DNA from: the human T2T-CHM13v2.0 reference genome, Homo sapiens
Assembly (NCBI RefSeq): GCF_009914755.1
Contig: NC_060925.1
DNA length: 64,000 bases
Direction: 5' to 3' (one strand)
Both the position numbers and the translations under genes were made by a program. This document shows positions 1 to 64,000 of the stretch, piece after piece; within the stretch, counting starts at the first letter, position 1; each line of letters opens with the position of its first letter. The notes beneath the pieces are model-generated. The model was not told where the DNA came from and searched no databases. It was given only the letters and a program-made list of their open reading frames with translations.

Positions 1-1115
1 GACACGTATTTTCCACAAAGAGATTACAGGTATGCTGAAAATAGTGCCCTCCTCAGCCTTTGGGGTGGCAAGGAAAAGCCAGACACAGGAATCTGCAGCT
101 AGGTCCCCTTTTCATTTATCTCAGTAGGCTGGACCAATATTCTCATTTTTTGTGAGTGAAAAACATTGGGAAGAATGGGTCTAGAGTATTGGGATTACAG
201 CCCTAGTGGGGAATGGATTGAAGAGAGAAGAGAGTAAAAATAGGAATATATCAGTGGCTACCAGAAGGGAACTTCCCAATGCTATTTTCTTTCTCAAATA
301 TTCTGGTCTTCGGTATGTCTTCTGTATGCCCAATGTCCATTGTTTACCTAAAATAGTAGTTCAGTAAAGAAGGCTCTCTCTCTCTCTCTCCCTCTTTTAA
401 AGCCCTTGTTTCTAAACAAATCTTCCTTGTCTGGATACTGGGTAAAAATTTTAAAAATGATGAGGAGCCATTTCGGGAGAGAATCAGTAAAATGTATTTG
501 AAGGATGTGAGGAAAATAGATCCTTGGGGAGGTAGGAATTGATGACAAAGTGACAAATCAGGAAACAGTAATAGGATCATGGTGAAGTTAGAAAACTGCA
601 GAACAAACGAACTTTCCATATGACTTAATGAGACAGCACAAAGTGGTTTAGGAAAAGACTGTGCTTAGATACACAGCTTGTGCTTAAGGACTCAAATTAC
701 TTAATTAACAAAAGGAACAAGTAAGTATTTCTTCTTTTTTTCATCTGTCACAAATTGGTTGAACTTTCCCATTATGACTTATACAAAGTTGAATAAACAC
801 ATTTGACCTAACTAAATATTGAATGCTGGCAGGGTACTAACCACTAAATGGCAGTTTGGGTACAAATCATCTATCATCATTTTTTATTTTATTTTAAATC
901 TCATTTGGGCTAATATATTAGAGATGTGACCATAGAGTATAAATCTGTAACCCAGGAAGGAAAATAGTTTTTCAGAAAGGAAACATTAATAAAGGCAAAT
1001 CTGCTCTCTTTCTTCAAGCTTCACCGAAAACACAGGATATGACTTTAAAGTCATTACTTCAAACTGGGAATTCATTAACAATTTTCTCCCATTTGCCAAC
1101 TGGAAAACTGCAAGG

Positions 1116-1117
<2 letters not shown>

Positions 1118-1147
<30 letters not shown>
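1118..1147. repeat. Poly(T)30 tract
   Basis: Direct read. Confidence 0.95.
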
Positions 1148-1150
<3 letters not shown>

Positions 1151-1297
1151 ATGGTTAGGTAGAGGATATTTTTAGAATTTTAAAATATTTTCTTCATAAG
1201 CTCTAAAACTTAAATCAAAGTAAGGTCAAGGCATAACACAGAATCCTTAAAGCCCACATATCCAAATTAATTTAAAAAATACTCCCTGATATTCCAT

Positions 1298-1530
1298 ATG
1301 GTATTGAATAGCATGGGCTTTGGAGTCAGACACACTAAGGTTTGAATACTGCTTGTGCCATTTCTGTGTGTCTATAGAGGCCGTATACTTAAACTTTGAG
1401 AGCCCTGGTTCCCTCAACTATAATAGCTAAGATATAATATTTTTCTCTCTCTAGTGGTTTTGAGTATTGAGATAATATATGAAAGAGTGCCTGGCATGTG
1501 ACAGGCATGCAATAAATAGTGGCTCTTATT
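1298..1530 (+). mobile_element. MIR SINE
   Basis: ggctttggagtcagac...gtgcctggcatgtg...aataaatagtggctcttatt. Confidence 0.7.
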
Positions 1531-2064
1531 TCTTTAAAAAGGATTTAATGTTTAAGATACAACTTAAAGAGATGAAGATTTGTTATTTAATTCTGTATAC
1601 ATGATTATTAGACAATGATGATTATAATAACTTTGATTTACAATTAATAAGCTCTTATTCATCTTGTGTATCTTTGTTCCACTTCTTATTGCTTTTATTT
1701 TGTCATGATGTTATTTTTCCTTGCTATGTAAGTCTGTAGAGAAATAATTCATTTAAAGATCTTCACATTTACCATTCTCTCAAAGAATGGAATTGGAGGC
1801 TGGGAATAAGAAACAAGAATTCTATATGAGTTAGTGATACATGTAAAAATTAAAATGGAAAAATGTGATTTTATAACTACAAAAGATTATGAGTTGTATT
1901 TCAATTAACATAGGGCATTCATCTAATATAATGAAAATAGAAAAAACCTGACAAGATCTAAGCAGAATTCTAGAAGGTATGATGCTATTTTTGTTGCACA
2001 TTTTCCACTATTTATGAAGTAATTTTGGGGGGGGTTAATGTACTTTTTTCCTTAGATTACTTAC

Positions 2065-2118
2065 TCTTTGTCCTTTAGGACCTTGACTCCCAGGTGGTCC
2101 TCTTGCCCCCACATGACC
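2065..2118 (-). CDS. COL24A1: Collagen XXIV exon (54 bp) GHVGARGPPGSQGPKGQR
   Basis: tag acceptor, 18 codons Gly-X-Y, donor gtaagt. Confidence 0.93.
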
Positions 2119-3468
2119 CTATATGTTGTAAATTTAAAGTCAGTTGTAGAATTTACAAGAATACTATCAGAATAATAGCCATAATCTTTCTTATAACATA
2201 TATCCTTCTCCCAGGACATTTTTACAATTGATTAGTCTTCCTTAAAAATATGCTTTAATCACACTGCCCTCTACCAATATTCTGCTTTTGAAATATTCTA
2301 CTATTTGGACAAATTTAATGTCTGGGTGTTTACACCCTGAATAAAAAATGGAGAAGCTTTTAATATTCACTGACCAAGTCGTTTTCAGAAGGAACACATA
2401 TGGAGTGATGGAGGAAGGAGATATCCATTGAGCTAGACAGACCGGTCTAATCTGCCTGGCCCATCAAAAAAGCAATGGCTATCATGGTAATATTTCTTTA
2501 CTATTATTCTAGATATTTATGCCAATCCCATCACATAAAAATAGTTTTTTTGTTATAAAAATGCCACACAATGTTCCAAATTACTATGCTATAAAAATAG
2601 CCTGCAATGGAGATTAAGTTGCTATTTATTATTAAGTCAATTATAATGAATTATTTTTATAGCTATAGTCTTTAATTAAGACTCAACTGGAAAACAAAAT
2701 TTATTTATCTATTAACCCAAGGTAGATAAAAATGAAGTAAACTTTAGTATTTCAAATTTATTTATTATTTTATGTGACTAAAGATATTAGTAACTGTTCT
2801 TGAGACTACTCTTCCTAATTTTAAAAGCCAACAACATATTTGCAAATATACTAGAAAATTGGGCTTATTTTTAAAACAGAAGCTTCACAAATAATAAAAG
2901 TCTTCACTGATAAGAAAAGTTCTGCTCAGGGGATCCTAAAGGCCGATCTTGTTCATATTTTAAGTTCATAATAGCTGTCAGATTCTGATAAGCAAAATTA
3001 ATTTAGGGGAAACACTTCATCATCTTTTTGTAAACAAATGGAATATTTTCAATACTACAATTTTTGTTTAATAAATACATATTTTTATGAATTTTATCTG
3101 GTTGTGATAATATTTACAAATTTCTGAGAAAAATATGTTGAAGCTTACACTTGTAATTTATTTATTCAATTGGTCTCACTTCTAATCTTAATAATCCTGT
3201 TTCCTTATATGTGGTTATTCAAAAGAAACTTCAAAGCATTTTAGTTTAGGTTGCAGAACTGAAATTGATTGTATACCAAGTAGAGGTGAGGCAGTTCAAG
3301 ATATCATGACAAATTCAAGAGTGTTTTGTATAGTTGGGAGAGAAGCAGTCTCCACTAGTTTACACATGACTTACTTTGAATAAAAACCAACAATAAAGCA
3401 TAACAATTTATGAGTTTAAATTAAAGTAAACATTCCGGAAGGAATCATAAAGTCTTTCCTGTACTTAC

Positions 3469-3522
3469 AGGTAATCCCAATGGACCGATAGGTCCTGGAA
3501 CCCCAGGAGGACCTGGATATCC
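3469..3522 (-). CDS. COL24A1: Collagen XXIV exon (54 bp) GYPGPPGVPGPIGPLGLP
   Basis: tag acceptor, 18 codons Gly-X-Y, donor gtaagt. Confidence 0.93.
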
Positions 3523-4820
3523 CTATAATTTAAGGAAAATATAAAAGAAGTAAAATATTCATGACTTTAAATTATTTTCATTGAAGACAAGCCAGTAAAT
3601 TATAAACAATAATAAAAAGGGATAATTTGACACAATGTTTCTTTTGTAACCAAGATATGAAAGGCCACAGGAAATATTCTGCAGATAGACCATAGAAATA
3701 AAAAAAAATTTTCTGTAGTTTTATTTACATAGAAACTATATATCCATTTATTAGAAGGTTTTTGCCTAGAGAAGAAAATTGCTAGCTAGAATCACATACT
3801 ACAGCCTATTTATAAGAGAACATTCATTTCATTTTTCTGAAGATCATGTTATCTTATCCATGGATATATGTTGTGTTATATAGGTTATGAAACTATATCC
3901 TTTTCGGAGAGGTCCAGGAGCTCTCTAATTAAGCAATGTAAATGTGTACAAATATTCTAGCATTTCAAACTTTAGAAGGACCACACACTTTATGGTATTA
4001 ACACTGATTCAAAAAATGCGTTAGGAGGTAATGATTCTTGAAGTTGATTAGTCTTACAGGCATGCTAAATTTCCTAGCTGACAGCAACTGGAAATTGCAT
4101 AGCTTAAAAAACAAAACAAAACAAAACACTTATAGGACTTTTCTGATAATATAGAAGTTAGTTAAAATCAATTTGTAGACAGTATTATGTGCCACCAGAT
4201 CCATTACAAGGCATTTTCTGTATGGAATATCCTTTTATTGATAATAATTATTCACTCCAGTTCCTGCCATACTTAGAAAACTATTTAGTAAGTTAAAAAG
4301 ATGCAACCCAAATATAAAATTTGTCAGCTATTTCCTATATTAAAAGTGTAAGAGAATAAGATGAATTCTGGATTCTAAGCTCTCATATGTCAAAAAACTA
4401 CATCATGACCACAAACTCATGGAAGAATGGCAGTGCTGATATGTGTCATATCAACAATAGGCTGTAGAAGAATAAGTAGAACTCTAATTTTAAAAGGTGA
4501 AAGATTTATACAATCCGAAGAGAAATCACAGTATGTAGAATTCTAATTGAATTTTCTTCTTTATCTTTTTTAGCAAATTGTGGTGGTCAAATTCCTTTCC
4601 TAAAACTAGAATCATTTGACTAAGCCATCTCATTTACATGCTTTTGAGTACCTTAGTATCACATAGCATTCTGGGAGATAAACCATTTAAAAATAAAATT
4701 CTATGGGAAATTTAACATTTTTTACTCAGTTAAATTCCAGCCCAGGCAATTCCATCTCTGGAACGACTTGCTTTTATTGCATTCTTTGGAAACATATTTT
4801 TCAAATCACTGAGCTCTTAC

Positions 4821-4874
4821 CATAACACCTTTTTCTCCCTGGGGACCTAGTGGGCCTGGACTTCCACGTTCTCC
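4821..4874 (-). CDS. COL24A1: Collagen XXIV exon (54 bp) GERGSPGPLGPQGEKGVM
   Basis: Pyrimidine tract + aaag acceptor, 18 codons Gly-X-Y, donor gtaaga. Confidence 0.93.
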
Positions 4875-6250
4875 CTTTTAAGAGAACAAAGAAAAAAGAG
4901 TAACATAGAGGCATATTAATTAGTCATGACTGAGCTAAGCCTAGAAAGAAAAACTGTCATCCAGAATCATGTCTTACATGCATACATCATTTTTATTTCC
5001 AATAATTTTTAAATTTACAAATTTGGCGCTTTATCTTAAAATTATTAGACTTTTAATAAAATAGAATTATCTTAAGATGTTTTTTGGAGAAAAATATTAA
5101 AGTCCTTATTAAAATGAAGAAAATAGAAATTATGGATAAACAAGACTTAAAAGTGAGCACACATCATATGTTAAAGTTTTGTAAGAAATGCTTACTATTT
5201 TATGAGACATACAAAATATGAGAATAGTGAAAGTATCAAAGCATATTAAAATGTAACAAATCTGTGTAACCATTTAAGAAAATTTTATTTTATAGTCTGC
5301 CTACCACAATTAAGTGCCATAAGAAATAAGTCTGGAAGATCATGATAATCAAATCTGTCATAGCAGCTTAAAAAGACTAAACTGATTCACATTAAAATTC
5401 TCAAGAGTATCAACATTTTAGTACAGAAGATTTAACTCAGCACAGAAATAACTAATTGGGTGAAAAAAATTATAATGCAAAATTTTTTAACTGCACTCAT
5501 TTTGTTACATTGTTAGTAAAAAATCAATAAGTATATATTAAGTATGTAGTATTTAAGTAATTGAGAATGTAGTACATGAGAGTTAGAAGAGATATTTAAA
5601 AAACTAAACTTAGATTCTACCCTCAGTAACTGCAGACACTGCAGACATGATATTAACAGAGATGAAACAACCAGAGAGTAAGTAAATTTTGACTATGTGG
5701 TACTATTCTAAGTCCAAGAAGTGAAGAAATTAGGAAGGATGAGAGGAGTCTGTGGACTTCATAGAGGAGATGGGAATTCAGCTGAGTCCAACAGTTTGGT
5801 TTTGAAGAAACAGAGGGAAGGAGAGAGGATATTTTAGTTCAAGAAAATAGTAAGAATGGAAATAGGAACAAGCTCAAGCACAAGATGGGGAGAGAGAAAG
5901 GTAAAATGGTAACTTATTCTTCTTTTTCAAAAACTGCTTTCTTTCAAGCCTCTCATAGAAGGCTTGCTCTCATGAAGTCGATTTACATAATATTTTCTAG
6001 TCAGAAATCTAGACTGTTCCATCTTTTCTCTTCAGATCACATCTTTATAATCAAAAGGGTACTCTGCCCTTTAAAAATTAGAAACCTACATGCTGTTAGC
6101 TATATTTCAATATATTTAAGATATTCAGTATAGGTAATGTGCTAAAGTTATAAGTGATTTCTAATTAACATAAAAGATCATATGAAAGTCTGCCTTTTGA
6201 ATTTAGCCTAGATTTTTTCCTATAAAACAAAATAATTCTTAAAAAATTAC

Positions 6251-6304
6251 CTTTTCGCCAATGCTTCCAGTCATCCCAACTTCTCCAGGTAAGCCAACAG
6301 GTCC
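6251..6304 (-). CDS. COL24A1: Collagen XXIV exon (54 bp) GPVGLPGEVGMTGSIGEK
   Basis: T-rich tract + aaag acceptor, 18 codons Gly-X-Y, donor gtaatt; phase 0. Confidence 0.93.
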
Positions 6305-6717
6305 CTTTTAGGAAAAAAAAATAACAGAAAATACACACATATTGTATTGCTATTGTAGTGCCTGGGTCTTAAATCACCTGTAATCACTATGTTTCTTTCT
6401 AACTTATCCTAAATGTTATCTTGGAGTAAAATTCCTCCTTGTATAGCTATGCAGTCTGTGACTTCATATCAGAATTAATTTATTCAGTCAGTCAACAAAA
6501 ATATATCAGTGCCTAAAATATAACAGGCACTACGCTGGGAGGCAATGAGTTTCAAATCCACAGTCGCTGTCCATGTGGAACTGACATGCTACTAGATTTT
6601 ATAAAACCCCTGACGTTTTCATACCTGTTTGATGTGGATATATTCGTTTAAGAAATCATTTCTGTAACTACCTTTTTTGAAAGCCCCTCAATACACAAGC
6701 GGACAGAACATGCCTAT

Positions 6718-7090
6718 CATTCATTCATCCACTCAAGAAATATTTGGTGCCTACTCTGTGCCAGGCACTGTGATGGTTGCTAAGACTTCATTACTGAGGA
6801 AGACAAATCTAGACCCTGCCCTCTTGAGGCAAAAAGTCTCATAACAGGGAGACAAAAGCAACTAAATTAAAAGTTAAATAATTATAAATTCTGACATAAG
6901 CTCATAAAGGAAACAATAATATTGCTGAAGAGGAGAATAAAAGAGAAGACCTATTTTAGCACAGATGGTCAGGGAAGACTGAGGCCTGACATTTAATATG
7001 AAATCTGAATAATAATAAGAGGCCAGCCAGCCAAAGAAGGGAGGAAGAATATTCTAGGTAGAGTAAATAGCTTGAGTAAGGAATGAATTT
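6718..7090 (-). mobile_element. L2 3' fragment
   Basis: cattcattcatcc...ctactctgtgccaggcactgtg...gtcagggaagact. Confidence 0.65.
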
Positions 7091-7629
7091 GATTTGCTAG
7101 AAGATGTTAAAGAAGGTAATCAGTTACACCATTTCAGAGTGAACACGTCTCAGGGTTTTTCCATCTTTGTCTTTACGGATTCTCAATTATTTCTCCTTCA
7201 AACAGTACAGAAAGCAAAAAGAATAACACAGAACAAGCTTGACAAGAACATAATCTCTTTCTTGTCTTAAATCATAAGCAGTTACTTTCTACTTTTATTT
7301 AAAGACAAATGAAACTTTTTTCAATAGCTACCATGCAAAGACCTTGTTTAGATAGATTCTCATACGATAGTATACATTAGCATACAGAAAGCATTGACTC
7401 ATGAAAAATGACTTGTCATTTATCTAATGCATTGAGCATGATTTTACCCTTACAGATCTCTATCTATCTAATGATCCCATATATATAACATATATTAAGT
7501 GTTTTCTATGTGCCTGATTTAATCTTCACAACCAGCAGATATAGTATTATCATCATTCCCCTTTGACAGATGAGGCAGATGAATTAAACAGTTTGCTGAC
7601 ACAGATGAGGTTAAATAGTATGGATGAGT

Positions 7630-7925
7630 TTAAGTGGCTATTGAGCACTTGAAATGTGGTTAGTGCAAATTGACACATACTGTAAATGTAAAAGACACCA
7701 GATTTTGAAGACTTATAGAAAGAATGTAAAATAGCTAACTAATGATTGCTTACATCGATTACGTATTAAAATGATACTGATTTGATATATTGGTATAAAT
7801 GAAATATTACTAAAATCAGTTCACCTCTTTCTTTTTATCTTTTTTAATGTGGCTACTAGAAAATTTAAAATTATATATGTGGCTTATAATTTTGACTTGC
7901 ATTGTATGTCTATTGGACAGCCCTG
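7630..7925 (+). mobile_element. MER33-like hAT-Charlie DNA transposon
   Basis: gtggctattgagcacttgaaatgtgg...atgtggctactagaaaatttaaaatta...ctattggacagccctg. Confidence 0.7.
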
Positions 7926-8732
7926 ATGTATACTTTTAGGTACTATGCTAATATTATTGCTTAAATCTAGTTGGAAGTGATTTAATAATTTGTTTCTGTG
8001 GTTTTTAAGTGTAAGAGACTGAACACTTTCATTCTGAGACAATCTATTATCAATGTTCATGTGCATGGAATTCACTGGTCTCACTGTGTTCTCCACCATT
8101 CTGAGACAGCTGGTTTGATAAAACGGTGAAATGGCATTTTTAAGACTCAGTTACAAGGCCAGCTAGGTGACAATACTTTGCAGGGTTGGGGCAAGACTTT
8201 CCAGAAGGCTATATATGCTCTGAATCAGTGTCCAATATATGGTGCTGTTTCTCCTATAACTAGTATTTTGGGGTCCAGGAATCAAGGGGTGGAAATGGGA
8301 GTGGTACTACTCACTATTACCCCTAGTCATCCACTAGAAAATTTTTTGTTTCTGCCCATGCTCTGCTGGACTAAAGGTCTTAGTTCCAGAGGGAGGAATG
8401 CTTCCACCAGGAGACACAACGATGATTCCACTGAACTAGAAGTTAAGACTGCCATCCGGCCACTTTGGGCTTCTTATGCCCCTGAATCAACAGCCAAAGA
8501 AGGGAGTTACTGTGTTGGCTATGTTGCTTAATTCTGCCTTCCATAGGGAAATGGGACCTTCACAATGGAGGTAAGGAAGAGTGTGAATAAAATACAGGAG
8601 ATCCCTTAGGATACGTCTTAATATCACCATGCTCTGTGATTAAGGTCAATGGAAAATTACAACAACCCAGTTCAGGCAGGACTACTTACTAGTGACCCAA
8701 ACTCTTCCGGAATGAAGGTTTGGGTCACCCCA

Positions 8733-9008
8733 TGTCTTAGTCCATCCAGGCTACTATAACAAAAATATTGTAGGCTGGGTGACTTTAACAACAAATATTT
8801 ATTTCCCACAGTGTTGGAGGCTTAGAAGTCTAAGATCAAGGCACCAGTAGATTCAGTATCTAGTGAGGGCCTGCTCCCTGGTTCATAGATGGCAGAGCCC
8901 TCATGACCTAATCATCTCCCAAGGTCTACACCACCTCATACCTTACATTGGTCATTAGAATTTCAACATATGAATTTTGCAGAGGATAAAAACATTCAGT
9001 TCATAATA
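8733..9008 (-). mobile_element. MaLR solo LTR (MLT1A-like) nested in ERV-L
   Basis: tgtcttagtccat...tcaacatatgaattttg...; 5-bp TSD CCCCA at 8728-8732 and 9009-9013. Confidence 0.8.
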
Positions 9009-9174
9009 CCCCACCAAGTACAGATCCCAACTAGCTGAGGTGCTTGCTGATGGCAAACGGAATAAAGAATGGGTAGCGGAGAAGGTAGTTTTAAATACCT
9101 GCTATGGCCATGTGACCAGTTACAGAAACGAAGACTATAATTGTCATGAGTATTTCATCGTTATTTTGTCATGA

Positions 9175-9175
<1 letters not shown>

Positions 9176-9213
<38 letters not shown>
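9176..9213. repeat. (TG)n microsatellite
   Basis: About 19 TG units. Confidence 0.95.
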
Positions 9214-9216
<3 letters not shown>

Positions 9217-9250
9217 CAAATATCTTTGGTTCTTTTCTTCTCATTTCTTT

Positions 9251-9620
<370 letters not shown>

Positions 9621-9845
9621 TAATTTTACATCATAGTATTTAAGTTACAGGTTATAAAGGAGAAGAGTAAACATCACTCAAGGACTTTACATCCTCTTCT
9701 GGAAAAGAGGTTAGTGAGTTTTTGGTTACATGCAGGATAATGATATCATGTTAGGCAGAATTATGATCTTATTATTGTCTTTATTTGAAGGTTAAGTATG
9801 GTTTAAAGAGATGCATTTGGGGGCAAACTTGACAATGGGGAGGGC

Positions 9846-10415
9846 TGTCACGGTTAATTTTATGTGTCAAGGTCACTGGGTTACAGAGTGCTCAGATATT
9901 TGGCTAAACATTATTTCTGAGTGTATGTTGTTTCTAGGTGAGATTAACATTTAAATAGGTAAACTGACTAAAGCAGATTGCCTTTCCCAATGTGGGTGGG
10001 CACTGTCCAATCTGTTGAGGATCTGAATAAAACAAAAAGGCAAAGGAAAGGAAACTTTTCTCTCCATCTGACTGCTTAGGCTGGGACATTAGTCTTCTCC
10101 TGCCTTTGAACTAGGACAGCATTGACTCCTAGTTCTCAGGCCTTTGGACTTGGAGTAGAATTTAAATAATCAATGCTGTAGGTCTCAGGCCTGTGGACTC
10201 TGATAGAACTTACACTGTCAATTCTTGTGGTTCTCAGGCCTTTGAACTCGGACTGGAACTATACTGGATTTCTAGGATCTCCTGTTTGTGGATGGAAGAC
10301 TGTGAGATTTTTTTTTAGCCCCCCACAATCATGTGAGCCAATTCTTTATAATAAATCAATCTATCTATATCTATATCCTGTTGGTTCTGTTTCTCTGGAA
10401 AACCCTAACTAATGC
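9846..10415 (+). mobile_element. MLT2-family LTR (3' LTR of the ERV-L)
   Basis: tgtcacggttaattttatgtgtcaa...ttctgtttctctggaaaaccctaactaat. Confidence 0.8.
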
Positions 10416-10502
10416 TGTCAATCAAATCTGAGCAGGAAAAATGAAATAGAGCTATCTGTTGTGAGACAGTAAACAAAATAACAGAAACTGAACACAGACT
10501 AG

Positions 10503-10802
<300 letters not shown>

Positions 10803-11343
10803 TAAGACATATGATCTAGGGGAGTGAATGCAGTAGGCTCGTTTAGCTTATCCCATGTGCACCAGAACAATATAACCTACAAATGTATTCTGCTTAGCCT
10901 ATAGCATTTACTAAACTGAACTAGGTAAAAACATTTAAAAATCTGGAGATTTTACATATAAATACTTTATATATAAAGATTTATAAAATTATTAGCTTCA
11001 GATGACCTAGCAAATGTAGACAAACATTCTCAAAGGCAAATATTGGACAGAACTAAGTAACTGTTGTACTGTTGAGATCCAGATGCACTCTTTACTTTGC
11101 TATTCCCTATTGTCTCTTATACATGGCCCATTTTACTTATTTATACTATCTGCCTGGTCCCAATAGGGCATCTGAGTTTTTTACTTCATGTAAGTATTAA
11201 AAGGTGCAGTCAGTCAAAAGGGCATAATTGGAAGATAGAGGTTCTCACTAAAAAGTAGATAGTTCACAGGGTTCCGGCCATGCCCATGGATATCTTTAAT
11301 AAAACTTAAAGTTGGAGAACATAAATTAAAAATGGTTTCCTTG

Positions 11344-11545
11344 CAGCCTAGGCAACATAGGGAGATCACATCTCTATAAATAATCTATACATAATAATAA
11401 TAAAATTAGCTGGGTGTGGCAACATGTTCCTGTAGTCCCAGCTACTCATGAAGCTGAGGTGTGAGGATCGCTTGGACTCAGGAGGTCAAGGTTGCAGTAA
11501 GCCTGAGTGACAGAGCAAGACCCTGTCTCCAAAATACATAAAAAG
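11344..11545 (+). mobile_element. Partial AluJ-like element
   Basis: agcctaggcaacataggg...gtcccagctactc...gagcaagaccctgtctc. Confidence 0.8.
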
Positions 11546-12263
11546 AAAAACGTACTATTTCAGTACCTTAAAAAGTCTAACCAAAACATATGTCAAATCT
11601 GATAATACCACAAGTGTTGGCTAGAATGTAAGGAAAGAAGAACTCATACATACACAGCAGGAAATAGCAGGAAATAGTATAAATTGGTACAATCACTTTG
11701 GAGAACAATTTATTATATATAGTAAAATTGAAGATGCCCCTAACTTACAACTCAGCACTTCTAGTTGTTCACATGGAATTCTACTTTCACATGTATGTAC
11801 TAGGAGACATATAGAAAGACGTTCATTGCTGTATTATTTAAGTACAAAAGTAGAATCATCGGCATTATCAGTATGGACACAGATTAACTAAAATGCATTC
11901 ATACAATAAAGAAAACTCTTGAATGACCAATACTGAGAAATAAACAGAAAACCTCAACACCAGCTAAAATTAATAGACCAGATCTATATGTATCAACATG
12001 GATAAACATTTTAGGAATATAATGTTGACTGAGAAAACAGCATAAATCCTTTTCAAAAGGATACATCATTATGTGTTTTGTGCAAAATTTTAAAACGCAT
12101 ACAATAATCTAATTTCTTACTGGCAGAAGACACATGGGAATTATACACACAACTTTAGGATAAGGGCTAATGTCTGTATATAGAGTAGTGGCTCATTATT
12201 TTTTTATTTTGAATTTCTCTGATAACTAGTTTCTCTGAGTCTGAACTTCTCTTCATTTATGTG

Positions 12264-12573
12264 TTCATGTTTTGGACTTTTTCTGCTTAGTTCTTATCCA
12301 TGTCCTTTGCTCAACTTATTTTTTCCCATTAAGATTTCCTAAATTTTCTTGATGATTTTCAGGAATTTTTATATATTTGAAGTATAAACTTCTTATTGGT
12401 TTTATTTTATTTTATTTATTCATGTTTTGGGCTTTTTCTGTGTAATTCTTTTCCATGTCTTTGCTCAATTTATTTTTTCCCATTAAGATTTCCTATATTT
12501 TCTTGATGATTTTCAGGAATTTTTATATATTTAAAGTATAAACTTCTTATTGGTTTTATTTATTTATTTATTT
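12264..12573 (+). repeat. 155-bp tandem duplication
   Basis: 12264-12418 and 12419-~12573 are near-identical copies. Confidence 0.9.
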
Positions 12574-12876
12574 ATTTGAGATGGAGTCTTGCTCTGTCGC
12601 CCAGGCTGGAGTGCAGTGGCATGATCTCTGCTCATTGTAACCTTTGCCTCCCAGGTTCAGCTTGATCCTGCCACCTCAGCCTCCTACCTCAGCCTCCTGA
12701 GCAGCTGGGACTACAGGCATGCACCACGACGCCCAGCTAATTTTTTTGTAGTTTTTAGTAGAGACGGGGTTCCACCATGTTGGCCAAGCTGGTCTCGAAC
12801 TCCTGACCTCAGGTGATCTGCCCGCCTTGGCCTTCCAAAGTGCTGGGATTACAGGCATGAGATACCGTGCCCAAAC
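12559..12876 (-). mobile_element. Alu (S-type) with (TTTA)n tail
   Basis: TSD CTTATTGGTTTTA at 12546-12558 and 12877-12889. Confidence 0.92.
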
Positions 12877-13711
12877 CTTATTGGTTTTAGATGTTCTAAA
12901 TTCCTTCTTGTGATAAATCACCTGTGAAATTATTTTTGATATCTTTCATTGACAAGAAGTCCTTAATTTTTATGTGGCCATATCCAGTGTGGTTTTTGTT
13001 TTTTTTTTTTGGCCTTATGATTTGTATTTTCTGGATCTTGTTTAAGAAAGCTTTCCTTATTTCTATGTCATTAAATAATGGGCATTCTTTTCTATTGCTG
13101 TTAACTTTTCTATCTAGAAAAGTTTCTTTAATCCATCTGGAGTTCAATTTTCACGTGGTATAAGATAGGGATCCAGTTTTAATTTTTTGCATACAGGGAC
13201 CCAGTTTTCCAAATGCTATATATTCAGCACTATTTCTTACCCACCTATTGGTTTATGGTGCCATTCTTATCTTATACATGGCTTATTTCTAAGCTTTCTA
13301 GTCTATCTTATGATGATTTGTCTGTTTTTCTCCCTTTGCAAATTTCTCTCACTCCATTTTTCTAATGTTTTTATGGTTGTCTCTACTACAGACTGAAAAT
13401 AAGCATGCCAACAAAGGTTTATATCAGTGGTAAGGAATGTGAACATACAGGCTTTAAATCTATTCAGTCTTTAAGTCTATATTACTCTTTGAAACTGTGT
13501 ACACACTTGGAAATAATAGATGAATTAGACAAAGGTATTTAAAGCTGAGGTCTGCCAAATTTCATGGAATCTAAGATATCATGGATTGTAAGATACACCA
13601 ATATTTTTTAAATCTCTGAATAGAGAAAAAAATCTCCCAAGCAATTGTAATTTACCACTGATCATGAGAAATATCTCAATTTTTAAAATGTGAAAATATG
13701 AAAAGAAAAAA

Positions 13712-14139
13712 TGGTATAGCAGATTGTTTTACTGTTTGAAATATTCACTGCTCCTTTCTGTGGAAGGATTATACCTCCCTATGCTACTGATGTCAGACTT
13801 GGCCATATAATTTGGAGTGCCCGTCACCATGGGAGGAATATACCCCTGCATCTTATTAATGTCATTCTTCTCTATGTAACTTCAAATAAATAGAAAGTGA
13901 TATGTACCACTTTTTTTTTAAGTCAGTTTCTTTTTTCCTTTTGCCATGAGACTAAACATGTTCCACACAGGCACTGCTCCTTAAGCCTGAGTCTCCGAAT
14001 GCAGATAACATGTAACAGAGTCACAGCCAACCCACAGTGTATAGAGTGCAAGTAAGAAATAAACTTTTATTATTGTAAACCACTAATATATTCAGGCTGT
14101 TTCTTTCTGCAGCATAATTTAGCCTAAACTGACTGATGC
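13712..14139 (+). mobile_element. Old MaLR LTR (MLT1 family)
   Basis: Ends ...aataaactttt...gtaaaccacta...gcagcataatttagcctaaactgactgatgca. Confidence 0.6.
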
Positions 14140-14178
14140 AATATGTCCTTTTAAGCTGATATGACATGGCAATTATTA

Positions 14179-14580
<402 letters not shown>

Positions 14581-14914
14581 CAAGAGAGAGCACCTGGTTT
14601 TCTTAATCAACTTGTAGGGGAGAGCTACTTAGGAACACCTTCACCAGACAATTAACATGGGCAAAAATAACTTTCTGTTGTGTTAAAACAACATAAAATA
14701 TTTAGGTTTACTTATTATGGCAGTTAGTGTTATCCTAAAAATACAGTGAATTTACGTATTAACATAAAATTGAAAAACTGTGAAATCTTACTCAATTAGT
14801 TTATTTGAAAGTTAATCTCACAGAAAGTGCACTGAATCAATTTCCAGTTTAGTACAGTTGCAAATCAATTTCTTCAATAAATGCAAAATGAGGTGAAGAA
14901 AATAAAATTAAGCA

Positions 14915-15837
14915 TATTTATTTGTTCATGTAACAGATCCTGTGCTAAGATTTAGCTGGAGAGGATATAGAGATGAGTAAAATATACTAAGGAGTTCAAA
15001 ATCCAGTAAATTGGAATAAGGTAAACGTATATTTTCTAAAAGTTAATAGAAGAAGAAGTAAAGTAATATCTAACACAAAGGCAGAAGAGATTATATCTGG
15101 TTGAAAACATGAGAAAAGACTTTACAGAGAAGGCAGCATCTCAGGTATGGTTACATGTTGACATGATGAAATGGTGAAAGTGTATTCCAAGCAGAGGGAA
15201 TGTTTTGAGCTAAAGATGGGAGGGAGCAAATGATAAAACATTTGCAAACACAAAGTTAATCCACATTGTCTGGGACACAGAATATGTGTAGGGGAATAGG
15301 CTGGGATAGATACATTGGTTATATACTATAGACGGCTTTGAATACCAAGTGAGAAATTTGTGTTTGTGGTATCTGCAGAAGAGTGTGTGCTTGTAGAAGA
15401 ATCACTATTGGTTTTCAGTAAAGGAGGAATATAATCATATCTAGACTTGAATGGGTGGTAATTTAACATCACTGTGTTTAATGTGTAGAAATGGGAAAAA
15501 TAGAAAATAGGACAAACAAATCATTATAATAGTCCACATTAAATGTAATGACTGGTATGAGGACAATATCATCATTAAAAAAAAACAGTAAGCTCAGGAG
15601 AAAAGCCACTGTTAGAGGAAAAGTGACGAAGTAAGCCAACAGACAGTTGTGCTTGTAAAGAATCTATCTTGAAATACTGATTTGTGTCTCCATAGAACAA
15701 TCAATTGTTGAAATAATAAGAATGATGTAGTACATACGCTGATGATAAACCAGGAACAAGAAGGGAATCTAATGAAGATTCATTGGAGGCAAGAGGTAGA
15801 AAAAAAAAAACAAAAACAAAAGAAAGAGTCACAAAAG
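14915..15837 (-). mobile_element. L2 relic (continues at 21723-21920 and 28001-28080; split by both L1s)
   Basis: Degenerate L2-type motifs running in consensus order across the two L1 insertions. Confidence 0.55.
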
Positions 15838-15851
15838 AAAGAGTCAAATAG

Positions 15852-21708
<5,857 letters not shown>

Positions 21709-21935
21709 AAAGAGTCAAAAAGGAGGAGAACCAGGAATGCACAAAGAAAGATACAGAAAATAAAAGTTTCAAGAAGAGAGAAATCTGTGTGATGTGGGAA
21801 GGTTTAAGAAGGATGAACATTAAGACAAATTCATAGAATTTAGCAATCACCAGGTTGATGGTAACCTGTAGGAACAATTTCAGTAGCTTTTGTGTGTTTG
21901 GATATGTTTGCCAAAGGGTTAAGAATGTGTGTAGG

Positions 21936-22843
21936 GGGAGGAGGAGCCAAGATGGCCGAATAGGAACAGCTCCGGTCTACAGCTCCCAGCGTGAGCGACG
22001 CAGAAGACGGGTGATTTCTGCACTTCCATCTGAGGTACCGGGTTCATCTCACTAGGGAGTGCCAGACAGTGGGCGGAGGCCAGTGTGTGTGCGCACCCTG
22101 CGCGAGCCGAAGCAGGGCAAGGCATTGCCTCACCTGGGAAGCGCAAGGAGTCAGGGAGTTCCCTTTCCGAGTCAAAGAAAGGGGTGACGGACGGCACCTG
22201 GAAAATCGGGTCACTCCCACCCGAATATTGCGCTTTTCAGACCGGCTTAAGAAACGGCGCACCACGAGACTATATCCCACACCTGGCTCAGAGGGTCCTA
22301 CGCCCACGGAATCTCGCTGATTGCTAGCACAGCAGTCTGAGATCAAACTGCAAGGCGGCAACGAGGCTGGGGGAGGGGCGCCCGCCATTGCCCAGGCTTG
22401 CTTAGGTAAACAAAGCAGCCAGGAAGCTCGAACTGGGTGGAGCCCACCACAGCTCAAGGAGGCCTGCCTGCCTCTGTAGGCTCCACCTCTGGGGGCAGGG
22501 CACAGACAAACAAAAAGACAGCAGTAACCTCTGCAGACTTAAGTGTCCCTGTCTGACAGCTTTGAAGAGAGCAGTGGTTCTCCCAGCACGCAGCTGGAGA
22601 TCTGAGAACGGGCAGACTGCCTCCTCAAGTGGGTCCCTGACCCCTGACCCCCGAGCAGCCTAACTGGGAGGCACCCCCCAGCAGGGGCACACTGACACCT
22701 CACATGGCAGGGTATTCCAACAGACCTGCAGCTGAGGGTCCTGTCTGTTAGAAGGAAAACTAAAAACCAGAAAGGACATCTACACCAAAAACCCATCTGT
22801 ACATCACCATCATCAAAGACCAAAAGTAGATAAAACCACAAAG
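21936..22843 (+). promoter_or_regulatory. L1HS 5'UTR: CpG-rich internal sense promoter (YY1 site CAAGATGGCCG 21948-21958) and antisense promoter
   Basis: CpG-dense; YY1 motif intact; SOX-type AAACAAA motifs near 22408 and 22508. Antisense promoter activity is established for L1HS/L1PA 5'UTRs. Confidence 0.85.
22044..22388 (-). CDS. L1 antisense ORF0, long 114-aa form
   Basis: MAGAPPPASLPPCSLISDCC... from ATG 22388 in strong Kozak context (gcaATGg); an extra G at 22193/4 (GACGGACGGCACC) extends it past the usual 71-aa end. Confidence 0.75.
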   Translation of the reverse strand: MAGAPPPASLPPCSLISDCCASNQRDSVGVGPSEPGVGYSLVVRRFLSRSEKRNIRVGVTRFSRCRPSPLSLTRKGNSLTPCASQVRQCLALLRLAQGAHTHWPPPTVWHSLVR

Positions 22844-23860
22844 ATGGGGAAAAAACAGAACAGAAAAACTGGAAACTCTAAAACGCAGAGCGCCTCTCCT
22901 CCTCCAAAGGAACGCAGTTCCTCACCAGCAACAGAACAAAGCTGGAGGGAGAATGATTTTGACGAGCTGAGAGAAGAAGGCTTCAGACGATCAAATTACT
23001 CTGAGTTACGGGAGGACATTCAAACCAAAGGCAAAGAAGTTGAAAACTTTGAAAAAAATTTAGAAGAATGTATAACTAGAATAACCAATACAGAGAAGTG
23101 CTTAAAGGAGCTGATGGAGCTGAAAACCAAGGCTCGAGAACTACGTGAAGAATGCAGAAGCCTCAGGAGCCGATGCGATCAACTGGAAGAAAGGGTATCA
23201 GCAATGGAAGATGAAATGAATGAAATGAAGCGAGAAGGGAAGTTTAGAGAAAAAAGAATAAAAAGAAATGAGCAAACCCTCCAAGAAATATGGGACTATG
23301 TGAAAAGACCAAATCTACGTCTGATTGGTGTACCTGAAAGTGATGTGGAGAATGGAACCAAGTTGGAAAACACTCTGCAGGATATTATCCAGGAGAACTT
23401 CCCCAATCTAGCAAGGCAGGCCAACGTTCAGATTCAGGAAATACAGAGAACGCCACAAAGATACTCCTCGAGAAGAGCAACTCCAAGACACATAATTGTC
23501 AGATTCACCAAAGTTGAAATGAAGGAAAAAATGTTAAGGGCAGCCAGAGAGAAAGGTCGGGTTACCCTCAAAGGAAAGCCCATCAGACTAACAGTGGATC
23601 TCTTGGCAGAAACCCTACAAGCCAGAAGAGAGTGGGGGCCAATATTCAACATTCTTAAAGGAAAGAATTTTCAACCCAGAATTTCATATCCAGCCAAACT
23701 AAGCTTCATAAGTGAAGGAGAAATAAAATACTTTATAGACAAGCAAATGCTGAGAGATTTTGTCACCACCAGGCCTGCCCTAAAAGAGCTCCTGAAGGAA
23801 GCGCTAAACATGGAAAGGAACAACCGGTACCAGCTGCTGCAAAATCATGCCAAAATGTAA
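22844..23860 (+). CDS. L1 ORF1p (338 aa; coiled coil, RRM, CTD)
   Basis: Full-length MGKKQNRK...NHAKM with REKG, ARR and YPAKLS motifs intact. Confidence 0.97.
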   Translation: MGKKQNRKTGNSKTQSASPPPKERSSSPATEQSWRENDFDELREEGFRRSNYSELREDIQTKGKEVENFEKNLEECITRITNTEKCLKELMELKTKARELREECRSLRSRCDQLEERVSAMEDEMNEMKREGKFREKRIKRNEQTLQEIWDYVKRPNLRLIGVPESDVENGTKLENTLQDIIQENFPNLARQANVQIQEIQRTPQRYSSRRATPRHIIVRFTKVEMKEKMLRAAREKGRVTLKGKPIRLTVDLLAETLQARREWGPIFNILKGKNFQPRISYPAKLSFISEGEIKYFIDKQMLRDFVTTRPALKELLKEALNMERNNRYQLLQNHAKM

Positions 23861-23899
23861 AGACCATCGAGACTAGGAAGAAACTGCATCAACTAATGA

Positions 23900-27751
<3,852 letters not shown>

Positions 27752-28746
27752 ACAATGAGATCACATGGACACAGGAAGGGGAATATCACACTCTGGGGAC
27801 TGTGGTGGGGTCGGGGGAGGGGGGAGGGATAGTATTGGGAGATATACCTAATGCTAGATGACACATTAGTGGGTGCAGCGCACCAGCATGGCACATGTAT
27901 ACATATGTAACTAACCTGCACAATGTGCACATGTACCCTAAAACTTAGAGTATAATAAAAAAAAAAAAAGAAAGAAAAAAAAAAAAAGAATGTGTGTAGG
28001 TGAAGAGAAAATGTAAAAAACTTGTATAGTTTAGATGATTATTTTAATAAGTTGGCAGCAAAAATGAGGAGGCATGAAAACTGCTAAAGGATGTGGTTGC
28101 AAAATTACTCTATTCAGTATCTAATTTTTGCTGTCAGCCAAATAGAGTTCATCGGCAATAGAAAATGTACCCTTCTGAACAGAAATAAATTACATTAAAA
28201 ACCTACGTTTTTGCTGTGTTTCACAGAATAATTTTTTTTAACACACTATTATTATGGCCTAATCTATCACGATTGGTTGGGAACCAACACACTGTAACAG
28301 GAGAGAAGATGCTGGCAGGATTAATCTTCTCCCAAAGACTATTTCCTAGCCAGCTCCCTACTTCTAGATAGCTTTCCTACACTTGGAATGCTCCATCCAG
28401 GGAAGGCATGTATTGTGCAAAGGTGCCATATAACCTCTTCCTTCTTAACAGAAGTACTTTCTGAAAGGCAGACTAAGGTGCTGTGACTTATTCTCATTTT
28501 TTTCCATGAAACTTCAAGTATCATATATGCTAGTGAGAATCAGACAAATGCAAGTGAGAATCAAGGGCAAAATTATATTTTCAATTGTAAAGTTGTCAAA
28601 GGCAAATTATGTGCATGTGGAAATGGTCATAATTTATTTATATTTACTACTATAGCTCTTTAAAATAGAGACATGGGTGAATTCTGGTTTGTTCCTATTT
28701 ATTCTTCTTCATTTTAAAACAAATGTTGAAATATTATGTATTACTA

Positions 28747-29215
28747 TTTTAGTTGTCTACTGCTGCAAGACAAATTACCCCCAAAAGTTAGTGGTTAAAA
28801 TAATAAACATGTATTATCTCACAGTTTCTGTGAGTCAGAAATTCAAAGGTGGCTTAAATGGTTAGTTCTGGCTGAGGATCTTTCATGAAGTTGCAGTCAA
28901 GATTTGGCATTGGCTGCAGTCATCTGAAGGCCTGACTGACCAGAAAATCCATTTCCAAGAAAGCTTATTTCCTCAATCCATAGACCTGAGGACATAGTAG
29001 TTGGCTTCCCCCAGATTAAGTGATGCAAGAAAGAGAGTGAGAAAGGAAGAAGCTGCAGTGCCTTTATGATCTAGCACACATTGACTTCTGCCATATCCTA
29101 CTCATTAGAAATGCATAACTGAGTCCATCCTGCATTCAAAAAGAGCCAAAGTAGACTGCACACTTCAGATGGAGGAATAGAAAAGAATTTGTAGATATAT
29201 TTTTAAACAATCACA
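28747..29215 (-). mobile_element. MaLR LTR (MLT1F-like)
   Basis: ttagttgtctactgctgc...ctcacagtttctgtgagtcag...atttttaaacaatcaca. Confidence 0.75.
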
Positions 29216-29539
29216 ATGATTTAAATTCTATTCTTGGCTTGATTTGATATTTTATTAAGACTTTGACTCCTCCCAATAGTTTTCTTTAGTTTCTTGCATG
29301 TATTTTTAAGTTATACACTTCTTTGTGAACACTCTAAATTAGTGTTGTTGGAATAATGTACATTTTCCTACAGATGAAATGCATAACATTTCATTCTTAT
29401 TAGTTATTATCTATCATGAATAAGGTACTATAGTAGTCAATTTAGACATCACTAATAACTAAAATATAAAGTAGATAGCCAAAAATGCCAGAAGATGAAC
29501 TACTATAGAATAGCAGATAAAACAGGAATGAGCAATCTA

Positions 29540-29730
29540 TGGCTCTGATGGCTGGCTGCCTGTTTTGTAAATAGATTCATTGGAACACAGACTTGCCCAT
29601 TTGTTTACTTATTATCTGTGACTATTTCCACATTATGCAGGCAGAACTGAGTAATTTCAACAGAGACCATATGGCCCACAAAGCCCAAGTCATTTCTGCT
29701 GGATATTTAAAGAAAACACAAAACAGTCAT
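29540..29730 (+). mobile_element. MER58-like hAT DNA transposon
   Basis: ctgcctgttttgtaaata...ttggaacacag...acagagaccatatggcccacaaagcc. Confidence 0.7.
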
Positions 29731-30512
29731 TGAGCCATAGCCAGAATTATTGTCAATATATACCAAGAATTTACATTAAAAATATTTCAAAACACTGATT
29801 CCACATCTAACACACAATTAAAAAAAAAACACCAAGCATTTAGCTAGAATATGCTGTGTTTCAAGATCCAGACAACCATATAATAATTGAAAACATTTCA
29901 CTTTTGGCAAAATAGTATATTTTGCAAAATGGTCTATAAAAACTTTAAAACTCTCTCCTAATATTTTTTAAAGTAACTATATCCTATTTATTAACTAAAG
30001 ACTGATTTAAATTAGAATATTTCCTGTTTGAAACTAAAAAATTTTTAAACATTTATTTAAAAGTTCTTATGCTTAGATGAGTCACCAAAGAGAATATGTA
30101 GAACAAAAAGAGGAAAAGGCTACGAACAATAACATTTAGAGAGTTGGTTCGGAAAAAGAAAACTTAAAGTTGACTATGCATAGGAACAAAGTGAACTGTC
30201 AATAGGAGAATACTGTCTATTTTTTTCCATAGTGTTTCTTCAGACCTTTTCATTGGAGGGTAATACTATGACTTGACAAGTAGGAATGAACACTTTCTGT
30301 TTATTTATAAATACATCACTGTTTCCAAATAGCTAACCTTTGGATCACTTCACTCCTATTTTCAAATGAAATCTGTAAGCTAAGTATTTATTTGACAGCA
30401 TGACTTGTAGCAAGTTACTTTAGCTCACTGTACTTCATCCTGTACCATTTAGGAAGATGTGACTTTAAGTTCATTGGTCTATATGCTCTGTAAAGCAGGG
30501 ATGATGTCTGTA

Positions 30513-30662
30513 TTATCTTCTGTATCCCAGGCAGTAGGCATAAGGGATACAGTATCAGACTGAAGTCATCTGAAGGCTTGACTGACAGTTTATTAATTCG
30601 GGAGCACTTTCCAAGTATCAGACTGTATCCCTTACGCCTACTGCCTGGGATACATAAGATAA
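30513..30662. repeat. 41-bp inverted repeat (30513-30553 / 30622-30662) enclosing templated fragments, inside an L2 3' end
   Basis: Arms 39/41 complementary; 12-bp direct repeat AGTATCAGACTG at 30551-30562 and 30614-30625. Confidence 0.9.
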
Positions 30663-30999
30663 CATACGTAGAATGAATGAGTGAACAACTTAGAGCAGTA
30701 GTGGTGGAAACAGAGGTGAGCCACCCACATTCCCTTTTTATGACATATCTTATTAACCCTGCAATAAGCTCCTTCAAGATTTAGGCCTTAGCAGAGAGGC
30801 CTATATCCAAAGCCTGATTAAGGCGGGGTATAAAAGTCTGGCCATTTGGGCCCAATGTCTGACTACTCTGATGGTCCAAACATTTGGTTGGTCTCTTCCC
30901 TCCTTCTGGGGGATTGCAGAGAAGATTGGGTAAAAGCCAGGATTTAAAATCAAAGTGACCAAATTCCAGAGAAGGTCCAACTCCTAACCAAGACAAGTC

Positions 31000-33521
31000 T
31001 GTTATGCCAAAGTCAGGGTCTTGGTTGAAAAAAAAAAATGGAACTCTGATACTTGTGAAAACAGTATCTGGGCAGAGGTCCCTGAAGATTTTGAACTGCT
31101 AGTCTCTGAACTCTACCAGCTTACACAAGTGGCCTACTTCTTATTATAATTTAGCATTCTCCCCTAACATAACCTCTCCCCTGTAAGAAAACGTAACCCA
31201 GTTAGGATTCCCACCACCTCCTCTTCTAGCCATTATGCCAATAACTAGGGTTAAATCACAGCATAACTTGCTGCACCTGATATAGGCAGAAGGGACTATG
31301 ACCCAAGGGGATAAAAGATCTCGTCAGTATGTACTGGTAGGAGAAGGGGGCATATATGTGGATCTGACTGCACAGGTATTTGATCAAGAGAACCATAATA
31401 TAACATAAATAACATAAAATTAGATATGGAAAAGTTTATTAATTTGGGAGCACTTTCCAAGATAGAGGAATTAACACTCTGGCAAGGACCCCAGGAGGTT
31501 GCACAAGCTCCTACAGTGGGTCCAAGCTGTGAGGCAAGCAGTCCTGTACTTTGGGCCACATGACCTGGCAGACCCTACGGTATTAGAGGAATCAATGGTG
31601 GAAAAATAAGTTATGCAAAGCCTATGTTAAGCCTTGATGGGAAGATCACAGTGCAGGCTCCTGAGATTTTGTATCAAGGCTCTGCCACCTGCAGCAGAGA
31701 TTTAAACACATTTTGAAAAATGAATTCCAGCATACCGGTAGCCTTAGTAGAGTCTGGGCACTTAATCACAGGACACCAAATGACTACACATCTGAATCTC
31801 CTATAAGCTGAGTTCCATCAGATTCATCAAGTCATAAGGCCAACCAGTTCCAGTGCATTCTGGGAAGGAATATGAGCAACACAGAGGCACAAGCAGACTG
31901 CATAAGCAAGTTGTCCATATTCCCAGCCAGTACCTCTTCTTTAGCTGACACCTTTGCTCTCTGGGGGATCCCTTACGACCAGCTGTCAGAAGGAGAAAGC
32001 CCAAACTTGGTTTATGGATAGTAGGCTTCTTACGTAGGTGCAAACTGAAGATGGATGGCAGCTGAGCTACAGCTTCACCCAGAAGTGCCTTAAAAGGCAG
32101 TAACAGGGAACATCTTCTAATGAGCAAGTCTCAGGCAGTGTACCAGATCATTCACTTTGTGAGCAAGAGAGGTTGCTTGAGGTTAGAATAGGTACAGACT
32201 AATGGAAATTTGTGAGTGACCTGGCTGGTTGATTAGGCACCTAAAAGGAAGAATATTGTAAGACTGGGGCCAAGAAGATGTGAGAAACAGGAATATGGGA
32301 GGACATACTGGAGTAGGCACGAAGTGTGAAGATCTTTGTATCACATGTCAATATTTACCAGAGGGTCAAACATGAAAGAGTATCTGCAGGTAGATTTAAT
32401 GACTCAGAAAGCTGACATCAGCAAGCCTTGATCATCAGTCACTTCAGTGCTGGATGATGGATATATGAATGGAATGGACATGGTAGAAGAGATGGAAGGT
32501 ATGCATGAGTCTGACATCATAGGGTGCAATTCAACAAGGCTAATATAAATACTGCTTCCACTGAATATCCAAACTGCCAACAACAGAGAACCATATTAAG
32601 CCCACAACATGGTACCATTCTTTGAGAAGCCCAACCAGCTAGTTGGAGGCAAGTTCATTCTGGAAAGGCCAAAGATTTATTCTAGCAGAAATGACATATG
32701 CTTTGAAAATGGGTGGCCTTCCCCACACTGAGGCCTCAATTAGTACCAGTATTTAGTAGCTTAAAAAGTGTCTAATTTACCATATGGGATCCCCAAAATA
32801 TTATGTCAGAGCAGGGGACTCATTTTATGCAAACAGTGCAGAAGTGGGCCTATGACCATGAGATCTAATTGTCATATTACATCACATCAAGAATTTTCCA
32901 ACTTGAGAGAGCATTGGAATAGCCTGCTAAAGGTACAAACTAAAGTGCCAGCTAGGAGGTGATGCTTTATGAGGATGAGGCACTATCCTATAGGATGAAG
33001 TATATACACTGACTCAAAGACATTTATATGGTACTGGGTCTCTAATAGGAAATATGGATGGGTCTGAAACCAAAGTGTGGAAGCAGAATTAGTTCCACTT
33101 ACTATCACTCTCAATGTCCCAGTGGAGGACTCTGTGCTTTCCATTCCCACAAAATGTGAGCTCTGCAGACATGGAGGCCCTCGTCCTCAAAGGGAACACA
33201 TTTTCACCAAGTGACACAGTGAGAGTCTCACTGAACTATAAGCTATGGCAATCTCTTGAGCCCTTCAATTTCCCTGTGTCCACACCCCAGCAGGCAAAAA
33301 TAAGTCACCATCTTGGCACAGTTAATTCACCCTGATCATCAGAAGAGGGAGAAGATTAATATCACTGAAGTCTTAAAATCAGCTGCAGTGCTAGGGGCTG
33401 TAATTTGTATGACTGATTCCTCTTCTAAGCTTCCCTCAGGAAGAGAATCCACTAGAATCCTAGGACAGCATCTCCCTAAAAGGATATGAAGAAGTAGATC
33501 CAAGCAGAACAAGGAGTAGAC
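31000..33521 (+). mobile_element. Decayed ERVL-class internal region (HERV16-like gag/pol relics)
   Basis: RNaseH- and integrase-like degenerate motifs (tggtttatggatag; catgtcaatatttaccag; cagagcaggggactcatttt; gagagcattggaatagcctgctaaag); PPT-like aaggagtagac before the LTR. Confidence 0.65.
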
Positions 33522-33928
33522 TGTGGTGAACACCAAGATATGCTTCCAAGGTACTCCTTCAAGGAAGAACTTGTGTGGCCCAAGCTGTCAGTAGCTTCAT
33601 GGTTTGCCTTAGTTCCAGAGAGCCTTCTTGACCAAAGGTACATATACCTTTCCCAGGTTGGTCCATATACAGTGACTGCTTGGAGTAAACTATAAAAGCC
33701 CAGTTACTTAAGCCTAGCATGGGACTACTCAGATGGGTCATAAAGGATTTAGAGCTTCTTGCGGGGGTGGTTGAAACTTAGTAGGGTCTGTGTCACAGAT
33801 TGACTTCTTCCTCTACCCAATCCTGTTTCTTCCCTGACTCTTTCTACAACTGTTGCTTCCTAATAAATACCCTGTAGCGAAATGCCATCTCAGCAGTTTG
33901 CCTCTAGAAAATCCAATGTGTGCTCACA
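33522..33928 (+). mobile_element. LTR16-family LTR
   Basis: tgtggtgaacacc...ctaataaataccctg...catctcagc...cctctagaaaatccaa. Confidence 0.65.
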
Positions 33929-36900
33929 GTTTTTCTCTAACTGTGGAACTCAATCCATTGAGGGCCATGGAAATACTGAAAAGTGTCACCAAGGTTATAT
34001 ACAGCCACTCAGAGTAGACTAGATACATAAAACGTATCTACCGTAAATGATCCTCATTCTTGAGAACATTGGAAACAACTAAGATAGAATCTCTTCTTAA
34101 CCAAAATCTGTGGTTATGGAAAAAATGGAATTTATACCTTTATTCAATGTTCACTTATGCTTGATGGACACAACAACTATCATACCTAGCAGTGTGGCTC
34201 CTAATGTTCACTGTAGTTTCAATGTCTGGGTAAGAACTGTTGCTATCCTTAGGAAACACAGAATGTTTTATCCTGCCTTCCTATAAGGAAGAAAATTGTT
34301 CATTACATATATATGGTTTCTGGGGATTGGCTCCCAAGTCCAAAGTGTAAGAAAATAGCATTTGGTATGTATCCCAAATCCAACCTAATGGAGATTCTCT
34401 GAGACAGCATCTGGAGTGAGATACTCATTCCTCCTTTTCCTTCATACTAAGTAATAAATCTTTTCCTGATGATTGGCTGGAGGAGAAAACTTATAGAGCT
34501 CACCAAAGACTGAAGACACTTTGACAGCAAAAGCTATAGCTTTTTATAAGTTTTTTTTGGAATATTTACCAAAAAATTTCTTTAAGTCTATTTCTGTTTC
34601 ATTATGTGCAGTGTGCTTATATTATGTACTTGCAGAATTTTACTATGCCAGTATCTAGTGCCTAAGGAGTTCAAATAAACCAGATGAGGAAATGATGTAG
34701 CACAGAGATTATACTGAATCATATCTGTTACTGAACATAGGATATATACTGCCCTCTTAATTTCTTTTCTGGCATGAAGTAGTAGTATAAATAAATAAAA
34801 ATAATGACTACTCACCTGTGCTATCTACTTACTGAGTCAGTCTTTGAAACTAAGACTGTGCCTAGTATGTCTTATTAAGGTTTCCAAAAGTTGAAGATAA
34901 ACTATCTACAAACACTGGGGATGAATTGAAGAAAAAGCAATTTTATACAAACCCTGCATTCATTAACACTTTTAAAAAGTGCCATAAGATATATTCAGCC
35001 ATTTATTTAGTCAAGAAACATATTTGAGAGCATAATACATGCAAGGCATGCTAAATAATGTAAAATGTTTTATATTATCGATTAAATTTAGAATATAAGA
35101 CAAGCACTTCATGATTATGGAGGTTCCTGATTAGACAATAGTCTACTTTGGAGTCACAGTTCCTCCACTTCAGACATTTGGATACATAAAGTTTTATAAA
35201 ACTGAATGGTCTGCTTAGTATCCCAATAGGGATTTCAGCTTCTAACGTTTCCCTAACAACTATTTGACTCTTGGATCAAAAATGTAGTAATAAAATAAAA
35301 GTTCAGAACAAAGTTTTGCCCGAGGAAGGTCTGGCAGTGATCAAGAGAATATGCCTGGAATGTCTACTCAACAGATGCTTTTACTCTCACATTTATGTTA
35401 TGGTAAACTCAAGAATAGAAAGGCAACTTGTGCTGTACTCCCTGCACTAAATTTGCCTGGCAATGTTGTTCACATAGCCTGCCCTTTTGAATGAGTCTCT
35501 TGGTAATAAATCAAAGGTGATAATGTGAATATCATCCACCTAACTTGGTTGAACTTAAGGTGTTATTAGTTTCAAAAAAAGTAACTTGGATGAGAAATAA
35601 GAGGAATTCTCTTGCTATGACACTTGTATTGCAAAACATCTGAATTGCAAACTCTTCCCAAGACTCTAATAACTAGCAGGAATGTTAAGAGAATGTTCAG
35701 AGAATATATGCTTATATGCAGAACATTATTTTCACATGTAAATTGTTAAATTAGTTCTATATTTCTTCCATGCAGACCTCATAGGTGTTGTGTTTTCTGA
35801 GGATTATATCTAAAGACAAACTCAGAGTAAGAAAATCTACCATCCGATGCCTCCCCCCACTGTCAATATTCCCTTCCCCTCAAATCACTCTAACTACAAA
35901 TGAGGAAAATAGCAGCATGGTATGGAGGATTATTAGTCTAAAGACATGAATTCCAGCTTAGATCTTCAATTCTGAAGCAAGTCTTTGAACCAATTTGGGT
36001 TTCACCTTCCTAATTCAAAAAACAAAAAGGATGGGCTAGATAATTCTGTTCATATTTTTAGCTCTAAAACTCTATGATTTTAACAATAAGAGATATGAAA
36101 AGCATTCAGTTATTTAGAGGGTATTTAAAATCTCTGGACAGGTAAGAACGAGACATGTACTTTTTTTAAAAAAATGGAATCCTTTTATTATTTCATAGTG
36201 AAGAAGGTGTTTCCAGCATTCTGAATCCTCAGTACCACTAAGAAACTATTTCCTGACATATCTACAGGAAGCAGACTTTGTGACCACTCAGAGCTTACTT
36301 TATTTTTTCATTAATCCTAAAAACTTGTCTAATCTTTTAAACTTACTTGATCTTCTAAACTCATGTGTGCTCTTTTGAGTGTAGGGGCTGTGCTCCATTA
36401 ATTGTGATGTTCATCTCAATGCTCATCTCATTGTCTAGCAGCATACTGGGCACATAGTAGGTGTTCAGTAAAGATATATAGAGTGATTGCACAGCATAAA
36501 TTAGATGCTGGTTTCTAAATTAATATATTGAAATTACAGAAGTTCCCACAGTGTACTTAAACATAGGAACGTTAAAGTATTTACTTGTTTAAGTTATGAA
36601 AAAATAAAGAAGGAAAAGTGGAGATCATATAGGGAAAAAGATGTTTTCAAGAGACTGCCTTTCTTCTCTCTTTAGGCAATAATAAATCTTTTTGAAGTTC
36701 TCTGCCAGCTAGTTAGACTATGGTTTTTTGAAATACCATTTGATAGACACATATGACATTTTTAGAGCTCAAGTACAGGACAGCATCTTTGAGATATGCT
36801 GCAGAAAAACCTAGAAAGTTTTCCTGAGTGGTGAAGACATCATTGGTCGGAATGAAATGACAGAGGGTCACATTTCTCATTTCTTTCTTGTATTGTGATT

Positions 36901-37091
36901 TCCTCTTGTATTACTTATTCCTGCTGGTTTTGAGTATCTATCCTATATGGTTTTTGCCTAAGTGATTGGTCTTTCCTTGGCTTTATACTGTGCCTTCCAA
37001 GTTAGTATTATTGGTTATTTGGAGTTCTTGAATTTTGGCTTTGCTACATTGTAGAATACGCTAGGTAAATTAGTAATCTCATTACATTAGT

Positions 37092-39076
37092 TAGTGCCAA
37101 TCATAATCCCCAAAGACACAGTCCTGAATGTCATAATCTGGAATGTTGAAATCCAAAAGATCAAAATCACAAAAGTTCAAAATTCCTAAAGTCTAAAATT
37201 CCAAAAATCAAAATCCTCAACATTAAAATCCCTAATGTTGAAATCCTGAAAGTTGAAGACACCTGGAGAAGGGATTAGTGTGTCTTCAGTTGCATGCAGG
37301 ATAATTGCATCACGTTAGTTACATCACATTACAGTGGAACTACTGCTTTGTTACTGTCTTTATTTGGAAATTATAGATGGTGTGAGGGGATGCTTATGGG
37401 TGCCAAATTGATGAGGGGTAGACTCGACTTAATTTTAGGTGTCAATTTGACTGGTATAAGGAATACCTAGGAACCTGGTAAAGCATTACTTTGGGTGTGT
37501 CTACCAGGGTGTTTCCAAAGGAGATTAGAATGTAACCCTGAGTGGACTACTAGCTGGAGAAGATCTGCCCTCAATGTTAGCAGGGAGTATCCAATCTCTC
37601 AGGGCCTGGAGAGAACCAATACAGAAGAAAAATTGGTTGCTCTCTGAGAGCTGGTACAGACTTTTCTTCTGTTGCCTTGGACATTAGAATTCCAGGGCAC
37701 GCCAGCTTTTGGACTCCAGGACTTACACCAGTACCCCCTATGTCCTGTGGCTTTCAGCCTCAGACTGAGTTACATCATTGGCTTCCATGGTCCTGAGGCC
37801 TTTGTACTTGGACAGAGCCAAGCTACTGGCATCCCAGGGTCTCCAGTTTGCAGATGGCCTATTGTGATAATTCTCAGCCACCATAATCATGTGAGCCAAT
37901 TCTCTTAGTAAGTCCTCTCTCATATATCTGTATATAACCTTATGGTTCTGTCCCTCTGAAGAATCCTGACTAACACAAATTTGGTATGGGAAAGCTGAGT
38001 ATCATTCTTTCATACTGTATTCCTTACAACACAATGAAAGAGATCTGTGAAATTGTTCTCCCACCAAAAAGTTGTGATAAGTTAAGTGAATGAGGCTACT
38101 GAATAGTGAAAGAGAAAAGTTTAAAAGTTAATTACTACTGATACTGTGAAAGCAGAAAATCACTTAATTGCAACAGTTGAGCAATAATGAGGCTTTCGAA
38201 TAGACAACATATGTTTATAAAATGTGTAGACAACAACCACTCTTTAAATACGAGTGCAGCAGGTGTTTCAAAGATTACAGAAGTGAAAATGCAGGTTGAA
38301 AGTCCAAGAAATCTGTCCTTCCAAATTATGCAATAATGTGTGACTTCTACCCCTTCACACATAGCACCAATTTGCTGCGCTATGTATTTCAGCTTCATAT
38401 CATTCCAGACTGGAAGTATAAATTATGAAAAGACTTTTAGAAAGTTCTAATTCATTTTACGCATTTTTTTGCAAATTTGACTCCATGAAAGTGCATTGTC
38501 ACAATGCTGACAGTGTGTGCAGGCACTGTGTGTATATGTTAAAACATTGAACTTTCCCAGTAAATGAAGAGATGTCCTTTTTGTACATTCGCATTTGTGA
38601 AAGATAAAATTTCTACAGATCTCAGCTCTTTGGAAAAGATTATATGGCTATGTGCATATGTAGTAGTGACTCACTGCAGCTTTTGTATTGATCTTGTCAA
38701 AAGACTTATGTTCTCTATTACAGTATTTCAGATGGGTGCAGTTATAAAGCTGGGTATAGACAATTACCAACCATAGGTGACATAAGTTTTTATATATTTC
38801 ACTTTTTGACCTATTTATTTATGAATATTGTTCATCTGCTTATAACTGATATGCAACTGTCACTAGAATATTTGAGTGTTTATGCTTGCAAAAATATGTA
38901 TGTTATCATTGCCTATTTTATTAAAGTAGCCTAGGAAGTGTTCTGTTGTGTTTTTTATGTTTCTCAAATACAGCTTATTTTAACAATGTAAATAAATCTT
39001 TTTTAAAAAAATTTTAAATTATTCTTTCCAGAATTATATTTTCGGATTTGATCTTATGAGATCATAGCCGAAATCC
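37092..39076 (+). mobile_element. Ricksha-type MULE/MuDR DNA transposon carrying an ERV-L 3' end + MLT2B LTR (~37260-37977)
   Basis: Subterminal AAAATCC(C)TAAAG repeats 37100-37255; decayed right end ttttcggatttgatctt...; FLYWCH-like pseudo-ORF from 38034; CATTAGT on both flanks (37085-37091, 39079-39085). Confidence 0.75.
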
Positions 39077-39133
39077 CTCATTAGTACTTCACAGGTAGGA
39101 CAGACACTTCCTCTGTGTAGAGAAGAGACTCTT

Positions 39134-39861
<728 letters not shown>

Positions 39862-40446
39862 GAGAAGAGATTCTTAAATATAATAATACATAACAACATT
39901 GTACTGAAAATCCTGAAGCTTAAGGATGCCCTGACTGACTGAAAAGTTGAAACAATTTTATTAAAAAATTATATGTGACTTCTTCAGTTAAACCTTGAGT
40001 GTGGTTTTGTATGACCTTTCTCTTGTACTGGAGTTCTGTAGCATATAGAGCAGAAAGCAAGCATATATTCTCATCCTTGAGAATACTGATGACTGAGACC
40101 TTAAGACCATCACCAACTGACCTGCTAACTACTGCCACAGATGCCAGATAGGTTGGTCTAATTATGTGGCAACTAGATACATACTAAGCTAGATCTTGGA
40201 GTGGGGTGAGTGGCGGGTGCTTCCAATTTCAGGTGGTTCTGGATTTTAAGAGTGAGATGAAGGGACCCACCTTCAGACTTCCTATAGGCAACTTAAGTGA
40301 CTATCTACATCTTTCAGTCTCTGAAATGTTCTTGAGAGGAATATTAATATAGTTCTTTATGACTTATTTGGTAAATTACTGGTTACTTGGAAGATACGAT
40401 ATAATTCCTCAAATAATGTCTCCTATGAACATTTCATCTGCACATC

Positions 40447-41009
40447 TGGGCAAAAAGAGTTAAGAGAGCAGGCTTGAGTTTGCCATCTTTAAAATGGCCT
40501 GCTTACAAGACTGGCTCTTGGCTGATGTCTGGGGAATTTGGATTTGGGGACAGTTCCCAGCATTTCCAAAACTGGCAAGAGTGGTTCATTGTGCCTCAAC
40601 TGTTTGTGCAAACAATATAGTTTATGCTAAACACTTGTTTTCCCTCTGAGAGTTTGGAATTTTGCTACATGATAGCCAGAGGGTAGCTATGTGATCAACC
40701 CCCAGTAAAAATCATGAATACTGAGTCTGTAATGAGCTTTCCTGGTAGATAATATTTAACATGTTATAGCTCACTTCCGAGTTGAGGGTATTAAGCGCAT
40801 ACTGTGTGACTCCACCGGGAAAGGACTCTGGGACACCGCACCGGGTTTCCGCGGGACTTCACACCATGTGCCTTTTGCCTTTGCTGATGCTCTGTATGCT
40901 TTCACTGTAATGAATCTTACTCATGGGTAAGATTCATTCATATGCTGAGTCATGTGAGTCTTACTAGTCAATAATTGAACCTGGGAGTGACTTGGGGACC
41001 CTCAACACA
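40447..41009 (+). mobile_element. MER68-like ERVL solo LTR
   Basis: aaaagagttaagagagcaggcttgag...cttggggaccctcaacaca. Confidence 0.75.
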
Positions 41010-42765
41010 GTGTCCTAAGGTATCTCCATGAGAAACTTGGGGAGAAGGAGAAATGTAACTGCCTTGTTATCCTTCTCTTTGTGCAGTAGTAGCAGTAGTA
41101 CAATAAATACAACCATCACCATTTCTTAAGCACCTTCTATGTGTCAGCTTCATCCAAGGCAGTTCTTATTTTCTACCCCTGACAATAAACACGGTTAAAA
41201 GGCATTTACCCTAAGTGGAAGTAGAATTAGAAATCCAGGATCAGAATTCAAATATATCTTACCTCAAAACCCATGTACTTTCTAAAATAACACATTCATT
41301 CCTTCTCCTTCTTATGTAACAACTATTTAATGAAAAGCACCTCATTTTTATATGGCAGTTTGTTTAATTTTCAATATTCAAACTGAAACAGAACTACTAT
41401 TCTGTTGAAATTCTTAACTGTTCTGTGTTCTATATATACACCGACTAGCCAATATGGGAAATTAGTGACTACAAAAAGAAAGAAATCCAGTCAGTGTGTA
41501 CTTCATGCTTTTTGCACAGGACAAAAGGGATAATTCTGAGTTTCGAAACCTTAGGATTAGATGAGATATTAAATGTAAAATAATTAGCACATGGCATGAA
41601 CAGATGCTTAATAAGTATTAGTCCCAATTTTCTTATGGGTTACAAATTATTTTGGCAATTAAATCAATGCCTTAACATCCTTGTCCCCATTCCCCTATGT
41701 ACTGTTTTAGATTTACCTACTAAAACTAGATGAGCACAAAGTGGTCTTGACAAATACATGTAGAACTCAACTGATCCTAGTTGCTACCAGATTGACAAGT
41801 ATTTCAATCCAAGACTTATTCACTAAATTTCTGCCATATGCCAGGAATGTGTCAGATAATCAGGAAACAAAGGTGAACCCCCATTTACAATCTAGTGTCC
41901 GCAGTCCAGTGGAAGAAATGCAGGTTAGTTATAGGTGACATGGAGAAGGGAAATTGAAACCAACTAAATTGCCTTATTCGGAACATGCATATTCTTTCAG
42001 TTTCATCTATGCTATTCTAACTAGAAACTTAATGAAAATAAGTTACTATTGCACATATTTTCATGTTGGACTTCTCCTGTAAGTATATCTATTGATACCA
42101 GTGAGAAAAAAATAACTGATACTTTAACAATAAAGAGCCTCTGATAATTCTGTTATGGGCAACAAAATATTTGTTTTAAAAAGCTGACTTAAAAAAATCA
42201 GTGTAACTGATTGAACTTCAAGTGGCATGTATCACATTACGAAGACTTTACACTATACTACTTCCTAAAATATAACATTCTAATCCAGGCTAATAACTAT
42301 TTGTAATTTTTTTCTCATATTATTAAAATGAGAATAATTTTAAGGATATTTCATTTCTGTCAGCAGTACATGGAAGCCCCTCAACCCCCGACAATTTCTC
42401 CACCACAGAAGTTTTATGGAATTTGGCAGCCATGCATGTATGCTATAAGAATTTATTTCATTATGTTTTCCCCTCAGGCCATTGTGTTTCTTTGAAATTG
42501 GTATTTTTGAAACAGTTTATTCCTTTTTTCCCTGCATCCATCACTTTCTGTACTGTTAAGATATCAATTACTCCATGAAGTCTCATGCATATCTCCTGAT
42601 GAAAACAATCAACTTATTCTTACTTTGTAAGGGATAGATCAAGTCTCAACTTTTTTCAAGAAGGCTTCTTGACTATTTTAAACCACTATAAGCTCTCATT
42701 ACCCTTATCCTCTTTAGTAACTAAATTATTTACCATGAACTTTTTGGTAACTAAAGAAACCATTA

Positions 42766-43204
<439 letters not shown>

Positions 43205-43220
43205 CTATATTTTTGAATGA

Positions 43221-43435
<215 letters not shown>

Positions 43436-46400
43436 AGATGTACAACATTAAAAAATACAAAGAATTGCCAATTACTTAATCTTTTTGAGGTTTTCTGAAA
43501 CTTTTGCTTAACATTCTTTCCTGACATACTTTTGACAATTTTTCATCTTTTCAGTATCGGTTATCATGACATATTGGTATCTTCTACTATACTATGAAAG
43601 CAATCTGGTCTCACAGTCCTTACTCTTACCCGTTTTGTTATATTATTCTAAGATATTTTGTTTCCAAAATCATAGTTAGACATGATTGTCACTTTTTCAT
43701 TCAACAAATATTTATTGAACAACTGATAAGTGAAAGAGTCTTGTGCTAGGCAGTATGAGGAATATAAATAGGAAGGGAAACACAGATTCTTCCCTAAGAC
43801 ATTTATAATCAAAGAGCCTAGGGATATAAATATCTAATACACAGGAAGAAAGTGCTAAAAATTACAAAAGACTACATTTTATCAAATTTAACAAGAGATA
43901 AAGTTTATTTTCAGCTTGGATATTTAGGGAAGATACAAGGAATAGATAAAATTTGGATATATATACAGAGATGGAAGTCTAGGGCATTTCAAAAGAGAAC
44001 TGAAATCAAGTTGATCCAAATCATTAATCTTTGAACAAATGTTTATTGAATATATATTATGTGCCAGGTACTGTATATAAGATATAGTCCTTGAGTTTAT
44101 GGAGATTTTACTCTATTTCCTAAATATCTTTTATAACTTTCCCCTTCATTGCTGCCCAAGTTGAAGCATTTCGCTGTCATTTCTCCTTAATATTACTGCA
44201 ATAACTTTGTTATTGGTCTCCCTTTATCTCCAATTCATCTTTTATCTTGCAGCTGCAAGATATTTCTAACTGGCAATATGACTGTTTCAAAATATTACTA
44301 TAAATTCAATGATCTCCTTACGCTACAGGATACAATGTTAATGACTGTAGATGGCATATATACAGGGTTCCTCATTATTTCATCATTGTCTACTCCTTGT
44401 TCAGACCCTTTCTTTCCTCCCTCCTCCCTTTTACTGTATGATCCAGTGGTATAAAACTAACTGTTATTCAGTATATATTGGTTCTCTCATGATTCTCAGC
44501 CTCTGTACATGTTCTGTTACCTAGAGTGATGCCTAAGGCCTTCTTACATTTTTAGGAAAACTCCTCCACATTATTCAAGGTCCTGCTCAAGAGCTGACTC
44601 TTCTTCAAAGCCCTCCCCTGGTTATCCCACAAAAAAAATGCTGTGCTCTTTTATTATAGCCATAAAATATTGTATCATAATGGATTTTTACTTGTCTCTC
44701 ACGAACACATAAAAAGCAAGAATTTTTTTTAACTATTTATCTGTAACACCTAACGGTTATGTCTGACAAACAATTGGTATCCAAACAATATTTGTGGAAT
44801 AGTGACAGACTCAAAAAGCCAGTGGATTAAGGTTGTAAAGAATGGATGCAAAACATATTACGGATGTAGAATTTATAAAAGTAACTCACTGAAAGTAAGT
44901 ACAAAGGAAAAGAGGGAATATAAGAAAAAAATACTGAGCTTTCATCACCTGGTAACTGGAGAGTGTGGTACCAATTACAGAAAATACTAAGAGGAGGGGG
45001 TGAATTGAATTTTAGAAGAAAGGTGATAAGTGTGGGTTTGAACCCAGTAAGTATTAGGCTTGAAAACCTGAAAACAGCCTCAAACAATGGCATAAATAAG
45101 TTTTAACTTTACTAAAAACTACAGATCAGGGGAAGTGTTCAGATTTAACTTCATCTGTCATTGATTTCACAAACAGAAGTTCCCCTTCATGATTTAGTTT
45201 TTGCTTCACGAATCATGGCGCTTAAAGGACTTAAGGTCCAGAAGGGAAAAGACATATTCAAATAAAAAATGGCAAGAAGTGGTAATAGAAACATGTATAA
45301 AATACAGAGGATACTTGATGTGAAGTATAGAAGTGATACTGGCATTGACTTGTAGAAAAAAAAGTATTTGTAAACTCAAGAAGTTGGGTGGGACATTACA
45401 GGCAACTAGTAGAAGCCAGGTGAGCTGTGACTCATTGTGCCTTACCTACCTCCAGCTATCATGAACTGCTTACAGTACAGTTCTGCAAACGCTCCAGGTC
45501 ATTTCATGCCTTCATGTTTTATTCTCATGCTGTTGTTCCCATTGAAATGTCCTTCCTTATTCCAACTGCTTCACAAGAATCTGTCGCATTTTCAGACTTA
45601 GATTAAGCACACTAATGTCCTCTGAATATACAGACAGTAGCAAATAAATTTTAAAAATTACCTTTCATTTCTTAATTTATCATAGTTCAACATACACATA
45701 GTGTCAATGTACAAAAATAAGGCATGTGGTCACTGCTGTAGAAGAGCTTTCTGTATGGATAGTTCAAGTAAAAAAGTTACTGTGATATCAAACAATGAAT
45801 GCTAAGAACCATAATAGTGTAGATGAAAGTGCTGAAAAGGCTAAAGTAGGAAGAAACGGAATCTAACTGGGCGTGGAGATTAGAAAAGACTTCATGGTTG
45901 AGCAGGTAATTTAAGATGGATCTTGAAAGTTGATGCTTGGTGGACAATGAGGGTGGGAAAGCGAAGGTCTTTAGAGGTGACAGAAACAGCCTGAAACAAA
46001 GGCATAAATAAGTGAGTGATGTTTAATGAATATTGAGTGGCCAGATCATAGGGAGTAAGTTGGAAAGTGTAGGAATAACAACTGTAAAGGTAGGTGAGGA
46101 ATATATTGTGGGTGATCTTAAAAGTCAGAATAAAAATTTTTTACAATTTATATTCTTAAAGCCTCTACAGACTCATTTTCCCCCTTATAATCTACTATGT
46201 CCCATTCCCCTAGCATTTTTTGGAGGCATTTATATCATCTTGGTCTTTTCTGATTTTAGTGACAGCAAATTGATTTTATCAACATACCAGAAAAACATAG
46301 ATTCCAAAACTCATTAATCAGAAAAGTGCTGAGCATAACAACCTTGTATCTCAGCTGTTACTATTTTTCCATTTTTAACTGAAAATGAAAAGGTTATATA

Positions 46401-47137
46401 CTTACAAAAAGTTTTCTACAAAACACAAAGGTGGCTATATTTGTGGTTAAAATAAAATCCAGATTTCAATCAATTATTTTTCTTACAGTCAAAAGTAGAG
46501 CATTCATATATTTGTGGTCAAAAAATGCAATGCTGCTCCCCTCATCGGGCTGCTTAGTACAATTAATGAAAAAAGAGACATTTCATAAACAGAAGATAGA
46601 GTCCAAATTCAAAATATCTCAACCTGATAGGAAATATAAGTTTAATGACATTCTCTGATAACTTTTTCAAAATAATAAAATGAAAAGTCACTAAAACTTA
46701 AAATGTAGAAATGCTTTGATCTGTAAAGCAAGACTTCAAAAAACATGTAAAGTGTTCAGAAAAATGTTTCTAGTGAACATGCGCACATAAAGAACAGATT
46801 TCACTCCTCTTGAAAATATTTTCTGGTAAGATTCTTAAGTGTTTGTTAAGGAAAAAAAATGATACATTCCATAAAAGTATTTTAGACATACATGTGGTGT
46901 ACATGTAAATGCAAATTAATTCATTATGTTCACACTACACAAAATAAATATGTGAGAGCAACACAATTTGTCTGCTAATTTGAATCTGTTTTCTGATTTG
47001 AGAGTAAGAGTTGAAGAAATCATCACATTTGTGTTTAATGTTTCTTAATGATAAAAGACAAATTAGGCAGAATCACATATGGTAGATTCATTTAACAAAA
47101 TCTTGTACATCTCAAATAAAGTATAACCTTCCAGGAC

Positions 47138-47352
47138 AGGAAAGGGCAAACTACAGCCCGTAGGCTACCTCCTGCCAGCTGTCTGTTTTTGTAAATAAAG
47201 TTACTGGGAACAGAGCCAGGCTCAATCATTTATGTATTCTCGATGGCTGCTTTCATACTACAACAGTTGAGCAGCTATGATAAAGACCGTATGGCCTGAA
47301 AGTCTAAAATATATACTCCCTGGCCCTTTATAAAAAAGTTTCCTGACCACTA
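47138..47352 (+). mobile_element. MER58A-like DNA transposon
   Basis: ggcaaactacagcccgtagg...tggccctttataaaaaagtttcctgacc. Confidence 0.75.
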
Positions 47353-48964
47353 TTCTATAATGTTTGTAACTTTTAAGTTTTAAAATTTAGTATATTGATT
47401 ACATAGTCCTTAATATTTTTTTAGAAAAATCAGAACCACAATGATTTTTCACTATTTTTACTCTCAGATTATAATTCAGCCATCACCTTCTCTAAGAGTG
47501 GTATTGTCAACAGGTGGCCCAAAGCAATGCCTTTACCTTTGCCCCTTCCATTATTTCCATCAGTCCTTCCCATTCTTTAATACCAACAAGCAATGTATTC
47601 TCCATTTGATATATCCTGACCATAAAAGTATCATTAGAACCCTTTGCTATTTTTACTGATTTGTAAATAAAAATAAGACAGAGCACTACTAATAAATGCA
47701 AACAGTATAGTTTTTATGCAAACTAGCTTCAGGGGAAGTCCCTTGACAGCCTCTTCCAACCAAAATGCCACCCCTCGACCCCTTCTATATAGAAAGTTAG
47801 AGCTGCCATTTCCTCGAAAGTTGTGATTAACACTTTATAATATCCCTACCTAAGAGAATAGTAACATGTTTTTAGCAAAATAAAGCCAGAGTTTCTCTAT
47901 CAACACCTATGTCCTTATGATAGCTGCCAAAACAATTTTTACTTCTTTTTCTTAGAGTATCTTATGAAAGAGGACTAATGTTTTGGCAAAATTATGTGTA
48001 TAATTCTTTTCTCATTTTCTAGATCGTATACTACTTAAAGATCAAGTCTTACTTTACTGTTATCTCTAGCACACATTAAGTGTTCAGTAAGTGTCTTCTG
48101 AATGCTAGAATAAATAAATGAGAAAAATACTAGTTTTTAACTGTATCTTTCTTTTGTTTGGCTATAAAAATCACAGTATCCTTCTAAAGCACAGAAACAT
48201 AAGTACACGATGAAGAAAAACATGAGACACACATATTTGTAGACAATGAATTTACTTCAAGTCACAGAATAATGTTTAACCCTATTAGGATTCTAAATAT
48301 TAATGTCACAGGCACATATACAGAATTACATTGAATGTGATTTTTAAAAAATAATCATTAGGAGTAAATCCTTAAAAATCAGAGGTTATTAAAAAATATT
48401 ATTTCTATCAATTCTAAAACAAGTAAGGTGATCAAGTTTACATTTCCTTAGTCTGAAGGCTAATGGGCTAATTGCCTCTGGGCAGTAAGCATGTTAAATA
48501 CTCACATCTGAAAAAGACTGATGCTATTGGAAAAGCAAAGTTCCATTTTAATATCTCTTTTATTTTTATTATTTTGAAGAAGTAATTTATTGTTTTTACA
48601 ATTTGGGCAATCTGAAAAATTTTATTAGACTAAGAAGGGTACTCTCTTGTTTATTACTCTTTAATATGGCACGTATAATAACTAGCTTGTTTTCTACACC
48701 AGTACATGAATGCTAGGTCTAATTCTTTTTCAGTTTCAAAAATGATAAATATCAAATACATGATCCTAAGACATAATAATTTTACATGTCCGTGGTTTTT
48801 CAGAATAGCTTCTCAAACCATAATATGGTACATGTGGCCCCATGACCTCTAACTTCATGCAGTAATAACAGGATTATACTTATTCATTAGAAAGACAATT
48901 GAAAATCTTCAGCTAATTGCTAAGAGGAAGCAGGATGATGGGGAGAAGTTAAAGATATCTCCTT

Positions 48965-49155
48965 ATCAGTCCCAGCTCTGCTGCTATATGACCTGACTTT
49001 GGACAAGTTTCTTGACTTCTCTGAAACATAAGTTTCCTTTTGTATAAAATAGGAATAATAATCATTATTTTCCAGGGTGTCTATGAGGATTAAATAATAT
49101 AATATATGCAAAGTATCTGGCATATTATCAGTTCTCAATAAATGGTAGCTATTTT
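48965..49155 (+). mobile_element. MIR SINE
   Basis: cccagctctgc...tggacaagtttcttgacttctctg...tgaggattaaat...ctcaataaatggtagctatt. Confidence 0.75.
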
Positions 49156-49506
49156 TTTATCATATTCAGGTAAACATCCTCCTGATGATGAAATGTATCA
49201 TGGATATACATTTCATATAAATTTCCATTGCCTGAGAAAAATTACTACCCCCTATTACATAGAAGGTATACAACAGCTTTATTGCTGTTTTATAGATACG
49301 AGTAGCCTAAAAACAGGAGGGGTCGATGACATTCTTTAAGATAAAGGCACTGAAACTGCAAAGGCCCTAGCTAGGCATAGTTGTAGAGTTATACTACAGT
49401 TCTTCCTGCATGGCTGAATGGTACCACCAGTATCTGGGTCTTTCCCTCAAGGAAATATGACTTCTTATGATTTAGGTAGGTCCCACTAAAACTAGCAGTC
49501 TCCTAT

Positions 49507-50207
49507 TGATACGGAAGTGCAGGGTAGGGAAGGGCTGGGTAACTGGTGAGGGCTCCACCCTCAGGCCTGTGCCTAGGATGGCCCACCATGCTCCCCATCC
49601 TGTGCCGCTATAAGCCGGATACAGACACAGACACAAATGGGTGGATGATAAGAGAAGCAGAATAACACAACAACAGACACCAGCAGGCCATCTACGGGGA
49701 GACCACATGGAATTCAGTTGGTGTAGTTGGGAGAAAAGTCCAGCCACTGGGTGGCCTGACTCCAGGGGAAGACCACCTTCCCATTCCATCCCCTTTTGGC
49801 TCCCCATCTGGCTTGCTGAGAACAACCTCCATCACTCAGTAAAACCTTGCACCCATCCTCCAAGCCCACATGTGATCTGATTTTTCCAGGACACCAGGGC
49901 AAGAACCCGGGATACAGAAAGCCCTCTGTCTTTGCGATAAGGCAGAGCATCTAATTGAGCTGATTAACACAAGCCGCCTGCAGACGGCAAAGCTGAAAGA
50001 GCACACTGTAACACATGCCCACTGGGGCTTTGGGAGCTGTAAACACTCAACCCTAGATGCTGCCGTGGGATTGGAGCCCCAAAATGCTACGCACTACCTG
50101 CCTGTCTGCATGCTTCCCCTAGGGGTTTGACAGCGGGACACCAAAGAAATGAGCCACACCCCTATTGCACACCCTGCAGGGGGGATAAGGGAAGTTTTCC
50201 CATTTCA
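49507..50207 (+). mobile_element. LTR1-family (ERV1) solo LTR
   Basis: TG...CA termini (tgatacggaagtgc...cccatttca); 4-bp TSD ctat/ttat. Confidence 0.8.
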
Positions 50208-51474
50208 TTATTAATGAAAGAAAAAATTGGAAATAAAATAAAACCAACATGTATCAAGCTAATTTCATGGTAATTCTACCAGAGGGTAGCAAAACCAATC
50301 ACTGTATCAAATGAGGTTTTGTGCTGAGCACTTCTACGATATTTTTTTCTGGCTCTTTCAAAGTCTTTCCTATTTCTATCACAAATACATTAAGTTATAT
50401 TTTCATAATTCTCAGAGGCAAATAACATTTGACAATATTTTTAAAAGTAAATTGCCAGCTTGGCTTAAGATATTACAGAGCAAAATTTTATTTTACCCTT
50501 TTTCACATCTCTTAAACATTAATTCTCAAGGATGCACTTCAAGTTTAAAAACAGGACAAATTGATGATTACCTGATGCAGAAAAGAGAGACTTGGAACGG
50601 AAGATAAAAATTTTGGATTTGAAATCCAGGTCTGCTACTTACTCACTGTATGAATTTGGATACATTACATAACTTCAATAAATTTCAGTTTCCTCATTTA
50701 TAGAATGCAATATGAAAACTTATTTCATAAGAGTTGTTTAAAGACTAAATGAAATTAACAGGCCTTCAATAAATATATTTATTTCTTTTTATTTCCTCCA
50801 CTGACTCCACCTCTTTTTGCTTCTGAATGAATTCGTTATAACCCAGCTCAGAATCAGTCATGAGAGGGTTTATGATTATAAAGGTTTTGTAATGAGAAAC
50901 AGAGTATCTGATTTTGAGGATTATCCATGCCTTTCTCTTCTTCCTCTCTGCTCATCGGTCATTTATTATACATTAGCACACCAGACAGGAGGCAGAAAAA
51001 CAGAGAGGACACAGTAGATTTCTCATGAAATCTTACTTTGTTCACCAAAGTCTATAAGTAAAGGAATAATTGTGGTAAATCAAATAAGTTGGGTTATGTT
51101 TTAAGAGATGAAACAATGTGGCCAGACTACTGGACAATCATCTGAAAATCTTCACGTGGGGCAGAAATGTGGCAACTGAAACTTAATGTAATCAAGGAAA
51201 CTGTGAAAAAATAAATCCACATTTTACATATAAAATATGAGACCAGAAAATGACCCTAGAAGTCCCCACCGATTATTTGCCAAAGACATCCTCAGTTTCC
51301 TGTTACAGGTAAAAGGCTTGCTTGATTTAAGTATCATCAACAGTAAAGAAAACATAATAGGAGTCATTATCCTACTCATGAAGAAAGCTGTGAAGTCACT
51401 GCCTCTAAAATACTTTAGTTTTGTTTGCTCCAACATCAGAAAGACATAATGAAACTAGAAAACGGCCAGAGAAA

Positions 51475-51901
51475 CTTAGAACCAACCCAAATGCCCATCA
51501 ATGATAGACTGGATAAAGAAAATGTGACGCATATACACCACAGAATACTATGCAGCCATAAAAAAGAATGAGTTCATGTCGTACCATCATTCTCAGCAAA
51601 CTAACAGAGGAACAGAAAACCAAACACTGCATGTTCTCACACATAAGTGGGAGTTGAACAATGAGAACACATGGACACCACGAGGGGAACATCACACACC
51701 AGGGCCTGTCAGGGGATGGGGTGCAAGGGGAGGGAGAGCATGAGGACAAATACCTAATGCATGCAGGGTTTAAAACCGAGATGACGGGTTGATGGGTGCA
51801 GCAAACCACCATGGCACATGTATACCTATGTAACAAACCTGCGCATTTTGCACATGTATCCCAGAACTTAAAGTATAATTTAATAAATAAATAAATAAAA
51901 T
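51475..51901 (+). mobile_element. 5'-truncated L1PA7/8-like 3' end
   Basis: L1 3'UTR + (AAAT)n tail; TSD AAAA(C/G)GGCCAGAGAAA at 51459-51474 and 51902-51917. Confidence 0.88.
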
Positions 51902-52129
51902 AAAAGGGCCAGAGAAAAGAAGTCAAATTTGCAGGTGAGAGGAAGACTAGAAACATCAACATTCTTAGAAAGAAGTCATGGATTCTTAGAATTGGAATTA
52001 TCCTGAGACAGTCTATATGCCATTTCCTTGTGCTTCCAGAATATTCCTGATAAATCCTAAATAGTTTAGTTATCAAAGGCCTAATTGCACACTGGAGACT
52101 GACTAGGATCCTCCCCTGATTTGCAGCCT

Positions 52130-53050
52130 ACCTCCAATCTGTTATCTCAAATATCTTCCAAATATATCCACTTCTCTTTATCTCCACTGGTCTAAATCAT
52201 CTTTCTCATTCATATAGACTACTACAGAAGCATCCTCATTGGTTATCCTCTTCTACTTCTGCTCTTTACAGCCATGCTTCCCAATCCATTGCAATAAGAG
52301 TGATCTTAAACCTCAAACTAAATCATAACATTGGCTTACTTAGCATACCTTTAGCGATTGTTCATTGACCTTACATTCAAGTGCAAAGTAATAAACATGG
52401 TCCTAAATGATTGGCTCCTGCCTCCTTCACTAGTATCATCTCACATACCTTCTCCCTTTGCTCATCAAAGCTTATCCACACCAACTTTATTTCAGTTCCT
52501 CAAAAGAGCTACCATCACATATAACAATAACCTCCACCACAACAGCTAACATTTATCAAGTTTTTACTACATGACTGGCATTGTGATAAGTGCTTTATGT
52601 GCATTATCACTTTTAATCCTCATAAGAAAATCTATAAGGTAGTTATTTTCATCGTTTTACTGCTGAAAAAAAAACAAATATTTAGAAACATTAAGTATTT
52701 TTTCCATAGCAAGGTAGGTGGCAAAGATGGAAATTATGTTATATTGCATATTCCAGGGAAGTTTTTTCCCCACCCCTTCCCTGGCTAACTTATATCATTC
52801 TTTATGATTACTACTTATATGTCATTTCCTCAAAACAGCCTTCTCTCATCTATTGATCTAAAATTGGCACCCTTGTCATAGTCCCTTGTACTATTTTTTA
52901 TAGAATGCATCACAGTTTACATATTTCTTTCTGTGACTATTTAATATCTGTCAAACCTCCAATAGACTGTAAATTCCATGAAGGTAGGGACCATATGTTT
53001 AAAAATGTGCCTGCTATAATCAATAAATATCTGCCTAATAAATGATTGAA
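52130..53050 (+). mobile_element. L2 relic with nested MIR (~52540-52730)
   Basis: L2 3' motifs ending tagactgtaaattccatgaaggtagggacc...caataaatatc. Confidence 0.6.
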
Positions 53051-53959
53051 AAAAGACATCAAACCTTCCAATAATAAGGTGTTGGATCACTCTATGGAAG
53101 AACCTATTTGAGTGTTAGAAATTCTATTAAAATATTCTTGCCTACATTAAACCAAAAGCTGTTCCCTTATAATGTCTATCCACTGATCCTAATATTGGTC
53201 TTTTGGCCAATAGTGAAAAAGAACATGTTTTTTTCTTTACAGTTCTTCGAATACTTTCAGCCTAGAAAGTTTAAGACAGAGAGGACTGGTAATTATGGTT
53301 AGATAATTCTAGATTTACTTCTAAACATCTGAATGCTAGAATATGGAAGATGAGAGGGCATCTTTTGAAATTAGAGACTCATCTGGGGCACATTTATGGA
53401 AATTAAGTCTTTGTATACTATAAATAATTGCAAGAGGTAGACATGAAATATAGGTGGGACTGCTGTGCTTCACACACTCTATCACAAATTGAATTCTAAC
53501 TGGTATAAATCTAGAAACAAACAAACCTGGAGGAGGGCCAGTTAAAGGCAATTAATGACTATACAAAAAGATTGAACAAAGTAAAAATCAGCTACTACAA
53601 TTACAAGATAGATGTCATGAAGTGCAACCATATCTTCTCCTATCTCTCAAGAATTTTCTTGGCAACAGAACTCTGGATTAGATGAACTATATTTCTAAGA
53701 TTTTGAAATTAGAAAGACAAAATGAAAGCCAGAATTACTGAGAGCCAAAAATAAAAATATTCTTTAGACATTTTATATATTTGAATAAACTTGATATAGG
53801 CAGTAATTTTTTAAAGAAGGCTTCATGTGCCATCCTTAACAAGAAAGATAGAATCTCAAAGTTGGAAAGGTCTTTTTGTCTAATAACTTATCAGATGCTT
53901 AAAGACTCTCTACAACATTTATATGAGATAGCTATTGAACTAATATTAAAATATCCAAG

Positions 53960-54200
53960 CATGGCATAATGCAAAGATTTGGATTTTGAGTTTGGAGCTT
54001 TGGGTTTAAATCTCAGTTCAGTAATTTATTAGCTATGTAACTTTGAACTGGTTACTCAATGTGCTCCAGATTCCTAATTTTAAAACCAGAATAACAAAAT
54101 GTATCTTTTAAAGCTGTTTGAGAATTAAATGGAATACCGTAATATGAAATGTCACTTGGCACTATACCTAGTACATAGCAAATGTTCAATAAATGTTATT
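53960..54200 (+). mobile_element. MIR SINE
   Basis: ttgggtttaaatctcag...agaattaaatg...acatagcaaatgttcaataaatgttatt. Confidence 0.65.
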
Positions 54201-55122
54201 TTCCCTCCAGTGACAAAAATCTACTACCTGCCAAGATAGTCTGTTTCCTCTTTGGAAAGCACTGGCAGTGGGTTCTTATACTATGTGGAATTAGTCCAAA
54301 ACTATTAAGTAAATAACACTTAAAAGTTTAATATGTAAGATATTACTTTAAGAAAATATGTTCTTCATTAGCATTTTAACTTCGGATGCCAACTTTATAT
54401 ATATTTCTTAAGCAATTTGTCACTCAGAAATGGCAGAATTTGAGTAATCTTAGAGAAATATGTTACAATCATATTTGACTAGAAGCCTTTAATAACCTAA
54501 TTCATACAAATACTTCCTTGAAACTTTCCCAGAAAAAGCAAGAACAAAAAGTTCTCCTTCTAGTGACTCAGGATTAATTAGGTATGGCAATTATCTTTTA
54601 GGACTACACAGATACTCTTCCTATTTTTATTAACAATTAATAACAAAAAATGGGCATCAGAAATGTTTTGTTGTTTTGTCACAAGACCAAGATTTATAAT
54701 TAATTATTTAAGCCTATAAAACAACCATATAGAAGAAAATTTTTTAAGTCATAAGAAATAATATTATCTATTTTGTGACAATTAATTTAGCACACTCTGT
54801 AAACGAATTCACTTTCCTGGTGTTAATTTAATTTTCCACTTTATGTATGTTATGTAAGTTCATTTGTTAGAGAATATTTTGGCTGGCTTTCTTCATTGTA
54901 AAGAATAAAATTACTTCTAACAAATCTGATTCAAATACAACATGAAGCCTGTTCTTCCACAATAATATTAATTTGAACAACTCAAACTTTATTTGAGGAA
55001 CACAATTACACTTTCCAGCTCAATATCTCTTAATTTACCTCAACTTTTCAAACCTAAAGAAAAACTATCTTCAAGCTATTAAATTATTGTATAATTTAAT
55101 AAGCTTTTTAATAATGAAAAAT

Positions 55123-55407
55123 GGCTGAGTGCAGTGGCTCACACCTGTAATCCCAGCACTTTGGGAAGCTGAGGCGGGTGGATTACTTCAGGCCAGGAGT
55201 TCGAGACTAGCCTGGTTGACATGGGGAAACTCCATCTCTACTAAAAATACAAAAATTAGCTGGGTGTGGTGGCACACACCTGTAATTCCAGCTATCCCGG
55301 GAGGCTGAGGCAGGAGAATCGCTTGAACCCGGGAGGCAGAGGATGCAGTGAGCCAAGATCATGCCACTGTGCTCCAGCTTGGGTGACAGAGCAAGACTCC
55401 ATCTCAA

Positions 55408-55450
<43 letters not shown>
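55123..55450 (+). mobile_element. Alu (S-type) with (AAAT)n tail
   Basis: TSD AATA(A/G)TGAAAAAT at 55110-55122 and 55451-55463. Confidence 0.92.
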
Positions 55451-55770
55451 AATAGTGAAAAATGTTAAGGTCAAATTAGATTGAAGCTATCAGAATAAAA
55501 TTAAAAACCAAATATTAGAAACAATGTTTCTGAGGTCACAAATATACTTTATATTGGATGAAAATGTCATCAATTGTGTTTTCTCTCTTTTCTCTTTTGT
55601 ACAATAGGTTTTATTTGCCAGCAGAAACATCACAAGTAAGTTTAAATTTGTAGTGGATAAGAATTATTCTGATTCCGAGTAACTTGACTATAGCAAACGT
55701 AATCATGGCTAATATGATTCCTAAAAATGCTTACAGCTGATTAAAAAATAAGAGCATAAAATAAGCTTAC

Positions 55771-55815
55771 TGTTTCACCAATTTTTCCAATATTTCCTTG
55801 ATCTCCTACTTCTCC
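55771..55815 (-). CDS. COL24A1: Collagen XXIV exon (45 bp) GEVGDQGNIGKIGET
   Basis: ttttttgacag acceptor, 15 codons Gly-X-Y, donor gtaagc; 45 bp is a canonical fibrillar-collagen exon size. Confidence 0.92.
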
Positions 55816-55963
55816 CTGTCAAAAAAGAATATAAAGTTGCAAAAACAGTTATTTTTCAAACTAGATTATTCATGACAGTTTCAATTTTCCTTTTTAATGT
55901 AATTATCTAGTCATAACCTAGAAAAAGGCAAAGGAAATTTCAGTTACTTAAAACTTTGTTATA

Positions 55964-56054
55964 AGTGGAGCAAACCACCATGGCACATGTTTACCTATAT
56001 AACAAATCTACACATCCTGCACATGTACCCCAGAACTTAAAATAAAAATTTTTA
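55964..56054 (+). mobile_element. Short older L1PA 3' tip
   Basis: gcaaaccaccatggcacatg...cagaacttaaaataaaa; TSD AAAACT(T/C)TGTTATA at ~55950-55963 and 56055-56068. Confidence 0.8.
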
Positions 56055-56116
56055 AAAACTCTGTTATAGTATTTCTATGAAATGTGGCCTACCCTCTATT
56101 TTCATTCAAATAGTAA

Positions 56117-56485
56117 CGTATCAGTCTGTTCTCACACTGCTATAAAGAACTACCTGAGACTGGGTAATTTATGAAGAAAAGAGGTTTAATTAACTCACAG
56201 TTCCACGGTTTAACACCAAGCATGACTGGGAGGCCTCAGGAAGCTTACAATCATGATGGAAGGTAAAGGGGAAGCAAGCACAACTTCACATGTTGGAGCA
56301 GGAGAGAGTGAGAGCAAAGGGTGAAGTGCCACACACGTTTAAACTGTCAGATCTCGTGAGAACTCACTCGCTATCCCAAGAATAGCAAGGCGGAAATAAG
56401 CCCCAATGAGCCAATCGCTTCCCACTAGGTCCCTCCTCCAGTTTGACATGAGAGTTGGGCAGGGACACAAATCCAAACCATATCA
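56117..56485 (-). mobile_element. THE1D/MSTA-type MaLR solo LTR
   Basis: gtatcagtctgttctcacactgctataaag...ccaaaccatatca; 5-bp TSD agtaa/ggtaa. Confidence 0.85.
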
Positions 56486-57364
56486 GGTAATAATCTATTT
56501 TCTTAAAAAATATTCTCCTATTCGTGACTTTTAATCACTTTTATCAATAAAATTTTTAAAAATAAAATCTTTATTGAGGTGTACTCTGTAAAAGGCAGAG
56601 TAGTAAGCACTGTGAAAGATATTAAGAAGAATAAAATTAAAGTCTTTCCCACAGGGATGTTCTATTTGCTCAAATAGAACAGAATACATGCCACAGGTTA
56701 AGTACTAAAGGAGGTCTTAGGAGCAGGCACCCTGTGAACTGGAGCAGCTAGAGCTGGCATCACTGGAGAAGTAATGCATGTTCATAACCTCTGAAACAAA
56801 ATTTTGCAATCCATAAATCTCTGAAAACTCAGTTTTCCACAACTCATTTGGTGGCAAACTTGACCTAACTTGGATTGATTTGGCAGTAAAGCTTATTTTG
56901 TTCTGAATAAGGCCATTTATAGTCTTGATTTATTCCAATTAATCTAAACGTCCTTACATTTCACTACAGAAATATTAATATATCTAATTATGGTATGCTG
57001 TCCCACACCCTTCTGGTAGTGGTAAATAAAATACAGCATATGCAACATATTACTTTTCAAAAATCCAAACATTAATGATTTCAAATAATGGATTATGAAA
57101 CTGTAAGTGGGGCCCTGAAAAATATGTGATACTTAACACTGGTAATGAGAAAGCGTCATTTTTAGTGGTGAGGAATGGCATCAGCAAAGGTATAGATTAA
57201 CGAAAGGTAAAAGATTAAGTTCAAAGTACAACAGAGACTGACTCTAAGAGCAATATACATTTAGTGTACAGAAACAGATTAAATATGTTATGTCTAAAAG
57301 TAATCAATTACTGTCTAAACAGTAATAATTATATTCCAGTGTAGAACAGTAAGATGTTAAGATA

Positions 57365-57662
57365 CTGAAAAATATTGTAGCCAATAATGACATGTGGCTA
57401 CTGAATATTTGAAATAGGCTGGTCTGAATTGAAATGTGATGTAAGTATAAAAAATACATCAGACTTCAAAGACTTTCTACAAAACAAGAATAGAAAACAT
57501 CTCATTAATAATTTCAATATTGATTACATGTTGAAAGGATATAATATTTGGATATCTTGAGTTAAATAAAATATACTATTAAATTAATTTTACTTCTTTC
57601 TTTTCACTATCTAATGTGGCTCATATTTGCAGTTCATGTTGCATTTCTATTGAATAGTGGTG
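57365..57662 (+). mobile_element. MER33-like DNA transposon
   Basis: Homologous to 7630-7925. Confidence 0.7.
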
Positions 57663-57974
57663 ATTTTAAGCACTGAAACCTAATATTCATCATGAGTGAT
57701 CACTGAAATAAACTTTCAAAGTCTACACAAATTTTCTTTTCAGTTTCTGTATGTATTTAGATAAATAGTAAAGAATGAAGCACAGCAGTAGGTTTTAATA
57801 ACTAATTTTAACAGGCAGTTCATTAGACAGCATTTATGGAAAATTTATGGAAGAATAATATATGAATTATTGGTTTTCTAGTATTTTTCCCTCCTTACCC
57901 ATAAGTTACCCTTCTTAAATTCCAAATTTGTGCTACTTAGTTTTAAGGGAGGTTTGTGTTAATAGTCAAAAAGC

Positions 57975-58159
57975 AAAAGTTGTTTGCAGATTACTTGCAT
58001 TCTTACTTTAGTTTTCAGAATCTGAAGGTAAGAAGTTACTTGTCTTTGACGACAATGAAAGAGAGAGAGAGAAGCTATTTCCCCAGGCCTAGAAAGAAAA
58101 CACAGATCTAGGGTTCTATGAAGAGTGTGTCCCTTAAGCAACTCCCCCAGGCAGTGCCA
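57975..58159 (+). repeat. ~190-bp segment duplicated at 60001-60198
   Basis: Colinear similarity, about 80 percent by eye. Confidence 0.85.
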
Positions 58160-59115
58160 GGTCCGAGTTAATAGCTACATGATGTATTGAAACGCAAATT
58201 TCAGTGACAGCTAGGGAGGAATGAACATTACAAAATTTCCTGTGTTTACTAGGTAACACAGAAGCCACCTAGATTTTGGTGTGATTCTAGGGAGAGAAAG
58301 TATATACATAAATGAGATTCCGTTTCTTGCCAGTTTCACTGGATGGTAGCTCACAGTTGGATTTCCTAGCGCTATTTGGCAGTCTAGTAAAGGAGAATTG
58401 TTAATCCCAGGCAAGGAGAATTGATTAAGCCTTTTGTTTGTAAATACTACAATCCTATTTTTCAGAGGACTTTTATATGTAACTTGAGAAAGAGTCAGGT
58501 ACACATATTCTGCCCCAGGATAACTTTAGCCTCATACATACTGATATATTAAAACATACTTCAGCTCATATTTCTTTATCAAGCTTGAAAAGTGTTGTTT
58601 AGCTTTTCGTTAGGTTCCAGCATCATAAAAATGATACATTTAATACAAAAAAATAGCTTCAGGAAACGTAGTAATAATGCTGTGACTATGTCAATTCATA
58701 GTTAAATTTTCAATTTGCAAAACTTACCAATTCTTATAAGCTAGTTTCTTTCAGGTCTCAATTCTGTATGTAATAAACCATTGCATTACTTTATATTTGT
58801 TGGTGTTATAAAAATTATCCAAGACCTTGGAAATAAAGTAAATAGTGAGAGATATATCTTTTTAATATCATAAAGTGATGAAGGTTACCCAGTGATTATC
58901 TAGTGAATATTACTTAGACTCACTGTTTACTAGTGATTAAAAGATCCAGACTTAGTAATGTTATAGAAACTTGCACATTTCTACCCAGTAGAATTGAAAA
59001 CCCCAGCAGTTATGGTTTATTGCCCTGTATGTAACACACAAATCTTATCCTAACATTTCTTTATTAAATCACATACATAGATATAGATACAGATACAGAC
59101 ATAATCACAGATACA

Positions 59116-59356
59116 CAGATTGAGCATCCAAAATCTGAAGATCTGAAATCATAAATGTTCCAAAATCTGAAACTTTTTGAGTATCAGCATGACACTGAAA
59201 GGAAATGCTCATTGGAGCATTTTGAATTTCAGATTTTTGGATTTGGGATTCTTAACTTGTAAGCATGTATAATGCAAATATTTAAAACTCCAAAAAAATT
59301 GGAACTCTGAAACACTTCTGGTCCCATGCATTTCAGATAGGGGATACTCAACCTGC
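59116..59356. mobile_element. Tigger4/MER46-like Tc-Mar MITE
   Basis: TIRs cagattgagcatcc ... ggatactcaacctg. Confidence 0.75.
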
Positions 59357-59530
59357 ATATAAATAGATACAGATATAAAGATATAGATTCTCAGTTGCTC
59401 TTTGTAACAGTTTTAACATCTCACTGGTTCTTTTTAAGTTGATGTGTTCATTTCACATTTGTATGAAAGTCATAATTTTATCTTTCTGAAAATTATATTT
59501 TAAAACTGATAATAAAGTCAGTTGCTTTAC

Positions 59531-59584
59531 CTTTAAGCCTTCTGGTCCTGGTTCACCTGCATACCCCTTTTGACCTGGTTTTCC
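59531..59584 (-). CDS. COL24A1: Collagen XXIV alpha-1 triple-helix exon (54 bp) GKPGQKGYAGEPGPEGLK
   Basis: Minus strand: pyrimidine tract + tag acceptor (59585-59587), 18 codons of Gly-X-Y starting with Gly, donor gtaaag at 59530; phase 0/0. Gene identity from recognising the concatenated peptide. Confidence 0.92.
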
Positions 59585-59734
59585 CTAGAAGAGAACAGCA
59601 TAAAAGAAGAAAGTATATATGTTTAGTCATTCTCATTTTTGAAAGTTTCCTAAGATATATGAAATTTAGACTATTCTTATAAATTTAAATACTTTAAAAT
59701 TATTTGATAAATGTATTTCATCATACTCATTTGC

Positions 59735-62165
59735 CATTCATTCTACAAATATCCAACTGTCTACTATGTGCCATGAACGGTTCTAGATGCAGAGGATCGA
59801 GGACTGCACTGAACATACCTGCCCTCATAGAGCTTGTATTTTAGTGAGAATAACAATGTTTTAAAAAATAAGTAAAATATATAGTATGTTAGGCAGTGGT
59901 AATATGTAAGGTAACAAATCAAGCAGGGAAGGGATATATAAACTGTTGTGGGAGTTTTATTGAAAGTGTTTGTAAGATTCCAGGAAAGAAGCCCTCACCG
60001 AAAAGTTCTTTGCAGATTACTTGTATTCTTACTGTAGTTTTCCGAGAGTCTGAAGGTAAGAAGTGACTTGTCTTTGATGACAATGAGAGAGAGAGAGAGA
60101 GAAGCTATTTCCTCAGGACTAGGGAGAGAAGAGAGATCCCAGGATTCTGTGAAGAGTGTGACCCTTGACCCCTCAACCAACTTCCCCAGAGAGTGCCATT
60201 TCCTGGGGGAGTTGGCAGTTTGGTGGCATTTGAGTAAAGACCTAAAGAAAGGGACAAGTTAAATGGATATCTGAAGGAAAAGTGTTCCAGGCAGAGGAAA
60301 AGGGCCTGTGCACAGGCACTACAGCTAAAATGTGTGTAGTATGTTGGAGGAACCAGGAGAAGCTGAAGAATTGAGAGAAGACCAGTAAAGTGATGAGGTC
60401 AAAGGAAATGGGGGATGAGAAGTCAGGTCATGTAGGGCCTTGCAGGTTGCAGTTAGGACTTTGACTTTTAACTGAGTGAGATAGGAAGCCTCAGACAACT
60501 TTAAGGAGAAAACTGATGAGATCTAAGTTTTAACAGGATCACTTTGATTCCAGGGTAGAAGAAGAGAGTCCAAATAAGCGTCTAGTACAATAATCCAAGT
60601 GAGAGATGATGGGGATGTGAATCAGGGTGGTAGCAGAGTGGTAAGATTCTGGATATAATGTGAAGGTAGAGCTTCCAGGAACTGCTGGCGGGTCATGTGT
60701 GAAACGTGGGAGAAAGAGAAGACTCAAAAATGAATCTCAGGTTTTTAATGTAAGAGTAGCAGACCAAATGAAATGAAGAAGACTGAAAACAGGTTTGGAG
60801 GGTAAATAAGAAGCTAAGTTTTGGACATGTTAGTTTGATATGCTTGTTAGACATCTAAATGGAGAGATCTTGTGGTAGTTATTTATACAAGTCCAGAATT
60901 TAACTGGATCAGTTAAATTCTTTCTAATCAGTAGAAAGATCTGACAGGAAGAAATAATCTTAGAAACCACCAGCATTTTCATTTTGATGGTATTTAAAGT
61001 CCTAGGGTGGATGACCTCATTTAGCCAGTGAGTATAGATAGAAATGAGAAATCCACAGGCCAATCTTTGGGGTACTCCAAAACTTAGAATTTGAAGAAAT
61101 TAGAAAAATATTTAATTTGATGCCAGAAAGTGAGGAGGAAAATCATGGAAGTAAATAAATTGTTTCTAGGAGGAGAGAGTGATCTTGTCAAATTCTGAAA
61201 AATAGAAATATTGAGTAATAAGAGGACTTTGAGGATTGAGAAATGATAATTGGATCCAGCAATACAGAAACCACTGATCGTATTTATCAGATCATTTGTA
61301 TTGTAGTGGTGGGAACAAATGTGGTTTAAGCAGATAGAGGGAAGAGAAAAACTGAAAGAGCATGTATAGACAACACTTTTGAGGAATTTTACTGAAAAGG
61401 GAAAGAAAAAATAGGGTAACACCTGGGAGGGAAACTGACACCAAAAAAGTTTTGTTTTGTTTTTAAGCTAGAAGAATAACAGCAGCTTTATATGCTGATA
61501 GGAATGATTCTGTATAGAGAAAAGAATATGTAGGAGAGACAGAGGGAATTGTTGGACCAGTTATCTTGAGTAGTCAAAAGGACAGGGTATGTAGTAAACA
61601 AGTGGAAGTTTTCCTTAGCTTGAAAAATGGCCTGTTCATCCACAACAACAGGAAAGAAAGCAGAGTATAGATAAAAGAAGGTGGGTAGATGCAATGTCAG
61701 AAAACTGTAAGTTCTCTTCTGGTTACTTCAATCTTCTCAGGGAAGTAGGATGCAAGGCAAAGGCTAAGAATAAGGATGAGAGATAACTGAAAGGAGTTTG
61801 AAGAAACAGAAAGTATAAAGTAATAATTTAGAAAAGCAAAAGAATAAATAGGCTTGAAGATAGAATTCAGAATGTAATCAAAGGAATAATTATAATGTTT
61901 TAAGCAGGATGAGGAATTTGGGATCATAAAGGAGACAAGACACAATGGAAAGGCAGCAGAATCAATGCACTGACATTCCTATTGGGGCTATTAGATTGGA
62001 TAATAAGAGAGAATGTATTAGAAAGAAAGATGGTGGTTGGGGAATGAGAAGTTCAAAATTGAAAATGAGAGGTTGCTATCACTGGTAATGACAAAGTAAA
62101 GGGTATGACTGTAGCAGTGAGTAGCTGAAAAGAATAGAGGATAAGATCACTGGGGGAGAGCAAGT
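59735..62165 (-). mobile_element. Long L2 relic
   Basis: cattcattctacaaatatcc...ctactatgtgcc...ctgccctcatagagcttg... continuing in L2 order; interrupted at 60001-~60222. Confidence 0.7.
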
Positions 62166-62175
62166 CCACAGACGA

Positions 62176-62833
62176 GGTAGCAGGGTATGGTTTCAGGATG
62201 AAACTGGTCCACCTCAGAAGATCATCAGGCATTAGATTCTCATAAAGATCACGCAACCTAGATCCCTTGCTTGCACAGTTCACAATAGGGTTTGCGCTCC
62301 TATGAGAATCTAATGCTGCTGCTCATCTGACAGGAGGTGAAGCTCAGGCAGTTAGATGGTCAATACTTAGTGTCAACTTGATTGGATTGAAGGATACAAA
62401 GTATTGATCCTGGGTGTGTCTGTGAGAGTGTTGCCAAAAGAGATTAACATTTGAGTCAGTGGGCTGGGGAAGGCAGATCCACTCTTAATCTGGTGGGCAC
62501 AATCTAATAAGCTGCCAGTGAATATAAAGCAGGCAGAAACATGTGAAAAGGAGAGACTGCCCTAGCCTCCTAGCCTACATCTTTCTCCCATGCTGGATGT
62601 TTCTCTGCCTTAGATCATTGGACTCCAAATTCTTTAGTTTTGGGACTTAGACTGGTTCTCCTTGCTCCTCAGCTTGCAGACAGCCTATTGTGGGAACTTG
62701 TGATCGTGTAAGTTAATACTTAATAAACTCCCCTTTATATATATCCTATTAGTTCTGTCCCTCTAGAGAACCTAGACTAATACAAGTGGTAACGCTCACT
62801 CCCAGTCCATGGCCTGGGGGTTGGGGACCCCTG
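62176..62833 (+). mobile_element. MER1(B)-like DNA transposon interrupted by an MLT2A LTR
   Basis: ggtttcaggatgaaactg...gcattagattctcataa... and terminal ggttggggacccctg. Confidence 0.8.
62352..62784 (+). mobile_element. MLT2A (HERV-L) solo LTR
   Basis: gatggtcaatacttagtgtcaacttgattggattgaagg...ccctctagagaacctagactaataca. Confidence 0.85.
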
Positions 62834-63813
62834 CTATATTGGATTTTATTGCTGTTGTCAATTAAGACATGCTCTTATATTTTTTCTTCTTAAAGTGAAA
62901 CAGAACAACTCTCTGGCTCCCATTCTGTTTTTACTACACATAAAAGCTTTAGCCACTTACAACTATATTTAAGACTTCTAGTCAAAACATTCTAATTTTT
63001 GCTTTTGACTGCTCTAAATTATCGAATCATTTCCTAACAAGCAAAAAGCAAAGCAAAGAACTGAAAACCATCCTATTATTATTAAATATCAATTGTTCTC
63101 TACTTAATTTAGATATACAGAACAAGAAATATAGTTAAGAACCTGAATTATTAGATTTTTTCTATGATATTTATAAAACCAATTCTATTTTTATTTCCAC
63201 TGGTTGGTAAGAGCCTTAATGAGTCATTCCTTTCATCTTTAATAATACTCTTTCAAGCACTGTGTAGTACATTAAGATAGAGTTATACATATTTACATTA
63301 TGGAAAGAATCTCACTGGAATCTGGTATCAGCACATTTTCAAAGTCTTTGAAATCAAGCATTTCAGAATATCAGTAACAGAATCATAACTTCTTGTCCTA
63401 CTTAAATTCTATCATATTGTATTGATTTTGAGAGTGTTATACTTGAACATCTAATACTAAAATCTTATTTTCACATCTAAAAATAGGAACGATATCTTGC
63501 AAAGTTGTTTTCAGGATTAAAGATGATTCATATACTTATAGCAATACTAGGTCCCAAATTGATATTCAACAAATAGCAACAACAATAATAATTAATATTA
63601 AGACTGTGTAGACCAGAGTTGAATATGGTTCTCCTGTTTTCGAAGGAAGTAAATTTTAAATAAGATCAATTTTATTGGGCTCAAATACCAGTTTTTCTGT
63701 TAAATAATTCTCACGAAAAATAAAATGAAAACTCTTTTTTTTCCCCCAATGGGATATAGCAATATATGTGCTAGTAAGGTAAAAATGTGAAAGAAATAAT
63801 CACAGTCTTTTTA

Positions 63814-64000
<187 letters not shown>

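What the first reader, a model, noticed from the sequence alone, without database searches (positions are those of the whole stretch)
22134..22388. Long ORF0 of the intronic L1HS is positioned to splice in frame onto collagen XXIV exons
Seen: the L1HS is antisense to COL24A1, so its antisense promoter fires in the gene's direction. An extra G at 22193/4 lengthens ORF0 from the usual 71 aa to 114 aa. The frame then crosses the strong donor CAG|GTGAGG (last exonic base 22134) after exactly 255 nt = 85 codons, i.e. phase 0. All downstream collagen exons start in phase 0. The two usual ORF0 donors (after 22283, phase 1; after 22198, phase 2) are out of frame. Inference: one 15,829-nt splice to the acceptor at 6304 gives ORF0(1-85)-GPVGLPGEVGMTGSIGEK-..., a collagen XXIV C-terminal part with no signal peptide, under L1 (methylation-sensitive) control. 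Established: L1 antisense-promoter chimeras and ORF0 fusions exist. The extra G resembles the older L1PA state, so the long ORF0 itself may already be known; this specific fusion is my prediction.
Basis: partly seen in the sequence, partly recalled or inferred. Interest (0 to 1): 0.8.

Follow-up and report, generated by a model that had tools for sequence, protein, structure and literature searches.

The report
Lengthened L1 ORF0 facing collagen exons
A young, intact L1 retrotransposon inside a collagen XXIV intron carries a one-base insertion that lengthens its small antisense gene ORF0 so that it could in principle be spliced in frame onto collagen exons, but the published transcript data I could see give no sign that the required splice site is ever used.

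Summary
The sequence observation is correct. A full-length L1HS lies at about 21935-27987 on the + strand, with target-site duplications and intact ORF1 and ORF2, antisense to COL24A1. One extra base at 22193/22194 extends its ORF0 from 71 to 114 aa. The frame crosses CAG|GTGAGG (here called D3, last exonic base 22134) after 255 nt, phase 0. Joining D3 to exon 6251-6304 stays open through all four collagen exons in the window. The two usual donors give premature stops.

New points:
- The extra base is the older L1PA state: 197 copies carry it against 615 without, and the usual old ORF0 is 102 aa.
- Extra base plus the G-type D3 occurs in only 8 copies genome-wide.
- The extra base sits at +5 of the usual second donor (CAG|GTGCGT becomes CAG|GTGCCG).

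Against the fusion:
- In Criscione 2016 Table S3, 13 of 13 ESTs that reach D3 read through it, while about 48 splice at the second donor.
- That paper places the main antisense start at about L1 position 400, downstream of the ORF0 ATG.
- Its only L1HS-COL24A1 EST comes from a different L1HS about 178 kb downstream and uses the second donor.
- No RefSeq exon starts in this element.

Verdict: a real allele with a possible but unsupported fusion.

The parts
21935..27987 (+). Full-length L1HS with its poly(A) tail (27957-27987). ORF1 is 22844-23860 (338 aa) and ORF2 is 23924-27751 (1275 aa); both are open.
   Evidence: The ORF0 stretch differs at only 5-6 of 345 positions from the nearest other copies.
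21921..21934 (.). 5' target-site duplication AAGAATGTGTGTAG. The 3' copy lies at about 27986-27999.
   Evidence: Read directly.
22044..22388 (-). Lengthened ORF0, 114 aa plus stop. Residues 1-64 are identical to the usual 71-aa ORF0.
   Evidence: No Pfam family matched.
22193..22194 (.). GG on the + strand (CC on the - strand), of which one base is extra. It shifts ORF0 past its usual stop and occupies +4/+5 of the second ORF0 donor.
   Evidence: Absent from 29 of 29 nearest copies. The same state is present in 197 copies genome-wide against 615 without it.
22278..22286 (-). First ORF0 donor CAG|GTGTGG. Last exonic base 22283, phase 1.
   Evidence: At least one EST in Criscione Table S3 is spliced at this site.
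22192..22200 (-). Second ORF0 donor, here CAG|GTGCCG where 29 of 29 nearest copies have CAG|GTGCGT. Last exonic base 22198, phase 2.
   Evidence: This is the donor used by EST DA754060 from the sibling L1HS.
22128..22136 (-). Third donor-like site D3, CAG|GTGAGG. Last exonic base 22134, phase 0, and inside the ORF only in the long form.
   Evidence: The same 26-mer context occurs in 586 copies genome-wide. ESTs read through it in 13 of 13 cases.
6251..6304 (-). COL24A1 coding exon GPVGLPGEVGMTGSIGEK, the next annotated acceptor downstream of the L1. It holds an in-frame ATG at codon 11.
   Evidence: Hub annotation.
2065..4874 (-). Three further 54-nt collagen exons (4821-4874, 3469-3522, 2065-2118), all phase 0.
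   Evidence: Hub annotation.
15859..21711 (+). Older full-length L1 in the same orientation, about 90% identical over its body. Any antisense transcript must cross it before reaching exon 6304.
   Evidence: Seven of the 20 crude acceptor candidates lie inside it.

Best explanation
This is an ordinary intronic insertion of a young L1HS with target-site duplications, a poly(A) tail and open ORF1 and ORF2. Its 5'UTR carries a private one-base insertion.

The insertion happens to restore the reading frame that ORF0 had in older L1PA families. ORF0 therefore runs 114 aa instead of 71 and passes through a third GT site, D3. The same base also removes the +5 G and +6 T of the donor that L1 antisense transcripts use most.

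The in-frame relation of D3 to the collagen G-X-Y exons is real (shown). It is most likely a coincidence without a regular product (inferred). If the element is demethylated, I expect its antisense promoter to give mainly three kinds of RNA:
- RNAs that start downstream of the ORF0 ATG;
- RNAs spliced at the first donor, which is out of frame;
- RNAs that read through D3 into the flank and the neighbouring old L1.

An ORF0(1-85)-collagen XXIV mRNA would be at best a rare isoform. Its protein would lack a signal peptide and so could not be processed as a collagen in the ER.
For: - The geometry is shown.
- The insertion is private among close relatives: 29 of 29 nearest copies lack it.
- It matches the ancestral state. 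197 copies carry it, and 13 of 29 sampled ones encode 102 aa.
- D3 is not used in 13 of 13 ESTs that contain it, including 3 with the same CAG|GTGAGG form as here.
- About 48 of 60 ESTs containing the second-donor site are spliced there.
- 586 genomic copies carry the same D3 context, so if D3 were a working donor there would have been ample chance to see it used.
- Criscione 2016, section 7 as read, puts the primary antisense promoter at about 400 bp, just after a YY1 site at 448-453. That site overlaps the ORF0 ATG.
- EST DA754060 begins about 31 nt after the equivalent ATG.
- Table S1 of that paper has one COL24A1 row, and it maps to a different L1HS.
- The hub's RefSeq table shows no exon in 21934-22600.
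- The path to exon 6304 holds 29 poly(A) hexamers and 20 crude acceptor candidates at least as pyrimidine-rich as the true one.
Against: - D3 matches the textbook donor consensus (MAG|GTRAGT, recalled) at 8 of 9 positions. That is better than the first donor (7 of 9) and the damaged second donor (6 of 9). With the favoured donor weakened, D3 use could rise in this copy specifically.
- None of the 13 read-through ESTs comes from a copy that has both the extra base and the G-type D3.
- The two ESTs that carry the extra base both skip the second donor.
- The normal COL24A1 pre-mRNA crosses the same 15.8 kb and still finds the acceptor at 6304, so the path is passable.
- The sibling L1HS in the same gene does make a spliced chimera in NT2 cells, flagged as also seen in H1 long reads.
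- An in-frame product ends at the native stop and would escape nonsense-mediated decay, unlike the other two junctions (inference).
- The EST sample is small, limited to ESTs with predicted peptides, and its cells are cut at about 400 characters.
Confidence: 0.7

Rival explanations
1. When the element is demethylated, antisense transcripts that start upstream of 22388 skip the first donor and the weakened second donor. They splice at D3 to exon 6304 and are translated into an ORF0(1-85)-collagen XXIV fusion lacking a signal peptide.
For: - The frame is open across the junction and four exons.
- The only ATG on the - strand between 22600 and 22134 is the ORF0 ATG. It has G at -3 and G at +4.
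- The second donor loses its +5 G.
- D3 is a good consensus match.
- A sibling L1HS in the same gene makes a spliced chimera.
- Reviews state that ORF0-exon fusions occur.
Against: - 0 of 13 ESTs use D3.
- The main antisense start lies downstream of the ATG.
- There is no EST or RefSeq exon for this locus (hub table).
- The intact first donor lies nearer the cap.
- There are many competing sites on the way.
Confidence: 0.1
2. The antisense promoter of this L1 does drive a truncated collagen XXIV, but without ORF0. Transcripts starting downstream of the ORF0 ATG have no AUG in their first exon whichever donor they use. Translation would then begin at the in-frame Met inside exon 6251-6304 (GEVG-M-TGSIGEK).
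For: - There is no ATG between 22387 and 22134 on the - strand.
- The first ATG of the exon is in the collagen frame.
- The primary antisense start is at about 400 bp.
- For the sibling EST, Criscione's predicted peptide likewise starts at an internal collagen Met.
Against: No transcript evidence exists for this locus. The same doubts apply about splicing to 6304 and about the fate of a collagen without a signal peptide.
Confidence: 0.12
3. The extra base is an error of the assembly, or a variant private to this one genome, and not a feature of the element in the population.
For: It is a single-base length difference that none of 29 close relatives shares.
Against: The context GCCG is not a homopolymer run. 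Four further private substitutions lie within 120 nt of it (22149, 22119, 22098, 22076), which looks like real divergence of this copy. I could not compare other human assemblies.
Confidence: 0.03

Closest known systems
L1 ORF0 (Denli et al. 2015, Cell 163:583). I saw only what other papers say of it; the paper itself is not held.
   Same: An antisense ORF in the L1 5'UTR downstream of the antisense promoter. The ATG is the same and residues 1-64 are identical to the 71-aa form. It has internal splice donors that allow fusion to host exons.
   Different: Here it is 114 aa, not 70-71. The second donor is altered. A third GT site falls inside the ORF and supplies the phase (0) that the two described donors lack.
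L1 antisense-promoter chimeric transcripts (Speek 2001; Criscione et al. 2016, PMC4908685)
   Same: A full-length young L1 antisense to a host gene, with its promoter pointing at downstream exons. The catalogue already holds an L1HS-COL24A1 chimera, EST DA754060 from NT2 cells.
   Different: That catalogued chimera comes from another L1HS about 178 kb downstream (L070). It has the usual 71-aa ORF0, uses the second donor and joins a C-propeptide exon 3.3 kb away, out of the ORF0 frame. No transcript is recorded for the element in this window.
Older L1PA ORF0 (copies that carry the extra base)
   Same: The same reading frame past the usual stop...FSRCRPSPLSLTRKGNSLTPCASQVRQ....
   Different: Older copies mostly stop at 102 aa and have A, not G, at the last exonic base of D3 (CAA or CGA before GTGAGG). 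28 of 29 sampled copies lack the G form, and 790 copies genome-wide have the A form against 586 with G. Only one other copy, L065 on contig 9, shares the full 114-aa architecture with an ATG in register.

Membership tests
L1 ORF0 | ORF on the antisense strand of a primate L1 5'UTR, starting at the conserved ATG | tested here: met
   ATG at 22388, about L1 position 455. It is the same start as in 29 of 29 close copies.
L1 ORF0 | Sequence identity with the described ORF0 peptide | tested here: met
   Residues 1-64 are identical to the 71-aa ORF0 of 28 of 29 nearest copies; one copy has a single substitution.
L1 ORF0 | Length of about 70-71 aa with the usual stop | tested here: not met
   114 aa. 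The frame shifts at codon 65.
L1 ORF0 | Two internal splice donors | tested here: inconclusive
   The first is intact (CAG|GTGTGG). The second is changed to CAG|GTGCCG. Function was not tested.
L1 antisense-promoter chimeric transcript | Young full-length L1 5'UTR oriented so that antisense transcription runs along the host gene | tested here: met
   The L1 is on the + strand and COL24A1 on the - strand (hub table).
L1 antisense-promoter chimeric transcript | A transcript that starts in the L1 and is spliced to a host exon | tested here: inconclusive
   None for this element in Criscione Tables S1 and S3. COL24A1 is absent from the held supplements of Jonsson 2019. No RefSeq exon lies in the element (hub table). 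RNA-seq data were not available to me.
ORF0-exon fusion protein | An open frame across an L1 donor / host acceptor junction | tested here: met
   This holds only for D3 joined to 6304. The first donor gives a stop in the fourth exon and the second donor a stop in the first exon.
ORF0-exon fusion protein | The donor concerned is used in cells | tested here: not met
   0 of 13 ESTs containing the D3 site are spliced there. This is small-sample evidence from other copies.
ORF0-exon fusion protein | Peptide or ribosome evidence | not testable with these tools
   No proteomic or Ribo-seq data are on hand.
Intact L1HS (Ta-like) | Full length, target-site duplication, poly(A) tail, open ORF1 and ORF2 | tested here: met
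Intact L1HS (Ta-like) | ACA trinucleotide in the 3'UTR (diagnostic recalled from memory) | tested here: met
   ...GATGACACATTAGTGGG... at about 27863-27865. That this marks the Ta subfamily is recalled and comes from no call.

The most novel reading that the evidence does not exclude
A possibly mobile L1HS allele has regained the long ancestral ORF0 frame on a modern background that has a G-type third donor. Because the three donors then cover all three phases, this allele, and any progeny it makes, could fuse ORF0 in frame to phase-0 exons. The usual 71-aa ORF0 cannot do this. At this locus it would make a methylation-controlled ORF0-collagen XXIV protein without a signal peptide in pluripotent or hypomethylated tumour cells.
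Probability: 0.07. Interest if true: 0.5.

Novelty: new member of a known kind. Interest (0 to 1): 0.28.

Why it matters
If the fusion were made, it would be a locus-specific, epigenetically switched chimeric protein. It could act as a tumour or pluripotency marker or as a neoantigen. It would also show that single-base variation among active L1 copies changes which host exons ORF0 can join.

As things stand, the value lies in three smaller points.
- The 71-aa ORF0 of the youngest L1s looks like a shortened form of a roughly 102-aa ancestral ORF.
- The one-base difference that shortened it also gives the main antisense donor its +5 G.
- COL24A1 holds two antisense L1HS copies, one of which is already documented to drive a chimera.

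All three can be checked against existing long-read RNA and pangenome data.

Tried and rejected
- Denli 2015, Speek 2001 and Matlik 2006 are not held. I therefore could not check whether the long ancestral ORF0 or a third donor is already described there. This bears directly on novelty.
They may list L1 chimeras in brain.
- Full-text searches gave nothing relevant. 'COL24A1' + 'L1HS' returned 0 papers. 'COL24A1' + 'LINE-1' + 'chimeric' returned 1 paper, unrelated by its title and abstract.
- I followed a 1p22.3 lead. The L1 of Rangwala 2009 is intergenic, between SH3GLB1 and CLCA, so it is not this one (passages). A hot 1p22.3 source element in a 2024 preprint cannot be tied to this locus from the passages shown.
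- I considered that the extra base came by gene conversion from an older L1. I rejected this because the four neighbouring private substitutions are not the older state.
- I considered a chance ORF and rejected it, because the frame is the ancestral one.
- Pfam found nothing in the 114-aa product.
- The crude scan for acceptors and poly(A) hexamers cannot decide anything, since the normal gene transcript crosses the same stretch successfully.
- No splice-site scoring model was on hand. Donor strengths are given only as matches to the recalled consensus.

Full report
**What is there**

The window holds a full-length L1 on the + strand at about 21935-27987. It has a 14-nt target-site duplication (AAGAATGTGTGTAG, at 21921-21934 and again just after the poly(A) tail). 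ORF1 is open at 338 aa and ORF2 at 1275 aa. Over the ORF0 stretch it differs at only 5-6 of 345 positions from the nearest other copies in the same genome. Its 3'UTR shows the ACA that I recall as the Ta mark (the diagnostic is recalled). COL24A1 runs on the - strand (hub table). The L1 antisense promoter therefore points along the gene, inside the 49.5-kb intron between exons 55771-55815 and 6251-6304.

**Check of the observation**

- The - strand ORF 22044..22388 is 114 aa.
- From the ATG at 22388 to the G at 22134 is 255 nt, followed by GTGAGG.
- I joined each candidate first exon to the four annotated exons in the window.
  - The donor after 22283 is phase 1 and runs into a stop in the fourth exon.
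  - The donor after 22198 is phase 2 and stops in the first exon.
  - The site after 22134, which I call D3, is phase 0 and reads ...TPCASQ-GPVGLPGEVGMTGSIGEK... open through all four exons.
- Every in-window collagen exon downstream is 54 nt and begins with a full glycine codon.
- The acceptor at 6304 is a long pyrimidine run ending AAAAG.

**The extra base**

The 39 other best matches in the genome each span 344 bases against 345 here. In 29 of 29 fetched copies (L002-L030) the sequence reads GTGCGTCCG where this copy has GTGCCGTCCG, and ORF0 is 71 aa.

Genome-wide, the 25-mer with the extra base occurs 197 times and the 24-mer without it 615 times. I examined 29 other copies with the extra base, the first listed on contigs 1-3 and so not a random sample:

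| ORF from the same ATG | Copies |
|---|---|
| 102 aa | 13 |
| 114 aa | 1 |
| Longer (160 and 169 aa) | 2 |
| Shorter | 6 |
| No ATG in register | 7 |

They match this copy at 164-326 of 345 ungapped positions. The familiar 71-aa ORF0 looks like a shortened descendant of a roughly 102-aa ORF.

In this copy the extra base is a secondary event on a young background. Four further private substitutions cluster within 120 nt of it (22149, 22119, 22098, 22076), and they are not the older state.

First, the older copies nearly all have A at the last exonic base of D3, that is CAA or CGA before GTGAGG. Only 1 of the 29 sampled has CAG. Genome-wide the G form occurs 586 times and the A forms 790 times. 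The extra base together with the G-form D3 at the right spacing occurs in only 8 copies, this one included. Of the other seven:
- L065 shares the 114-aa architecture;
- two encode 102 aa;
- one is a diverged 160-aa form;
- three have no ATG in register.

Second, the extra base lies inside the second ORF0 donor. CAG|GTGCGT, found in 29 of 29 close copies, becomes CAG|GTGCCG, which loses G at +5 and T at +6. By the recalled consensus MAG|GTRAGT the matches are:

| Donor | Matches out of 9 |
|---|---|
| Usual second donor | 8 |
| D3 | 8 |
| First donor | 7 |
| Altered second donor | 6 |

**Is D3 used?**

I had no RNA-seq. The best available evidence is the set of EST sequences printed in Table S3 of Criscione et al. 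2016 (PMC4908685, supplement file 5). Its cells are cut at about 400 characters, and it covers only ESTs with a predicted peptide.
- The motif ending at the second donor occurs 60 times. Twelve of these continue with GTG, so about 48 are spliced there.
- The motif leading into D3 occurs 13 times: 3 with CAG, 7 with CAA and 3 with CGA. All 13 continue with GTGAGG, so none is spliced at D3.
- Two ESTs carry the extra base, and both read through the second donor.
- At least one EST is spliced at the first donor.

The site the fusion depends on has therefore not been seen in use, although 586 genomic copies offer it. None of these ESTs comes from a copy that has both the extra base and the G-form D3, so the test is indirect.

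**Where transcripts start**

Criscione et al. [quoted passage not shown] Here the ORF0 ATG is at L1 position about 455. The main start therefore lies downstream of the ATG.

EST DA754060 begins about 31 nt after the equivalent ATG, though an EST 5' end may be incomplete.

The only ATG on the - strand between 22600 and 22134 is the ORF0 ATG. Transcripts that start upstream of it would translate ORF0. Those that start downstream have no AUG until the in-frame Met within exon 6251-6304. This second route to a truncated collagen does not need ORF0 or D3.

**A sibling element**

Table S1 of the same paper lists one COL24A1 chimera: EST DA754060 from NT2 cells, L1HS on the + strand, 'not tested' by hand, and flagged as detected in PacBio data. 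Its coordinates lie near the 3' end of the gene. That puts it about 178 kb downstream of this window's element.

I fetched that region as L070. It holds another L1HS in the same orientation, with a 71-aa ORF0, an open ORF1 and a broken ORF2. The EST leaves the L1 at the second donor and joins a C-propeptide exon 3.3 kb away.

This shows that L1HS antisense transcription into COL24A1 happens. It happens by the usual donor and from another copy. No row exists for the element studied here. COL24A1 is absent from the held supplements of Jonsson 2019. None of the 22 RefSeq transcripts has an exon in the element (hub table).

**The path**

Between 22133 and 6305 lie 15,829 nt. They hold 20 AATAAA and 9 ATTAAA hexamers and 20 crude acceptor candidates at least as pyrimidine-rich as the true one. 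Seven of those candidates are inside an older full-length L1 (15859-21711, same orientation, about 90% identical). The normal gene transcript crosses all of this and still uses 6304, so the path is passable but not clear.

**The product**

The 114-aa ORF matches no Pfam family. Its N-terminus has no hydrophobic stretch: the highest 9-residue Kyte-Doolittle mean in the first 48 residues is 1.4. A fusion would therefore stay outside the secretory path, where collagen cannot be hydroxylated (established knowledge). It would most likely be unstable (inference).

**Verdict**

I put about 0.7 on 'a real allele, with the in-frame relation a coincidence and no regular product'. A few percent goes to an assembly-private or erroneous base.

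In kind, this is a new member of known classes, namely ORF0 variants and L1 antisense chimeras. Whether the long ancestral ORF0 is already in print I could not establish, because Denli 2015 is not held.

Noticed in passing
L070 about 5375-10000 (own genome contig 1, 85584001-85594000), about 178 kb downstream in COL24A1: A second L1HS lies antisense in the same gene. It has a 71-aa ORF0 at 5614-5829(-), an open ORF1 and an ORF2 split into at least two pieces. It is the source of the published NT2 EST DA754060, which is spliced at the second ORF0 donor to an exon starting at L070 2366(-).
   Followed up: yes
window 22076-22194: Five private differences from the 29 nearest copies cluster in about 120 nt of the 5'UTR: the insertion plus 22149, 22119, 22098 and 22076. 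Apart from these, only position 22290 differs, and only from 7 of the 29 copies. The cause is unknown.
   Followed up: partly
window 22192-22200 and the genome-wide counts: The one-base difference that separates the 71-aa ORF0 of young L1s from the roughly 102-aa form of older L1PA copies also decides whether the main antisense donor has G at +5. The G at the last exonic base of the third site is likewise a young-family state (586 copies against 790). Antisense splice signals seem to have changed along with the ORF.
   Followed up: partly
window 21919-22125 (-): A 68-aa ORF starts just after D3 (MPCPASARAG...). It corresponds to the peptides beginning MPRPASARAR... that Criscione Table S3 predicts from ESTs reading through the L1 5' end into host exons.
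   Followed up: no
Criscione 2016 Table S3: Several ESTs that read through all three donor sites end their L1 part at ...CTTGGCTCCTCC and then continue with unrelated, partly coding sequence. This looks like a join at the very 5' end of the L1, but no GT is evident there in this window's copy.
   Followed up: no
window 15859-21711 (+): An older full-length L1 (about 90% identical over 5.3 kb, with a more diverged 5'UTR) lies head-to-tail 222 bp upstream of the L1HS, in the same orientation.
   Followed up: partly
L065 (own genome contig 9, around 132249248, - strand): This is the only other copy found with the same architecture: ATG in register, extra base, G-form third donor, 114-aa ORF0, and 334 of 345 positions identical to this one. 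Its genomic context was not examined.
   Followed up: no
window 6272-6274 (-): There is an in-frame ATG (GEVG-M-TGS) inside collagen exon 6251-6304. It would be the first AUG of any antisense L1 transcript that starts downstream of the ORF0 ATG.
   Followed up: partly

What the first reader, a model, noticed from the sequence alone, without database searches (positions are those of the whole stretch)
30513..30662. Patchwork templated insertion: fold-back copy plus shards copied from 1.6 kb upstream and 0.85 kb downstream
Seen, inside an L2 3' end: 30622-30662 is the reverse complement of 30513-30553 (39/41). The left arm has its own 9-bp fold-back (CTGTATCCC 30520-30528 / GGGATACAG 30544-30552). 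The spacer is made of 30560-30586, matching 28914-28940 in the MLT1 LTR (25/27), directly followed by 30587-30615, matching 31433-31461 in the ERV relic (28/29). The spacer is bracketed by a 12-bp direct repeat AGTATCAGACTG. Inference: a germline double-strand-break repair scar made by serial template switching (polymerase theta end joining or MMBIR/FoSTeS). It records local contacts at the time of repair and leaves a hairpin/dsRNA-forming element in the pre-mRNA.
Basis: partly seen in the sequence, partly recalled or inferred. Interest (0 to 1): 0.7.

Follow-up and report, generated by a model that had tools for sequence, protein, structure and literature searches.

The report
Patchwork DNA repair scar in intron
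A 150-base stretch in an intron of the human collagen gene COL24A1 is made of short copies of neighbouring DNA and its own mirror image, likely left by an error-prone repair or copying event in a primate ancestor's germ line; this is a known and probably harmless kind of scar.

Summary
The second piece has one other match in the genome at up to 2 mismatches, its neighbour 846 bp away. The first piece is less diagnostic: 12 other matches, one distant copy better than the local one. The unit is single-copy in the searches run. Three of the six isolated local copies found in 264 kb lie in it. Two additions: a possible third donor 430 bp away on the other strand (11/11, p about 0.02), and weak evidence that the pre-event allele was a 16-bp hairpin, so the right arm is not wholly new. 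Five mismatches in 97 bases suggest a primate-age event, far younger than the donor repeats. Best reading: a complex templated insertion from serial microhomology-guided template switching (about 90% for the class), more like MMBIR/FoSTeS than classical polymerase-theta insertions, whose donors lie within about 30 bp. Such multi-template germline events are described, about 30 per person. No function is shown. It is a neat new member of a known kind; interest is low.

The parts
30513..30528 (+). Outer stem, left half (7-bp block plus the 9-bp block 30520-30528); probably old repeat-tail sequence
   Evidence: 15/16 complementary to 30647-30662; flank 30480-30543 aligns weakly to a local repeat-tail profile
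30529..30543 (+). 15-nt loop segment; reverse complement of 30632-30646 (14/15, mismatch at a CpG)
30544..30552 (-). Inner fold-back: exact reverse complement of 30520-30528
   Evidence: zero junction microhomology if read as a snap-back from 30543
30551..30562 (+). First copy of the 12-bp direct repeat; forms a 4-bp stem with 5-nt loop at 30550-30562; its first 9 nt match 31045-31053 on the minus strand
30560..30586 (+). Piece 1, copy of 28914-28940 (25/27); 3-bp microhomology at entry
30587..30615 (+). Piece 2, copy of 31433-31461 (28/29, mismatch at a CpG); 0-bp microhomology at entry
30612..30622 (-). Possible piece 3: exact copy of 31045-31055 on the minus strand, with 4-bp microhomology to the end of piece 2
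   Evidence: p 0.022-0.028 from 3000 random positions
30614..30625 (+). Second copy of the 12-bp direct repeat; its last 4 nt can prime fold-back onto 30550-30553
30622..30662 (-). Right arm, reverse complement of 30513-30553 (39/41); 30642-30648 may be old repeat-tail sequence
28914..28940 (+). Donor 1, inside an old LTR-like repeat (about 28740-29200; MLT1 name recalled)
   Evidence: local element 71-77% identical to 8 distant copies
31433..31461 (+). Donor 2, inside a decayed multi-copy repeat (about 30900-32400; ERV-L-type name recalled)
   Evidence: 15 distant copies, mostly 64-72% identical; 23-39 stops per plus-strand frame
31045..31055 (-). Possible donor 3, one arm of a small hairpin in the same relic

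Best explanation
The 150-bp unit is a single-copy patchwork of sequences that match DNA 0.1-1.6 kb away, and it was likely made in a primate ancestor's germ line when a stalled or broken DNA end probably switched templates several times (MMBIR/FoSTeS-like) before rejoining, leaving a scar that is likely neutral. Shown: the pieces, their local matches, sharp edges, junction overlaps of 2, 3, 0, 4 and 4 (or 1) bases, and 5 mismatches in 97 bases. Inferred route: a small hairpin (16-bp stem, 15-nt loop) already sat in an old repeat tail; the growing strand paired with the other arm and copied the loop inverted plus 9 bases, then copied 7 bases from 31045-31051 (minus), 3 bases by snap-back, 24 from donor 1, 29 from donor 2, 7 again from the third donor or from its own first copy, and returned to the hairpin. 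The mirror-image order (left arm old, right arm copied) gives the same product and is not excluded. Confidence about 0.9 for the class (serial local template switching), about 0.6 for this pathway reading.
For: Piece 2: only 2 matches genome-wide at up to 2 mismatches, itself and the neighbour; best match in 15 family loci 16-24/29. Piece 1: chance that one of its 12 matches lies within 2 kb is about 1.5e-5; only the local donor and one chr3-contig copy share its last base. Unit single-copy. 3 of 6 isolated local copies in 264 kb are here. Copies differ by 5.2% (95% CI 1.7-11.6%) against 23-36% among family copies; P 2.4e-7 at 25%, so the match is not family resemblance. Microhomologies. Germline multi-template insertions with junction microhomology are described: 33 of 103 and 26 of 99 curated calls in two people (PMC8421209 section 10 part 1). 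Hairpin creation followed by loop inversion is described for hsa-mir-4713 (PMC10710096, passages).
Against: No orthologue or empty allele could be examined, so the pre-event state and the order are inferred. One of the junctions (piece 1 to piece 2) has no microhomology unless a one-base slip is assumed. One distant copy matches piece 1 better than the local donor. The third donor is only moderately significant (p about 0.02-0.03) and 9 nt for the first copy is not significant (p 0.11-0.20). The profile test is weak: the a-priori hairpin parse scored 6.0 bits, within the null range (best 6.6); the 13.7-bit join was picked from 3364 and is a different parse. Sequence alone cannot name the polymerase.
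Confidence: 0.6

Rival explanations
1. Polymerase-theta end joining of a two-ended break: repeated aborted priming on both resected ends, with snap-back synthesis, made all pieces in one event.
For: Direct and inverted copies together, short microhomologies, donors on both sides of the site, a repeated 12-mer as from a repeated cycle; both direct and inverted classes and multi-round long insertions are reported (PMC7165422 section 7 part 1).
Against: Same section: templates typically within 30 bp, first-round tracts rarely over 10 bp, distal templates under 0.1% of repair; here 24-41-nt tracts and donors 0.4-1.6 kb away.
Confidence: 0.2
2. Two steps: a perfect 41-bp palindrome with a 5-nt loop formed first by fold-back; later it was cut near the tip with a stagger and patched with the two pieces, duplicating the 12-mer like a target site.
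For: Removing one 12-mer and 30563-30613 leaves exactly that hairpin (sequence); both 12-mers end at the same base; entry and exit overlaps of 3 and 2 bases. Foldback plus end-joining capture is shown in yeast (PMC11724301, passages).
Confidence: 0.12
3. RNA-templated patch: pieces 1 and 2 were reverse-transcribed from the COL24A1 pre-mRNA (minus strand) and used to mend a break (class 2 TSIP-like).
For: Both pieces have the orientation that copying the pre-mRNA would give and lie in the order of a polymerase moving along it (sequence; gene strand from the hub annotation). RNA-derived patches are proposed for class 2 TSIPs (PMC5110952, passages).
Against: Two of two orientations has p 0.25; the possible third donor and the fold-back need the other strand; no poly(A); published TSIP donors are distant.
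Confidence: 0.05
4. A non-autonomous DNA transposon (MITE) with 41-bp terminal inverted repeats and captured fragments, or chance resemblance among old repeats.
For: Terminal inverted repeats; piece 1 is a conserved motif of a large family.
Against: No second copy of the unit, arm or spacer (these searches give lower bounds) and piece 2 unique at 2 mismatches; no duplication in the outer flanks; arms overlap local repeat-tail sequence; identity far above family level.
Confidence: 0.02

Closest known systems
Complex germline MMB-TI events (MMBIR-linked templated insertions; Osia et al. 2021, PMC8421209; abstract, section 10 part 1 and passages read)
   Same: Insertion built from three or more templates in both orientations, an inverted copy of adjacent DNA, microhomology at most junctions, germline origin.
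   Different: Theirs are variants against the reference, found by a template within 100 bp; this one is in the reference, appears old, and two donors are 0.85 and 1.65 kb away.
Polymerase-theta templated insertions (TINS; Carvajal-Garcia et al. 2020, PMC7165422; passages and section 7 part 1 read)
   Same: Direct and inverted local copies, several rounds, 0-4-bp microhomologies.
   Different: Tract length (24-41 vs rarely over 10 bp) and donor distance (0.4-1.6 kb vs typically within 30 bp).
Short template-switch mutations that create hairpins and invert loops (PMC10710096, passages read; PMC5453318 and PMC7954356, search listing only)
   Same: Long near-perfect stem in an intron; loop inversion between short inverted repeats; 53,666 putative events in primate genic regions, 6,054 of miRNA size.
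   Different: Those models allow two reciprocal jumps; this needs five or more and kilobase-distant donors.
Templated sequence insertion polymorphisms, class 1 and 2 (PMC5110952; part 1 of 4 and passages read)
   Same: Templated patch at a probable break; a flanking duplication as in class 1, microhomology as in class 2.
   Different: No poly(A) or TTTT/A site; donors local, not distant; pieces much shorter; not shown to be polymorphic.
[quoted passage not shown]
   Same: Several copied templates strung together at one locus, returning to the host site.
   Different: Somatic, larger and often from distinct regions; here a miniature local germline version.

Membership tests
Complex MMB-TI (germline templated insertion) | Inserted sequence traced to two or more distinct templates | tested here: met
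Complex MMB-TI (germline templated insertion) | Inverted copy of a template within about 100 bp | tested here: met
   41-nt arms 68 nt apart; 9-nt inner fold-back
Complex MMB-TI (germline templated insertion) | Microhomology at most junctions | tested here: met
   2, 3, 0, 4 and 4 (or 1) bases at five junctions
Complex MMB-TI (germline templated insertion) | Absent from an ancestral or alternative allele | not testable with these tools
   no related genomes held; profile test inconclusive on the exact allele
Polymerase-theta TINS | Templates typically within 30 bp of the break | tested here: not met
   donors 430-1646 bp away; only the fold-back parts are adjacent
Polymerase-theta TINS | Single tracts rarely over 10 bp | tested here: not met
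   24-41-nt tracts
Polymerase-theta TINS | Dependence on POLQ | not testable with these tools
   fossil event
Class 1 TSIP (L1 ORF2p-mediated) | Target-site duplication of 5 bp or more | tested here: inconclusive
   12-bp direct repeat brackets the two pieces but has other parses
Class 1 TSIP (L1 ORF2p-mediated) | Poly(A) tail and TTTT/A insertion site | tested here: not met
   neither present at 30545-30630
MITE / non-autonomous DNA transposon | Multiple copies with shared terminal repeats | tested here: not met
   only self matches (lower bounds); piece 2 unique at 2 mismatches
MITE / non-autonomous DNA transposon | Target-site duplication outside the arms | tested here: not met
   flanks 30505-30512 and 30663-30670 share none
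Template-switch-born miRNA hairpin | [quoted passage not shown] | tested here: met
   about 42-bp stem, one mismatch, -82.6 kcal/mol, z -12.2 on the minus strand; criterion from PMC10710096 passage
Template-switch-born miRNA hairpin | Known family or evidence of processing | tested here: inconclusive
   none of 5 weak Rfam matches overlaps the unit; COL24A1 not in that paper's text or 3 held supplements; no expression data available
L2 LINE 3' end (host repeat; name recalled) | Similarity to the family's 3' end | tested here: inconclusive
   2.0 bits for 30480-30543 as it stands; up to 13.7 bits for a selected join; no repeat library held

The most novel reading that the evidence does not exclude
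The two kilobase-distant pieces were reverse-transcribed from COL24A1's own nascent RNA to patch a germline break, and the resulting 42-bp stem became an edited or processed, primate-specific RNA hairpin: a fossil of RNA-templated repair that gave birth to a structured RNA.
Probability: 0.04. Interest if true: 0.65.

Novelty: new member of a known kind. Interest (0 to 1): 0.2.

Why it matters
As a single site it matters little: it lies about 24 kb from the nearest annotated exon and no function is shown. It is a clear teaching example that complex templated insertions, known from patients, tumours and human variants, also become fixed and stay readable for millions of years in a single genome, without any alignment to relatives. 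Two or three more single-piece local copies in 264 kb suggest that a self-comparison scan could collect thousands and measure donor distance, orientation and tract length of germline repair through primate history. It would matter more if the predicted 42-bp RNA stem proved to be edited or processed.

Tried and rejected
Multi-copy element or MITE: rejected. Family resemblance among old repeats: rejected for piece 2 and by age; only partly for piece 1. Assembly artefact: unlikely, since the copies differ at 5 of 97 bases, 2 of them CpG changes. L1-mediated insertion: no poly(A) or endonuclease site. Known RNA family: 5 weak Rfam matches in 28500-32500, none on the unit. Searching the genome with either flank found no repeat relatives, so a tail profile was built from local DNA; it could not settle which arm is ancestral. 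The background scan is limited to 264 kb near the locus in 10-kb tiles, so pairs across tile edges are missed and no genome-wide rate is given. The 2015 1000 Genomes breakpoint paper, recalled as reporting micro-insertion templates a few kb from breakpoints, was not held and not read (text searches did not return it), so that point is recall only. No paper naming this site turned up (none of 10 listed mentions COL24A1); this is not a proof of absence. One search listed only short frames in the relic; no family scan was run on them.

Full report
Setting. By the hub's annotation the window is human chr1 (T2T-CHM13), and the site lies deep in an intron of COL24A1, which is on the minus strand. 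No related genomes are held, so no orthologue could be read.

Observation. 30622-30662 is the reverse complement of 30513-30553 at 39/41; 30520-30528 and 30544-30552 are exact reverse complements; the 12-mer occurs only at 30551-30562 and 30614-30625. 30560-30586 matches 28914-28940 at 25/27 and 30587-30615 matches 31433-31461 at 28/29; the two abut and both matches end sharply. The region folds with z -8.7 as DNA and is the only close inverted repeat of 30 nt or more in the window.

Are the donors really the local ones? Piece 2: an exhaustive pattern search at up to 2 mismatches gave 2 matches in 3.1 Gb, itself and the neighbour. In the 15 other loci of that family returned, the best gap-free match was 16-24/29 (four of these loci matched a different part of the query, so their values are background), and the local relic is mostly 64-72% identical to them (one short alignment 85%). 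Piece 1 is weaker: 13 matches including itself, 1 distant copy at one mismatch and 11 at two mismatches, among them the local donor. The motif is simply conserved in its LTR family, whose copies are otherwise 71-77% like the local one (8 of 11 distant copies compared). Still, the chance that one of 12 matches falls within 2 kb is about 1.5e-5; only the local donor and that one distant copy share the piece's last base; and at one of the two mismatches all 11 distant copies agree with the piece, which suggests the local donor changed afterwards. The unit, the left arm and the spacer each found only themselves (these searches give lower bounds).

Background. In 264 kb (window plus 20 neighbouring 10-kb tiles) there were 74 short, gap-free, 90%-identical local pairs; of the 58 at least 100 bp apart, 6 were isolated (unrelated flanks, at most 3 copies), and 3 of the 6 are in this unit. 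The other three are single pieces with no second piece beside the two examined. So lone local copies are fairly common, and a cluster is rarer.

Additions. (a) 30612-30622 is an exact copy of 31045-31055 on the minus strand and overlaps the end of piece 2 by 4 bases. A match this long covering a 6-nt core arises at 2.2-2.8% of 3000 random positions; the 9-nt match of the first 12-mer is not significant (11-20%). (b) Written as blocks, the unit is A B C B' - X - B C' B' A'. Removing either C B' X B or X B C' B' leaves the same object: a 16-bp stem around a 15-nt loop. If that small hairpin came first, the inner fold-back, which has no microhomology as a snap-back from 30543, becomes a switch with 15/16 bases of homology. 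(c) Removing one 12-mer with 30563-30613 leaves a 41-bp stem with a 5-nt loop, a second possible precursor. (d) Junction overlaps read on the top strand are 2, 3, 0, 4 and 4 (or 1) bases.

Which arm is old? A profile from 35 tail-bearing repeat copies in local DNA (L2 by recall) aligned to 30480-30543 at only 2.0 bits. The common point is that 30642-30648 looks like native tail sequence. This is weak, and the top join is favoured by selection; the exact ancestral allele stays open.

Age. The copies differ from their templates at 5 of 97 bases, 5.2% (95% CI 1.7-11.6%), 2 of them CpG changes. That excludes the age of the donor families (P 2.4e-7 at 25%) and makes an event as young as the human-chimp split unlikely (P 0.006 at 1.2%). 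With recalled species divergences (about 3% to orangutan, 6-7% to macaque) this points to ape or Old World primate ancestry. Errors made during synthesis would make it younger.

Mechanism. Shown: a mosaic of local copies in both orientations with short junction overlaps. Inferred: one growing DNA end hopped between templates. Osia et al. describe germline 'complex' insertions from several templates, 33 of 103 and 26 of 99 curated calls in two people, with microhomology at 138 of 155 and 135 of 148 junctions, and ascribe them to an MMBIR-like process without excluding others. Polymerase-theta insertions are typically templated within 30 bp, with first tracts rarely over 10 bp and distal templates under 0.1% of repair, which fits the 24-41-nt tracts and 0.4-1.6-kb donors poorly. 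Hairpin creation followed by loop inversion is documented for hsa-mir-4713, and that study notes multi-switch cases its method misses. Foldback with end-joining capture and complex multi-fragment insertions are shown in yeast. I put about 0.9 on serial local template switching as a class, 0.6 on the MMBIR/FoSTeS-like reading, 0.2 on polymerase theta, 0.12 on two steps through a 41-bp palindrome, 0.05 on an RNA template and 0.02 on a mobile element or chance.

Consequence. On the pre-mRNA strand the unit is predicted to form a stem of about 42 bp with one mismatch (the CpG change reads as G-U), -82.6 kcal/mol, z -12.2. That is within the 30-55-bp size criterion used for template-switch-born miRNA-like hairpins, of which 6,054 were counted in primate genic regions, but the 68-nt branched loop, the lack of an Rfam match and the absence of COL24A1 from that paper's text and held supplements give no sign of function. 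Supplements not held, including any genome-wide event list, could bear on whether the site was already catalogued.

Verdict. Real, well above chance, and explained as a new member of a known kind: a fixed complex templated insertion. Interest 0.2.

Noticed in passing
window 45072-45101 and 45984-46013: A 30-nt sharp-edged direct copy (28/30, 912 bp apart) with unrelated flanks; probably a second, single-piece templated insertion. No second piece beside it; the stretch found only itself in the genome search.
   Followed up: partly
L043 3168-3196 and 3411-3439: A 29-nt inverted copy (28/29, 243 bp apart) with unrelated flanks; likely a single-piece inverted templated insertion.
   Followed up: partly
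L036 7536-7681 and 8923-9064: An older local duplication of about 145 bp, 1.39 kb apart, only 2 copies in 264 kb.
   Followed up: no
window 40909-40938 and 56658-56681; L035 2373-2394; L043 354-383; L046 7103-7126; L050 5291-5322: Six near-perfect 22-32-nt palindromes in 264 kb, as short template-switch hairpins would leave.
   Followed up: no
window 31040-31075: The possible third donor is one arm of a small predicted hairpin (-4.1 kcal/mol); the other arm (31062-31069) matches 30549-30556 on the plus strand at 8 bases, so either arm could have been used.
   Followed up: partly
L041 8137-8158 and 9394-9415: A 22-nt match (20/22) whose right flank continues weakly; may be two copies of one old repeat and not an insertion.
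   Followed up: partly
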